Positions 1 through 64,000 of a DNA stretch of 64,000 nt are shown here, piece after piece. The stretch is from contig OZ024740.1 in NCBI GenBank assembly GCA_964016885.1, positions 81,406,001 to 81,470,000 on the forward strand, given 5' to 3'. This DNA is from Eledone cirrhosa (lineage: Eukaryota). How positions within the stretch are numbered: the stretch's first letter is position 1; each line of letters starts with the position of its first letter. The notes beneath the pieces are model-generated. The model was not told where the DNA came from and made no database searches. It worked only from the letters and a program-made list of their open reading frames with translations. Position numbers and translations under genes: made by a program.

Positions 1-636
1 AAAGAAAAGTCTGGCATCGAAAGGAGAAATGCCCCACAAGTAAGATAATTTGGTAGATACTTGAAAAATCCAGCCATACACTAATCAAAGCAAGAGATGT
101 CACTCTTTTATTGAAAAAATTAGAATATTACAAGTTTTCTTAGCTCCGAACTATAATTATTTGAACTGAAAGAGCTAAGGTTTTAGAGGATGCCTCGTTT
201 CTCAAATGTAAACTGCTTGCTAAGTGGACATACTCAACAAATTCAACTGATTTTCAACCATCTTAATTTGATTTATATAGCTTTTTCGACACTTACATTA
301 TACAGTAATTTCTATATTACATATCGCAACATAATACCATTTATCCATCATATCCCACGAATGCTAAGCCGTGTACGACTACGCTATTTCGAGTTTACGA
401 CAGGGAGTCATTTGCCTTTTTTATAATACGGTTTTCGTAAACTAGCGTTTTAGAACGCTTTACTTTTAACGGTACCAGCGAGGGGAAATTAGGTCGCAAT
501 TTTGATCCCTCTTACATTCTGAAGATATGGTCAATAATGGGTTTGAAAGCTCATGTAGCCTATTTGTTCCGTGTATGATTATAAGTAAATGATATAATAT
601 AATACAATATAATATAATATAATATAATATAATATA

Positions 637-749
<113 letters not shown>

Positions 750-767
750 GTATAGGATTATCCAGTC

Positions 768-879
768 TGCTCTGAGGAGACAGTGGTCACAGCATTGGAT
801 ATTTGAGTTCTGCAAGTACTTGTGAATTTGCACGTAGCATAACTAGGATGCAGTACCACCGTGGAAACACTTGTAAGCA
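768..879 (+). ncRNA. Type I hammerhead ribozyme with long stem II
   Basis: tgct-CTGAGGA-gacagtggt...accaccgtg-GAAAC-actt-GTA-agca; stem I tgct/agca, GUA cleavage triplet, about 85 nt stem II region. Confidence 0.7.
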
Positions 880-1014
880 CACGGAATAAATTACCTTTTT
901 ATGATGTCTACCTGTTATTATTCATTCTTTATATATATATATATATATTAGCCGTCGAAATGGCTTGAGCTCAGCCGTCGGGGTCTTACTTGTTCCTATA
1001 GATAGATAGATAGG

Positions 1015-1058
<44 letters not shown>

Positions 1059-1207
1059 AATTTTGAGTATATGTTGTTTGTATACCAACACCCCAGTTTG
1101 CAGGCTGGAGCACTCGACGAAGTGCGCAGGTTGGTTTGGTTACTCCGGAGTAATGTAAAATAAAGTTACATAAAAAGTCAAATGTTTAAAATTTAGCTTC
1201 GTTTATT

Positions 1208-1262
1208 ACTGCTATATATATTTCAGTGACAGCCATCTTTGGCTGTGACCACTTCAGGCAGT
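1208..1262 (-). ncRNA. Type I hammerhead ribozyme (A9 mutated)
   Basis: Minus strand actgc-CTGAAGT-ggtcacagcca aaga tggctgtcact-GAAA-tatata-TA-gcagt. Confidence 0.7.
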
Positions 1263-1610
1263 CCGAATTAGTGTGGTAGAGACAAGTACATATGTTGTTG
1301 AGGTGTATACTTTTGTCAATACTCTGATATGTCCAGTTCCTGGTTAGGTTGTTATTTCTCTGAGGAACTGGAATCATATGAATTCAAACAAACGAATTTC
1401 AGTGTCAAAGGGCCTCTTCTCCTCTCATTGGTCAGTTGTTAGAACATTCCTCATTCTAAGTGTTGTTATTGTTGGAGTTAGCTTAAACAATTGATAAAGT
1501 GGTAGAAGGAACAAGGTGGTAAAGAACAAAATAACAAACAAAAAAAAAGACTATTGACAAAATTATACACCTCAACAACATATGTACTTGTCTATACCAC
1601 ACTAATTCGG

Positions 1611-1665
1611 ACTGCCTGAAGAGGTTGCAGCCAAAGATGGCTGTCACTGAAATATATATAACAGT
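1611..1665 (+). ncRNA. Type I hammerhead ribozyme
   Basis: actgc-CTGAAGA-ggttgcagcca aaga tggctgtcact-GAAA-tatata-TA-acagt; palindromic stem III. Confidence 0.75.
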
Positions 1666-1732
1666 AATAAACGAAGCTAAATTTTAAACGTTTGACTTTT
1701 TATTTTACTTTATTTTTTATATATATATATAT

Positions 1733-3600
1733 TAGTTTTGCGAGGTTTTTTATATGAAATCGTGTGTCGAAACAAATATTGTTATACTTGGGGACGGTCA
1801 TATTTGTGTAATATTGCCAGAATTAATAACAGAACACACTCACTGTTTGGTTGGTTTTCGCTTCTCGCTTCTGTGTCTTTTATATCGGTAATCTAACTTA
1901 CTCGGTCCTCAATGTTGCCATTGACGGACCGACGGTCAAAAATAATACAGATACAATATAGACACAAACACATATATATAGTTTATCATAAATCTTTCGT
2001 TGCACATCTGCAACATCGTCAGTGGTGTTATCGTTTCCTCCTGTTGTATTATATGTCTACGCCATTTTTATTCAGTCTGTCTATATATTTATTTATTTAT
2101 TTGCTTGTTTGTTTATTTTATTTTGTCTTCTTTGCGCATGCGTTTGCGTGTGTGTAGTGTTTTTTTTGCTGTGTGATGGGTGACTAGTGTGTGTTTATGT
2201 GCTTGTTGTTATTGTGTTTGTGTATGTATTTACTTATTTATTTATTTATTTATTTTATTTTATTTACTTATTTATACTTCTCTTAGGTCAGTGTTGTTTG
2301 TTTGGGTGTTGTTGTTATTCCATTCATTCTTTCTGTTTAGTCTTAGCCTTCTAATTTCTATTTTACTGGCCTCTCTGATTTGCCTATCTGCTGGGTCATT
2401 TCTATGTTTAGATATTATTCTAATTTCTATGTTGTCTATGTTACCGTCATGTTGTTTTCTAGCATGTTCGTATAGTACTGACCCGTTTTTTCGTCCTTTT
2501 AGTTCCCCCCAGTGTTGGTCTATCCTTTCACCTATGCTACGAGCTGTCTCACCTATGTATGTTGTTGTCATGTTTCTGCAAGTACTCTCTGTACATCTTA
2601 TGCTATAGACTACGTTTCAAGTTTTACAGTTTATCCAGGGGTTTACCTTACATACGATACACTTCCTATTGGTACAGTGGGTTTTCTGAAAAGTGTAGGT
2701 TTTGCTGATCAGGGATTTTATGGTGGTTCCTGGCTTTTCTACCACCTTAATTTTTAAGTGGGTCTTTCTCAGGGCCTTTCTAAACTGGTTAGCTAATTTC
2801 CCTCCGGGGGTAGCGTCCACAAAGATGACACTCTGGTATCTCTGGTTGTCGTACCATGAGGTGGCTTTCCCTATCTTATGTCTAGCCCTATCTAAGCTAT
2901 TCCATGATTTGCTCCTGTATAATGGGCAAATTCCTTTCATGTCCAGTTCTATGAGTGTCTTATACTTCTCCATGGATCCTTCGTATACTCTAACTCTGTC
3001 TCTTTGGTTGTAGCCAGAGAACTGCACGCGGTTGATGAAGTGTTGGATGTGTCTTTCCATTTCTGTTGGGTCGCACATGCGGGACACATTCTTCATCACT
3101 CGTACGAAATCTGCGATCAGAATATTAAACTTAGCACTACTGGACACTGCTGAGTTTTTGAGTATCAGGTATTTGGAGGCCATGGGTTTAACATAGTTTG
3201 AGTGGAGAATTTGGGCTCTCTCGTCTATAGTGTTAATCCAGAGTTCTGTGTCTAATACAGGTAGTCTATTGTTAGGGTGTTTGGAAGGGGAGTCGATAGT
3301 TACAGTTATACTCTGGTGTATGGAATTAGCTATCTGCTGGATGCTTTCCATCGTGCTACGTTCTAAATCAAACTTGTTAGTGCTTTCTTGTGGGGATGTT
3401 CTTATAACTATATTGATATCGTCTACATAACGAGAGTACATGATGAGGTGTATGGAGCTCTCATTAAGGAGATCTTTAAGTCTCCTTTCCCACCATACCA
3501 TGAAAAGGTTGGCAACATCACCAGCTATGCTGACGCCAATGGCTGCTCCCTCATTTTGGGTGTAGATCTTCTCGTTGAACTTAAATATGTGGCCCTTTAG
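1733..3600 (-). mobile_element. 5'-truncated Penelope-like retroelement (RT + GIY-YIG), possibly Naiad-like, with pLTR
   Basis: ORF 2617-3501 has YSRYVDD, LPVLD, VKPMAS and a Cys cluster; ORF 2272-2571 has YIGETARS...REA; one in-frame stop; HHR in the 3' region. Confidence 0.93.
1984..2027 (-). ncRNA. pLTR hammerhead ribozyme (weak stem I)
   Basis: Minus strand cacca-CTGACGA-t-gttgca gatg tgcaac-GAAA-gatt-TA-tgata. Confidence 0.7.
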
Positions 3601-3602
3601 AG

Positions 3603-3667
3603 TAGTGCATTACTGGTACTTTATTTTATCGACCCCGTAAGGATGAAAGGCAAAGTCAACCTCGGCA
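3603..3667 (-). mobile_element. SINE fragment
   Basis: Matches the gcctttcatccttacggggtcgataaaataaagtaccagt body of the copy at 10414. Confidence 0.8.
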
Positions 3668-4169
3668 TAATAATGCCCGTTTACAATTGTTTCGCAACTC
3701 TATATAATGTTTCTGGATCAAATGATTATAGATCATTACGGATCTGGTTCAGATGAAGATAATTAACTTAAGTAAAAATGGAGCAGAATGAAATAAGGAA
3801 TATAAAATAAGGTAAATAAAGATGGTTACATGAATGTAATATTCCATAAATTGGTATTTCACTATGTTGTCCTGGGTCTATCTATTGTCTGGTATAGGTG
3901 AGCAATATTCTTCAGTCGAGGCTGCTTTTTGCGAAATCTGCCTATGCGTAACATATTTTTGATTGAATAATCCAAATCATAAAGGTCCATCATAAGGGTC
4001 ATAAAGGTCCAGTTATGCGTAACATATATATATGTGTGGGTGGGTGTGTGTCTATACTTCCACTCATACATAAATGGGCGTGCGTCTGTGCATAACTATA
4101 CAGTCCAACTTACACAATCACGCACGCACACATACACCGCTTCATATGTATGAGTGTACAGACATACAG

Positions 4170-4228
<59 letters not shown>

Positions 4229-4233
<5 letters not shown>

Positions 4234-5130
4234 GAATAATCGAGTATCGAAAAATCGGCGCACGAGTTCACGATAAACAAAATTCGAAATGAGCGGCAGA
4301 GGGCTCAATAATTCAGATAAAATCAGAGCTATAACTATCGTTAAAATACCGTCACACATAGAACATGTCTATAATCAACCATACGACCGAAAAATTGCGA
4401 TCTGGAAGATTCGGGACACTCAGATAAAATATCAATAAATCAATAAATCAAATGAATGTAAAAAGCATACCCGGACCCGCTAGAAAGATGGTAAATCTAG
4501 CTTCTTGGGTTTCTGTAAATCCTTAAACTGCCCTCTATCAGCTCACATAAAAATATATAAGACTTCTAGAAGCCAGCGGACCGGAATTTACTTCCTCAAC
4601 GAGCTGTTGTCCGAACGAATGAAAAGGCATAACCCAGGTTGAAAAAACGCACATGGAATTCAGCAAGGGAGATAACCTATATATCCGCAAAAAATATTCG
4701 GGAAAATGTGGAAATACACATATCGAATATGAGTGCTCAATAGACATGTTAACATAAACAGGAGCTATTCATCATTTAATAGAATCGACAAAAAATGAAC
4801 AATAAAATTAACTGGTCCATAGCTAGGTCTAGAGCTAAATATAGTAGAATAATCGAGTATCGAAAAATCGGCGCACGAGTTCACGATAAACAAAATTCGA
4901 AATGAGCGGTAGAGGGCTCAATAATTCAGATAAAATCAGAGCTATAACTATCGTTAAAATACCGTCACACATAGAACATGTCTATAATCAACCATACGAC
5001 CGAAAAATTGCGATCTGGAAGATTCGGGACACTCAGATAAAATATCAATAAATCAATAAATCAAATGAATGTAAAAAGCATACCCGGACCCGCTAGAAAG
5101 ATGGTAAATCTAGCTTCTTGGGTTTCTGTA
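4229..5130 (-). repeat. 1.5 tandem copies of a 613 bp non-coding unit containing an HHR
   Basis: 4229-4517 is repeated at 4842-5130; flanked by TA runs. Confidence 0.85.
4470..4603 (-). ncRNA. Hammerhead ribozyme with long stems II and III (U3/G8 core)
   Basis: Minus strand ctcg-TTGAGGA-a-gtaaattc...ggatttac-a-GAAAC-cc..gctaga..tctagc-gg-GTC-cggg. Confidence 0.6.
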
Positions 5131-5134
5131 TATA

Positions 5135-5330
5135 TGTAGGAACAAGTATGACCCAGACGGCAGAGCTCAAGCCGTTACGACGGCGAATTCTGAGTCCAGA
5201 ATTAGCCGTCGATACAACTTGAGCTCTGTCGTCGGGGTCATACTTGTTCCTATTACCCACTCTACTACCCTAAGTATTGAGTACTTTGGTGCGTTATGGT
5301 CCATCTGGTTCCTTACCACATTTCCTTTGT

Positions 5331-5340
<10 letters not shown>
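5135..5340. repeat. Short fold-back interspersed repeat (family also at 948-998, 5703-5900, 46968-47095, 56428-56520)
   Basis: Shared gaccccgacggc(a/t)gagctcaagccgtttcgacggc motif and ggttccttaccaca tail; internal hairpin; sits in (TA)n. Confidence 0.8.
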
Positions 5341-5379
<39 letters not shown>

Positions 5380-5702
5380 GTGCGTTCCTTCCCACAAACA
5401 TACATATATACATATATACAAAACACATACAGGAGGAGATGATTTGGAATTGGAGATTTTACTTCACTAACCAATTAATCTAGTTCAGACCGCTCAGTCA
5501 ATTTTATCAAACAAGGCGCAAAGAGTTATGAAATAATATATCAAGTTGGCTTTTTCGACCTGTGACGCCAGTGCACTTTGCAAATGTCTAAGTGATGTTT
5601 TTCAAAACGTTAGGATACAATGAATCTACTTACTTGTAGATAATCCAGTGACACTTGAATAGTTGTTACGTCAATTAGAGCCAAATTTATGTATAAATAT
5701 AT

Positions 5703-5896
5703 ACATAGGAACGTATAGGACCCCGACGGCTGAGATCAAGCCGTTTCGACGGCTAATTGAGTCCAGAATTAGCCGTCGAAACGGCTTGAGCTCAGCCGTC
5801 GGGGTCCTACTCGTTCCTATTACCCACTCTACTACCCTAAGTAATGAGTCCTTTGGTGCGTTATGCTCCACCTGGTTCCTTACCACATTTCCTTCG

Positions 5897-5900
<4 letters not shown>
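5703..5900. repeat. Second copy of the short fold-back repeat
   Basis: Hairpin 5706-5821 centred near 5760; contains GAAAC-ggct..agcc-GTC. Confidence 0.8.
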
Positions 5901-5951
<51 letters not shown>

Positions 5952-6252
5952 GACAATCGATCGATGTTCGTCAAACCGGACCGAGGAAACCAAATTTCCC
6001 TTGGTCTTTCCAATCGGTAATACTATATATCGGTCGCAACGTAAAAGTGTCATGCCTGTGGTATGTATCGCTGCTCGTCCTGTCGGCTAAGAGTGGAATT
6101 TGCGTGGTAGTTATTCTAGAGGGAGGGGTAGGGCGTGTCATTGTCTATGTGCGTTTCTAAAGGTCTATGTAGATTTTGCGATGTTGTGCTGCTTGTCTGG
6201 TCGTTGTATGCTATCTTCTCTTTATATGCTCTTGGATAAAACAAAGCAGAGT

Positions 6253-6298
6253 AATCGACGATAGTACCGTTTCTCACTTGTAAGTGGTTTTCAAGACT
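6253..6298 (-). ncRNA. Hammerhead ribozyme, U3-A8 core variant
   Basis: Minus strand agtc-TTGAAAA-c-cactt ac aagtg-a-GAAAC-ggta c tatc-GTC-gatt; all three stems pair. Confidence 0.72.
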
Positions 6299-6704
6299 CC
6301 ATGCCTTACAAAGCCGTAGCTATGGAAAAACACCGGTGGCTATCACCACCTGGCGGTGTCTAGCAATACATAACTGTATACAGCTATGCTCGAGGCTAAA
6401 TTCTAATTCTATTCTGTTATAAGTTGAGCCAACTTATACAGCTTCATATGCAAGTGAGAATAATCACCTCATTTACAGAGACTAGAAAACTATACATTTT
6501 CGTCTGGTTTCGAGTGCAGCAGAGGCAAGAGCGGGAGGAGTTGGCAGGATGAGACCCATTTCGGTTCGGGATGCATCGACGATTGTTACCCTCGCTTCTG
6601 CTGGACACCGCCAGCTGGTGATGGCCACCGGTGATTTTGCATAGCTACGGCTTGCTAAATGTTTATTTATAAACATTCCAATATATATATGAATATATAA
6701 ACGT

Positions 6705-6770
<66 letters not shown>

Positions 6771-6805
6771 ATATATACATACATAATAATATATATGTTT
6801 ATATG

Positions 6806-6867
<62 letters not shown>

Positions 6868-8334
6868 TATGTATGTATATATATTATATTATATTTAATT
6901 ATATATTTAATTATATAGTTTATTGATGAGGTCATATACCACATATATTATAAGATTTATATTCTGTCAATATAAAACTTCGTCTCTTGAAACATACGGA
7001 GTAAGTATTTCATAAAGATTTCAAAACTGTTGCATTTTAATTACAAATGTGTCTCTTTGTATTCGTTAGCTGAAGTCAAAATACGTACATAACTTTATGG
7101 TAGAGGGCGGGACAAATAATACTGTTTTGTAACATCTAAACTATGTAATTGAAGCAGCTGCAATTTACTTTTGAAATCCTACATTGAATATAAATTTGAA
7201 GATAGTATCAACACACTTTACGTTAAATGTTTATATCCTCGACCAGTTCACTATATTTTCTTATGAGAATGCTGTAAATCTTTACATAACGGGATCTATA
7301 TAATCGTACATTTCTGATAAATTATGAGATTCAATTGGATCATTATTCGCTATTTATATATGTTAATTATTCATTGCCAAATATGTGCGATTTAGATTGA
7401 CTCGTCTTTGAGTCGTATATTTTAGACAAAGTTACAGAGTTCTATAATCCCTACTGTAAGAGATATAGCAGCATAGATAATTTATGTAAGGAAAAAATGT
7501 ATGTGTCAATGACACTATGGGATTTGTGAAGGGTTGACTAACTTTAAAAATATTTGTGATTCTCGCATATTGAAACTTCTTGTATTAGTACATCATTCAT
7601 AGCATAATGCACCTTTAATCATATTACACGTGATATAGATAGCACTGAAGCTATGTACATTGAAATACACCGGATGCTATAATGAATTTCAAAGATAGCT
7701 ACTGACACATATTATTGTCCATGTATAAACATTGAGAATTGCTAACGAGAAGTCTAAATCTTTTGCTCAGAATTTATTTGTACGCATTGCTTTTGTAAAC
7801 TCTCAGAACTTTAAATCGCTCTCTTATATATTTAAAAGCAAGTCATGAGTAGTGTTATATTTAGTGTTAGAGAAAACTGTATCTTTTTTTCTTTTCAAAA
7901 TATATTTTCAGACTAAAGATGTTACATATGGCCGTAGGCAAACACACTCATATATACGCACAAGCACACAAATATACCAACAGACAAACAGAGGAACATG
8001 CACACATATCTACATTTAATCTGGATTGTAAGGGGAATAAATGTAGATCGTAAAATATATTGAATATATAACTGTGTTATAGATTGAGCGGTTTTAAAGG
8101 AATTATCCGATGCTTTAATTTGTTAGGACTTCCAGAAGTTCTATATTTCACAATTGGTCAAGATATGTTCACTATACTTGTGTATGTAGTCACATATAAC
8201 TCCACTCCACTGTAAATCTCTATTAGATACTATACCACTGGTGTAAAATGCACATGCATTGTCCTGTATATACCATTACAATTCAAATTTGCATTCATCA
8301 AACAGTATTTAACAAATATATATATATATATATA

Positions 8335-8750
8335 AGAATGTACACGTACATACATATATGTATACATACGTACAGTAGTATGTATATATATATATACATA
8401 CATGCACACATATATATATGTACGTATGGATTCACCGAACATTTATTATAAAGCTCGGTGTGTTTCTAAACAAACATCCCGTATTAAGCCGTAGTCCAGC
8501 AACCATCGTTGCTCGTTTGTTCAACACTGACAAAGGAACGCTGTACTAGTTTCAAGCATTATAAACACACCGAGCATTATAATAAATGTTCGGTGAATCC
8601 ATACGTGCATATATATATGTGTGCATGTATGTATATATATATATATACATACTACTGTACGTCTGTATACATACATCTATGTACGTGTACATACTTATAT
8701 TTAAGTAACAGCCGTACTAAGAGTGGGAAATGAAATTTCGTTTCATTTTT
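8335..8750. repeat. Fold-back copy of an HHR-bearing repeat (family also at 26757-27090 and 47610-48365); HHR truncated here
   Basis: Inverted arms around 8555; tactagtttc half-core retained. Confidence 0.75.
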
Positions 8751-8837
8751 TCCGTTTATATATATATATACATACATATATATGGGAAAATGAATTTTTT
8801 TAATTTAAAAAAAAAGTATCTCCTGCACGAGTGAAAG

Positions 8838-9059
8838 TATAAGGAAAAGAAATCGAAAATGCAACTGGAGTTTTTTAAAGATATTAGTATGTCTCCACTA
8901 CTGGTTTCGCAGTTCTTATCCTTTTCAAAAGTAGAATTGAGATGGAGGGTGTGTGGTTTTTCTCGCAATGCTACTTTTGAAAAGCATAAGAACTGAGAAA
9001 CCAGTAAAGGAAACGTGAATATTCTGAAAAAGATTCCAGTTGCATTTTCGATTTCTTTT

Positions 9060-9066
<7 letters not shown>
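8838..9066. repeat. Fold-back element with an HHR motif in each arm
   Basis: tataaggaaaagaaatcgaaaatgcaactgg (8838) is inverted at 9035-9066. Confidence 0.8.
8974..9009 (+). ncRNA. Minimal hammerhead ribozyme, U3-A8 core variant
   Basis: ctt-TTGAAAA-gca taagaac tga-GAAAC-ca-GTA-aag; the inverted copy at 8896-8931 also has TTGAAAA and ends stem II in tgc. Confidence 0.6.
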
Positions 9067-9137
<71 letters not shown>

Positions 9138-9145
<8 letters not shown>

Positions 9146-9440
9146 ACTTGGGGAGGGGCATATTGTTGTCATAATATTGCCAGAATTAATAACTGTTTGG
9201 TTGGTTTATGCTTCTGTTGTATCTTTTATATCAGTTAATTTATTCGGTCCTCAATGTTTACCATTGACTGACCAACGGTCTTAAATACAGATATAATATA
9301 GACACAAACACATATATAGATAGTCAAACAAAGTTCTTTCGTTGCACATCTGCAGCATTGTCAGTGGTGCTATTATGTTTCCTCATGTTGTATTGTATGT
9401 TTACGCCATCTTTATTTAATCTGTTTATTTATTTATTTAA
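9138..9440 (-). mobile_element. Solo pLTR of the PLE family at 1733-3600, degenerate HHR
   Basis: Homologous to 1778-2100; minus strand ctgacaa..gaaagaact; ends in the MPLPKYNN ORF start. Confidence 0.8.
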
Positions 9441-9849
9441 GTGAAAATGACTTAAAATATACAAATTATTTGTATACTGAGTATATATATATTTCAGCTT
9501 TCTTTAAACAGAATATTTTAATTATTAATAAATATTTTTTAAGTGAATATGATTTGAAAAATACGAGTTGTTTAAACAGACAATCTTTTCATTATTTAGT
9601 CATATTTCTAAATGATGATTTAAAAATAATATTTGTTGAGGTAATAGGAATTTTTACTAAGGTGAATACGATTTTCGATTCTTGAATAATGCCTCAACGA
9701 TGAAGAAAGAAAACATCTGGTTGGTCTATGGATAGTGGAAAGAGAGTATGGCTAAGGGGAGACGAAGAAGGTGAGCAAGACAGTGGTCAATGCCAACAAT
9801 ATCAGGACAGACATGCGAATAGAAGGATCGATCAGGCTGATAAAGCAAG

Positions 9850-10200
9850 GGCTGGCAGAACAGAGGGAAAGAGACAGAAGCAGGAGAGATCATAAATCGG
9901 ATGGTCGGAGAGCTGAGCGCCTGGCGGAACAGAGGGAAAGGGACAGAAGCAGGAGAGATCATGAATTGGATGGTCAGAGAGCTTAACGTCTGGCGGAATA
10001 GAGGGAAAGAGACAGAAGCAGGAGAGATCATGAATCGGATGGTCAGAGAGCTTAACGTCTGGCGGAATAGAGGGAAAGAGACAGAAGCAGGAGAGATCAG
10101 GAATCGGATGATCGGAGAACTGAACGTCTGGCGAAACAAAGGGAAAGAGACAGAAGCAGGAGAGATCATGAATCGGATGGTCCCAGAGCTGAACGTCTTT
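9850..10200 (+). repeat. 60 bp coding minisatellite (about 5.5 units) in the Helitron N-terminus
   Basis: Unit encodes RLAEQRERDRSRRDHESDGQ-like charged repeats. Confidence 0.85.
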
Positions 10201-10413
10201 GCCAACAAACCATTAGGGATAGAAAATTGGAATTAATACTCAATCAATATAATACTCAATCAATATAACCCTACGTTGCTTCATTTCGAATGGCAAAAGA
10301 ACAAATTAAAAATATTCCCGAAGCTTCGATTATTATTGATCCTGATAGGAGACCAGCAATGGAACATGTGAGAAGATTCAATGCACAAACAGCAAACGAA
10401 GTTGCGTTATTAT

Positions 10414-10599
10414 GGATTGGCAGTATCGGTAGAGGGTCGCACGCCATGCTTTCCAGCATAGTTACGTCCCTTTACGATCTGAGTTCAAATCCCGCCAAGG
10501 TTTACTTTGCCTTTCATCCTTACGGGGTCGATAAAATAAAGTACCAGTAATGCACTGTGTAATTGCTGGCCTTGTGCCTAAAGTAGAAACAGTTATTAT
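10414..10599 (+). mobile_element. Full-length tRNA-derived SINE inserted in the Helitron ORF
   Basis: A box tggcagtatcgg, B box gagttcaaatcc, Nin/Deu-like body gcctttcatcc..ggggtcgataaa; gttattat at 10406-10413 and 10592-10599 may be a TSD. Confidence 0.88.
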
Positions 10600-13500
10600 A
10601 CAAAACAGCGCCGAACTTCAAGCAAAAGCAGGGCGCATTGTGTTGAAAGAAAAAGGCAAATAATGTCAGAGTCCAATCGGTTCTATGACAGTTTGCAGTA
10701 TGTTCTCTTTTTTTCCTTTTGGCGATGACGGATGGCATCCTGAGCTGTTAATGAGCAACAACAAGAAGTTGACGCCAATACGCTACTATGCCTATCGAAT
10801 AAGGAACCATGAGAATGAATTCAACCAACTTCTCAGAGGCGGTCGTTTATTTCAGCAATATTTGGTTGACATGGCTGCGAAGATTGAAGGAGATAGACTG
10901 CAATACATGCGAATGAATCAAACATCATTGCGATCTACAACGCATACAACGCATTGAATGATGATGACGATTTTTGCAATATTGGCAGGCGAATCATACT
11001 CTCTTCCACATTTGTCGGTGGACCGAGATATATGCTGGAGCGATGCCAGGATGCCATGATGTACATACGGAAGTACAGCAATCCTTCGTTCTTCATCACA
11101 ATGACATGCAATCTAAATTGGCCCGAAATCCGGCAAAACCTATTCCTGAATCAGAAGCCACATGACAGGCCAGATTTAATTGCCAGAGTATTTGACCTGA
11201 AGCGGAAACTGTTAAGAAAGTATGTAACTGGAGTAGATGGCCTATTTGGCAAGTGCATTCCTTAAGTATTGACAGTCGAATATCAAAAGCGAGGTCTTCC
11301 TCATGTCCACTGTTTGCTATGGCTCAATGAAGCCTCCAAGCCCAGACCGCAGGAATATGATAAATTTGTTCAAGCCGAAATACCAGATCCAAACAAAGAT
11401 CCAGAGGGTTATGTATTGGTGCTGAAGCACATGATCCACGGTCCGAATTGCTCTAACAATTCGCCGTGTTGGAAAGATGGAACGTGCAGTAAGCGGTTCC
11501 CTAAGCCTTTCAATGAATATACATTGTGTGGAGAGGATTCTTATCCTGTGTACAGAAGACGGTCTCCAGGAATGGGAGGATTTGAGGGCCACCAAGAAAG
11601 AAGGGGAAGCCGAAATATAACTTCGGAATGGGTGGTTCCCTACAATATGAAACTATTAAAACTGTTGAACTGCCACCTAAACGTAGAGATGTGCTCCTCC
11701 GTGAAATCGATCAAATACGTTATCGAATATACCATGAAGGGCAGTGATCAGGCAATGTTTGAAGTGAACAGGAAACATGAGATAATACAGTATTTAACAG
11801 GAAGATATATCGGTCCTTCAGAAGCTGTTGCCTTGGTACTTGGATTTCCAATTCATGAGAGAGAACCGGCCGTAGTTCACCTTCAAGTTCATCCACCCGA
11901 GGAAAATCAAATCTGCTTTCCGGTCAATGCTGCTGTTAAAGTAAACAATAACATGGCTAAGACGACTCTGGCTGGATCTTTGCGATCGCGATCCGTTTGC
12001 AAAAATATTGTATTTCACCACTGGCCAAAGTTTTACACTTGGAGTAATAAGAGATGGGAATGGAGAAAGGTGGGGAAAACAGTTGAGCAGTATCCAGGGA
12101 TTTTTGAGGCAAACGTTTTGGGACGAGTATACATTGTTTCTCCACGAAGAGGGGACCTGTATTATTTAAGACTCCTTCTGCATCACGTCAAAGGGCCAGT
12201 ATCCTTCAACTCTTTGAAAATGTGTGATGGAGAACTCCTGCTATTATCCAAAGTCATCTGCAGAGAGAAAGGTTTGCTTCAATCGGATGATCATTGGCAG
12301 CAGACTCTGGAAGATGCTGAGCGAACAAGGCTTCCCAAAGCCATGAGAGATCTATTCATCGTGCTCCTCACAAATACGGAAATTGACAATTCCAGTACTT
12401 TATGGGTTCGATTTAAGCATTCGCAGTCTGAGGATTACCATCAAATAGAAAAAAGGGCTACCAGAAACTCTAACCTTTTGATTAGCGAGAGACATTATGA
12501 TCAATGTCTTCTGTATTTTGAAGACAAACTTAACGACCTAGGCAAAAGTCTTAATGATTTTAACTTGCCAAGGCCAAATAATATTGTTGCTAATCAGGAT
12601 ATTGGCAATTTGGACTTATTGCATGAATTGCAATACAGCAGAGAAGAGCAGCGACGATTTGTAGAAGAGATGGAACCTCTATTGAATAATGAACAAAAAC
12701 ACGTGTACGACTTGGTTTGTAACAGTTTAGGGACGGACACATCTGCATTGATTTTCATTGACGCTCCAGGTGGGACAGGAAAGACATTCCTGATTATCTT
12801 AATTCTTTCAAAAGTCAGGGGAAACGGCGATGTGGCTATTGCTGTTGCGTCATCTGGCATTGCCGCAACACTGATGTCTGGGGTAAGAATAGCGCATTCT
12901 AAGTTCAAAATACCGATAGTAGTGAAAGAAAATGATCTGTGCAACATTCTTTCAAATTTTTGCAAATAGAACCAGCTTTTCATTAATATTGTAACTTCTT
13001 AAGCAGAAAAACCTTTCAGAGCAAACAGTCAAGCATCCATAGAGATATAGAAAAAAGAATTTTGAAGTTGAGTGATTAGATAGCTATTACTGAAAAATGA
13101 GTTGAACATTTTCTTTGTGAAAATACTTGTGAATAATACAGTGAAAAGACAGTTTTCGCGTAAATCGGACCATGGGTTCCCGAGATGCGCGGTTTCTTTT
13201 CGGGTACCTCTATAAAGAACCAAATCAGCGCATAATGGGAAAATACTTTGAAAGTAAGGTACCATTGAAATGTGAATACAAACGCAGATAGTGTTTGTGA
13301 GAGAGGGAGAGAGCTGGTGGTGTAGTTGATTGAAATTCTGACAGGTGACTTCAAAGAATCGAATACAGAATTACTGTATCTAGCTTGAATTTGGTGACTG
13401 AATTATTAAGTTATATGTATCTTATAACTTGTGTTAGGATAGGATGTATGTGTGTGTGTGTGACCAGTGTATATAGGGCACAGACACCCACACACACAAA

Positions 13501-14092
13501 CACACACAAACACACACACACATATATATATACACGTACATATAAACACACACATACACGTATATATATATATATATATTGGCTTTCAAATGTCATTTTA
13601 CATTATATACAGTTTGTGTTTATTTTAATTATTTAAAAAATATTTTTAAGTGAATATGACCCAACGTGTCACGGGTGGTCTAATATATTTATATAATTCC
13701 CTAAATGGTGTGTTGTTGACGTCGGTGTCGATATATTGGTATTTCTGGAAGACGAAATCATATTTTCATTTCACTCCCGGATTGTATTTCTCCAAAACGT
13801 TCATTATAAATTGTATCAGACACTTAGAAATGATCTGTACTATATAATATTGCAGAAAAGCATAATAAATCTAAGTTAAATTCGGATTATAATCACTAAG
13901 CCAGGGTCTCAATCTCAAGGTATCAAAAGGGAGATTACTTTCTTGAGAGAGTGGCAATGCCGGTTAAAATTGAAATGAGACGGCTGGCATTATTTCCACT
14001 AGTTAAAATGCTGGCTGCTATTTATTGCGTCAAAAGAATGCACATTTGAATTAGGACAACGTTTTCCTTAATTTCATTTTTACTTTTGTTTA

Positions 14093-14277
14093 ATAATTGT
14101 TTCTACGTTAGACACAAGGCCAGCAATTATCCAGTGCATTACTGGTACTTTATTTTATCGACCCCGTAAGGATGAAAGGCAAAGTCAACCTCGGCGGGAT
14201 TTGAACTCAGATCGTAAAGGGACGTAACTATGCTGGAAAGCATGGCGTCCGACCCTCTACCGATACTGTCAATGCAT
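14093..14277 (-). mobile_element. tRNA-derived SINE
   Basis: Reverse complement of the 10414 family. Confidence 0.88.
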
Positions 14278-15199
14278 CCCTACATTCTTTTCCTATGATA
14301 ATATTATGCAAATATATCAAACATTTGATTTGATATTTTACCTCTTTTAATATATACAAATATTACCATTTTTCTTGAAAACAACGGTTCTCTTCGACAA
14401 TTGCTCTTTGGCATTGTTGATTCTTCCTTCTTCCAAAACGTGCTCTATTTTACATTTTGCTCTCAAACATTTTATATGATGATCTATTTGTTTGTGCAGC
14501 CTTTCATCTCAGGTACTCCTGTCTTAAGCCAATATGATTTGTGTAATCTACTCCTTCTTATGTCAGGAAGCAGAAAAATGTTTTTCGTGTTTTGTTCGGT
14601 GAGTTACGTTTCTATAATATCAGTCACCAGTCGACCAAAATGGGCCTTTGAGGCAAGCCCATGCAGATGTTACTAACCTTCTTAACAATGGTTTTCTTAA
14701 TGCATATAAAATGAATACATATTTCTACTTTTCAACTTTTGTTCTTGTAGTGAAAGCGACTGAAATATTCATGTACATTTTACACTTCATTGCATAGAAA
14801 CATGGTCATACCCAGGCTGATTTTAAAAGTGGTTGTCTGTGTGTAGATTGGCAGGCTAAAGGTAATAGCATTTGGAGTGGGGATAAGACAGGGAAGAATT
14901 TACCAAGTTTAGGAAAATATTAGCCACGAATATTGTTCTGCCGAAGGCCACAGTGAGGTAAGTTTCGAGTAGCGTGTGTGAGACACCTGCACTAGATCAT
15001 TTACAGAAAGGCACCTCAATAACTCTCAAAGAAACTGGCAATTGCGGAGCAATCGGAATTATGAACAAATGAAGAAATAAATGACTCCAGAAAAATTAAA
15101 TAAGGAACGCCCAGTTACTGTTGGTTCACCAAATTGAGCACTCGATGCGTAGTTTCCAGTATGTATATTGGTGTTGTACTAAGCAGAGTTTGATAATAA

Positions 15200-15340
15200 A
15201 TGTTTCTACATTTGGGACAAGGCCAGCAATTACTTAGTGCATTACTGGTACTTTATTTTGTCGACCTCGTAAGGATGAAAGCGCCGTAATTCTATGCTGC
15301 AAAGCATGACGTCCGACCTTCTACCGATACTGCCAATCCA
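15200..15340 (-). mobile_element. SINE, internally deleted
   Basis: Same family; B-box segment missing. Confidence 0.8.
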
Positions 15341-15349
15341 CAGAATTTG

Positions 15350-15600
15350 ATAATAAAGGAACAACGACAAGGTGTTAGATCTTCAATATATTTATTGAGG
15401 TTTTGACGCGCGTTTCGCAATGCATCGGCCCAAATATCGATCTGTATCGATCGGGCCAGATACTGGAATCAAACATTCCTCGGACGTTTGATTCTAGAGT
15501 GGGGCCCGATCGGTACAGACTTAAGCTGATGAATCTTGTAAAGCGCGTCACACCTCAATAAATATAATGAGCATCTAACACCTCGTCCTTTTTATTATAA
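15350..15600. repeat. Diverged 250 bp palindrome with HHR half-motifs
   Basis: Arms symmetric about 15480; minus strand GAAAC-gcgc-GTC; plus strand ctgatga...taaagcgcgtc. Confidence 0.7.
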
Positions 15601-15613
15601 ACACTCACCCGCC

Positions 15614-15735
<122 letters not shown>

Positions 15736-17718
15736 TATGTATATTTTACTCTACTCGGCCGCCCAGGCTATATCTGGATTTTTATTTTATATATATACGA
15801 TTCCACTATTGTATATAATGTGCTTTCGCGCAGCATTTAGTTGCAAGTGCAGACTCACACACACACATACGCATACACTCATAAATGTATGTACATATAT
15901 ATACATAATATTAGTGTATTCTATACTAGATAACATTACAGTCTATTTATTTCATTTGGTGTCTGATGTTTTATAATTAGGTAATTATAAAATTGTGATT
16001 GTGTAAATGTATTTTTCTCTATTTATCTGATTCTAATTAATATAAATATAGAATCAGTTTGGAATTCTAAAGAAATGAATACACCATGCAATCCTTTATT
16101 AATATTCACTAACTTATTTACGGAACTCCACTATCGGGTACGGCATGTACACTTATTTTCTATTAACAATATATTCCGTTAAATTCTAATTTAGTGCAAT
16201 ATGTCTGATATACGATGTGGTATATGCTGCAATTTACAACAAAATTTACCGTTTTGTACAAACATTTGTTTTAATTCTCAGTAGAATTTAAATTTAATGA
16301 TATACCGCTGGCTGTAAATAAACACAATATTTATGTTTTATTATATACCGTTATATACATTTTCCAGAATAATACAGGTTGAAGTATGAAATAATACAAT
16401 TATGATGCTGCTGTCTTTTCTTCAGAATAAAACATCATGTGCTACAGATTTCGCTTCATCGCAATATCCACATTTTCCACGACATTGCAGAATTCTGATT
16501 ACAACAATAAATAGTGTATATCACAGCGTTACGATTTAGTAATATTGAAAAGTTACAGAAAAGTATTTAGAACAGTTTCCGAATATGATATAGTTGGTAG
16601 GATGTATCACGGTAATATTATGCTTTAGGTATATTTAGAGAGATATTTTAAATGCACATTTAATCTAATTGTTCTGCAAGAATAATCTTTGCAACATATA
16701 CGTTTAGAGGAAATGTCAGTTCTGATCATATTTATGATTCTTTTGTAACCTTAAGTTTCCACAATTCCTAGTTCTACTTTTAATCACATATGATTGGGCA
16801 TGACTAATTAGAAACTTGTGAGATAAAACTTAACTATCGTATGGCTGATATATTTCAAACATATCAAATGACATAGAAAATAAAATGTTAGCGTTCGAGA
16901 GATTGTACATATGGCCTCGGGAATGTTGTATACATGAGTCTGTAGAAGTAACGTTAAAAGCCCTCATCAAATCGTAAAGCAAAGGTTATTGTCTCATATA
17001 GGTCCTAAATTAGGCAACAACATAGCTTCTCTTGAATTCTTATATCAACGATAATATTCATTGAATTTCTAGATGTTGAATTAGGGTGGAGCGAACGGAC
17101 TTTGCAATTGGCTATAAGTAATTGTTTCAAGTGCATGATCAATTAAAAGAAAACTATTAACAGTATTATTTGTAATACTGTAAAGGTGAAAGATCAAGAC
17201 TATTCCATCCTGGTTAGAATCTAAATTGAGATTAAACAATTGAAACTTTAATTCTAGTATGAGGGGCAATAATTTAAGTACCTCACTTAATGCAATGATC
17301 TAGGACAATTGCCATATCTCAGATACATGATATATTTTTATGAAGTCAGAGTTATTCAAATTACAGAAATAAACGTTATATGGCAATTATATATAAACTA
17401 ATTCTATTTTAATTCTTTACAAAACGTCTACAGTGTTGCATATTTAATCTGAAATCAAATTACACAATCTTCTATATTGCAGAAGGTGTAGGAAAAATAA
17501 CACACTTCTTAACCATATTTGCTAAATAATTGATCAAAATGCCACCTAAAACATGATTGAAAGATGAGAGGTAAAACTGAAGATACTACTTGTACTATTT
17601 AAGCTTACGTGCCTACAACCAATCTTGTGTATTTAGTGTTTCTGTTTTGAAAAATCTGATAACTTTCAAACATTCAAAACAACGATAATTATACTTTCCG
17701 CTTCAATTTTTATCTTTA

Positions 17719-17788
<70 letters not shown>

Positions 17789-18049
17789 TATTTCTGTGAC
17801 TGATATTACCACATATTGCCTCTTCGTTCAATTACATATCAGTTCAAATATCAAAACAGTAATTTCGAAAGTTTTCACTTATTGCACTCTAATATATCGA
17901 TACATATACAGAAATGCTGTTTCATTTTAGCAGTGTTGTATCATTATTGAAAGGTCAGCTGCTATAAAAATCAGATATCTCAACCGGGTAGACATAATTC
18001 AGAATACAAAATGCTTGTCTCAACAACAGAACATTTTCATGTACCATAT

Positions 18050-18400
18050 AATTTCAAGCAATGAAATACATGAAAGTTTAACCCATATCATTATCTTAAG
18101 AATATAAAATACATGATTGATTATTAAAGAGAAGTGTAGGTGTATCTTAACAAAATCAAAAGCCACCACGATAATGCACCCAAAATGAAGCGCGCTTAAT
18201 GACATTGAAATAAAGTTACATAAAGCAAAATAATGTGCACAGAGCAAGATCATTTCAAATAATTTAAAGCAATGAAATACATGAAAGTTTAACCCATATC
18301 ATTATCTTAAGAATATAAAATACATGATTGATTATGAAAGAGAAGTGTATATGTATCTTAACAAAAACAAAAGCCACCACGATAGTGATAATTTCAAATA
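18050..18400. repeat. Local tandem duplication, period about 210 bp
   Basis: aagcaatgaaatacatgaaagtttaacccatatc...aaagccaccacgata occurs twice. Confidence 0.85.
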
Positions 18401-20031
18401 ATTTAACAAAAATCCCTAGAAGTGTCACTCATGTGTTTAGTATTTCACAAAAATTCACACAACATATAGAATTTCTAATCTTACTGATCTAAAAGTGTCA
18501 TTATTATGTTACATTTCATGCATATTTCTGTCCGAGGATTGCACTTAATTGTACATGTCACACCATTTTCTAACACTTGAACTGTATTTCTTCTGCAATT
18601 TCATGAACTGATAACAATTTTTCTAGCCATCCATCTACGAAGGTATTTTAGCCTACATATTGTTGTTAATATTAATGATTAATGATGTTCCCTGCTGTAT
18701 GAGCGATAAATTCTCCCTGCTGTATTAGCGATAAATTTTCGAGGATTTTTCTTAGTAGTTTTCATGACGTTATTATTGTTAATTTTACTGATGTAGTATT
18801 AACTTGGATATTTATGGGAGTTTATGTATTGCTTGATGGCCAGACTGGTGTCTTTATATGAGAGATTTGATCTCCAGACCACCCTGGAGATATTCAAATT
18901 TGCCAAGGATTCAGACATACAATGACCCAGAGCTTACCGGGAGTCATATATAATAATAGGACCATGCCAGGTCCTGCGGGTGGAATTACACTTACAAAGA
19001 ACATTGATTTGCGGGTCTTACTCTTCTTATAGAATGTTCAGATATGACACCCCTTAATAGAAGGTAATCATCCTGATATATACACCTTTAGTACTTCTTA
19101 ATAGACAACACTGTAACCTATAGATAAGTAACATAATCTAGAAATTAGTTATAACATCATATGATAGGCACTTATTTGAAACAACATTAATGTAATTTAG
19201 GATAATAAATTTAACTAAGAAAAAAACCAGCTAGTTACCTCCCCTTACGCATTAACTCCCCTTGGTCACACACACACTTCCGGAATATAATATCATCACA
19301 CAAGACTAAACAACATGATCTATTAATTAAGAATCGACAAGATATGGTTTATAACTTGGTTATATGCTGAACCATTGTGGATTATATGATAGACCCGTGG
19401 TCTATATATTGCGTCTCATGGATTATGTGAGTGGTGGTGTGCGCGAAGACAGTGGTACGGTTTTGCCTGCGCTATAATATGTTTTATAATATGTTTGATA
19501 TTTTTGATATTTTGGTGTTTCTCTACATTCGGGATTGTATATCATACAGGTGTATGCGGAACATGATTTAATAATTCACCCCACATAATAATATCGATTG
19601 CCTGCTTCAACTGCCTGACCCTGCAAGTAACAATCTGACGCACTCTAATCCTGTATAAATAAGACATGCGTGCATGCTACACGTGAGATTGTTTCATACA
19701 CTGACGATTCTAAACTTTCCCCTTGCTTTATCTTCATAAACTGCCAATGCTTCATTTTTATTTTTATTTTTATTTTTATTTTTATTTTTATTCTTATTTT
19801 TATTTTTATTTTTATTTTTATTTTTATTTTTATTTTTATTTTTATTTTTATTTTTATTTTTATTTTTATTTTTATTTTTAATTTTATTTTTATCCTTTAA
19901 CCTTTATATGTAAATTGCCATGCTATATCATTTTGATGGATGTCATCCCACTGTGGGTCAATATGTGCATATGTTTTTATATTTTTCTTGTGTTGAAAAG
20001 GAGGTCAAGTATGTTATAGATCACGAAATAG

Positions 20032-20080
20032 TTGCTCCGAAGAACCCAAACCTCGGTTTGGAGGAAACAATTGTAAACAA
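20032..20080 (+). ncRNA. Hammerhead ribozyme, CCGANGA (C4) variant
   Basis: ttgct-CCGAAGA-ac-ccaaacc tc ggtttgg-ag-GAAAC-aatt-GTA-aacaa. Confidence 0.6.
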
Positions 20081-20283
20081 ATAAATGATTTAAACTGAAC
20101 TTTGATTATTGTAATGTCTATATAACTGCTCTGTAAAACAACCGATGTTATTACATTGAGCTATTTATCTTACTGGTAATAAGATAGTAATTAATGACTA
20201 TCTTTCCCTATTTAGAGTTTGTATAAAAGATATATAACCATAAAAGGTTTTATTACATACATAACCATAAATAGTATCCTTAA

Positions 20284-20335
<52 letters not shown>

Positions 20336-20460
20336 AGAAGCAAGGAATTGCTTATAGTGATCCAGTTCTTGGTTAAGAAAGCCAGTTTCATGGATGGTTT
20401 CAACGTACGTTTTGGGGTAATCCACAAGTTTGTAAGAATTCCGTTCAATCTTGGAGTATA

Positions 20461-21502
20461 AAGTATAAAAGAGAAAACACAGGTAAGCATTACGAGAAGG
20501 ATTTTATCCAGGTATTTACGACCGTTTCATTGGTAAGTGCAACCTTATATTGCTATACTGCAAATAGCAGCAACTCAAATATAATTGTTGTTCACAGTCC
20601 AAATTTTCAAGATAGTGAGTAAGTTACTCTTGCAATAATTCTTAATATATAGAGAAAAACATTTATTTGGAATTGTATTTACTAGTATAGAGAGACAGGA
20701 ATCAGAAGGTGAGGGTACAAACAGAATAGTATAGAGAGAGAGGAAGGGGGAAGAAGTAGGAAGTAGAGTGACAAACTGAGATGGAGGGAGGGGTAAAGGT
20801 GGAAGGATTCCTTGGTCAGTTTTGATAGCAGACTTCATGTCGTGGAATGTAGTGAGTTAAAGAGAATTAAATTGATCATAGTGGGAGGGATTGATAGAGA
20901 GGGAGAGAGAGAGGGGGAGATACAAAGAGATCAATATAATATAAATATAAAAAATAAAGATAAAGACAAAAATAAAAGCAAATATGGGGGTGAGAAAGAA
21001 GAAGAGAAAAGATAGCCAATAAGGGGAGGGAAGGAAGGAAGAAAACGAAGAAATAGAAGAACTATGAGGGAGAAGAGGGGGATATATATATTGATTTTGT
21101 GGGTAATTAAAAGGGTTTAGATACAGCAAGAGCGTATAAAGTCTAAGTATATGCGGTTTGTCAGTTAGTATTAAGAGGTTAAGGGTTCGATTTGTAGTGC
21201 GAACACTTCTCTTTACAATAAATTGATATTTCGAAAGATCAATTTATTGTAACCATAGACTCTGATTCCTCTCTCTCTATACTAGTAAATACAATTCCAA
21301 ATAAATGTTTTTCTCTATATTTTAAGAATTATTGCAAGAGTAACTTACTCACTATTTTGAAAATTTGGACTTGTGAACAACAATTATATTTGAGTGGCTG
21401 CTATTTGCAGTATAGCAATATAAGGTTTCACTTACCAATGAAACGGTCGTAAATACCTTGCTAAAATCCTTCTCTTAATGATTACCTGTGTTTTCTCTTT
21501 TA

Positions 21503-21507
<5 letters not shown>
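20461..21507. repeat. Fold-back element (about 250 bp inverted arms) with HHR motifs
   Basis: 20461-20707 is inverted at 21258-21507; extra hairpin at 21214-21252. Confidence 0.85.
21353..21455 (+). ncRNA. Hammerhead ribozyme, U3-A8 core, long stem II (inverted copy at 20513-20614)
   Basis: tatt-TTGAAAA-t-ttgg...ccaa-t-GAAAC-ggtc-GTA-aata. Confidence 0.55.
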
Positions 21508-21549
<42 letters not shown>

Positions 21550-21676
21550 TGTATATATAGTGTATTTTGCAATACACTGTATGCTTAATTAAAAGCATTT
21601 CGAAGACCTTACGCTATTGTTTTAGAATAGTGACAGTCTCACTTACTTTATATTTTCAGCAAACAGGGGGAGATAA

Positions 21677-21721
21677 AGCTGACAGAGCTATGTTTCGTAC
21701 TTTTTGGTACTTATCAAAGCT
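21677..21721 (-). ncRNA. Hammerhead ribozyme, U3-A8 core
   Basis: Minus strand agct-TTGATAA-gtac caaaaa gtac-GAAAC-atagctct-GTC-agct. Confidence 0.82.
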
Positions 21722-22000
21722 AAGTACTGCACCTGTTTGCTGAACATCATGAATGTTTGACTCTTATAGAATTCTCTAAAACAATAGCGTAAGGTCTTCC
21801 AAATGCTTTTTATTAAGCATACAGTGTATTGCAAAATACACTATATATACATTCATATATATATAGCTATTTCAGAGCACCAATTCTAATTTTCAATTTC
21901 TGCTTGACCGGCAACCGCTCTGTATAATCAGTTCCTGATTATTACTAGAATTCTATAAGAATCAAACATTGATGATTTTCAGCAGACAGGTGGAGTACTT

Positions 22001-22045
22001 AGCTTTGATAAGTACCAAAAAGTACGAACCAGAGCTCTGTCAGCT
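22001..22045 (+). ncRNA. Hammerhead ribozyme, U3-A8 core (GAAA changed to GAAC in this copy)
   Basis: agct-TTGATAA-gtac caaaaa gtac-GAACC-agagctct-GTC-agct. Confidence 0.7.
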
Positions 22046-22211
22046 TTATCTCCCCTGTTTGCTGAATATTTAAAGTAAGTGAGACTGTCACTACACTAAA
22101 ACAATAGCGTAAGGTCTTCGAAATGCTTTTAATTAAGCATACAGTGTATTGCAAAATACACTATATATACATTCATATATATATCGCTATTTCAGAGCAC
22201 CAATTCTAATT

Positions 22212-22243
<32 letters not shown>

Positions 22244-22861
22244 TTTATTGATTAAAGGTTACTTAGTATCTAATTCTCAAACAACTCAATGAAAGAAATC
22301 TCTCAAAGTAGCAATATTATATATATTAAAATTAAATGAGAAAACATTCTGGGAATATAAAAAAGATAGATGAAAACATTTTTTTATTTACTTCGTTTAT
22401 ACATAGATCTCCTTATTATAGTTTCGTATGGGGAAGAATGATTATTGGCACCACCAATAATTGATAAATCCGTTATATTATTTAAGGGAGTATAATTCTT
22501 CGAGTATAAGATAAATGGAACAAGATATAGTACATACTGTTTCCATAGTCAAGAGAGCAATGTGAAATAGTAACACGCGTAGTGTTACGTTCCCAAATCT
22601 CTTAAGATATGAGTACTTGACAGGCTTATCATGAGGCTGGAAATAACAGCCTAAACACTGTCTGGTACAGCTCGGCACATTACGGAGCAGTTAAATATTA
22701 TTTAAAGGTCAAATGGTTTCTAATACCCAAACGTGACGATGAAAGAAATGGCGGATTCTTCAATTATTGGAGATCTACATGTAAACAAAGTTAGATAAAA
22801 ATGTTTTTCGTCTATCTTGTTTGTACTTCCAAAATTAGAGGTATATAATTATATATATATA

Positions 22862-24817
22862 TTTCGTTTCTGAATTTGTTTAGCAAGATTCTTTATCTGA
22901 AATCGTGTGTTGAAACCGATATTGTTATACTTTGGGAGAGTCATGTTGCCAATAAGAAACACACGCACCATTGCTTTCACTTCAATTTATTATATATTTA
23001 TAAATGTATAAATTTATAAATTTCTGGTTGGTTGGTTGGTTCCACAACCAGGTAGTTGTTTATATATAGTCATAGTTCTTTCGTCACACACTATGTGACC
23101 TCTTCAGTGAGTAGGGATTCCTTTCTTTGTTTCTGTGCCTCTCCTTTGTTCTGTCCTACGCCATTTTGTTTCTGTGTGTGTGTTGTGTGCTCAGTCTGCG
23201 CATGCGCCACATCCGGGTGTCTGTGTGTGTTTATGTTCATTTATTTATTTGTTTATTTACATGTTACTGGTTGGTTGTTTGTTCTATGTGTGTGTGTGTT
23301 TTCATTTTGTCCTTAATTGTAAGTTGTGAAGTTGCAGTTCCACTCATATTTTCTATTTAGTTTTGGTTGTAATTCTTTTATGTTTATTGCCTCTGTAATT
23401 TGTCTAAACATTGCGTCTTTTATTTCTATGTTCTCTAATTTACCCTTGTGTTCTATCTTAGCATGTTGGTAGAGTACAGATGATTCTTTATTATCTTGAA
23501 GGTCTCACCAGTGTTCATTTATCCGTTCCCCTATACTACGAGCTGTCTCACCTATGTACACTATATTTTTGTCTCTACATTGTCCTTCAGTACATCTTAT
23601 GCTATACACTACATTTCTAGTTTTACAGTTAATATGGGGACTTATTTTACAGGTTATACATTTCTTATCTATACATGAGGGTCTTTGAAAAGGGTATGTC
23701 TTGCTAATAAGTGTTTTTACGGAGCTACCTGGTCTTTCTACTATCTTAATATTGAGTTTATGTTTATTTAGGGCCCTTCTAAATTTGTAAGCTAATTCAC
23801 CTCTAGGGGTTGTATCGATGAACATCACACTCTGGTATTTATTGCTATCATACCATGAGTTTATTCTGTTGGCCTTGTTCCTAGTTCTTTCTATTCTATT
23901 CCAAAATGTGTTCCTATACAAGGGGCAGGTCCCATTTATGTCATTATTTACCATTTTTTTCCATTTGGTTCTGGCTCCTCTATACACTCTGATTTTATCT
24001 CTCTGATTGTAGCCAGAGAACTGCATACGGTGGATGAAGTGTTGTATGTGTCTCTCTAGTTCTTCGGGGTTGCACATGCGGGACACATTTCTCATCACCC
24101 GTACCAAATCCGCAATCAGTATGTTGATTTTGGTATGGTCCGAAATGGCCGAGTTTCGGTGGATCAGATGTTTGGAAGTCATGGGTTTGGCATAATGGGA
24201 ATGGAGGAGTTGTTTTTGTTGTTAATGGTATCTAACCAGAGCTTTGTGTCTAGTACAGGTAATCGATGGTTGGGGTGTATACTTGGGTAGTCTATAGTAA
24301 CTCTAATGCTCTGGTGGATGGAGTTTGCTATTTGCTGGATGCTTTCCATTGTGTTTTTCTCTAGTTCCTGACTGTTCTCTAGTGGGGGTGTCTTAACTAC
24401 GATGTTTATATCATCTACGTAGCGGGAGTACATTATCAGGGTTAAGGGGTCTTGTAATTGTTCTTTAAGTTTAAGTTTAAGTCTACTGTCCCACCATACC
24501 ATGAATAAGTTAGCTATGTCGCCTGTAATGCTAACACCAATGGCTGCTCCTTCCTCTTGGGCATATGTTTTTCCATTAAATTTGAACATATGTTCCTTAA
24601 GGGTTAGTTTTATGCTGGCCCCTACCGCATGTGCAATCATTTTCTTCAGTTCATCGTGGTTTTCGGGTGTCCGTATGGCTCTGGTCCACCCGTTCCATCT
24701 ATCTGTGTGGGTTTTCTTGGCCATTGAGGTAATGGTAGGTGGTCTGCCTCTTGCTGGTCTTGTAGGGCACAGGTTGCTAAGGTCATATGTGTCTAGGTAA
24801 CTATTACTATAGGTAAG
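22862..24817 (-). mobile_element. Penelope-like element, left arm of the palindrome (frameshifted)
   Basis: ORFs 24179-24724 (GAAIG, YSRYVDD) and 23505-24182 (VVYSIRC, YIGETARS). Confidence 0.95.
23068..23112 (-). ncRNA. pLTR hammerhead ribozyme, left arm
   Basis: Minus strand actca-CTGAAGA-g-gtcaca tagtg tgtgac-GAAA-gaac-TA-tgact. Confidence 0.8.
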
Positions 24818-24910
24818 CTTACCTATAGCAATAGTTACCTAGACACATATGACCTTAGCAACCTGTGCCCTACAAGACCAGCAAGAGGCAGACCACCTAC
24901 CATTACCTCA

Positions 24911-26155
24911 ATGGCCAAGAAAACCCACACAGATAGATGGAACGGGTGGACCAGAGCCATACGGACACCCGAAAACCACGATGAACTGAAGAAAATCATT
25001 GCACATGCGGTAGGGGCCAGCATAATACTAACCCTTAAGGAACATATGTTCAAATTTAATGGAAAAACATATGCCCAAGAGGAAGGAGCAGCCATTGGTG
25101 TTAGCATTACAGGCGACATAGCTAACTTATTCATGGTATGGTGGGACAGTAGACTTAAACTTAAACTTAAAGAACAATTAGAAGACCCCTTAACCCTGAT
25201 AATGTACTCCCGCTACGTAGATGATATAAACATCGTAGTTAATACACCCCCACTAGAGAACAGTCAGGAACTAGAGAAAAACACAATGGAAAGCATCCAG
25301 CAAATAGCAAACTCCATCCACCAGAGCATTAGAGTTACTATAGACTACCCAAGTAAACACCCCAACCATCGATTACCTGTACTAGACACAAAGCTCTGGT
25401 TAGATACCATTAACAACAAAAAACAAATCCTCCATTCCCATTATGCCAAACCCATGACTTCCAAACATCTGATCCACCGAAACTCGGCACTTTCGGACCA
25501 TACTAAAATCAACATACTGATTGCGGATTTGGTACGGGTGATGAGAAATGTGTCCCGCATGTGCAACCCCGAAGAACTAGAGAGACACATACAACACTTC
25601 ATCCACCGTATGCAGTTCTCTGGCTACAATCAGAGAGATAAAATCAGAGTGTATAGAGGAGCCAGAACCAAATGGAAAAAAATGGTAAATAATGACATAA
25701 ATGGGACCTGCTCCTTGTATAGGAACACATTTTGGAATAGAATAGAAAGAACTAGGAACAGGGCCAACAGAATAAACTCATGGTATGATAGCAATACATA
25801 CCAGAGTGTGATGTTCATCGATACAACCCCTAGAGGTGAATTAGCTTACAAATTTAGAAGGGCCCTAAATAAACATAAACTCAATATTAAGATAGTAGAA
25901 AGACCAGGTAGTTCCGTAAAAACACTTATTAGCAAGACATACCCTTTTCAAAGACCCTCATGTATAGATAAGAAATGTATAACCTGTAAAATAAGCCCCC
26001 ATATTAACTGTAAAACTAGAAATGTAGTGTATAGCATAAGATGTACTGAAGGACAATGTAGAGACAAAAATATAGTGTACATAGGTGAGACAGCTCGTAG
26101 TGTAGGGGAACGGATAAATGAACACTGGCGAGACCTTCAAGATAATAAAGAATGA
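24911..26155 (+). CDS. Partial PLE reverse transcriptase + GIY-YIG endonuclease
   Basis: QEEGAAIGVSITGDIANLFM, YSRYVDD, LPVLD, CKTRNVVYSIRC, YIGETARS; 5'-truncated, premature TGA. Confidence 0.9.
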   Translation: MAKKTHTDRWNGWTRAIRTPENHDELKKIIAHAVGASIILTLKEHMFKFNGKTYAQEEGAAIGVSITGDIANLFMVWWDSRLKLKLKEQLEDPLTLIMYSRYVDDINIVVNTPPLENSQELEKNTMESIQQIANSIHQSIRVTIDYPSKHPNHRLPVLDTKLWLDTINNKKQILHSHYAKPMTSKHLIHRNSALSDHTKINILIADLVRVMRNVSRMCNPEELERHIQHFIHRMQFSGYNQRDKIRVYRGARTKWKKMVNNDINGTCSLYRNTFWNRIERTRNRANRINSWYDSNTYQSVMFIDTTPRGELAYKFRRALNKHKLNIKIVERPGSSVKTLISKTYPFQRPSCIDKKCITCKISPHINCKTRNVVYSIRCTEGQCRDKNIVYIGETARSVGERINEHWRDLQDNKE

Positions 26156-26540
26156 TCTGTACTCTACCAACATGCTAAGATAGAACACAAGGGTAAATTA
26201 GAGTACATAGAAATAAAAATAGAATCAACACACAGAAAAGACGCAATGTTTAGACAAATTACAGAGGCAATAAACATAAAAGAATTACAACCAAAATTAA
26301 ATAGAAAATATGAATGGAACAGCAACATCACAACTTACAATTAAGGACAAAATGAAAACACACACATAGAACAAACAACCAATCAGTAACATGTAAATAA
26401 ACAAATAAATAAATGAACATAAACACACACAGACACCCGGATGTGGCGCATGCGCAGACTGAGCACACAACACACACACAGAAACAACATGGCGTAGGAC
26501 AGAACAAAGGAGAGGCACAGAAACAAAGAAAGGAATCCCC

Positions 26541-26585
26541 AGTCACTGAAGAGGTCACAGAGTGTGTGACGAAAGAACTATGACT
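26541..26585 (+). ncRNA. pLTR minimal type I hammerhead ribozyme
   Basis: agtca-CTGAAGA-g-gtcaca gagtg tgtgac-GAAA-gaac-TA-tgact; perfect stem I, CUA cleavage triplet. Confidence 0.88.
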
Positions 26586-26965
26586 ATATATAAAGAACTA
26601 TCTGGTTGTGGAACCAACCAACCAACCAGAAATTTATAAATTTATAAATATATAATAAATTGAAGTGAACGCAACTGGTGCGTGTGTTTCTTATTGGCAA
26701 CATGACCCTCCCAAAGTATAACAATATATATATATATGTATATATATATATAAAGTATGTATACGTACATACATATATGTATACAGACGTACAGTAGCAT
26801 GTATATATATACATACATGCACACATATATATATATATATATGTACGTATGGGTTTACCAAACATTTATTATAATGCTTGGTTTCTTTGTAAACAAACAT
26901 CCGGAATTAAGCCGTACAGTGTTTAGCAACCATCGTTGCCCTTTTGTTCAACACTGACAGAGGAA

Positions 26966-27005
26966 CAGTGTACTAGTTTCAAGCTTATTGCCATCGTCAT
27001 CACCG
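26966..27005 (-). ncRNA. Hammerhead ribozyme (C3 mutated) in repeat 26757-27090
   Basis: Minus strand cggtg-ATGACGA-tggcaataagctt-GAAAC-ta-GTA-cactg. Confidence 0.65.
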
Positions 27006-27115
27006 TATACCTTCCTGCCAGATGATTGAACGTCTGAAAGTATATACTTTCCTTATGCATATTAACGGCTGAGCAGCCTAATTTCCATATGTGTGCGTGT
27101 GCGCGCGAGTGTATG

Positions 27116-27158
<43 letters not shown>

Positions 27159-27199
27159 GTATATGTGTGTATATATATATATAATAGAGACCTACCCTT

Positions 27200-27385
27200 A
27201 AATAATTGTTTCTACTTTTGGCACAAGGCCAGCAATTACCCAGTGCATTACTGGTACTTTATTTTATCGACCCCGTAAGGATGAAAGGCAAAGTTAACCT
27301 AGGCGGGATTTGAACTCAGAATGGCAAGGGCCGTAACTCTATGCATCAAAGCATGGCATCCAACCCTCTACCGATACTGCCAATT
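27200..27385 (-). mobile_element. tRNA-derived SINE
   Basis: Same family as 10414. Confidence 0.88.
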
Positions 27386-29844
27386 CACCTACCCTTAAAT
27401 GATGAATGACCGTGTGATTTACACCTAGAAAGTTTCCTTCCGAGGCACAAGGCCGGAAAACGTTGTGGAGGACCAGCAGTCATTCATGCATACTAGTCTC
27501 CATTCATCACGTGACCGATTGTGTCCTTGGGTAAGGCAAAAGTCTATATATCTTGGCACCAGTATGATCGCAAATACTTTACCCGACCTTACAACCTGAG
27601 GCTTGCAAGCCCCAAACTAAAACCACTAGACTTAGATTCGTAAAAAATCATCAGGAATGCCTCGACGATTTGTTACTATTGAAACAGTTCTAGTCCTGTA
27701 GAAGTAATTTCTATAAGAAAATGAATATACCTAAACTCTTCTAACTTTTGACAGTTGTCACCTCCCGATTTATATCGGGATCATATTGATATATATTTAT
27801 ATACATACACACAATCGTAAATTACCCACGTCCGAGACCTCTTAGTTGATCACAATGTCTCAGGTGTTGTATAAACGGGTATATTTGACAGAGGAAGCAA
27901 TTGCGTTGGTTCATTCTAGACAATGCTTCGTATTATATCCTCCCACACTTTCTTTATGTGACCCAATAGAGTACGATCGTTTCCATTCATACTTCCCTGT
28001 TTTTGATGGAAGGTTGCATATATATTGGTGCATGTGATTGAAGATTTGGAATCTAGTCATATAAGATAGGGACCCGAGTTCGCCAGATGCATGTTGAAAT
28101 CCTCCCTAAGGTGGTGTGTCGGATAGCAGTGGTTGTTCTCCTGTTGACGTCCGATAACTTTAGTTAGAATATGCTATATGTATTGTTGATAGAAGCTGAG
28201 TAGCTGTTTTCAGCGAGTGATCCTTGTAAATCGTTCGTGCTGGTGCCTTTGGCTCTAATCTCACTGCCATCTCACTGTTGGGTATCTTATGTATGCTACT
28301 ATGGCACCAGAGTTATGGCCGGTATAGTGGTGCACAAACAGGTCCCTGTAGTTATAATTGTTTTAAAGGTTGGTGTACATGGACCGCTTCTCTCTGATTA
28401 TTTATGTAAAATCGAGTAGATCACGTGATTCAGTGCTCCATTAGCAGTTATAATTTGCCGCCAAACTTGTGGATGTCAGTAGAAGTGAGATCTAAACATG
28501 TGATGTTGTTAGAGGCAATAATATGATCAGTAGTTAAACGATGTCTATTATGTCTAAGTCTCGCACGGTTAAGGTCTTTAAGACAGCTGATAACTTCGTT
28601 AGGGTGGTTTGCCTGTCCGGGTAAGGCGAAAAGAAATGATTTATGATTTCTTGAGAGTTATCCAGGATATGCTATACAATGTTAGTCTATACAGGAAACT
28701 ATAGAACTAATTGTTAATTGGGTCCAGTTTTATGTGTATTAATAAGGTGGTAGAAGTTAAGGATTCGAAGGAAGGTTAAAAGTTAATGCTCTAATTATTT
28801 TTCATTAAGCAAATTTCACATAGCCAGTAATTGAAACCGATATCTTTCTACATCTTTCAACATTGACCTAGTAACATTCAATAGTCGTAGCAAATATTAA
28901 TGGCACTCATCTGAATTGTCATAATCCCAGGGCGCGAACAATATATTATAATGACAAAATAAAAAGGGAATAATGAAAACTTAAGAAAGGTGAAAAAGTA
29001 GTAGTTGAGGCAGGGTAAATTCTACATCATCTTCTAGACGGTAATATCTAAGTTGCATCCTGTGCACAGGTTGAAGAAATCATTGTCTCAGCCGAAAATA
29101 ACTGTTTCATCAGCCATTTCACCTGCAATATGTATAAATAAGTTTTGTTACCACAGAATCTTTAAGGTACATAATCATTTTCCAACTATCTTGGCTACAT
29201 AACTAAAATAGTAGTAAATTAGGAGTGAAATAAAGCAGAATGTAAATCTGGAGATAATTCTTGGACATTTTATTCCATCGTCTCTAGAAACAGCTTACTT
29301 GAAACCACTTAAAGCACTCATTATGCCACGCACCCGATACAGTTTTATAAAAATTATCCGCGTTTATTTCAATTTTTCTGAATGTCGCTAAATAATACTG
29401 TTATGATGTTTCGTTGAAGTACCAACCTCCTTAGTCTTTTATTCCAAACGTTAATTTCTAATGTTTTCATTGACATTTATTCAGACTGGGATGCATGTTA
29501 TCGGAATTGTCCCAAATTGGTGCATGCACATAGTATAGTATACAAGGTATTCTCATAGAAATATATTAAAAGATGAGAATTGTGTGTCACCTAAAGGTTA
29601 AATGGTTTATGTTATGTTGTAGATAGAAAATGTAATACAATACTCTATTCTTCTTATCCTTTCCATTATTAATCTTTATATTAAAACGTCATTTTGAGAA
29701 CAATATAGAAAAATATTGCGTGTGCAGAAAACTTATATATGTATTGATATGGAATTAGAAGCCAATAAGATAATGCATATAGTAAAGGAATGGAAACTGG
29801 AGAGTGAATCACAGAGAACATTAACTCTCTTCCGCCTCTCTCTT

Positions 29845-29877
<33 letters not shown>

Positions 29878-29884
<7 letters not shown>

Positions 29885-30943
29885 GTATTTTGCAATACAC
29901 TTTATGCTTAATTAAAAGCATTTTGAAGACCGTAAGCTATTGTTTTAAAGTAGTGACAAATTCATTCACTTTGATCTCAGCAAACAGGAGAGATAAGCCG
30001 ACAAGTCTTGTTTCACTTTGGTTGAAGCTTATCAAGGCCAACTACCCCATCTGTTTACTGAGATCATTGATGTTATATTCTTATAGAAATCTAGTAAATA
30101 ATCAGGAGCTAATTATGCAGAGCGGTTGTTGGTCAGGCAGAAATTAAAAATTAGAATTGGAGCTCTGAAATAGCAATATATATATGGATGTATATATAAT
30201 GTATTTTGCAATACACTTTATGCTTAATTAAAAGCATTTTGAAGACCGTAAGCTATTGTTTTAAAGTAGTGACAAATTCACTCACTTTGATCTCAGCAAA
30301 CAGGAGAGATAAGCCGACAAGTCTTGTTTCGCTTTGGTTGAAGCTTATCAAGGCCAACTACCCCATCTGTTTACTGAGATCATTGATGTTATATTCTTAT
30401 AGAAATCTAGTAAATAATCAGGAGCTGATTATGCAGAGCGGTTGTTGGTCAGGCAGAAATTAAAAATTAGAATTGGAGCTCTGAAATAGCAATATATATA
30501 TGGATGTATATATAATGTATTTTGCAATACACTTTATGCTTAATTAAAAGCATTTTGAAGACCGTAAGCTATTGTTTTAAAGTAGTGACAAATTCACTCA
30601 CTTTGATCTCAGCAAACAGGGGAGATAAGCCGACAAGTCTTGTTTCGCTTTGGTTGAAGCTTATCAAGGCCAACTACCCCACCTGTTTACTGAGATCATC
30701 GATGTTATATTCTTATAGAAATCTAGGGGTAGTTGGCCTTGATAAGCTTCAACCAAAACGAAACAAGACTTGTCGGCTTATCTCCCCTGTTTGCTGAGAT
30801 CAAAGTGAGTGAATTTGTCATACTTTAAAACAATAGCTTACGGTCTTCAAAATGCTTTTAATTAAGCATAAAGTGCATTGCAAAATACATTATATATACA
30901 TCCATATATATATTGCTATTTCAGAGATCCAATTCTAATTTTG
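29878..30943 (-). mobile_element. Retrozyme-like array: about 2.7 tandem 316 bp units plus an inverted partial unit, inside (TA)n
   Basis: Near-identical units offset by 316 bp (29890, 30206, 30522); inversion from 30726; one HHR per unit. Confidence 0.9.
30312..30355 (-). ncRNA. Hammerhead ribozyme, U3-A8 core (copies at 29996-30039 -, 30628-30671 -, 30735-30778 +)
   Basis: Minus strand ggcc-TTGATAA-gctt caacca aagc-GAAAC-aag a ctt-GTC-ggct. Confidence 0.85.
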
Positions 30944-31029
<86 letters not shown>

Positions 31030-31583
31030 GTTTACATTTATTGTTTATGAGTTAACATAAACGTATTGGAACGTTATTCATGTGATTATTATTCACACAA
31101 TATATGCATAATTTGTAATATCTTGTAATCTCTTCAATATTAATTTCTCTTGAGCATACCACACGACAGTTTATCTCACTGTATTTAATTTTACTGGTGA
31201 TATTCTTTACTATCACTGCAAATACATATCTTAGGTACTTACTTCTGCTAATATAATTGTCTGAATAATAAGCATTTTTCTACTACGATTACTCAAACAT
31301 ATAACATGAAAAAATCGGTTCAATATGATTTATTCTATTTTAACAAAATATTTGTTGAAAACCCAATGTTATCATTCACAACTCTTACACATTCCGCATA
31401 TATACACAGAAACAACACTTACAGGCAAATGTACATCAACATTCATGTATAAACACACTCACACAAATACGCACACACATATATATATATATACACACAC
31501 GCACACACACACACAAGTGTATGTATTATTAACTTATATACCAAGGTATAGAAACACAGATTAGTAGTTGGTTGGAAACCGAA

Positions 31584-32865
31584 GTGATATTCTTTAAATT
31601 TCTAGCCATAGACATTCCTACGATATGACGTCCACAACATATTTTACGTACATCATAATTCAATGTTCCAGTTTAACAAGTTCCTATTATAGTATAACAT
31701 GTCATATAAGTTTTCTGAACGAAAGAACGTCTCTGTCGAGGAAACAAATGATTCATTATTTAATTGGTACTACATTAAATGCAACGTCAAAATCCTTTAA
31801 CTGTGAAACTTACAGAGATGTGTTATTTACTTAATCTTAAAGTTCTGCCATATATACAGGGCAGTTTTCACAACTCAACATATTTGTTTCTAAATGGCTG
31901 AATTACATTCCCTGGGGATGTTTGTTATGGAGAACAAAACGTCAGATTTCATAATGTCTGATTGCAAACATTTTTTTTAAGAATAGAGAGTTTTGAGGTT
32001 TCAATTGGTACAGGGGAAACAGTTTAGCACACCGAGCTATATAGAGTTGCAGAGTGGTTTACGGTAGGTGTACAGCTTTTCAGATATGTGTATAACTAAT
32101 ACCTTCTGATAAGTACTGTTAACAATACTAAGCATTTTAGTATTATATATATTTAGCTTTATAAATTCTTCCATATTTTGAAAAGAATCATGAAGGTTTT
32201 ATCAGAAATATTTATTGTTTTATACTTCTCAGATTTACATAAAGAATACATTCTTTGACACAAAAGACATGTTTTGCATTGTAAGTTCATATTCATTAGG
32301 TTGAGAAATCTTCACCAAGCTGCTTTCCGTAAGCTAGAAATTTGCGAATTGTTACAAGTATAGCTTCGTTTTCTGTAGGTTTGTACTCATGAGGAAAAGG
32401 TCGGAAAACTTTCATATTTATGGAACAACCTTTCCGGATGAAAATGATTTATTAGCGCGGTACTATTTCACATATCGCAAATACGAGAGATATTTGTTAA
32501 ACATTGGTAAGGTAGTAGTTTGCAAGTTCAGATAACTGAAAATCAATAACAGTATACAGGTGCGGATATATAGAGAAAGGGCTTGCCGTTTTACTATTTT
32601 GTTATAGTTTAATTCTAGCTGAGTCATGATCGGGAACTTGTCTTATCAACAACATCCCGCCCGTTGCTTGCTAGAAATAATATTTTTTGTCATAGATTAT
32701 ATCTTGATTTTATGTTATATATCTGTTTATAAAAACAAGTCTTTGCTTATTATTGTTGAAGGTTGTATAAACTGGAACATTGAGTTATGATGTACGTAAA
32801 ATATGTTGTGGACGTCATATTGTTGGAATGTCTATGACTATGGCTAGAAATTTAAAAAATATCAC
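31584..32865. mobile_element. 1.28 kb non-coding element with about 95 bp terminal inverted repeats (MITE-like)
   Basis: gtgatattctttaaatttctagcc...aatgttccagttta is inverted at 32768-32865; no clear TSD. Confidence 0.7.
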
Positions 32866-33083
32866 AAATGCAAACGGGAGATAATTGAAGTGCGATACAT
32901 TTCAAAGATGATAGTATGTGCATTAAAGAGAAACTCATTTCTACATCACTTGACGTAAATTTCAGTGGAAAACATTTAATCGAACAGATTTTGCTTGAAA
33001 TTACTCATGGCAATGCAACTGACAGTTATACAGATGTCACAAGTAACAACCTACCTAAATGGACGTTTGCATGAGCATTTCAA

Positions 33084-33084
<1 letters not shown>

Positions 33085-33114
<30 letters not shown>

Positions 33115-33865
33115 CTTCTTCTTCTTCTTCTTCTTCTTCTTCTTCTTCTTCTTCTTCTTCGCCCACTTATTCCTGCGAGGGTCATGGGGAAGAGACCTGA
33201 TATATTCTTTCCAGTGGGTCCTATCAGAAGCAACCGCTCAGTTGGATCCCCAGGCGAGACCAACCAAATTCATTGATGTTATCCAACCATCTTACTCGGG
33301 GTCTTCCCCTGTTTCTCCTGCCGATTGATTTTTCCCGTAAAATCTCTCCAGCCCCCTGAGACATTCTAACCACATGCCCATAGTGTCGGAGCTTTGCTCT
33401 CTCAATGTGGAGGAGTAGTTTCTCTACCGGGAATGACTCCCTGATGTCCGTGCTACACTCTCTATCGAGTCACGATACTCCAGAGACTCTTCGGAGGAAG
33501 ACGATTTCGACCGTTTATATTCCCGATCGTATTTTTCGGTCATTATAACAAGATTCATAGATAACGCTTGGCACAAATATCGAATTAATTACTGAATGCT
33601 GAAGCTGTCGCTTTACTGCACCAACTCCTGTATAACTTGAAATTAATTCAGCCTCCTGCCTTCCTTCACTTGTGAACGAGGCCCAGAGAAAATTGAACTT
33701 CTATACGTGCTTTAGAGGAACTCCATCTATATGTAGAGTGCACTGCCTAGGCGTTCTTGCAAAAACTAGTGTCTCAGTTTTCGCAGCACTGAGTTACATT
33801 CCAGCCAAATAGCACTCGGCATCAAACCTATCGAGTGCATTTCGGAGATCATCTTCTGTCGAGTT
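33085..33865 (-). mobile_element. RTE-clade (Expander/Rex3-like) LINE 3' fragment with (GAA)n tail
   Basis: Minus strand translates to LLLHIERAKLRHYGHVVRM; (CTT)n at 33085-33160 is the tail. Confidence 0.75.
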
Positions 33866-34980
33866 AAGTAATAACATGTTGTATGCAAATTTTATACACG
33901 CCTGACATAATGCCACTTCCAACACAGCTGTGTATGTCAATCATGTTCATGTAAATAAAGAATATGCCATCAATAAAATATAATGCATAAATACAAGTGG
34001 AGATACATCGAGAGATAGATAAATGGGTGGAGAGACACGTAGGCAAGCAAAACAGAATCGGAGACATAGAGATAGGTAGACAAACCGGCCAATACATAGG
34101 TAATTGATAGATGGTTAGACACAGATACACAATTAGAGATATGGAGAGGAAGAGAGAGAAAGAAGGAGAAAGAGGGTAAGAGATAGAGATAAGTAAATAC
34201 GGAGAAAGAAGGAGAGAGTGAGAAAGAGGGAAAGAGAGAGAGAGAGTGGGATAGAGCGACTAGAATGTGTCCGTGTGTAGCTGTACAATTCCGGGGACAC
34301 ACCAGTACACAGAAAGTAAACATAATTGTTTGTCTTAATCGAAAATGAATGTCTATACCCTGTAACTATTGTTGATATTGATTTTAAAAGATTTACAAAT
34401 TATGAAATACATTGATAGGTTAAAGCTGTATAGCAATTGGCCTGTAATCACTTCCACATGGCAATAATCAATATGATCTATAAGGTTTCTCTTATGCTAA
34501 TAATTAATTCATCAAAGCCATAATTATCCAGTTTGTAGACAGAGAGATAGGTAGACAAAGCGACCGATACATATATTATTGGTAGATAGATAGACACATA
34601 TGCAAAATGTGAGATCTGGAGAGAAAGAGAGAGAGGGAATCCGGCAATACTAGATTCTAAATATTGGATATGTTCAACGTATCATTAGTGGAGACACGAG
34701 TATAAATTCGTAAATAAATAAATACTAGATCCAGACGTATGTGTTTCCAAGCGTCAGTAGACACGAACTTAAAATGAACGCCGACGTGTGCTGTATGATT
34801 ACAATAAAGAAAACTGCATAGCGTATTAGACTTATTTTAGTCGATGTTTCGTGTAATAAATTCAATATCATATGTGGAAATTCTACAAAGAAAAATATTT
34901 ATAACCACACATATGTATATACGCCACACGCACATACACACACACACATACACACACACGCACACATACACACACACACA

Positions 34981-35018
<38 letters not shown>

Positions 35019-35125
35019 CGCAGAGCAGCAGCAGGTCTCATATATGTATATATATATACATATATTATTGAATAAAATGACAGGAGGCCGGAAGGGTGAA
35101 ATTCCTATAAAGATTTATTATAGCA

Positions 35126-35229
<104 letters not shown>

Positions 35230-35611
35230 AAAAGAATAGAGGTGTAACACACATATATATATATAATAGCTTACAGTATCGTAAAAGAGGATAGAAAGAA
35301 GTGGAATAACACCATCATTCACCCACCTTTTTCCCACCAGGGAGCTGCAGAGCGTATGTTCAGTCGGGCCTACCCCGCTATATTCTTCCTCTTGGCTAGA
35401 CTGCATTTTGGTTAATGTTACGAACCTGATGCCTATATCCGAATAACTTCTTAGACAATGGATCATATGAATATGCAACTTCGATCCTTAGCATACTATT
35501 CTCCTTTCACTGTGTTTATACCTTTAACATTCAAATTTAATACACACTGCGATGCAAAACTATTACTTTACCCTATTCGGGTGTATAATTAAAAACTTTG
35601 CCTTTAATACC

Positions 35612-35652
35612 TGCCTCAGACGAGCCCCATTGGGCGACACATGTGTAAGAGC
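35612..35652 (+). ncRNA. Degenerate hammerhead ribozyme
   Basis: gcct-CAGACGA-gccc catt gggc-GACAC-atgt-GTA-agag; two core mutations. Confidence 0.55.
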
Positions 35653-35689
35653 TATATAAAGATATGTTTTAACGGCTTGTAACTCTTTC

Positions 35690-38150
35690 ATTAATTATTT
35701 TGCTTGAAAGTAGAGTGACATGGTTTGCTATACAATAAGCGCTTTATTCACATTGCTGACAATTGTTCTCTCTGAACTGGTAGGTCTAGAGATCGCTACT
35801 CGCCTATTTTTGCGTCAATCGATCACCATTACTTTGTTATAACCAGTCTAATCATCAGAGCATGCGAGAAGAAGGATATACACAGGCATGGCCTCTATAT
35901 ATAATAGTGGCATTAAACAATACTCAAATAAATTAGCTAGATAGTAAATAGTTAAAACAATCACAACATCAATCTAAGTAAAAAGTAGAGTATACTGATG
36001 ACTTTAGCATGTAAAACGAACTGATATGAAACAGATGTATGAAATTGACATGTGAAAGCCGTCATGGGGTAGATTATATATAGTGTAGAGATAACCGGGG
36101 GCTTGAAACAAAGGGCCATTTCCTTTACTGTAGGTTTGCTGACCGTAAGATTTATTTATTATTTGACAGATAAAATATTTTCATTGTAGTGAGGATGGTA
36201 ATTTGGTGTAAAGTGGATTCATTATTTAAGTGGTCTATATTAGATGTAGGGATGTAGGGATTGTTAGTTCGAATCATGGGGGTTGTTTAGCTTTCACAGC
36301 ATCAATAACAAATCATGCATGAATAAGACAACAATAACAACAATATAGGCAATAAGGTAATACAGAGGTTAAGAAAGCAAGGTATATATAGTGAACATGA
36401 TGAATTCTATTACGGATACATCGGGGGTGTTCATTATAACAACAGGAGGAAGGTGATATTTCAAGGACTGTGGTAGTAGTAAAATAATGTACTTATAATT
36501 AAGTTCATCAGTTGAAAATCATGAGTGCTAATGTGAGGAGGTGGTGTTGACAGCAGCCGAGAAGAGATATATTTATGGGTTGATAAGATATTTGCAGAGA
36601 TTAATGTGGTATAGAATTAAGGAGGCTATAAGTTGTTTAAAGAATATTATAGTTCCGTGGTGGTCTGTGTGAGAGTGCGGATTTCATATGTTGAATGCTA
36701 AGTTATGTTGTTTCGAATCACGGTGGCTTAAATTGTGTGAATTTAGTAGCGATCCTGTGTCTGCAGAAAATTGACCTTTCTATTTTGTTGTTGAGTAGCC
36801 TTTTATCGTTCCTAAGGATATACAGTAATTCAAGGTCGCAAAGTCTACAATAGGACATACCGAAAACCTCGACCAGTTGATATTGTAGTTGATGTTATTG
36901 TCCTTAAGTTCCCAAATATTTTTGGCGAGGGTTGTAGAACCTATTAGTGCACAGTTATTCATCGAATGTCTGTGCACATACCACCTTTTTTTAAACGTAC
37001 CCGCTGTGGATCCAATGTAATGCCAGGTGGAGTTGCCCGAGTTCACCGTACACACGTACACTAGGCTCAAATCAAGGCACCTGTTCGCCAATTGGCACCT
37101 ATCTGGTAGGTGACAATTGGAGTTTGACGTATTATTCCGTGCAGTTTCCACATTGCTGTTTTTTACACTGCTATAAGTGGGTTGTGATTCATGCCCGTTG
37201 AGGTCTTGTTGCGGCACGCTCGTATGCGTTTGCGGTTGTGATACGGTGATGTGTTTATGTTTAGAATTTGGTGCTATGTTGCGTATAGGTCGGGTGGTTT
37301 CACTAGAGGTATTTCTGTGGTTGATCTTGCGTATGTGGGATTCTATATTTGCAGCCGTAGAGTATGAGAGTATTATAGTTTTTCTATTGAGCATTGTATT
37401 ATATCTATGTGATATAGGGAAGTGCTTATCTATTAGTTTAAAAAACGTAGAAGGCAGTCTATTTTTTACAGAGGAGTTGAAGATTGGATTAAACCATAGG
37501 TATTTTCTTTCTCTAATTCTTCTATAGATTCTAAGGTTTACATTATTCGTGTTTGGACCACCTACTCTAGGTGCTATTTGCCCACCTCTATATCTAGTCC
37601 CGTTACCTTTATTTTTGTGTGAGAGGTTGGTGTCAGTGTTAATGGGTTTGTTTGAGTTGTCCTTATCCGTTATAAACTGTAGCTTTTCTTTGTGTCCGGC
37701 CTTATGTAATGCCGCGTTATAATAGTTAGCATGTTCAATTAAACATTTCTAGGTTTGAGGATAAGCGGGATATTCTAAGGGATATACTACGTGCTATGGA
37801 TCTCATTATGGATCGGGGGTGGTTTGAGTTATAACTAATGTAGGCCAGATTTTCATTATTTTTGTGGAAGGGTTCTATTAATCCCGTATTTATAATTAGT
37901 TATACGTCTAGAAAGTTTGCCTTTTTATGATTCAGTTCGTAGGTAATACTTAGGCCTATTTCTTTTTAAGAATGTTCTAATGTTTTTTCTTAATCTTTCC
38001 ATGCTCTCGTTATTTAAGTTCCTAGCTATAAGGAGTGTGTCAACTTATAAATCCCTCCTTGTAGGTTACTCAATTCTTTATGTAGGTTCTGTGCTATAAA
38101 TAACCCCACGACGTCAGTGATTTGCGCTGAATCGTTCCATCCATTCACCT
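35690..38150 (-). mobile_element. Decayed Penelope-like element of a second lineage (WFNP motif)
   Basis: Minus strand YLWFNPIFN..FFKLIDKHFP..ILSYS, LVYVCTV..YIGSTAGTFKKRW (GIY-YIG), SNHP thumb motif; frameshifts. Confidence 0.85.
35754..35862 (-). ncRNA. pLTR hammerhead ribozyme with long stem II (GAAA degenerate)
   Basis: Minus strand tgct-CTGATGA-tta-gactggt...accagtt-cagaga-GAAC-aatt-GTC-agca. Confidence 0.6.
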
Positions 38151-38353
38151 TTCGTTCACCCTTCCAATCGTTCACCCTTAACGGGATCTTCTTAAGATCC
38201 CGTTAAGGGTGAAAGCAGCGATTCTTTGCTTAAACTTTAATCTGTTATTTTAATAAATATTTGGTCTAGGTTTCTTATATATTTGATATATATTTATCCT
38301 TATCGAGGCCTCTTTGGATTTTAGTCTTCACATTTATTATTATTACTATATGT

Positions 38354-38425
<72 letters not shown>

Positions 38426-38427
38426 CT

Positions 38428-38605
38428 GTAATCTGAGTTTTTCGAATATTAATAATAACATTCGATGTAAGCAGTTCTGTCTACATGCTAACACAAGACC
38501 AAGAATGAGGAGTTCATTCTACTGACATGGCTATAAAAATGAGGCTTGTTTGCATACTTGCAAACAAATCGAATGTTATTGTTAATATTCGAAAAACTCA
38601 GATTG
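38428..38605. repeat. Fold-back repeat (second copy at 56082-56368)
   Basis: aatctgagtttttcgaatattaataataacattcga inverted arms, next to (TA)n. Confidence 0.8.
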
Positions 38606-39506
38606 TATTCAGCCATGTTGTGTGCCTCTATGTTAAAGAGCAATTTTCAGGATGTGTAGGCGAGTGTGAGTGTATCTGTGTGTATGTATGTGTGTATGTG
38701 TATCTGTGTGTATGTATGTGTGTATGTTCGGGAATAAGATATTGTTAGTTAAAACCAATAAGTTTCAGAGCCATTATTGCAGCACCACTCAAAGTCGGTT
38801 TGAAACAATTTTGAGGTTTATCTTACGTTACCCGAAATATGTATATCTGGTATCATGCCTGTTTTCTATATATCAGCGAATCTATCTACCTACCCAATGA
38901 ACTTAAAAAGGAGTTCGGTGAGAGCCAGTTTGACAAAAAAGGAGGTCATGAAGTATTCTGGAATCAAGTGAGTAATAAATTAAATGTTTTCTCCTGACGT
39001 ATACTACGCTAATTATGTTTAGAGAACTGTTCCTGTTTTCATAAACGACATGCTTGATGCTGTCAAAAAGCTTTAGCCTTGGAAACTTTCAAGCCAAATA
39101 TTTGTTGTTATATTTGACGCTTCAAAATTCCAAACTAATTGAAACGTACTGTTTAGATATATAACTGTCTCAATCTCAACTACCAATGGAAGAAATTTGT
39201 ATCGCGTTACATTCCATGAAATGTATTGATTCTCATTTCACTATGAAGTATATTTCCTTTTCTAATACGGCTGAACTCAAACTAGATAAATGCTTTCGTA
39301 ATATAAATAATTATTTAAAATTAAACAAATTCCCATATATAATTTTTTGAGGTGGTTTACAATTAAAAGCAAGTATGACCCTCCCAAGATAGAGTATAAC
39401 AAGTATAATCATCTCCTTTGCACATAATTTTATAAAATAATTTGTGGAATTCAAATATATATTCCTCTGTAATCATGGTCGATCTTCTTTGAATTTTTTG
39501 TATTAT

Positions 39507-40716
39507 CTCTCTCTATATAAACTAGATGTCTGTCTGCCTGTCTGTCTGTGTAAATCGCTCAGACTCGAGAAGTACCCGACCAAATTCTTTCAAATTTTAC
39601 ACATACGTTGCTTATAGTTTTTCAAGTGCAATCGGCTAAAAGAATTTAACTTTTTCTGCCGTAGGGCTGCGAAAAACCGTAGGCGAAAAACTGCATTTTA
39701 AAGTAGGCGAAAACCGCATTTTAAAGGCATTTTTAGGCATTATTTGAGGCGCAACTTAAAGATAATACGGCTGATTTCCTCGACATTTGGAGCACACATT
39801 AGTTAGTCCCACAGCATTGCTTTGGACAAAATAAATTTCCGATTCCAATAATGCTTTCTAGGAAATTTACGAATTAGCATTGGGCATTATATGCCATTTC
39901 CATTTTCAATCATAATAGCGTATAATATTTCGTTAAAAATTTGGTTTATTTAACAGAGGACACAACACTTACTTACTTTTAAGCAAGACCATTTTCGGGA
40001 GATTGAGGAAATGAAGAGGACCTTAAAATGTTTTGTCGTCGCCCTCTAGGCGCTTCATGCTTTCATCACGCGTAAATCCGGGCCCTGTGTACGTTGCCGT
40101 GTTATTGACACGGTAAAGCTCACGTATGTGCTACTTCAACTAAGACCCCGTTTGTTGCACCTACACCGTTGTATGAACGCTCTGCGCAAGTACGCCGAAC
40201 AGCGGTTGTGAAAATTTCGCGGTGACCCCTTTTGTCGCACCTTTGTTGCTGTGTAAACGTAGTGCAACCAGTGCCGCCCAGCGTTTGTTCTTATTGCACT
40301 ATGACCCCCTTCTGTTGCAGCTGCGTTGCCACGCTGATTTCCTCATCTCAATATCCCTAAACGTACATTCCTACATGGTTTTCACACAATTGACTACGTC
40401 GCTCATCAGCTGATTTCTGTCCGGATGACTGAGTGTGAATCTATAAAACTCGAAAAGTACCTAACCGATTTTCTCCAAATGGAAGAAAAATAATACTCTA
40501 AGATTTAGTACGCTTAAAAATTATCCAGCTCATTTTCTTCAGATTTTTCACAATTCAAATTCGGGCCTGCTGGTGTTCTACATTTCCAGTAGATGAACAA
40601 TCATTCCCTGAGAATAAGGGAATTCGAAAAGCACACAGCTACATTCCTCAATCTTTGCATATGCGTGTTGCTATTTCATGTTTCCTCCCCCGTGCAACGC
40701 CGGGTCCTGCTGCTAG
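39507..40716 (+). mobile_element. Non-autonomous Helitron
   Basis: 5' tc..tatataaactagatgtc followed by (tgtc)n; 3' hairpin cccgtgcaacgccggg followed by CTAG-t. Confidence 0.75.
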
Positions 40717-41893
40717 TTATCCAATAAAACACATATGATACATCTTGAAACTGAAAGTACAAAATATTGAAGCCGTATTTCTTTAAATTATATGAAGGTT
40801 TCTATTAAGGACTGTATTTAATTTCTTTAGACAAAGATATAAAAAAATATGTTATGATTTTTCTTTCTACCAGTCTGATAAACATAATACATTCTGGGTT
40901 TATTTACTTTCTAATTTAAACTGTATATGAATTTATAAAAAGGAATATTGGAGCGTTCATGTTACAGATGTGTTTACTCAAATATTTGATCATTAATGAA
41001 TATGTTATTCCTTTATTAGATTATTATTGACTAAAGAAGCAAACTATTTATCGAACAAGAAATGCATAAAATAAAAATAGGAAAGCTTAAGCGATATAGC
41101 AATGAAACATTATTCTGAAATTGTATACATGCAAATATTTAAATACAAGTAAGTCGTTTGTATTATTTGCAACATTTTACATTATAATTGATCGCAATAA
41201 CCTATGACATAACACATATCTTTCGAACTGGATTAGCTACGTTTCATAAAACAACCTAGATAAGAAAATAATTGTAATTGTGCTATATTGAAAGTAAGTG
41301 ATCTAATATATACATGGGATGGGACATATCAGAGAGTTAATAGAATGTTATTGAAGTACAAAACTATTTCGTTTAGAAGGAATTCAATGACAGTAAATCT
41401 GTTGAATTGGGTAAATGATTTATATCGGTAATATTGATATCGGAGACACAAAGGCGAGCAGTTTAAAAGAAGAGGCAATTTCTTGGGAAGTGAATATTTA
41501 AAATTGGTTTACTTGAGTTCACTTTACTTACATCAATCAGTATTGTGTGAACATCCTAAATTTCCAATGGAAGAATGAAACCGATTTTCTAGTAAGGATA
41601 CAGATGCGAAAATAACAAACTAGCAAAAATAAATTATTTCTAACATAGCCACAAGGTCACAAATTTTGGTGCTAGAGAGCACAATCGATTGCATATATGC
41701 CAGTACGTCACTAATAATGAATTTGGTAACCCTATAACAAAGAGTGTGAAAGCTACACCAGGACATAGTAATACGTGTCAAAAAAACCGCAGAGCATTTT
41801 CTGTAACGCATTATAATTTCTAACACATCACCAGTTTCATCATTAGCTTGCCCGCCTCACTCCCAATGATGAAGGTGGTACTACTACTATTAA

Positions 41894-41944
<51 letters not shown>

Positions 41945-44721
41945 CACTACTACTAAACCACATTTTTCTCACATTTATTCATCGTTTATAAGATTTTCTC
42001 GAGTGCATCACATCACTTTCCACTTTCAGTCTCCTAAAGTGATACTTGTAGAGGCTGGTCGTATATTGTTTATTATATTTTTCTGTCATGCTCAGTGTAT
42101 ACCTTCTTTGGTTATGAATACCAGAAAGAAGAACACAACCCATATCTCCTTGTCAAGGATGAACGGCAGAACGATATCTACATGGATGAGATGTTCATTT
42201 TAAAAGGATCGAAATTTCATCATTCGTATGCTTACAGCACTTAACTCAAAACACCAGTCATGACCTAGCTCTGGATTGCCACACATTTCTGAACTTTGCC
42301 TAAAAAAATCAACTGAATAATTTTCATCGCTCGAATTCCAAAGTGCTCAATCATTCTACTGACTCTATATAGAATAATAGAGTAGATATTTCGCGCCTCA
42401 TATCATCCGATTGGTGCACTTAATATTATTTTATTTCTCGGATGCCCAATGCTCGTTTTGTTTACCTTAGAATTTCATTCGACCCAACAACACGATCTGC
42501 AGTATAATTTCATTCACAAATGATGTCCACCTGTGTTTAACTCTCAGCATAGTAGAGAGTTCACCATGTAGAAATTATTTGTAGTAGAATGTGCAAGTTT
42601 CTTAGAATCTCACTAGGGGAGAGTTATAATACATTACAAAATGAGGTACACGTTTGCCACATCTGTCCAATCTGTCAAGCTCATTTCTAATTGTGACGGG
42701 CCAACATATATTTAGACATCTCGCAATACTTAACTACCACTATTTCTAGCATGAAAGATAGACCAATTACTTTAGGCACACTGCCCGCCCAGAGAGAGCA
42801 TAATACGTCCACATTATGGGCAGGCCTGTCCATATTTCGCCAGGTACTAATTGTCTTCTACCAGATTTGATTTGTTTAATGCAAGCACCTGTTACCACGT
42901 TTCTCATCTTCCTTTAATATGGTATCTAACCACTCAATTTCGAATATGCGTGATACAATAACAGACACACCTCCGATTTATTCAGATATAGGGACAATGC
43001 ATTCCTGTTCGGGCAGGTTTTCTAGAAGAATAGCAGACAAAACAAATGAGATGGAACATACTGTATTGGACCAAACGCACAATACCATTATGTTAAAAAA
43101 TGTGAAAACGTATTATAATCTGCAGGCAGATATCACAGAATAAAGAAATAGTCTAGCTACTGAAGTGTTAATGGAAGCGGGCCCACTACAATGGTCGATG
43201 CAACCGTTGACTTTATTCCTATTAGAAATGGTTAATTCCTACCCAAACAAGACATAGTCAATGAACCGAAGATGAAGGGAAAATAGATTGTTCTTTGTTA
43301 CTATATTGAGAAATATACTACCTAAGCTCTACGCGGATGAAATTATGCAATTTTCTGAAGTACAATCTGTAGCACTATTGCCAGACACCAATGACACACT
43401 TCTGCCAGACTCCGAAGTCTTATAAATAGTTTTTGCATTAAACTACCCTTGATGAATGCCTATTTACATATAGTATAAACCTGACGTGCATTTATTAGCG
43501 GTGCCCCTAACACAGCATGATTCAGTAGAAATACATATATGGATCCATAATCAATCGAATTCTCATGAAGAATAAAGCTTCCAAAATATTTTCATATCCT
43601 TCTCTTAGCCTGATACAGATCTATATGTTATATGATGACAGCTTAAATATTCATGGCCAAACGAATGTATGATTGTAAAACATATGTCCATATATGCTTT
43701 AGTAATGTTACTAGTGCAAACATTTCAATTAGTGCAAACATTTAACTCTTCAGCAATGGTAAATATTCTTTCTGCTACGGTTGGATTTCGTTAACTACTC
43801 GTGGTAGCAAAGGGAGACAACTAAACAAACCTCGGCAGTTTACTAAAAGAAACATTACTGGTTCAAGAAGCTTTCTATATATTGTAGGCATACGTTTAAA
43901 ATACCTACGTTTTACGCCTACATATATTAAGGACGTTATAAATATATGAACAGATGGAGATAAAATATAACATAAAATATCGCAATTCCATTACAGTGTT
44001 CAAAGGTGTTCAATATGCTTACATACAACAGTCTATGCGTCAATAACCGAACCTTATAATCTAAAGAAAATGGCAGCACACACTTAATAGAATATGAAAA
44101 CTTAACGTATATAAAATAGGTTATGTGCAGCGAAGAAATTAAAAGAACCTATATGTATATAACATTTCTATATAAAGTAACAAAACAGTACCATAAGATG
44201 ATTAAACAAAACGATGTTCAGTGTGTGGGATTGCCAAGGACGATGCCGACTTTGTAGCATTATAACTACAACATATCTAATAGCGATTATCATTTTAGTC
44301 TGAAAGTTAATGCCGGTGATCTAAACCTTTAAACTTCGCTTATAAATGTTTTATCTGCTTTAGTTAAAGCAAAATTTAATCATATTGGGTACTATTTTCA
44401 CAAGTATACAATGTAACGTTGAAATTTCTCTAACATGATAGCATGGTGGCGATCATTGCCAATTCATTTTTTACCAACTAAAGGTAAATAGCATCCATTA
44501 TGATCTGATTTCGAGAAATATTTAAAATTATTTTCCCAAAATACTACTTATGAGGACATTGATTGTTTCCTCCTCTGTTTATGGACTGGCGTGCTTTCGG
44601 TTATTCGTTTGTTTCGGAACACAGACACGCTCACTCATTCGCACACACAGATACGCACACACATGCATACACACACACACACACACACACTCACACACAC
44701 ATCACAAACACACACACACAC

Positions 44722-44825
<104 letters not shown>

Positions 44826-47166
44826 TGAGAGAGAAATGTGAGATTGGAATTAGTTTTATAATGTATATAAAGTATATAAAGTATTAATGGTTTCTATGTA
44901 TCTTTTTATATATACACTCTCACACTCCTTAAATTTCTTTTACAACCCTACTGTTGCCAATCCCATATAATTTGTCTACACACCATTCGGAGTTTGGCTT
45001 CTCTGAGCTTTGTCTACCGCCCACCTGGTCCACTGCTGCTTCCTTGTCGGGAATATTCAGACTCCGACAGACCTCATAAATTCCTCAAAGAATTCTACGT
45101 ATTATACTATAACTTGGATTGTATTGACTGAATACTCTATCCTATACTTCAGGGCCTTTGAGATTTACATTGAATTCTAAGACTCAAACATACACTAGAC
45201 CTGATAACATTCCATCTCTTTCATCCTCTATATCTATATGTATAACCTTGTATTATCAAACAGCACGTTCATCTATATTGTATTTCTCATGTGTTTTGAT
45301 TTCTCCGATATGTTCTGATATACTTCCGTTTTACACCATCACCACCCTAGTTATGACTGCGTTTTATTTATGTATTTTTATTTTTGTATTTTGCTTTTTA
45401 TTTATGTATTTTGCTTATTATTCCTTCTATTTAGATATTTATTTACTCGCTTTACTCTCATTATATACTTATCGTTGTACTCATTAGCACACGGCCCTAG
45501 ATTATTACTCTCTGTACCCTTATATGTGTTTATCTTTATTCACTCCCCCTATCCACCCAGTACCACACTACTTATAACCTGGACTAACTGGGCACTAAAT
45601 ATAGTCTATTTGCGCATTTCATCGGGTTTTACCACTTTCAACCTCACATCACGGGTGTGAATATATAATAATCGTTTGGTAACACGCGATGATCCGATGG
45701 ATGTGGCGGCTTTCCCGACTGCACGCCAGGCGCTTGGGTAGACAAGCCCTCCTTGAGTGCTTGGAAAAATAAATTTCCCCTTCTTTCGGTAAACGAAATT
45801 ACTCGGAACGGCTGCTTCGCCCCGGTGCCCAGTCGGACTTGGAAACCGGCGCACCGTCGGCTTTGCTCATCAAATAGTACCTTTATATTCTAGGCTTAAT
45901 CATAACTATTAGCTGTATCATGCCTCCCTCTACTAGCACGTAACTAAATCCCCCTCCTGTGTGAATTAATAGTATTCGTTTGGTATATACGAAGGCCATA
46001 CGGCGATGGCGGACTTCTCGCAACAAACCCGACGCCTAAGACAGTTACATTCCTGGAGTGCTCTGAAAAATTAATTTCCATTTCTTTCGCAAGACGATAT
46101 TACTCGGAACGGCTGGCACATGGTTAGGGACGGCTGGCCGTGATTTGCAGTCGTGGCTGGTTATTGACTGCTAAACAATGGCTTAATCTTTACTCTATAT
46201 CCTACCCTGAAAACTTATCAACACTATCTATAATACACTTACACTTTTTCATAAAATCCTCTTTCTGTAAATTCTTTAACTAAATCTCACAAACCAAACC
46301 TTAAACTTTATTTTTCTAATTTCATCTTATAACTCTAAACATAAGTTTAACGTTTCTAATTGCTAACCGAAATTTTTCTCCACACATTATACCATACAGA
46401 CTCCGAGTATATATGCCGTTGTTGAAGATATATGTTCTTTGGAAAAAACATTTTTCAGGGCAATATCTAGCACGCATAATCAGCCTGATTGTCACATGAC
46501 CTCAACGTTGACATTTCTCTTTGACATGGAGGTAGTAGCACATTAAAAGCTTACGCCCCCTCACCAGATGGTCATAAGTAGACTTAATAATCAACACTCG
46601 AGGTCAGCCGAGTGAAGTTGAAGCTGCTAAATATTCGGTCGTCCTCTAGTCTCTGAATTTCAGCCCCATGGATTTTATCTGATATATTCCTTTGCTATAT
46701 TTTGAATACATGATGATGTCACCGGATTCATACTGAACCCGGCTATTGAAATGATCATAGTATAATAAACCTTTCAAGAATTTACACCAGTCAAGGCTCC
46801 TGTTATTTTATAAGAATTAACTCCATACTCGCACCACCAACTACACAAACGAAGACGGGTGAGTTGCATTACGTTGAGTGCTCTCTATACTATTACATCG
46901 AGATTGACCATATGGAATGACCAGTTCTATCCAGTGGTGAACCAACAAACCTATATATATATATATATAGGAAAATGTTTAACCCCGACGGCAGAGCTAA
47001 AGCCGTTTCGACTACTACCACACAACTACCCTAAATGTTGAGTACTCCGGTGCGTTACGGTCCATTTGTTTCCTTACCACACTTTCTTCATTATATATAT
47101 ATATATAGAGTGAGGTAAAACACTGGAAGGTAATATCCGTAGTGGTAGAGCACTCAGTCCATGGGA

Positions 47167-47204
47167 CGAGCTGAAGATCCGTTAAGGTGAAACATTTGTT
47201 CTAG
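47167..47204 (+). ncRNA. Minimal hammerhead ribozyme
   Basis: cgag-CTGAAGA-t-cc gttaa gg-t-GAAAC-attt-GTT-ctag. Confidence 0.65.
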
Positions 47205-47544
47205 ATATGGTGAACTAACTGTCGTGTTACCACCTATATATATATATATATATATATACCTAGAGAGAGAGAGGGGGTAGAGGGAGTGTGAGAGAGAGAT
47301 CAAACGTACTCACTGTCGAGTTCACACCCACTGCGTGCTAAATTGGTAAATTGTCATTTATCAGAGCTTCGGGTCGACCCATGCATTGTGTGAAATAAGG
47401 AAGATGGCAACTGTTTACAAGCGCCTCGGGTAGTCTGTACAGATAATTAAATAGAACAGCGTTGTCACCAAATACACCATATACACTCCTCACGACATGT
47501 ACAGTCTATCTCACTAATCGATCGATCGAACTCACTCATTCATT

Positions 47545-47586
<42 letters not shown>

Positions 47587-47866
47587 TATATATATCTATA
47601 AATAGAAAAGAATGAAACGAAATTTCATTTCTCACTCTTAGTACGGCTGATACTTAAATATAAGTATGTATACGTACATACATATATGTATACAGACGTA
47701 CAGTAGTATGTATATATATACATACATGCACACATATATATATGTAAGTATGGGTTTACCGAATATTTATTATAATGTTCGGTTTGTTTGTAAACAAACA
47801 GCCCGAATTACGCCGTACAGTGTTCGGCAATCAGCGGCGCCTTTTTCTTCAACACTGACACAGGAA

Positions 47867-47907
47867 CGATGTACTAGTTTCAAGTTTATTAGCTATCGTC
47901 AGCATCG
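47867..47907 (-). ncRNA. Minimal type I hammerhead ribozyme
   Basis: Minus strand cgatg-CTGACGA-tagctaataaactt-GAAAC-ta-GTA-catcg; ACTAGT palindromic stem III. Confidence 0.85.
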
Positions 47908-48101
47908 TATACCTCCCTGTCAGATGATTCAACGTTTGAAAGTATATACTTTCCTTGTGCATATTAACGGCTGAGCAGCTTAATTTGCATATCGAGTGAA
48001 TTAGTCGGCCGGGCGTACCGAGAACGATAAATGGAAAAAAATCAATATGCATAAGGAAAGTATATACTTTCAAGTGTTCAATCATCTGACAGGAAGGTAT
48101 T

Positions 48102-48143
48102 CGATGCTGACGATAGCTAATAAACATTGAAACTAGTACATCG
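48102..48143 (+). ncRNA. Minimal type I hammerhead ribozyme
   Basis: cgatg-CTGACGA-tagctaataaacatt-GAAAC-ta-GTA-catcg. Confidence 0.8.
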
Positions 48144-48389
48144 TTCCTGTGTCAGTGTTGAACAAAAAAAAAAGACGACGATGGTTGCCGAACTCTGTAC
48201 GGCGTAATTCGGGATGTTTGTTTACAAAGAAACCGAACATTATAATAGATGTTTGGTAAACACATACGTACATATATATATGTGTGCATGTATGTATTGT
48301 GTGTATATATGTACATACTACTGTACGTCTATATACATGTATGTATGTACGTATACATACTTACATTTATACATCTCTCTCTCTATATA

Positions 48390-48471
<82 letters not shown>

Positions 48472-48594
48472 GTATATTATGATGTCTACCTGTTATTATT
48501 CATTCTTTATATATATATATATATATATATATTCATATATATTCATATATATATATATATATATGTGTGCGTGTGTGTGTGTGTGTGTGTGAAA

Positions 48595-48825
48595 GCACGT
48601 GGCATAGTATTAAGGGTGCTGGACTTAGGTTCGATTCCTGGGTTGCGTGTTGTGTTCTTCAGCAAAACACTTCATTTCACATAGCTCCATTATGCTCAGC
48701 TGAAAATGAGTACCAGCAATTGACTGGCATCCTGTCCATAGGGAGACTTGCACTCTCAGTCGCTTCACGCCATGAAACCAGGATAAGCACTGCCTAAATG
48801 AGCCTTCCGGCTTACAACAGGCTCT
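48595..48825 (+). mobile_element. Second tRNA-derived SINE family
   Basis: A box gtggcatagtattaag, B box ggttcgattcc, CORE-like tgtgttcttcagcaaaacactt. Confidence 0.7.
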
Positions 48826-48849
48826 AGACATATATATATATATATATAT

Positions 48850-48933
<84 letters not shown>

Positions 48934-49497
48934 AGAAAAAATGCAAGGTTTGATGTGGATGTTAAACAGGTCATTATTAACAAATCTCTCATATATATTT
49001 CAATGACGATCGGTGTTACGATCGGTGTTCAATCAGGCAACCCTCACGTAATATTTTTATGCAATAAGATTACGTTTCCGATGCATAAAGGACTTTTTAA
49101 CATTTACATCGAACTTGGCATTTTCCTTAAACAAAACATGACGTTGTGTGCTTGAACCGAATTGCATCATTATAAGCTGATTGTTTTTTGTTTTTATTTT
49201 TTGTTTGTTTTTGCGTTGCATAAGCCAGCCCGTTTACTCAGCATGTTTACCGTAAGTATATATATTTATCCTTTTCGAACATCATTCCCATGTAGTGGTC
49301 AGTTCAAGAAATACGCCATTCACTTGAGGGGTCCTCTGATAAGCCAGTATCCCACATCCCTGGTGTACTATTCTGGTACACGATTGCTGGACATCTGACG
49401 GTGAAACTGCAGTCAGCACTCTGGAGAAAAATAGCTATATTTTTGTGTATCCTTTCTTCACACTTATAATACTGTCTCTCACTCTCTCTCTCCAAAC

Positions 49498-49530
<33 letters not shown>

Positions 49531-49533
49531 GAG

Positions 49534-49623
<90 letters not shown>

Positions 49624-51724
49624 TGTCATCTTTAATTATCTGACATGTATGTGTGTTGGTGCTTATTTAACGGAACCCGCTGGCTTATATGTGTGCTGAA
49701 AACAAATGGCAGAGCACTTAATTACTCTCAACTGATATTATTCAATGTAAATATCACTGCCAATTACTATCACCGAGAGCAATGTATAGATATATTAAGG
49801 GAAATACATTTACATTTTCATTCAGTCAAATAAAAGAATGGGTAGGACAATTAAAAATAGGTAAAATATGCAAAAGTACATGTACCAATGTATTAAACAA
49901 AACAAAGGAAATCGGCATTTGAATGCATTCTAATTTGAAGCTACTTCGAACGCAAGAAATCTTTGCTTACCACCTTGGACGTTGAAGGTAATAATAAAGA
50001 GCTTCTAAAAGAAAAAAAGAAACGAAAACAAATTGGAAAATTTAATTAATGAAATGAATATAGAAAAAATGATAACACTAACACTACATTACGAATTACT
50101 CAGAACACTCATAACAGAAATCTAAAAAAACAAAAGAACAAAAAAAAATTATTTCTGTATACTTCTAATTAAATCCCAGTCGGAATTCATTGCATTTGTG
50201 ATGACATTGAAGAGCACACCGTACCACCAATGATAGAAATGTACAAACCTCAGTGACTCATTTTTTTTAATTAACAAAACAAAAGTAATTAATCAATGAA
50301 AACACGGAAACGCCATCGTTAGATATGTAAATAAATATTTACAAGTAACACTGATTAATCAGAGACACTGGGGGTGGGGGTGGGGTCTATATTTAGATTC
50401 AAAAGACAGTTCATTTACAGTAACAAATTAAATCAAGGCTCGTCCTGTTCATTCAATCAGAGAAGCTCTCTTGTAAAGAATTATTAATCTAACTGACATT
50501 GTCACGAATATAATAGACTATATAAATATAACAGACTATATAATCACTATACAAAATGAACTATTTAACACTAAATAACTTTTTCCAACATACGCACAGG
50601 TTAGAAATTTGAGGGGAAATAGTTAAACCAACACCTAATTCCTGAGTAAGATATTATTTTATCAAACCCAACATATCCCTGACTGAGATATATATTCTGG
50701 TAATAATGTATGACGTTTTATTGAATAGATGTCATGCGTATCTACAAACTCATACCCACTAATCCGGGCCCTTAGCATTCCATGATTCTTCCGGATTTAG
50801 CACAAAGACGACAACGAGTCAGTTGTGTTAATGCCCCTCATTGTCATCCTTGTATTGGGCAGGTTCATGTACTGCGTGACAGGCTTATGGGCGATTGTAT
50901 ATCACGGTATCGAATCTCAAAATTACAGCTAGCTTTCACTGTTTAAGAGCAGGAAAGCACTATTATATACCGTCCCGGTCAAAGCAAATTGGATCTTACC
51001 TCGTAACGTCCAGGATAGGGTTTCATACTATGAATCAAAGTTATATGACTTTACTCTTTGAAAATCTACTTGTACCAATATGTACATGGCAATATCTACT
51101 TGGACAATGCGAGATAGTGTTTTGTACCAATATGTACATGGCAATATTTCCATACGGGAATCAATATTTGAACTGACGTTGGTGAAAAACTTTATTTTTC
51201 ATTTTGCTAAGTGAATCATTATCAGTACTACTATACTTATTAACGGTTAAATCATTATTGGTTTCCATTTAATTTATGTTCTTTTTCACTGCAGCTGTCC
51301 TAGTATATTTCTTTCACAGACCTTGCTTCTATTTCTCGTCGAATTAAAAAAAGAGTAAAACAAACAATATGCATATAATTTATTTTCCCTCCTCTCCAAG
51401 GAAAATAATTTGGACAGAATTTATAATTTGGACAACTAAATTCAAAGTTTTCTTCGTCTATTTTGGGATAATTCTATGCAATATAAATTATAAAATACAA
51501 TTGTTGAAAATAATAACACTCAAGTAACTGCAGTCCGAAAACTGAAGCGATGTCAGGACAATGCAGCTGCAACAATAAAAACGATGACAACAGCAATGAT
51601 GATGAAGATGATAATGACAATAATGATGAAGGGGAAGAAAGGTAATGTATATAAAAATACCATTACTAATGATTCATCGTTAACGTCATCTGACAGCTTG
51701 AACTAATAGCATTATATTTAGTGA

Positions 51725-51880
51725 ACGCCATGCTTTGACTCATAGAGTTCCGGCCCTTGCCATTCTGAGTTCAAATCCCGCCGAGGTTAACTTAGCCTTT
51801 CATCCTTACGGGGTCGATAAAATAAAGTACCAGTAATGTACTGGGTATTGCTGGCCTTGGGCCAAAAGTAAAAACAATTA
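51725..51880 (+). mobile_element. tRNA-derived SINE (5' clipped)
   Basis: Same family as 10414. Confidence 0.85.
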
Positions 51881-52312
51881 TATTTAGAGTTTATTTGCTC
51901 ATCTTCTGATATAATTTTATTTATTTAAATAGCCATTAAGAAATAGCTTACTCTATTATAAATGATGAAGTATATTTTGTATTTTGTATGTTCAAATTAT
52001 GTTATCATTAGACATTAGGTGCCACATAGTGATTAGATTCAAGTTAATTTCTAAATAAGACATAATACAAAATGAGAGCAATTGTACCAGATATATATAT
52101 ATATTTTTTTTGTCATCCTAGCTGAGATGAAAGGATGGGAATGCATATATTCGCAGAACTCCCAAATCCAGTGGAATTCATGCTATTCGTATGTTATATT
52201 TTAATTATATTTGTGTTGGAGTGCTATGTTTGTATATACGTTTTTCTCTTTCTCTCTCTCTGTGTCCCTATTTCTCTTTCTCTCACTCTCGCCCTCTCTG
52301 TCTCTCTCTCTC

Positions 52313-52410
<98 letters not shown>

Positions 52411-52411
<1 letters not shown>

Positions 52412-53412
52412 TATGATTAAAGAGTTCTAAACTCAAACAGTCCTTTACAATGAAATAGCTCAAAGAAAGAAGTATTTCTGAGCCGTGTAATACATGTTAA
52501 TATAAATTAATATATATGATAAACACAAATACCAACATATAAGTGTTTGTATTGTAAATGACTAAGTTAGCTAGATTGACAAATACTAATTATAATAATA
52601 CAGTTTGCCTGTCTCGATTTAAAATAATAAATCAATAAAAACAAACCATATTGGAAAATGGCCGTGGTACTTGGACAAATTTAAATTTCAAAATCCAAAC
52701 CTGTTCCGTAGATAAGTTTAAACTTCAAAATCCAAATAAGTTTCGATAAATGAAAAAGGGAAAAAATACCCTATTCAGATCTCATCAGCAAGTACCCTGA
52801 AAAATTGGTATGTTTCACTTCAAAATATTTAAGAAGACTGATCAACGCACATGGTTTCTCAGTGTCTAGATGCCGCATACTCGTGCTGCTAGAAATAACA
52901 GCCGTTTTTATGGGGCTAAAATTAGCTCGACAGAAGGAGCCGTGATACTATGAATAAAGAGTTCTAAACTCAAACAGTCCTTTACAATGAAATAGCTCAA
53001 AGAAAGAAGTATTTCTGAGCCGTGTAATACATGTTAATATAAATTAATATATATGATAAACACAAATACCAACATATAAGTGTTTGTATTGTAAAGGACT
53101 AAGTTAGCTATAATTGAAAAATACTAATTATAATAATACAGTTTGCCTGTCTCGATTTAAAATAATAAATCAATAAAAACAAATCATATTGGCAAATGGC
53201 CGTGGTACTTGAACAAATTTAAATTTCAAAATCCAAACCTGTTCCGTAGATAAGTTTAAACTTCAAAATCCAAATAAGTTTCGATAAATGAAAAAGTGAA
53301 AAAATACCCTATTTACAATTAGTATTTTTCAATCTAGCTAACTTAGTCATTTAGAATACAAACACTTATATGTTGGTATTTGTGTTTATCATATATATTA
53401 ATTTATATTAAC
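52411..53412 (-). mobile_element. Retrozyme/pLTR-like element: 1.7 tandem 537 bp units plus an inverted segment
   Basis: ctatga(t/a)taaagagttctaaactc at 52411 and 52948; 53314-53412 is an inversion of about 52497-52592. Confidence 0.82.
52666..52796 (-). ncRNA. Hammerhead ribozyme with 8 bp stem I and long stems II and III
   Basis: Minus strand ggtacttg-CTGATGA-gat..tgaa..aggg/ccct..ttca..atc-GAAAC-(about 63 nt)-GTC-caagtacc. Confidence 0.78.
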
Positions 53413-53424
53413 TTGTATATATAT

Positions 53425-55119
<1,695 letters not shown>

Positions 55120-55761
55120 AAGAGAGAGAGAAATATACAGAAGAAAATTTAGGTAAATTTTATCCGTCTGTTCTTCAAACTTATTATATATAGCTCTGAT
55201 TAATGATTATTTGTTTAATTAATTCATTCATTGAGCCACACCGTTGAAGGTTGACTACACTCATATATGTGTCTATACTTATGTTTAACTATATATGTAT
55301 TTCTTCTGACTTTGTTCTAACTCCCATACAGTTGTGTAATAATTAGGCTGTAACTAACTGCTTCTTTTAGCAATGAACTTACTTGCCATCAGTCTGTCTT
55401 TCCTTCACAACACTTCTATCTTGACCGTTAGAGACGTAATAGTTTCCTTCCTTTTGAATCTGTTGATGGCGACAATCACTTTGGAAAACAATGGTCCTAA
55501 CTGAGGGAGACCCATGACAAGCTTGACGCCTCATGGATAATGTGCACATGCAACGATTTTGCACTTGTTTTCCACATAGCACATGCAAAGCCACCGGCAG
55601 TCGAGGCTAGAAGAAGATCGGTATATATTTCTCTATCTATTCTTCGATCTTACATCATAAACTTAGCTCCGTTTAATTGATATTTTATTTAATTAATTTC
55701 CCTGGACTAAGAAGAAAATTAGGTAATTTTTTCTTGTCTGTTCTTCAACCTTATAAAATTG

Positions 55762-55799
<38 letters not shown>

Positions 55800-55808
55800 C
55801 AAGCATGA

Positions 55809-55840
<32 letters not shown>

Positions 55841-55992
55841 GTGTGTGTTTATGATGATTCCCCTATAACTGTTACGCTGTGCAGCTGATGATATAGCTGG
55901 AATTCTACTGTCCATTGGAATATATTGTGCCTGCAAGAGTACAAACTTTAACGGAATTTCAATTTCCCGGGCACCTTTCACTTTTTTCAATA

Positions 55993-56084
<92 letters not shown>

Positions 56085-56535
56085 GTAATCTGAGTTTTTC
56101 GAATATTAATAATAACATTCGATTCGTTTGCAATTACGCAAACAAGCCTCAATTTTATAGCCATGTCAGTAGAATGAACCCTCCACTATTGCTCTTGTGT
56201 TGGCATGCGAACAGAACTGCAGCAACTAATGTTTCTGGGTATCACCCTCCATCAGTACAGCTCACTGTTCACCTGCCAAACTGTCAGAGCTATAAAATTG
56301 AGGCTTCTTTACATAATTGCAAACGAATCGAATGTTATTATTAATATTCGAAAAACTCAGATTACATTTATTGTATTCACCCATGTAGAGCGGACTTTTC
56401 TTTATATATATATATATATGAAAAAACTTTAACCCCGACGGCAGAGCTCAATCCGTTTCGACGTATTTAGTACTCTGTTGCGTTATGGTCCATCTGGTTC
56501 CTTACCACACTTCCTTCGTTATATATATATATATA

Positions 56536-57237
56536 CTAGCAGATTTACCCGGCGTTGCCCGGGCTTTGAAATTATGCTAAGAATATACAACTGGGAAGTA
56601 AAAGAAGATAATTATTTGTCCCCAACCTTTCAAAAGCAGAAGTCTTCAATAATTAATGCAAACACATATTTAGTGCAATCTTTGTACACATAAAACTATG
56701 GTGATAATGAAGGAAAATTTTGTTTTAACTGATTTCTTCATTGTAATAATAGTTTTTTTAAATAAATTCACGGTATCCTGGAAGCATAGATAATGCCTGC
56801 CTCAAATGAGGACGAAATTACTATACAAATGTAAAAGTTGTAGGTCCCAACCGTTTGAATGGAAAGTCCCATAGGGATTGTTTTTAGATTGATTTCTCCC
56901 TTAAAGCATACACCTTAGAAAAAATAATCATCTTGCATTACCTCGAGGCCATAGGCAATGCCTGCCTCACATTTGGTAAAAAAAAACTCGAAAAATGTAA
57001 AAGTAATTGCAACTTTAATTTGCATGGATTATCCCATAAGGATTTTGTCTTCATTATTATCTCCCTTACATCATGCACTTTAGAAAAAATAATTCAACGT
57101 GGGTCGATTTGAAAAAAATCTTGTGATGTGACCATCTTAGCGACAAGTGCAACATGCACAGAAAATTGGGTCAAGTAAAGTTGGGAATTGTAAAAGCCTT
57201 AGGTGTCCAAATTTGTGTACAGACACACACATCCTCG

Positions 57238-57281
<44 letters not shown>
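56536..57281 (-). mobile_element. Non-autonomous Helitron
   Basis: a-ctag at 56536 next to hairpin cccggcgttgcccggg; minus-strand 5' end tctata..taaaagcgaggatgtgtg. Confidence 0.75.
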
Positions 57282-57311
<30 letters not shown>

Positions 57312-57338
57312 GAGTGAGAGTGAGAGAGCGAGAGAGAG

Positions 57339-57387
<49 letters not shown>

Positions 57388-58089
57388 TAGATAGATGGAT
57401 GGATAGATATATAGCTAGATTGATGTATGGATAGATAGATATTGGTCATGAGTCTTAGAAATAAAGAAAAAGCGAATGAAAACAGATAGAAAAGTACATA
57501 ATAATCTTTATTGTTTCCAAATTGGTATACTAATTTGATTTTTGAATTTCAGCTCATACTTATATTTTATTTAGATGGCAAGAAACGGGGAGATACATAA
57601 GGAAATACTACTCCCATACTTCGGAGTGGACCGATGCTTCAATTACAATTAAACTAGAGTGAACTCAAGAAAAATGCCAGTTAGCTTCTTGTCATGGAGT
57701 CGCATTCCAACACGATAGTTCGATATCTGGCAAATGTATATGCTTTAATCGTTCCATTCTTCAAAACATTCATTGTCTCTGTTACTATGGTCTGTCTCAT
57801 TACATGTCACGTCCTGAAATATCTCCCCGATTACCATCTATTGTTTGCCCTTGTCAGATATAATGCGTTTATTAAAATATAACCCCTCAAATCCCTTTTC
57901 CCAAAACACAAAAAGATAACACTGAACATCCACCCTGTACATCAACAAGAACACAACTTATAATATGGGCGCATTTGTGTATACCGATTTCGCTCTATCT
58001 CTCCGCCTCCTCTCTCGCTATATATATATATAGTAGGAAGTTATAGTTCAATTGAAGCATTGTGTAATGAGGTATACACGTTTGTATAT

Positions 58090-58543
58090 ATATAATAAAG
58101 ACAAAACAATGCAGGTATGGACATAGAATAAAGAATGCAAATGCAAAAGATATTGTTGACAATTAGTCTTTTACCTTAGACTTATTTAAATGTCCTTAAT
58201 TTTCGAGATAATATCTCTTCTTCGGAGGGAAGTAAAGCGGTTAAACCAGTGTTCTAAATAGCTTGCCAAGTAATGCTGACAGAAAATGGTATAGAGTATA
58301 TGTTCTATCTCTAATGTCAAAGAGTTAAGGTTATGTGGATAAAGAGTAGTCTCCCTTTAAAAGTTTTTTTTGTACATGCCTGTTTAAGTGTGTGGGAGAA
58401 TGCGTGAAGGTGTAAGTATGTGTGTGTGTGTGAGTGTGAGAAGATATGTCTATACGTAAATGTGGGGGATAGATGTTATCTCGTGTTAGAACTGGTCTTT
58501 GTGTGTGTATGTCTGTGTGTGAGAGAGAATAAGTGGAGATCTA

Positions 58544-58591
<48 letters not shown>

Positions 58592-60410
58592 GGTGTGTGT
58601 GTGTGTGTGTGTGTGCGTGTATGTGTGCGTGTGTATGTGAAGGGGTGTAAATATGGGCCTAGATTCCCTATCAAGTTATAAATTGGGTGTTGTGTTCTAG
58701 TCTATTATTGATTGGTGGGTGTGTTTTGTCTATAATTAGTGCTTCCTTAATTCTAAGATTGCCGAGCTTTCTTTCCTTAGTTTCTATCCTAACTGTTATG
58801 GTTTTGTCGGTGTTTTTGCATTTAACTAGGTGTTTCTTAAATGAGGAAGCGTTAGTATTGAGGTGTACTTTTATTCTTATGTGGAGTGGTCTGGTGGTGT
58901 TACCTACGTAGAAGTTGCTGCATTTGTCGCACTCTAGTCTGTATACGACGTAAGCCTGGTGCATAGGTCTGTGCCGTTGATGGGGCAGTTGGCTAGCCTG
59001 CAGCGGTTGTCATGTCTGGTGGAGTGTCTGTTGGTTAGCTGTCCGCGTAGAGAAGGTCCTGAGTGGGCCAGTTGGATATCTAGTCCCTCTCATCTGATAG
59101 CTCTGCGGATGGCTGTTGTTGTTTCGTCACTGACGTCTGGGAGCTTCAGGAAGCAAGTGTTAGTGTCTCGGGAGTGGTGTCCTCTGTTCTCTCTGGCACG
59201 GTTTGTGGTAGATGTCCTGTATCCGTTCAGTTTGAGTACTTCCAGGAAATGTGTGGTGTGTGTGTCTCGGTCTCTAGCGTCGGTGCATTTGTTCCGGATA
59301 CGTGTTAGTTCGTTCCTTATGTATCCGAACTTAGCACCGGCTGGAGGGCCGATCGGAAATGTACGAACAGGTCCCTGCTGGCGGCTTTTTTATAGAAGCA
59401 GGTGTGGATGTTGCCTTCATCTGTTACCCTGAGTTGGAATTCCAGTAGGGATAGGGATCCGCGGTCATCGGGGTGTTCCATGCTGAACTTTATACTGGCA
59501 TCCATGCTGGAGAATGTTGTGTATATTTTATCCGCCTCCTCACAGGATGATGTAAGGATGAGTATGTGATCTACATATCGGGTGAAGAAGGTATGGGAAT
59601 GGCAGGTGTTGATGGCTCGGCATTCTAGCTGGTTCATATAGGTGATGGCCAGCAGACCCGTTAGGCTGGATCCCATGGGTAATCCTGTTTTCTGTCTGTA
59701 TGTCTGGTGGTGGAAGGTGAAGTACGTTTTGTCCACTGTGAAGGACAAAAGCTGGTGTATGTCCGTCGGATGTAGGCCGTAGTAGTGGATGTCCTCTGCG
59801 ACCACGCAGTCCGTCAATAAATCGACAGCTGGATGAGTGGGGACTGTAGTGTAGAGGGAGACAACGTCGAGGCTAAAGGCGTATATATTTAGTTTAAGTT
59901 GTTGTGGCTGGAGTTGGTGTAGTCTACGTATGACTTAGTCGGAGCTACTGACATGCCCGGGAAAGGTGGAGAGTAGAGGCTTGAGGACCTGGGAGAGGAG
60001 CCAGGAAATATTGTATATGTGTGCTTCCATGCTAGAGACGATGGGTCTTATTTGTGTCTTAGTACTATTCTTGTGGGTCTTGACGAGGTGGTAGAAAGTG
60101 GGCAGTCTGCTATTTCTTGTGGTGTAGTTGAGCTTAACTTTATTTGGGAGTTGTCTTCTCCTACAGATGTCGAACCAGATGGAGTTGGTCTGTTTTTCGA
60201 TCTGGGCTGCAGTCATGTCCGGGATCTCTGTATATAGTTCATTGTCGCTTAGGTGTCAAAGGCTAGGTTGTTGTATGTGGCTTGACAGATGACGCAAACC
60301 TCTTTACCTTTATCGGATGGTAAGTAAATAAGTTCCCTATTCCGTAGGTTCTTCAGGGCGAGTTGTTGTGTCCTGGAAAGGTTTGGGGCAATCTTCTTCG
60401 GTTTCCTTAA
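58090..60410 (-). mobile_element. Penelope/Poseidon-type PLE, decayed, 5'-truncated
   Basis: LVKTHK..IRPIVSS, SLDVVSLYT, QKTGLPMGS, RYVD, VVYRLECDKC..YVGNTTRPL..IKEAL. Confidence 0.92.
58194..58229 (-). ncRNA. pLTR hammerhead ribozyme, C4 variant (stem III reduced)
   Basis: Minus strand cct-CCGAAGA-a-gagat att atctc-GAAA-at-TA-agg. Confidence 0.55.
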
Positions 60411-60411
60411 G

Positions 60412-62225
60412 ATGTTAAATACGGAATGTTTTGAAGAATGTTTTGAAGAAAAGCTCTCGAGGCTAAAACATTCTGTGAATGTTTGGAATGAAGATGTACC
60501 GCAGGACTGGAAAGTTGTATTGATGGTGTGTACTTTACTAAGGAGAGGGAGTCAAAGACGACTGTGGACACTACAAAGGTATTTCACTGCTATCTTTGGC
60601 TGGGAAGATCTTGTGCAATAAATCGTTAGACAGATTGATACAGCACTTACTGAGTCCCAATGTGGCTTTAGGAATATCAGAGGCACTCTTGACATGGTCT
60701 TCACGGCTAAACATCTTCAAGAGAAATGCATTCAGTAGCGCATGGACTTATACCAAGTTTTTGCCAATCTGACAAGGCATTTGACACCGTAAATCAGAAA
60801 GTTTTGGGGGGTTATTTTGGAGAGATTGTGCTATCCTGAAAGGTTTGTGAACATGCTCAAGCTGTTCCATCATGACATGTAGGCATGAATAAACATCCGA
60901 AGTAAACTGTCTGAGCCAATCACGGTTGAAAATGGTGTCAAGCAAGGTGATATACCTGCACCGATTTTGTTTGCCTTTATTTTGCAATGGTGTTCTTCAT
61001 GGCCTTCAAGGATTGTCAACACGGTATCTATCTCAAATATCGCACTCCCGGCAAGCTGTTCAACCTCAGTTGTCTCACTGCCAACACCAAGGTACTGAGT
61101 AACTTGATCTGAGAATTTCTGTATGCAGATGATTGTCATTTATTTGCATATTCCCAGAGTAACATGCAACAGCTAATGGATTATTTATCCAATGCGTACA
61201 GTGCTTTGGGACTGACAATCAGTCTGAAGAAGACTGTGGTCATGTACCAACCTGCTCCGGATAAAGTTTTCAATGAACCATCCATATATATATAGGGTCA
61301 AAAGCTGAAGGTTGCTGACAGATCTGTGTATTTCGTGGGTACTCTGAGTGTGACCAGCTCTCTGGATGCAGAAGTTGGTCTGCGTGTTAATAAAGCAAGT
61401 GAATCATTTGGAAGGCTTAGCGACCGTCTTTGGTGCAGGCGAGGAATCACAATGAAGACCAAGGTGAAAGTGTATTCCACATGTGTACTGTTGGCATTGC
61501 TGTATGCATGTGAAAAATTGGTTGCATAAGAAACGGCATATCACAAGACTGGAACGATTTCACCAGCAGTGTCTCAGAAAGTTGCTCGGTATCAGATGGC
61601 AGATGCATGTGAGTGATGTTGAGGCCCTTGGGAGAAGCGAGTGTTGGAGCATTGAAAGTATCACCCACCAACGACGTTTGCGATGGACCGCCCAGCTCTG
61701 CAGAATGGAGGATGATCGAATCCGGAAACAACTTTTTTAAGGTGAGCTTTGTATAGGTAAGAGACCGCCCCACACAACAAAGCTCCAATTTAAAGATTGT
61801 GTAAAGGAATCATTGAAAAGAATTGGTTTAATGGTGGGTGACTGGGAGATGGAAACTCTTCATATAGAAGGTCCCGAAAGGCGTGGAATGGTGAATGATG
61901 GGATCCATAAATTTTAGGAGAGACGATAGAGGACGAGAATAACAAACGGGATGCGCCTAAGCAATGCCCTGCTATATCTCTTGAAACGATCGGTGACTCC
62001 ATTGATCTGATGTGCTCTGAGTATGGAAAGAATTGCTTGAGCAACAGTCGCAGCCATGTTCAAATAGAACCAGTGAAATATGTTCTCCACGGAATTGTGA
62101 AGATTTACAGGCAACATGATACAAGATGTGAGGCCGGGGAGGTCCATAGTTATCGTCAATATGCGAAGGAGTGCAAGTCTCTAGCGGGCTTGAGAAGCCA
62201 TATCCGAGCGTCATATATTTGAATT
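60412..62225 (+). mobile_element. Decayed RTE-clade LINE (RT and C-terminal part)
   Basis: VPQDWK, ESQCGFR..RGTLDMVF, GVKQGD, FLYADD, RLERFHQQCLRKLLGIRWQ, terminal KSLAGLRSHIR; many stops. Confidence 0.88.
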
Positions 62226-62756
62226 GATATTTTACGTCTTGCAATTGATGGTAGTGCTGTTCTCTAGATGTTTATGTTTCTATATATAATCATAAAGCTT
62301 TGAAAGCACTCGAACCCAACTGGAAGTCATATTATTTATTCTATTTAATAGATTCTCAATTTATTTCGAAGAAAAAGATGTACACACTGCCTGACATTTA
62401 ACAGAAAACGCCTTATTTATTGCTTTACTGTACGTGACTCCAGTGACCCCGGCAGAGACAATAAGTTGAATGCCGTGGAGCATTTAGTATGTAAGCTTAT
62501 CATATCTACTATCATCATCTCTCAGCACCCTATCTTTCAATTAATATATCAACTAGAAATATCATTTACGCTTTTCACATAAATTTGTCTCAGAATTGCA
62601 CTCATTAGAGATTATGAATAAATGACTTGCCTTACGATCGGTCCTCATTACACAATGATTTGATAATATCTAGAATTATATATATTCATACATATGGCCT
62701 CAGCAGGATGGAAGGAACAGGTAAGATTAAAATAATATGTATATATGTATATATAT

Positions 62757-62790
62757 ACTAGCAGAATGACCCGGCGTTGCTCGGGTTCTA
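62757..62790 (-). mobile_element. Isolated Helitron 3' terminus
   Basis: actagcagaatgacccggcgttgctcggg, like the 56536 end. Confidence 0.65.
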
Positions 62791-62821
62791 AACATAGATT
62801 GGCATATATATATATATATAT

Positions 62822-63429
62822 GGTGGCTGCCAACTCGTTCTCGAGTACGGCCAATACTTTATATCCATGTAGGAGAACTCCTCCCGATGCGGTGAACGAG
62901 TGTGACTTTTTAGTCCAGCCAGCGACTTGAAGACTCTGGTACAAACACTACATTTGTGACAATTATTGACACATTGTGGTGAGCCCATGGCACCATGTGA
63001 CGACAAGTGCAGAGAGATCTTCAGATATAAAGCAATGCCTGTGCTGTGAAGCTTTTATAGTGAGCAAAGGCACTGCACAAAGCCAGTCCCACTCTCTTAA
63101 CCAATATGATATTTACCAAAAAGAAGAACAAGTCAACATCATTGGATACCATCAGGGTTGCAGGTGTTATATCAGAGTTTTCCGTCTCCTAGAATTCTGC
63201 CTTGACAAAGGCTAAAGGGTCATCTCTCCCGGTGATGTTGGATTGCCATTGACTATTAAGAGCTCCTTTGTCTTTTGACAGGTTTTGTTTTTAGTCCTGC
63301 AGGATGTCCAAAGTCACCCTCCTCACCAAGAAACCTTGGTGGCGTTGCCAGTTTAGTCGCCAACCACCCGACCATGAGACAGGTTGTACTGGGATACATG
63401 TTTCCAGTAGCACGAAATGGTGACCTGAC

Positions 63430-63430
<1 letters not shown>
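62822..63430 (-). mobile_element. RTE LINE-derived remnant with C2H2-like tail
   Basis: Minus strand CSVCTRVFKSLAGLKSHTR, similar to the end of the LINE at 62160-62215. Confidence 0.55.
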
Positions 63431-63478
<48 letters not shown>

Positions 63479-63481
<3 letters not shown>

Positions 63482-63606
63482 TTAATATAGATGAGATTCT
63501 ACAGGACTAGAACTGTTTCATTCTTTAGAAATCATCAGGAGATTCCTGATGATTTCTAAAGAATGAAACAGTTCTAGTCCTGTAGAATCTCATCTATATT
63601 AAAACT
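63479..63606. repeat. Near-perfect 128 bp fold-back of an HHR
   Basis: gttttaatatagatgagattc...atcatcagga-gat-tcctgatgat...gaatctcatctatattaaaac. Confidence 0.92.
63541..63589 (+). ncRNA. Type I hammerhead ribozyme
   Basis: gattc-CTGATGA-t-ttct aa agaa-t-GAAAC-ag ttctagtc ct-GTA-gaatc; degenerate relative at 27645-27705. Confidence 0.88.
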
Positions 63607-63672
63607 TTTATACTCTGCTATGTATTGAGTACCTTACTTACTGTGGTTACCTCCGATTCAACCCGGAATAAC

Positions 63673-63758
<86 letters not shown>

Positions 63759-63883
63759 ATATATACATATATATATGTGTGTGGGTGTGTGTGTGTACAT
63801 GTATATATATGTATATATATATACTTACATGTGTGGGTGTGGGTGGGTGTACATATATATATATATTGTGTGTGTGTATATAT

Positions 63884-63916
<33 letters not shown>

Positions 63917-63918
<2 letters not shown>

Positions 63919-64000
63919 CATGGACACACTGGAAGAGGAAGACCAAGGTTAACGTATGTTGATGCCCTAAGGACAGACACTGGTCTGTTGGAGACGCAGG
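63917..64000 (+). mobile_element. LINE 3' fragment running off the window
   Basis: [23 protein letters not shown] resembles the GRP motif at the C-terminus of RTE-like ORF2. Confidence 0.6.

What the first reader, a model, noticed from the sequence alone, without database searches (positions are those of the whole stretch)
21540..22212. Sister 320 bp subfamily shows compensatory change in all three HHR stems while keeping TTGATAA
Seen, against the 29878 array: stem I ggcc/ggct becomes agct/agct, stem II gctt/aagc becomes gtac/gtac, and stem III aag-a-ctt becomes the palindrome agagctct, while TTGATAA and GTC are invariant (GAAAC is intact at 21677). Inference: covariation around a fixed variant core points to selection on a functional ribozyme rather than decay. 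The palindromic stem III suggests dimeric cleavage, as established for minimal PLE HHRs.
Basis: partly seen in the sequence, partly recalled or inferred. Interest (0 to 1): 0.85.

Follow-up and report, generated by a model that had tools for sequence, protein, structure and literature searches.

The report
Self-cutting RNA repeat riding Penelope retrotransposons
This is a damaged copy of a 320-base repeat found thousands of times in this animal genome; its subfamilies swap both partners of base pairs in a hammerhead-shaped RNA fold, which likely reflects selection for self-cutting in a passenger element probably spread by Penelope-type retrotransposons, a known kind of element.

Summary
The stem differences between the 21540 and 29878 repeats are real. 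Both belong to one family of ~320-bp hammerhead repeats (4,381 core matches against 2 for the control). Fifteen subfamilies form a ladder. All four stem II pairs, two stem I pairs and one stem III pair change on both sides, while 20 of 27 copy-private stem mutations break pairs. The core is not fixed, though: older subfamilies carry canonical C3-G8, so the 3-8 pair itself covaries, and position 7 varies. That supports a functional ribozyme in the source lineage better than invariance would. Inserted copies decay neutrally. Both ribozymes at this locus are damaged and lie on opposite strands, so no dimer can form here. The ribozyme is canonical type I, not a minimal PLE hammerhead. Dimer cleavage is favoured by folding models but untested. 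Insertions carry the Penelope-like (PLE) signature: tail-out inversion, a ~30-base tail at one end, and (TA)n targets. A few are fused to PLE coding fragments. Verdict: a new non-LTR retrozyme family of a known kind, with U3-A8 already described; an unusually clean evolutionary record.

The parts
21537..21775 (-). Left arm of the inverted insertion: 5'-truncated unit of subfamily A1, 3' end at the short end (about +143 from the cleavage site), merging into (TA)n
21677..21721 (-). Type I hammerhead, U3-A8 core, intact GAAAC, stem III mismatch at 15.4; predicted cleavage after 21681
21776..22212 (+). Right arm: partial unit plus one full ~321-bp unit, 3' end at the long (tail) end, about +171
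22001..22045 (+). Type I hammerhead, U3-A8 core, palindromic stem III, copy-private A15.1-to-C change at 22029 (likely inactive); predicted cleavage after 22041
21978..22067 (+). Extended stem I (about 13 bp beyond an internal loop) enclosing the ribozyme; covaries between subfamilies
22185..22212 (+). About 28-base tail present at this end only, like the PLE tail
   Evidence: PMC8557442 passages
21501..21546 (.). (TA)n target microsatellite, left flank
22213..22233 (.). (TA)n target microsatellite, right flank
29860..30941 (.). Comparison insertion, subfamily B1: 2.7 tandem 316-bp units on the minus strand plus an inverted arm with tail; four hammerheads, two with a private stem II change
22860..26724 (.). 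Context: tail-out inverted, 5'-truncated autonomous-type PLE (RT plus GIY-YIG) with its own minimal hammerhead and the same short-end/long-end pattern; one of the families found fused to retrozyme arms elsewhere

Best explanation
The locus is a decayed insertion of a ~320-bp repeat family whose source copies likely encode an active type I hammerhead ribozyme and which is probably copied into (TA)n sites in trans by the proteins of Penelope-like retrotransposons (a non-LTR retrozyme). Shown: family size, the subfamily ladder, two-sided stem changes, the switch between C3-G8 and U3-A8, neutral decay after insertion, and insertion anatomy. Inferred: tandem source arrays are transcribed; two ribozymes pair through their self-complementary stem III and cut out unit-length RNA, which is likely ligated to a circle. 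A PLE reverse transcriptase/GIY-YIG protein nicks both strands of a (TA)n target and primes at two sites about 143 and 170 nt downstream of the cleavage site. It copies through the cleavage junction and leaves a tail-out inverted insertion. Only source copies that keep the fold go on to found new subfamilies.
For: Covariation: on 17 real copies (14 subfamily representatives, 3 window copies), 97.7% of cells are paired and 12 of 26 pairs change on both sides; 0 of 500 shuffles reach this, and slid controls give 32-43% paired. RNAalifold finds the three-way junction unprompted. Lineage changes in stems Ia/II keep pairing in 11 of 11 events, against 7 of 27 private events (Fisher 2.6e-5). Twelve invariant core positions show 0 lineage changes, against 72 changes at 207 outside sites (P about 0.027). 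Positions 3/8: U3-A8 4,381 matches; C3-G8 124 matches, 91 of the 100 listed in this family; mismatched C3.A8 25 of 49 and U3.G8 18 of 42, scattered over subfamilies at about the private mutation rate. The same ladder comes from non-ribozyme columns. PLE signature: 122 of 190 insertions are tail-out inverted, 92 of those 122 have one short and one tail end, and 162 of 244 flanks are AT runs. Autonomous PLEs here show the same two-end pattern. Seven of 74 free 5' ends lie next to an outward-pointing PLE coding fragment, against 2 of 306 3' ends and 0 of 74 for LINE fragments; 4 of the 7 survive inspection. The double-hammerhead fold is 5.9-15.9 kcal/mol below two monomer folds in 6 of 6 tandem pairs. 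U3-A8 is reported as natural, and as active in vitro (PMC3088659 passage; PMC4209133).
Against: Cleavage, transcription and circles were not observed here. The 3-8 switch is a single event. Lineage-level exceptions exist: a sub-lineage of subfamily H with U.U at 10.1-11.1 (7 of 30 copies; not counted in the 11 of 11), recurrent C or U at 15.4 that breaks a stem III pair, and an extra A in the core. Insertion ends ignore the cleavage site: 5' ends fall there in 7 of 298 arms, about 9 expected. This fits circles but also uncut multimers, and in L081 both arms mirror a pattern with damaged-core copies upstream, which suggests a multimeric template. No autonomous PLE sharing the unit's sequence turned up in the fetched loci. 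In one PLE tested in vitro the ribozyme was not needed for insertion (PMC11167929). Eight of 9 Xenopus retrozyme dimers did not cleave in vitro (bioRxiv 2026.07.22.740005). Subfamily labels used ribozyme motifs, and subfamilies C, D and E were found by a core pattern, which biases toward core invariance.
Confidence: 0.8

Rival explanations
1. The hammerhead fold is kept for a role other than cutting, for example as a structure bound by the PLE protein, or cutting happens only with protein help and is not needed for insertion.
For: Insertion ends and truncation points show no mark of the cleavage site. The predicted monomer fold is an inactive alternative helix in most subfamilies. The anole PLE hammerhead cleaves only with protein, and its mutants still insert in vitro (PMC11167929).
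Against: The constraint follows catalytic rules: 12 core positions are unchanged, 3-8 changes as a pair, and the one freely varying core position is 7, as described for hammerheads (PMC2837043 passage).
Confidence: 0.1
2. The two-sided changes are a neutral product of template switching at hairpins during DNA or cDNA synthesis, which repairs stems in one step; the ribozyme is a relic.
For: Stem Ia/II sites change about four times faster than the rest of the unit (22 changes at 16 sites against 72 at 207). The one wobble intermediate looked for was not amplified (8 matches). The mechanism is described (PMC8794818, abstract and opening text only).
Against: It does not explain the unchanged single-stranded core or the 3-8 change, which is not a hairpin stem. 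Private stem events are 1 of 27 two-sided, so such repair is rare in inserted copies. It could still supply the second step that selection then keeps.
Confidence: 0.05
3. The units are not an independent element but 5'-truncated ends (pseudo-LTRs) of one autonomous PLE.
For: The insertion anatomy is that of PLEs. Vertebrate retrozymes are related to pseudo-LTRs (bioRxiv 2026.07.22.740005).
Against: Upstream of a unit lies another unit, up to about 26 in one array, not an ORF. Where PLE coding sequence adjoins, it mostly points away, belongs to different families and carries its own, unrelated minimal hammerhead. This was checked in fetched loci only, not genome-wide.
Confidence: 0.05

Closest known systems
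Non-LTR retrozymes of metazoans (Cervera and de la Pena 2020, PMC7229834; newt/axolotl satellite 2, coral, mussel)
   Same: Non-coding 150-450 bp repeat, GC under 50%, one canonical type I hammerhead per unit, monomers to multimers, thousands of copies, co-occurring PLEs.
   Different: Most copies here carry U3-A8; stem III is longer (3-4 bp plus a self-complementary loop, against 1-2 bp); insertions are mostly tail-out inverted with a PLE tail; expression as circles is untested here.
Minimal hammerheads in PLE pseudo-LTRs (Cervera and de la Pena 2014, PMC4209133)
   Same: Type I topology, palindromic stem III region, U3-A8 variant (about 1,300 hits in Schistosoma mansoni), high stem variability with compensatory changes, paired copies on opposite strands.
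   Different: Those have a 7-8 bp helix II, a short helix I, an extra nucleotide between 9 and 10.1 and almost no helix III, and they flank an ORF. None of these features is present here.
EN+ Penelope-like elements (Craig et al. 2021, PMC8557442; Frangieh et al. 2024, PMC11167929)
   Same: Partial tandems, inverted 5'-truncated copy, 30-40 bp tail at one end, two 3' end sites, AT-rich or (TA)n targets.
   Different: No RT/GIY-YIG ORF in the unit; no sequence-related autonomous partner found in the fetched loci.
pDo500 hammerhead satellite of Dolichopoda crickets (PMC2837043)
   Same: Same kind of evidence: conserved core, variable position 7, compensatory changes in stems I and II including 10.1-11.1.
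   Different: There stems are more conserved than the rest and C3/G8 stay conserved. Here stems turn over faster than the rest, and the 3-8 pair switches within the family.

Membership tests
Type I hammerhead ribozyme | Core N3UGANN8A-GAAA-UH with a Watson-Crick 3-8 pair | tested here: met
   Met in the family; the plus-strand window copy fails at A15.1
Type I hammerhead ribozyme | Three helices around the core, helix I open | tested here: met
   below Rfam gathering scores
Type I hammerhead ribozyme | Self-cleavage 3' of H17 | not testable with these tools
   Needs an in vitro assay
Non-LTR retrozyme | 150-450 bp non-coding repeat with one type I hammerhead per unit, in tandem copies | tested here: met
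   316-322 bp spacing in tandem pairs; 44 of 298 arms exceed 500 bp
Non-LTR retrozyme | [quoted passage not shown] | tested here: not met
   Not met at 21540-22212 (one ribozyme per strand); met elsewhere in the family, e.g. L023, L062
Non-LTR retrozyme | Expressed as linear and circular RNA | not testable with these tools
   No RNA holder listed; no evidence either way
Minimal PLE hammerhead | Long helix II, short helix I, extra nucleotide between 9 and 10.1, helix III nearly absent | tested here: not met
   4-bp helix II, extended helix I, no 9/10.1 insert, 3-4 bp helix III
PLE-mobilised element | Inverted 5'-truncated copy, tail at one end, microsatellite target | tested here: met
   122 of 190, 92 of 122 and 162 of 244 respectively
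PLE-mobilised element | Homology to the pseudo-LTR of an autonomous PLE | tested here: inconclusive
   None in fetched loci; no genome-wide search
Autonomous PLE | RT plus GIY-YIG ORF between pseudo-LTRs | tested here: not met
   Unit is about 320 bp; adjoining PLE coding fragments in 32 of 193 loci belong to other elements

The most novel reading that the evidence does not exclude
The family has evolved a self-locking hammerhead: in a lone unit the stem I 5' strand plus core positions 3-5 pair with the 5' half of stem III (6-7 of 7 pairs in 13 of 15 subfamilies), keeping circles uncut, and only a tandem neighbour's palindrome unlocks it. The U3-A8 switch would be part of that tuning. The RNA is picked up promiscuously by PLE proteins of several unrelated families, as the fused retrozyme-PLE insertions suggest, which would be direct genomic evidence for how retrozymes move.
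Probability: 0.25. Interest if true: 0.7.

Novelty: new member of a known kind. Interest (0 to 1): 0.45.

Why it matters
Retrozymes are assumed to need their ribozyme and to be moved by PLEs, but the papers read call PLEs a 'strong candidate' (PMC7229834) or argue from co-occurrence and homology (bioRxiv 2026.07.22.740005), and one in vitro PLE system did not need its ribozyme. This family gives an ordered series of natural variants, including both forms of the catalytic 3-8 pair on one backbone, plus insertion ends that carry the PLE signature. It makes three questions directly testable: whether cleavage needs a dimer, what U3-A8 costs or gains, and which PLE protein mobilises the RNA. The single locus itself is an ordinary dead copy.

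Tried and rejected
Rfam at gathering score: nothing. Expression: no RNA holder listed; three contig runs laid show DNA-level variants only, and the second organism's contigs did not cover the ribozyme. An apparent C3.A8 subfamily (L134, L144) was rejected: its siblings are mostly U3-A8. CpG decay as the cause of the A-U pair at 10.1-11.1 in subfamily H was rejected: it is the majority state of 30 copies. A peak of 5' truncation at the cleavage site was not found. Depletion of pre-insertion variants in the core was untestable: only 17 shared variants, Fisher p = 1. An amplified G.U intermediate between subfamilies C and D was not found (8 matches). Three of seven candidate PLE fusions were dropped: L129 (TA flank), L009 (short TA run at the junction) and L215 (adjoining PLE complete on its own). 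No sequence-related autonomous partner was found in fetched loci. Earlier scan notes held nothing relevant. Two key papers (Lunse et al. on dimer cleavage; Przybilski and Hammann on 3-8 exchanges) were not held and are known only through citing passages. R-scape is not available; stand in for it.

Full report
Observation. The window lies in a 3.0-Gb animal genome. It holds six hammerhead cores of one repeat family: two at 21540-22212 and four at 29860-30941. The 21540 locus is a tail-out inverted insertion in (TA)n with one ribozyme per strand. Each is damaged: the plus copy has A15.1 changed to C, and the minus copy has a stem III mismatch. Rfam gives no match at gathering score and weak Hammerhead_HH9 matches whose loop 2 agrees with the model consensus.

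Family. The pattern TTGATAAG-N10-14-CGAAAC-N6-9-GTC has 4,381 matches against 2 for the control. A flank pattern that leaves the core free has 3,739 against 0. From 230 loci, chosen as best hits or first pattern matches and so not a random sample, I aligned 286 units. I sorted 282 of them into 15 subfamilies; 4 were left out. Labels used ribozyme motifs. A tree from columns outside the ribozyme gives the same ladder, H, G, A0, (F), A/C, D, E, B, except that A1, A2 and C are not separable there. I rooted it on H, the most distant group, whose copies diverge 4.5% from their majority against 1.1% in B1; best-hit sampling biases these ages.

Covariation. Stem II steps through ACAC/GTGT, GTAC/GTAC, GCAC/GTGC, GCAT/ATGC and GCTT/AAGC, so all four pairs change on both sides. 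Two stem Ia pairs and pair 15.4-16.4 do too. On 17 real copies, 97.7% of cells pair and 12 of 26 pairs change on both sides; no shuffle of 500 reaches this, and slid partners give 32-43% (the shuffle ignores relatedness). RNAalifold recovers the junction unprompted. Counted as events, 11 of 11 lineage changes in stems Ia/II keep the pair (7 two-sided, 4 wobble), whereas 20 of 27 copy-private events break it (p = 2.6e-5). A simulation on the tree gave no broken pair in at most 1 of 10,000 runs with 18 changes, and in 0.3-2% with 6. Against this: 7 of 30 H copies share U.U at 10.1-11.1 (not split off in the count), and C or U at 15.4 recurs across loci and at about 9% depth in run X1.

Core. The core is not fixed. 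Subfamilies G and H carry C3-G8; 91 of the 100 listed matches, of 124, to a C3-G8 pattern belong to this family (counted by hand). Mismatched forms are rare and scattered: 25 of 49 and 18 of 42 matches (counted by hand), about 0.5% per site. Position 7 is T, C, G or A by lineage. Twelve other core positions never change between subfamilies, against 72 changes at 207 outside sites (P about 0.027). An extra A between C11.1 and G12 appears in 11 of 100 rows, from 7 insertions. Inserted copies mutate equally in core, stems and elsewhere (2.0, 2.0, 2.1%), so selection acted on sources only. U3-A8 is known in nature (PMC4209133, parts 1-2 of 4 read; PMC3088659, passages), and two other families in this genome have it.

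Dimer question. This is not a minimal PLE hammerhead: helix II has 4 bp, helix I is extended and helix III has 3-4 bp. Invertebrate retrozyme monomers with weaker helix III cleave alone (PMC7229834, parts 2-4 of 6 read). Still, the stem III insert is self-complementary to the centre in 11 of 15 subfamilies, has one unpaired centre base in 3 and a central G.A in 1; the innermost pairs cannot form in a monomer hairpin. In 6 of 6 real tandem pairs the double hammerhead is 5.9-15.9 kcal/mol below two monomer folds, yet 1.4-5.6 above the unconstrained ensemble. The active monomer fold has probability below 0.007 in 12 of 13 representatives, mostly because of an alternative helix that keeps 6-7 of 7 pairs in 13 of 15 subfamilies. 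These models omit tertiary contacts. By hand calculation such a helix arises by chance in about 7% of ancestors, and transitions tend to preserve it, so the lock is a hypothesis. I put dimer-favoured cleavage at about 0.6.

Mobilisation. Of 190 insertions, 122 are tail-out inverted; 92 of these end at about +143 on one side and +169-172 on the other, and 162 of 244 flanks are AT runs. This matches the PLE description (PMC8557442, passages) and the two reverse-transcription starts found in vitro (PMC11167929, parts 1-2 of 4). Autonomous PLEs in this genome show the same two ends. The arms of one insertion share 17 otherwise private variants against about 1 expected (50 loci), so both come from one source. 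5' ends are spread around the unit, with 7 of 298 at the cleavage site; 249 of 298 arms run through it, though the searches favoured such arms. A circle or an uncut multimer fits; L081 favours a multimer. Seven of 74 free 5' ends adjoin outward-pointing PLE coding sequence, against 2 of 306 3' ends and 0 of 74 for LINEs (some query proteins came from these loci). Four (L014, L028, L077, L105) have direct junctions and involve at least three PLE lineages. Later deletions could also make such joins, so this is suggestive.

Comparison and novelty. The element meets the sequence criteria of non-LTR retrozymes (PMC7229834; bioRxiv 10.64898/2026.07.22.740005, parts 1-3 of 5 read; its supplements were not seen and may list related families). 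A similar footprinting study exists for a cricket satellite (PMC2837043, passages). Five searches of the held library listed no paper describing a 3-8 switch within one family or retrozyme-PLE fused insertions; I judged this from listings and the papers named, and the library lacks most subscription journals. Hammerhead numbering follows the papers read. Verdict: real, a new member of a known kind, with selection on the fold well supported, cleavage and its mode untested. Interest 0.45.

Noticed in passing
L204:1700-2750: A second ~312-bp tandem/inverted repeat family shares the tail and 3' backbone of this unit but carries a minimal C3-G8 hammerhead with a 6-base palindrome; weaker relatives at L144:1800-2000, L003:2700-3200 and L135:223-280. 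The ribozyme module seems to change on a common backbone.
   Followed up: partly
G000 matches (e.g. C1:5338607, C1:65777654): Two other hammerhead families in this genome have U3-A8 cores and palindromic stem III, so the variant is not unique to this family.
   Followed up: no
G000:C1:29409831, 37515020, 47998760, 70680755, 75019070, 76231032, 80994276: A lineage with an extra A between C11.1 and G12 of the core, seen with both stem I types.
   Followed up: no
window 22860-26724: Tail-out inverted PLE with RT and GIY-YIG, a minimal hammerhead near each end and a tail of about 58 bases at the left end only.
   Followed up: partly
window 11266-12966: Helitron-like open frame with PIF1 helicase match (Pfam E 3.7e-24).
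   Followed up: no
window 2620-3609, 36783-37748, 53347-53841, 59320-59934: Further retroelement coding fragments, PLE-like by eye; two have Pfam RT matches.
   Followed up: no
L068:1100-1950: A retrozyme insertion lies between the two inverted arms of another hammerhead-bearing element.
   Followed up: no
G000:C1:293635236-293643459: Tandem array of about 26 B1 units, a candidate source locus.
   Followed up: no
window 22085-22185 and homologous columns: Three or four small hairpins 3' of the ribozyme, three with one two-sided change each (in subfamily H or F); they lie next to the inferred priming sites.
   Followed up: partly
window 9852-10198: Five copies of a 69-bp tandem repeat.
   Followed up: no

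Follow-up and report, generated by a model that had tools for sequence, protein, structure and literature searches.

Animal non-LTR retrozymes have been described as non-coding tandem arrays with units of 150–450 bp and a low GC content, in which each unit carries one type I hammerhead; they reach thousands of copies, are predicted to form self-paired circles and co-occur with Penelope-like elements (PLEs) (Cervera and de la Peña, 2020, PMC7229834; Li et al., 2026, 10.64898/2026.07.22.740005). Circles have been demonstrated for published retrozymes (PMC7229834), whereas those discussed below are predicted. Eight of nine Xenopus retrozyme dimers did not cleave (Li et al., 2026). The copying mechanism of retrozymes remains open according to the latter authors, who put forward PLE machinery on the grounds of co-occurrence and resemblance to pLTRs. 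In the main texts of both studies, where the link to PLEs is drawn from shared hammerheads, co-occurrence and pLTR homology, the terms 'U3-A8' and 'tail' do not appear, and 'inverted' appears only in one reference title.

Replacement of the C3-G8 pair of the hammerhead core by U3-A8 has already been published, for natural hammerheads in 2011 and for PLE hammerheads in 2014. Perreault et al. (2011, PMC3088659) described the same natural covariation in several scattered examples and stated that activity of U3-A8-type pairs in vitro had been demonstrated before. Approximately 1,300 matches to minimal U3-A8 hammerheads were reported for Schistosoma mansoni, whose Cercyon PLE hammerheads, described as minimal, heterogeneous and mostly single, combine the core swap with a PLE context and a palindromic helix III region (Cervera and de la Peña, 2014, PMC4209133). 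Because natural U3-A8 cores are in print, the novelty of the swap itself is low, and neither a new ribozyme class nor a new core is reported here.

A tail, inversion and a bias toward (TA)n are described traits of PLEs, which also retain introns, an intron being a pLTR trait (Craig et al., 2021, PMC8557442). Endonuclease-bearing, Neptune-type PLEs show 5' truncation, partial tandems, an inverted 5'-truncated arm, a tail of 30–40 bp that is often confined to one end, microsatellite targets and two starts of reverse transcription (PMC8557442; Frangieh et al., 2024, PMC11167929). For one PLE studied in vitro, two internal start sites of reverse transcription were demonstrated on both nicked strands, and hammerhead mutants did not impair insertion (Frangieh et al., 2024).

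The 64-kb stretch of Eledone cirrhosa DNA analyzed here (the window) contains an array that resembles both groups of elements (Table 1). An earlier note on this DNA had reported about 2.7 near-identical, non-coding units plus an inverted partial unit. Tandem Repeats Finder (TRF; period 316, 2.7 copies, 98% matches) and alignment of the inverted arm (96–99% identity to the tandem units) agreed with this layout, and the longest stop-free stretch of the 316-bp unit was 87 amino acids. With one hammerhead per unit and a GC content of 34%, the unit falls within the retrozyme definition of 150–450 bp units with one hammerhead each and less than 50% GC. The two whole monomers of the array differ at 3 of 316 bases. 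The hammerheads, for which the earlier note had given no strand, lie on the minus strand in the tandem arm, with U3 at 30035, 30351 and 30667; that of the inverted arm is on the plus strand, with U3 at 30739. When unit positions are numbered from the base after GUC, the tandem arm ends 3' at unit position ~132–140, henceforth the 'short' site, and 5' at 222. The inverted arm ends 3' at a second, 'tailed' site and joins the tandem arm 5'-to-5' with 1 nt of overlap. The separate subfamily B insertion is likewise inverted, combines a short with a tailed end and carries a U3-A8 hammerhead at 21717 in which the stems have changed yet still pair.

Table 1. Features of the array, its surroundings and a related insertion in the window.
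Feature	Position	Strand	Remark
(TA)n target tract, left	29847..29882	.	Overlaps short 3' end by microhomology
Tandem arm, subfamily A, 2.7 x 316 bp	29860..30726	-	TRF
Predicted monomer 1, from one cleavage site to the next	30000..30315	-	Release by cleavage predicted
Predicted monomer 2, from one cleavage site to the next	30316..30631	-	Release by cleavage predicted
Type I hammerhead 1, U3-A8	29996..30039	-	Predicted cut 30000/29999
Type I hammerhead 2, U3-A8, family-typical	30312..30355	-	Predicted cut 30316/30315
Type I hammerhead 3, U3-A8, family-typical	30628..30671	-	Predicted cut 30632/30631
Predicted 121-nt spliceosomal intron	30481..30601	-	Donor GTGAGT (unit 31); acceptor TTTCAG (last base at unit 151); motifs only
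Inverted 5'-truncated arm	30726..30942	+	Unit 268–316, then 1–169
Hammerhead 4, U3-A8, one stem II mismatch	30735..30778	+	In inverted arm
(TA)n target tract, right	30944..31026	.	Tandem-repeat scan
Older sister subfamily B insertion, separate	21537..22213	-	83–88% identity to A

The UUGAUAA hammerhead that the earlier note had placed in each unit was recovered in all four motifs of the window. They share stem I (GGCC/GGCU), stem II (GCUU-CAACCA-AAGC) and a helix III of ACAAG-A-CUUGU followed by GUC, with private stem II changes in two of the four: AAGU in the motif with U3 at 30035, where the change yields a G10.1-U11.1 wobble, and AAAC in the inverted arm. Comparison with the literal type I core consensus (C3 U4 G5 A6 N7 G8 A9 / G12 A13 A14 A15.1 / U16.1 H17) revealed agreement at every position except 3 and 8, and the three-helix architecture open at helix I is present. 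The Rfam model Hammerhead_HH9 aligned to all four motifs with 17–24 bits (best E 0.012). These scores are far below its cut-off of 52 bits, so that a standard Rfam scan overlooks the window motifs. Loop II and the helix I bulge resemble the HH9 model; together with the alignment, this resemblance identifies the motif as a full type I hammerhead rather than the minimal kind found in PLEs. Unlike the Cercyon motifs as described (PMC4209133), it has a 4-bp helix II, a CAANNA loop, a helix I of six positions followed by a bulge and a helix III of 4–5 bp, and occurs in homogeneous tandem units.

Monomer 2 folded as a circle gave −76 kcal/mol (z −5.9 relative to 100 shuffles), with an extended helix I contributing much of the pairing. 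The lowest-energy predicted fold hides the core, and the active fold of subfamily A was predicted to be ~6 kcal/mol costlier. RNA of the unit is predicted to cut itself after GUC.

On the hammerhead strand only, the unit also contains a GTRAGT donor motif at position 31 and a TTTCAG acceptor motif ending at 151, which would delimit the predicted intron of Table 1 and its repeat at 30165–30285. Both motifs were so placed in 13 of 2,000 shuffles, a count to be read in the light of motifs picked post hoc and a generally conserved unit body. Donor and acceptor were found in 62 and 66 of 66 copies, respectively, of subfamily A and in 8 and 12 of 12 copies of subfamily C, and no spliced copy, devoid of the intron, was encountered among the loci examined. 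In view of the post hoc motifs, the conserved body and the result for spliced copies, a 121-nt intron in each unit is regarded as a lead.

Core states were compared across the genome (3.0 Gb) with a 30-nt core pattern in which positions 3, 7, and 8 were left open. Exact matches numbered 629, as opposed to none for the reversed control, which excludes chance as an explanation for the motif in the window. A C3-G8 core pattern with at most one mismatch recovered, among these 629, a single copy, with U3-G8; the other 628 are thus U3-A8. A wider pattern, restricted to hammerheads with this helix closure and excluding many minimal C3-G8 PLE motifs, matched U3-A8 4,498 times (2,967 + 1,531; reversed controls 3 + 4), C3-G8 161 times (reversed control 8), U3-G8 43 times (17) and C3-A8 45 times (16), including one C3-A8 copy with an extra flank change; position 7 was fixed as U in one of these searches, and unrelated families made up 4 and 1 of the first 100 matches in two of them and 20 of the first 100 in the C3-G8 search. 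A 28-nt body motif matched 5,918 times, and the family is dispersed in thousands of copies. In contigs of four sequencing runs, many copies were present in X1 and depth was 2–7 in X4–X6; none of the differences listed there affected positions 3 or 8, and the low depths are not read as a sign of other hosts. These searches, which allowed U3-A8 as the earlier note had suggested, upheld its view that U3-A8 is the state of the family rather than a product of decay; the CUGAUGA genomic consensus that it had named as contrary evidence was looked for and not found. Its expectation that CUGANGA-based searches miss the ribozyme also proved correct, with the motif additionally below threshold in Rfam.

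The element comprises at least eight subfamilies. A tree of 61 hammerhead-centered segments formed a ladder in the order C, B, F, E, A2, A, A3. Subfamilies A and A3 are the youngest, at 1.4 and 0.8% from the column majority, respectively; C, B, E, and F lie at 4–6%, and divergence does not order them. Stem II changed along the series GUAC/GUAC, GCAC/GUGC, GCAU/AUGC, GCUU/AAGC, while helix III is self-complementary in each subfamily examined. Among 27 distinct copies, 97.1% of cells were paired, as opposed to 21–41% in slid controls, and two-sided changes occurred at 6 of 13 pairs, distributed over helices I, II, and III and including the 3-8 pair; these counts come from related copies rather than independent events, and shuffle counts are therefore not probabilities. 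At 10 strict core positions, no change was observed over six subfamily steps, compared to 89 changes in 220 columns elsewhere (0.40 per site; p ~0.02). This pattern, in which stems I–III covary around an otherwise fixed core, indicates selection on the fold of the hammerhead.

Subfamily C has a C3-G7-G8 core, which was found in 80 of the first 100 C3-G8 matches listed. A first tree had suggested a change from C3-G8 to U3-A8; this direction reversed when two old, degraded copies (L114 and L058) were added. Both copies place the root outside C and B and carry U3, U7, and A8, although two further core positions of L058 show damage. By parsimony, U3-A8 thus appears, on the basis of these two copies, to be ancestral for the whole element, with C3-G8 as a change on the C branch. 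Canonical C3-G8 accordingly forms a small side branch, without a younger subfamily in the sample. The earlier note's description of a young family therefore holds for subfamily A, and not for the U3-A8 core, which appears to be ancestral rather than new there.

Insertion ends were mapped for 135 insertions, which had been located through hammerhead patterns or a best BLAST score, for the most part on contig 1, irrespective of their ends. Local duplicates were counted once, and loci that were split or cut off were omitted, namely L093, L108, L118, the long array and two pieces of L132. The 3' ends clustered at two sites ~30 nt apart, one at ~140 (89 ends at exactly 140, with a blur due to TA microhomology) and the other at 166–173. 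Ninety of the 135 insertions were inverted, and where both ends lay at defined sites, 73 of 78 combined a short with a tailed end (p 7e-17 against 0.5); of the remaining five, three were tailed and two short at both ends. The same rule was seen in all subfamily groups, C among them with 8 of 10. A (TA)4 sequence adjoined 173 of 206 defined 3' ends; the corresponding figures were 5 of 46 for 5' ends and 181 of 4,266 for background windows. Arm junctions were 5'-to-5', mostly with an overlap of 1–5 nt. More than one unit was spanned by 59 of 92 arms, with one arm per locus chosen to contain a hammerhead. Target-site duplications of more than 4 bp were limited to three weak candidates in the 135 insertions, in which (TA)n flanks would mask any duplication. 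The two 3' sites, the inversions and the (TA)n targets agree with the proposal in the earlier note that the family is mobilized by PLEs, and PLE-type mobilization is well supported by these observations.

The mismatch frequency at segregating sites was 0.021 within arms, 0.024 between arms and 0.216 between loci. The units and both arms of an insertion thus share a haplotype, which points to one template per insertion. At the cleavage site, 5' ends of arms were no more frequent than expected: 2 of 116 lay within 5 nt of it, compared with an expectation of 3.7. Of eight matches to cleavage-site junctions in the whole genome, three were true. Since 5' ends are evenly spread and the cleavage site is freely crossed, the template would have been a circle or an uncut multimer rather than a cut linear monomer. 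The position at which the tailed arm stops, which is not close to the start of the short arm, led us to reject classical twin priming on a single linear RNA. In a single inverted insertion (L187:1333-1644), the arms start at unit positions 1 and 3, immediately at the predicted cut site, which is the outcome expected of a template RNA that had been cut. The longest array seen, of ~26 subfamily A units, occupies G000:C1:293635256-293643479 (L004, L135, L175).

No open reading frame (ORF) for reverse transcriptase (RT) and GIY-YIG endonuclease was found in the unit or consistently linked to it, the unit was not found as a terminal repeat of an ORF in the 135 sampled insertions, and comparison with three PLE families detected no sequence likeness to the unit. 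In these respects the element is unlike the endonuclease-bearing PLEs described so far (PMC8557442; PMC11167929). The genome also contains a very young, active PLE family, reached via locus L058, with many intact 775-amino acid RT/GIY-YIG frames. From its cysteine linker we take this family to be Neptune-type. It targets (TA)n and leaves one short and one tailed end, as seen in all seven inverted insertions readable at both ends, with four other loci out of range or unmatched; an initial impression that its inverted insertions are often tailed at both ends was traced by exact end calling to an alignment artefact. In its 4.2-kb unit, an upstream frame of ~450 amino acids, for which no Pfam match was found, overlaps the start of the 775-amino acid frame (L149:62-1408, L148:5617-7941).

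Retrozyme 5' ends were joined to this family in 2 of 51 flanks (p ~0.04 against flank coverage). One of these loci (L058) is head-to-head, with the retrozyme arm ending short and the PLE arm bearing the tail; in the other (L048), the upstream ORF of the PLE continues in unchanged orientation into the unit. Another PLE family, of higher abundance, was likewise joined in 2 of 51 flanks (L120, L134; p ~0.39). Such junctions are few, and they are divided among families. In a different PLE family, a U3-A8 hammerhead lies downstream of a GIY-YIG-like frame (L112:1212, plus strand; L133, minus strand), which places the swap in at least three unrelated elements of the genome. An unrelated repeat with head-to-head arms (L096:1764-2104, L097:1684-1851) has its own U3-A8 hammerhead, with stem I AUAGUC/GACUAU and helix III ACAAUUGU, and possibly represents a second U3-A8 retrozyme family.

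The window itself is very rich in PLEs. A head-to-head pair of a 5'-truncated PLE at 22919-26725, with RT and GIY-YIG-like frames at 23505-26155, ends in (TA)n and carries a minimal C3-G8 hammerhead at 26546 (plus strand). Four more RT or endonuclease fragments, at 2617-3609 (minus), 36780-37748 (minus), 53347-53844 (plus) and 59317-59934 (minus), are presumably PLE-like, a label that we assign from motifs and BLAST. Broken frames with Rep and helicase-like motifs at 10897-12969 (plus) are taken by us to be, probably, a Helitron. A 73-nt inverted repeat (95%) with copies 1.1 kb apart (31603-31675 and 32768-32840) possibly represents the ends of a DNA transposon, and a 69-bp tandem repeat at 9852-10198 (five copies, 91% matches) has open frames on both strands.

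Given a dispersed family with a fixed U3-A8 pair, covarying stems, two end sites, (TA)n targets and head-to-head inversions, the array in the window is probably an insertion of a non-coding U3-A8 hammerhead element that is predicted to cut itself, likely forms a 316-nt circle and is likely copied in trans by a PLE into (TA)n. A tandem locus would be transcribed on the hammerhead strand, and its hammerheads would cut after GUC. As the best fold of the monomer hides the core, cleavage would probably be helped by formation of dimers via the self-complementary helix III. The released 316-nt monomers would then be ligated into circles. A PLE protein, probably a dimer, would nick both strands of a (TA)n tract and use the RNA as template for two cDNAs, primed at sites separated by ~30 nt. 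These cDNAs would vary in length, often exceeding one unit, and 5'-to-5' joining of the two would leave one short and one tailed end. Some long arrays may have been enlarged further in place.

Free crossing of the cleavage site suits a circle but equally an uncut multimer, so that cleavage need not occur. The element could accordingly be a non-autonomous PLE derivative copied from uncut multimers, never forming a circle, whose fold is kept for binding of a protein, as a folding element or for rare cutting. We consider this unlikely, even though it fits the DNA almost as well as a self-cutting element: 5' ends disregard the cleavage site, inactive folds are predicted to dominate, and the main substrate of an Anolis PLE was reported to be unprocessed RNA, with no reads ending at its cut site (Frangieh et al., 2024, PMC11167929). 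Sharing of one haplotype per insertion would equally follow from homogeneous source arrays, whereas locus-private variants throughout some arrays (in all units of L116, 7 of 7 and 6 of 6 pieces) are what a monomer template predicts. The catalytic positions, including G12, the 3-8 pair and GUC, are all fixed while the stems turn over; a scaffold would have no obvious need for a fixed core, nor for the paired two-base swap of subfamily C.

The behavior of the unit ends, which is exactly that of PLE ends, the predicted intron, itself a pLTR trait, and the known occurrence of U3-A8 hammerheads in PLE pLTRs (here in L112 and L133) would all suit units that are pLTRs of an autonomous PLE outside the sample, with the short copies as its 5'-truncated ends. 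We rate this as very improbable: units are invariably preceded by a further unit or by unrelated flank, none of the 135 sampled insertions, which are part of the copies in the genome, has a same-sense ORF ending into the unit, and arrays reach ~26 units. Satellite DNA with a decayed canonical hammerhead, spread at the DNA level, would account for the local expansion in some arrays (7 of 11 pieces of L069 share private changes, and 3 of 5 pieces of L012 share a deletion). This explanation is largely refuted by the counts and is barely credible, because U3-A8 is the majority and probably ancestral state and because retrotransposition is indicated by the inversions, the (TA)n targets and the contrast of fixed 3' with scattered 5' ends.

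Overall, an element of the non-LTR retrozyme type with a known but rare core is well supported. For the preferred reading, a self-cutting element copied in trans, the PLE end footprint rests here on the insertions themselves, with exact predicted priming sites, rather than on shared hammerheads, co-occurrence and pLTR homology as in the published accounts (PMC7229834; Li et al., 2026). The U3-A8 core and the predicted intron further distinguish the element from published non-LTR retrozymes as described in those accounts. In contrast to the scattered examples of Perreault et al. (2011), both core states occur here in sister subfamilies and U3-A8 is long-lived. A U3-A8 core in a retrozyme, and PLE-type ends or an intron in retrozymes, were not found in the searched literature, in which U3-A8 terms led only to the 2014 study, although earlier cases may exist in supplements or closed journals. 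Nor did the papers searched describe a U3-A8 core kept over a whole lineage together with a canonical side branch and PLE signatures at insertion ends.

Searches limited to CUGANGA or to Rfam thresholds can overlook several thousand copies in a single genome. The element offers matched natural U3-A8 and C3-G8 predicted ribozymes in one backbone, and the presence in the same genome of a very young Neptune-type PLE with intact ORFs makes trans-mobilization testable in vitro. We tentatively propose, as a specific scenario that is possible but doubtful in its entirety, a lineage that has used U3-A8 throughout and whose intron-bearing circle is copied by a dimeric Neptune-type protein priming both (TA)n strands at two fixed sites. 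If true, this would be direct genomic evidence of the movement of an animal retrozyme and would serve as a natural experiment on whether a weaker core, or a regulated one, is favored.
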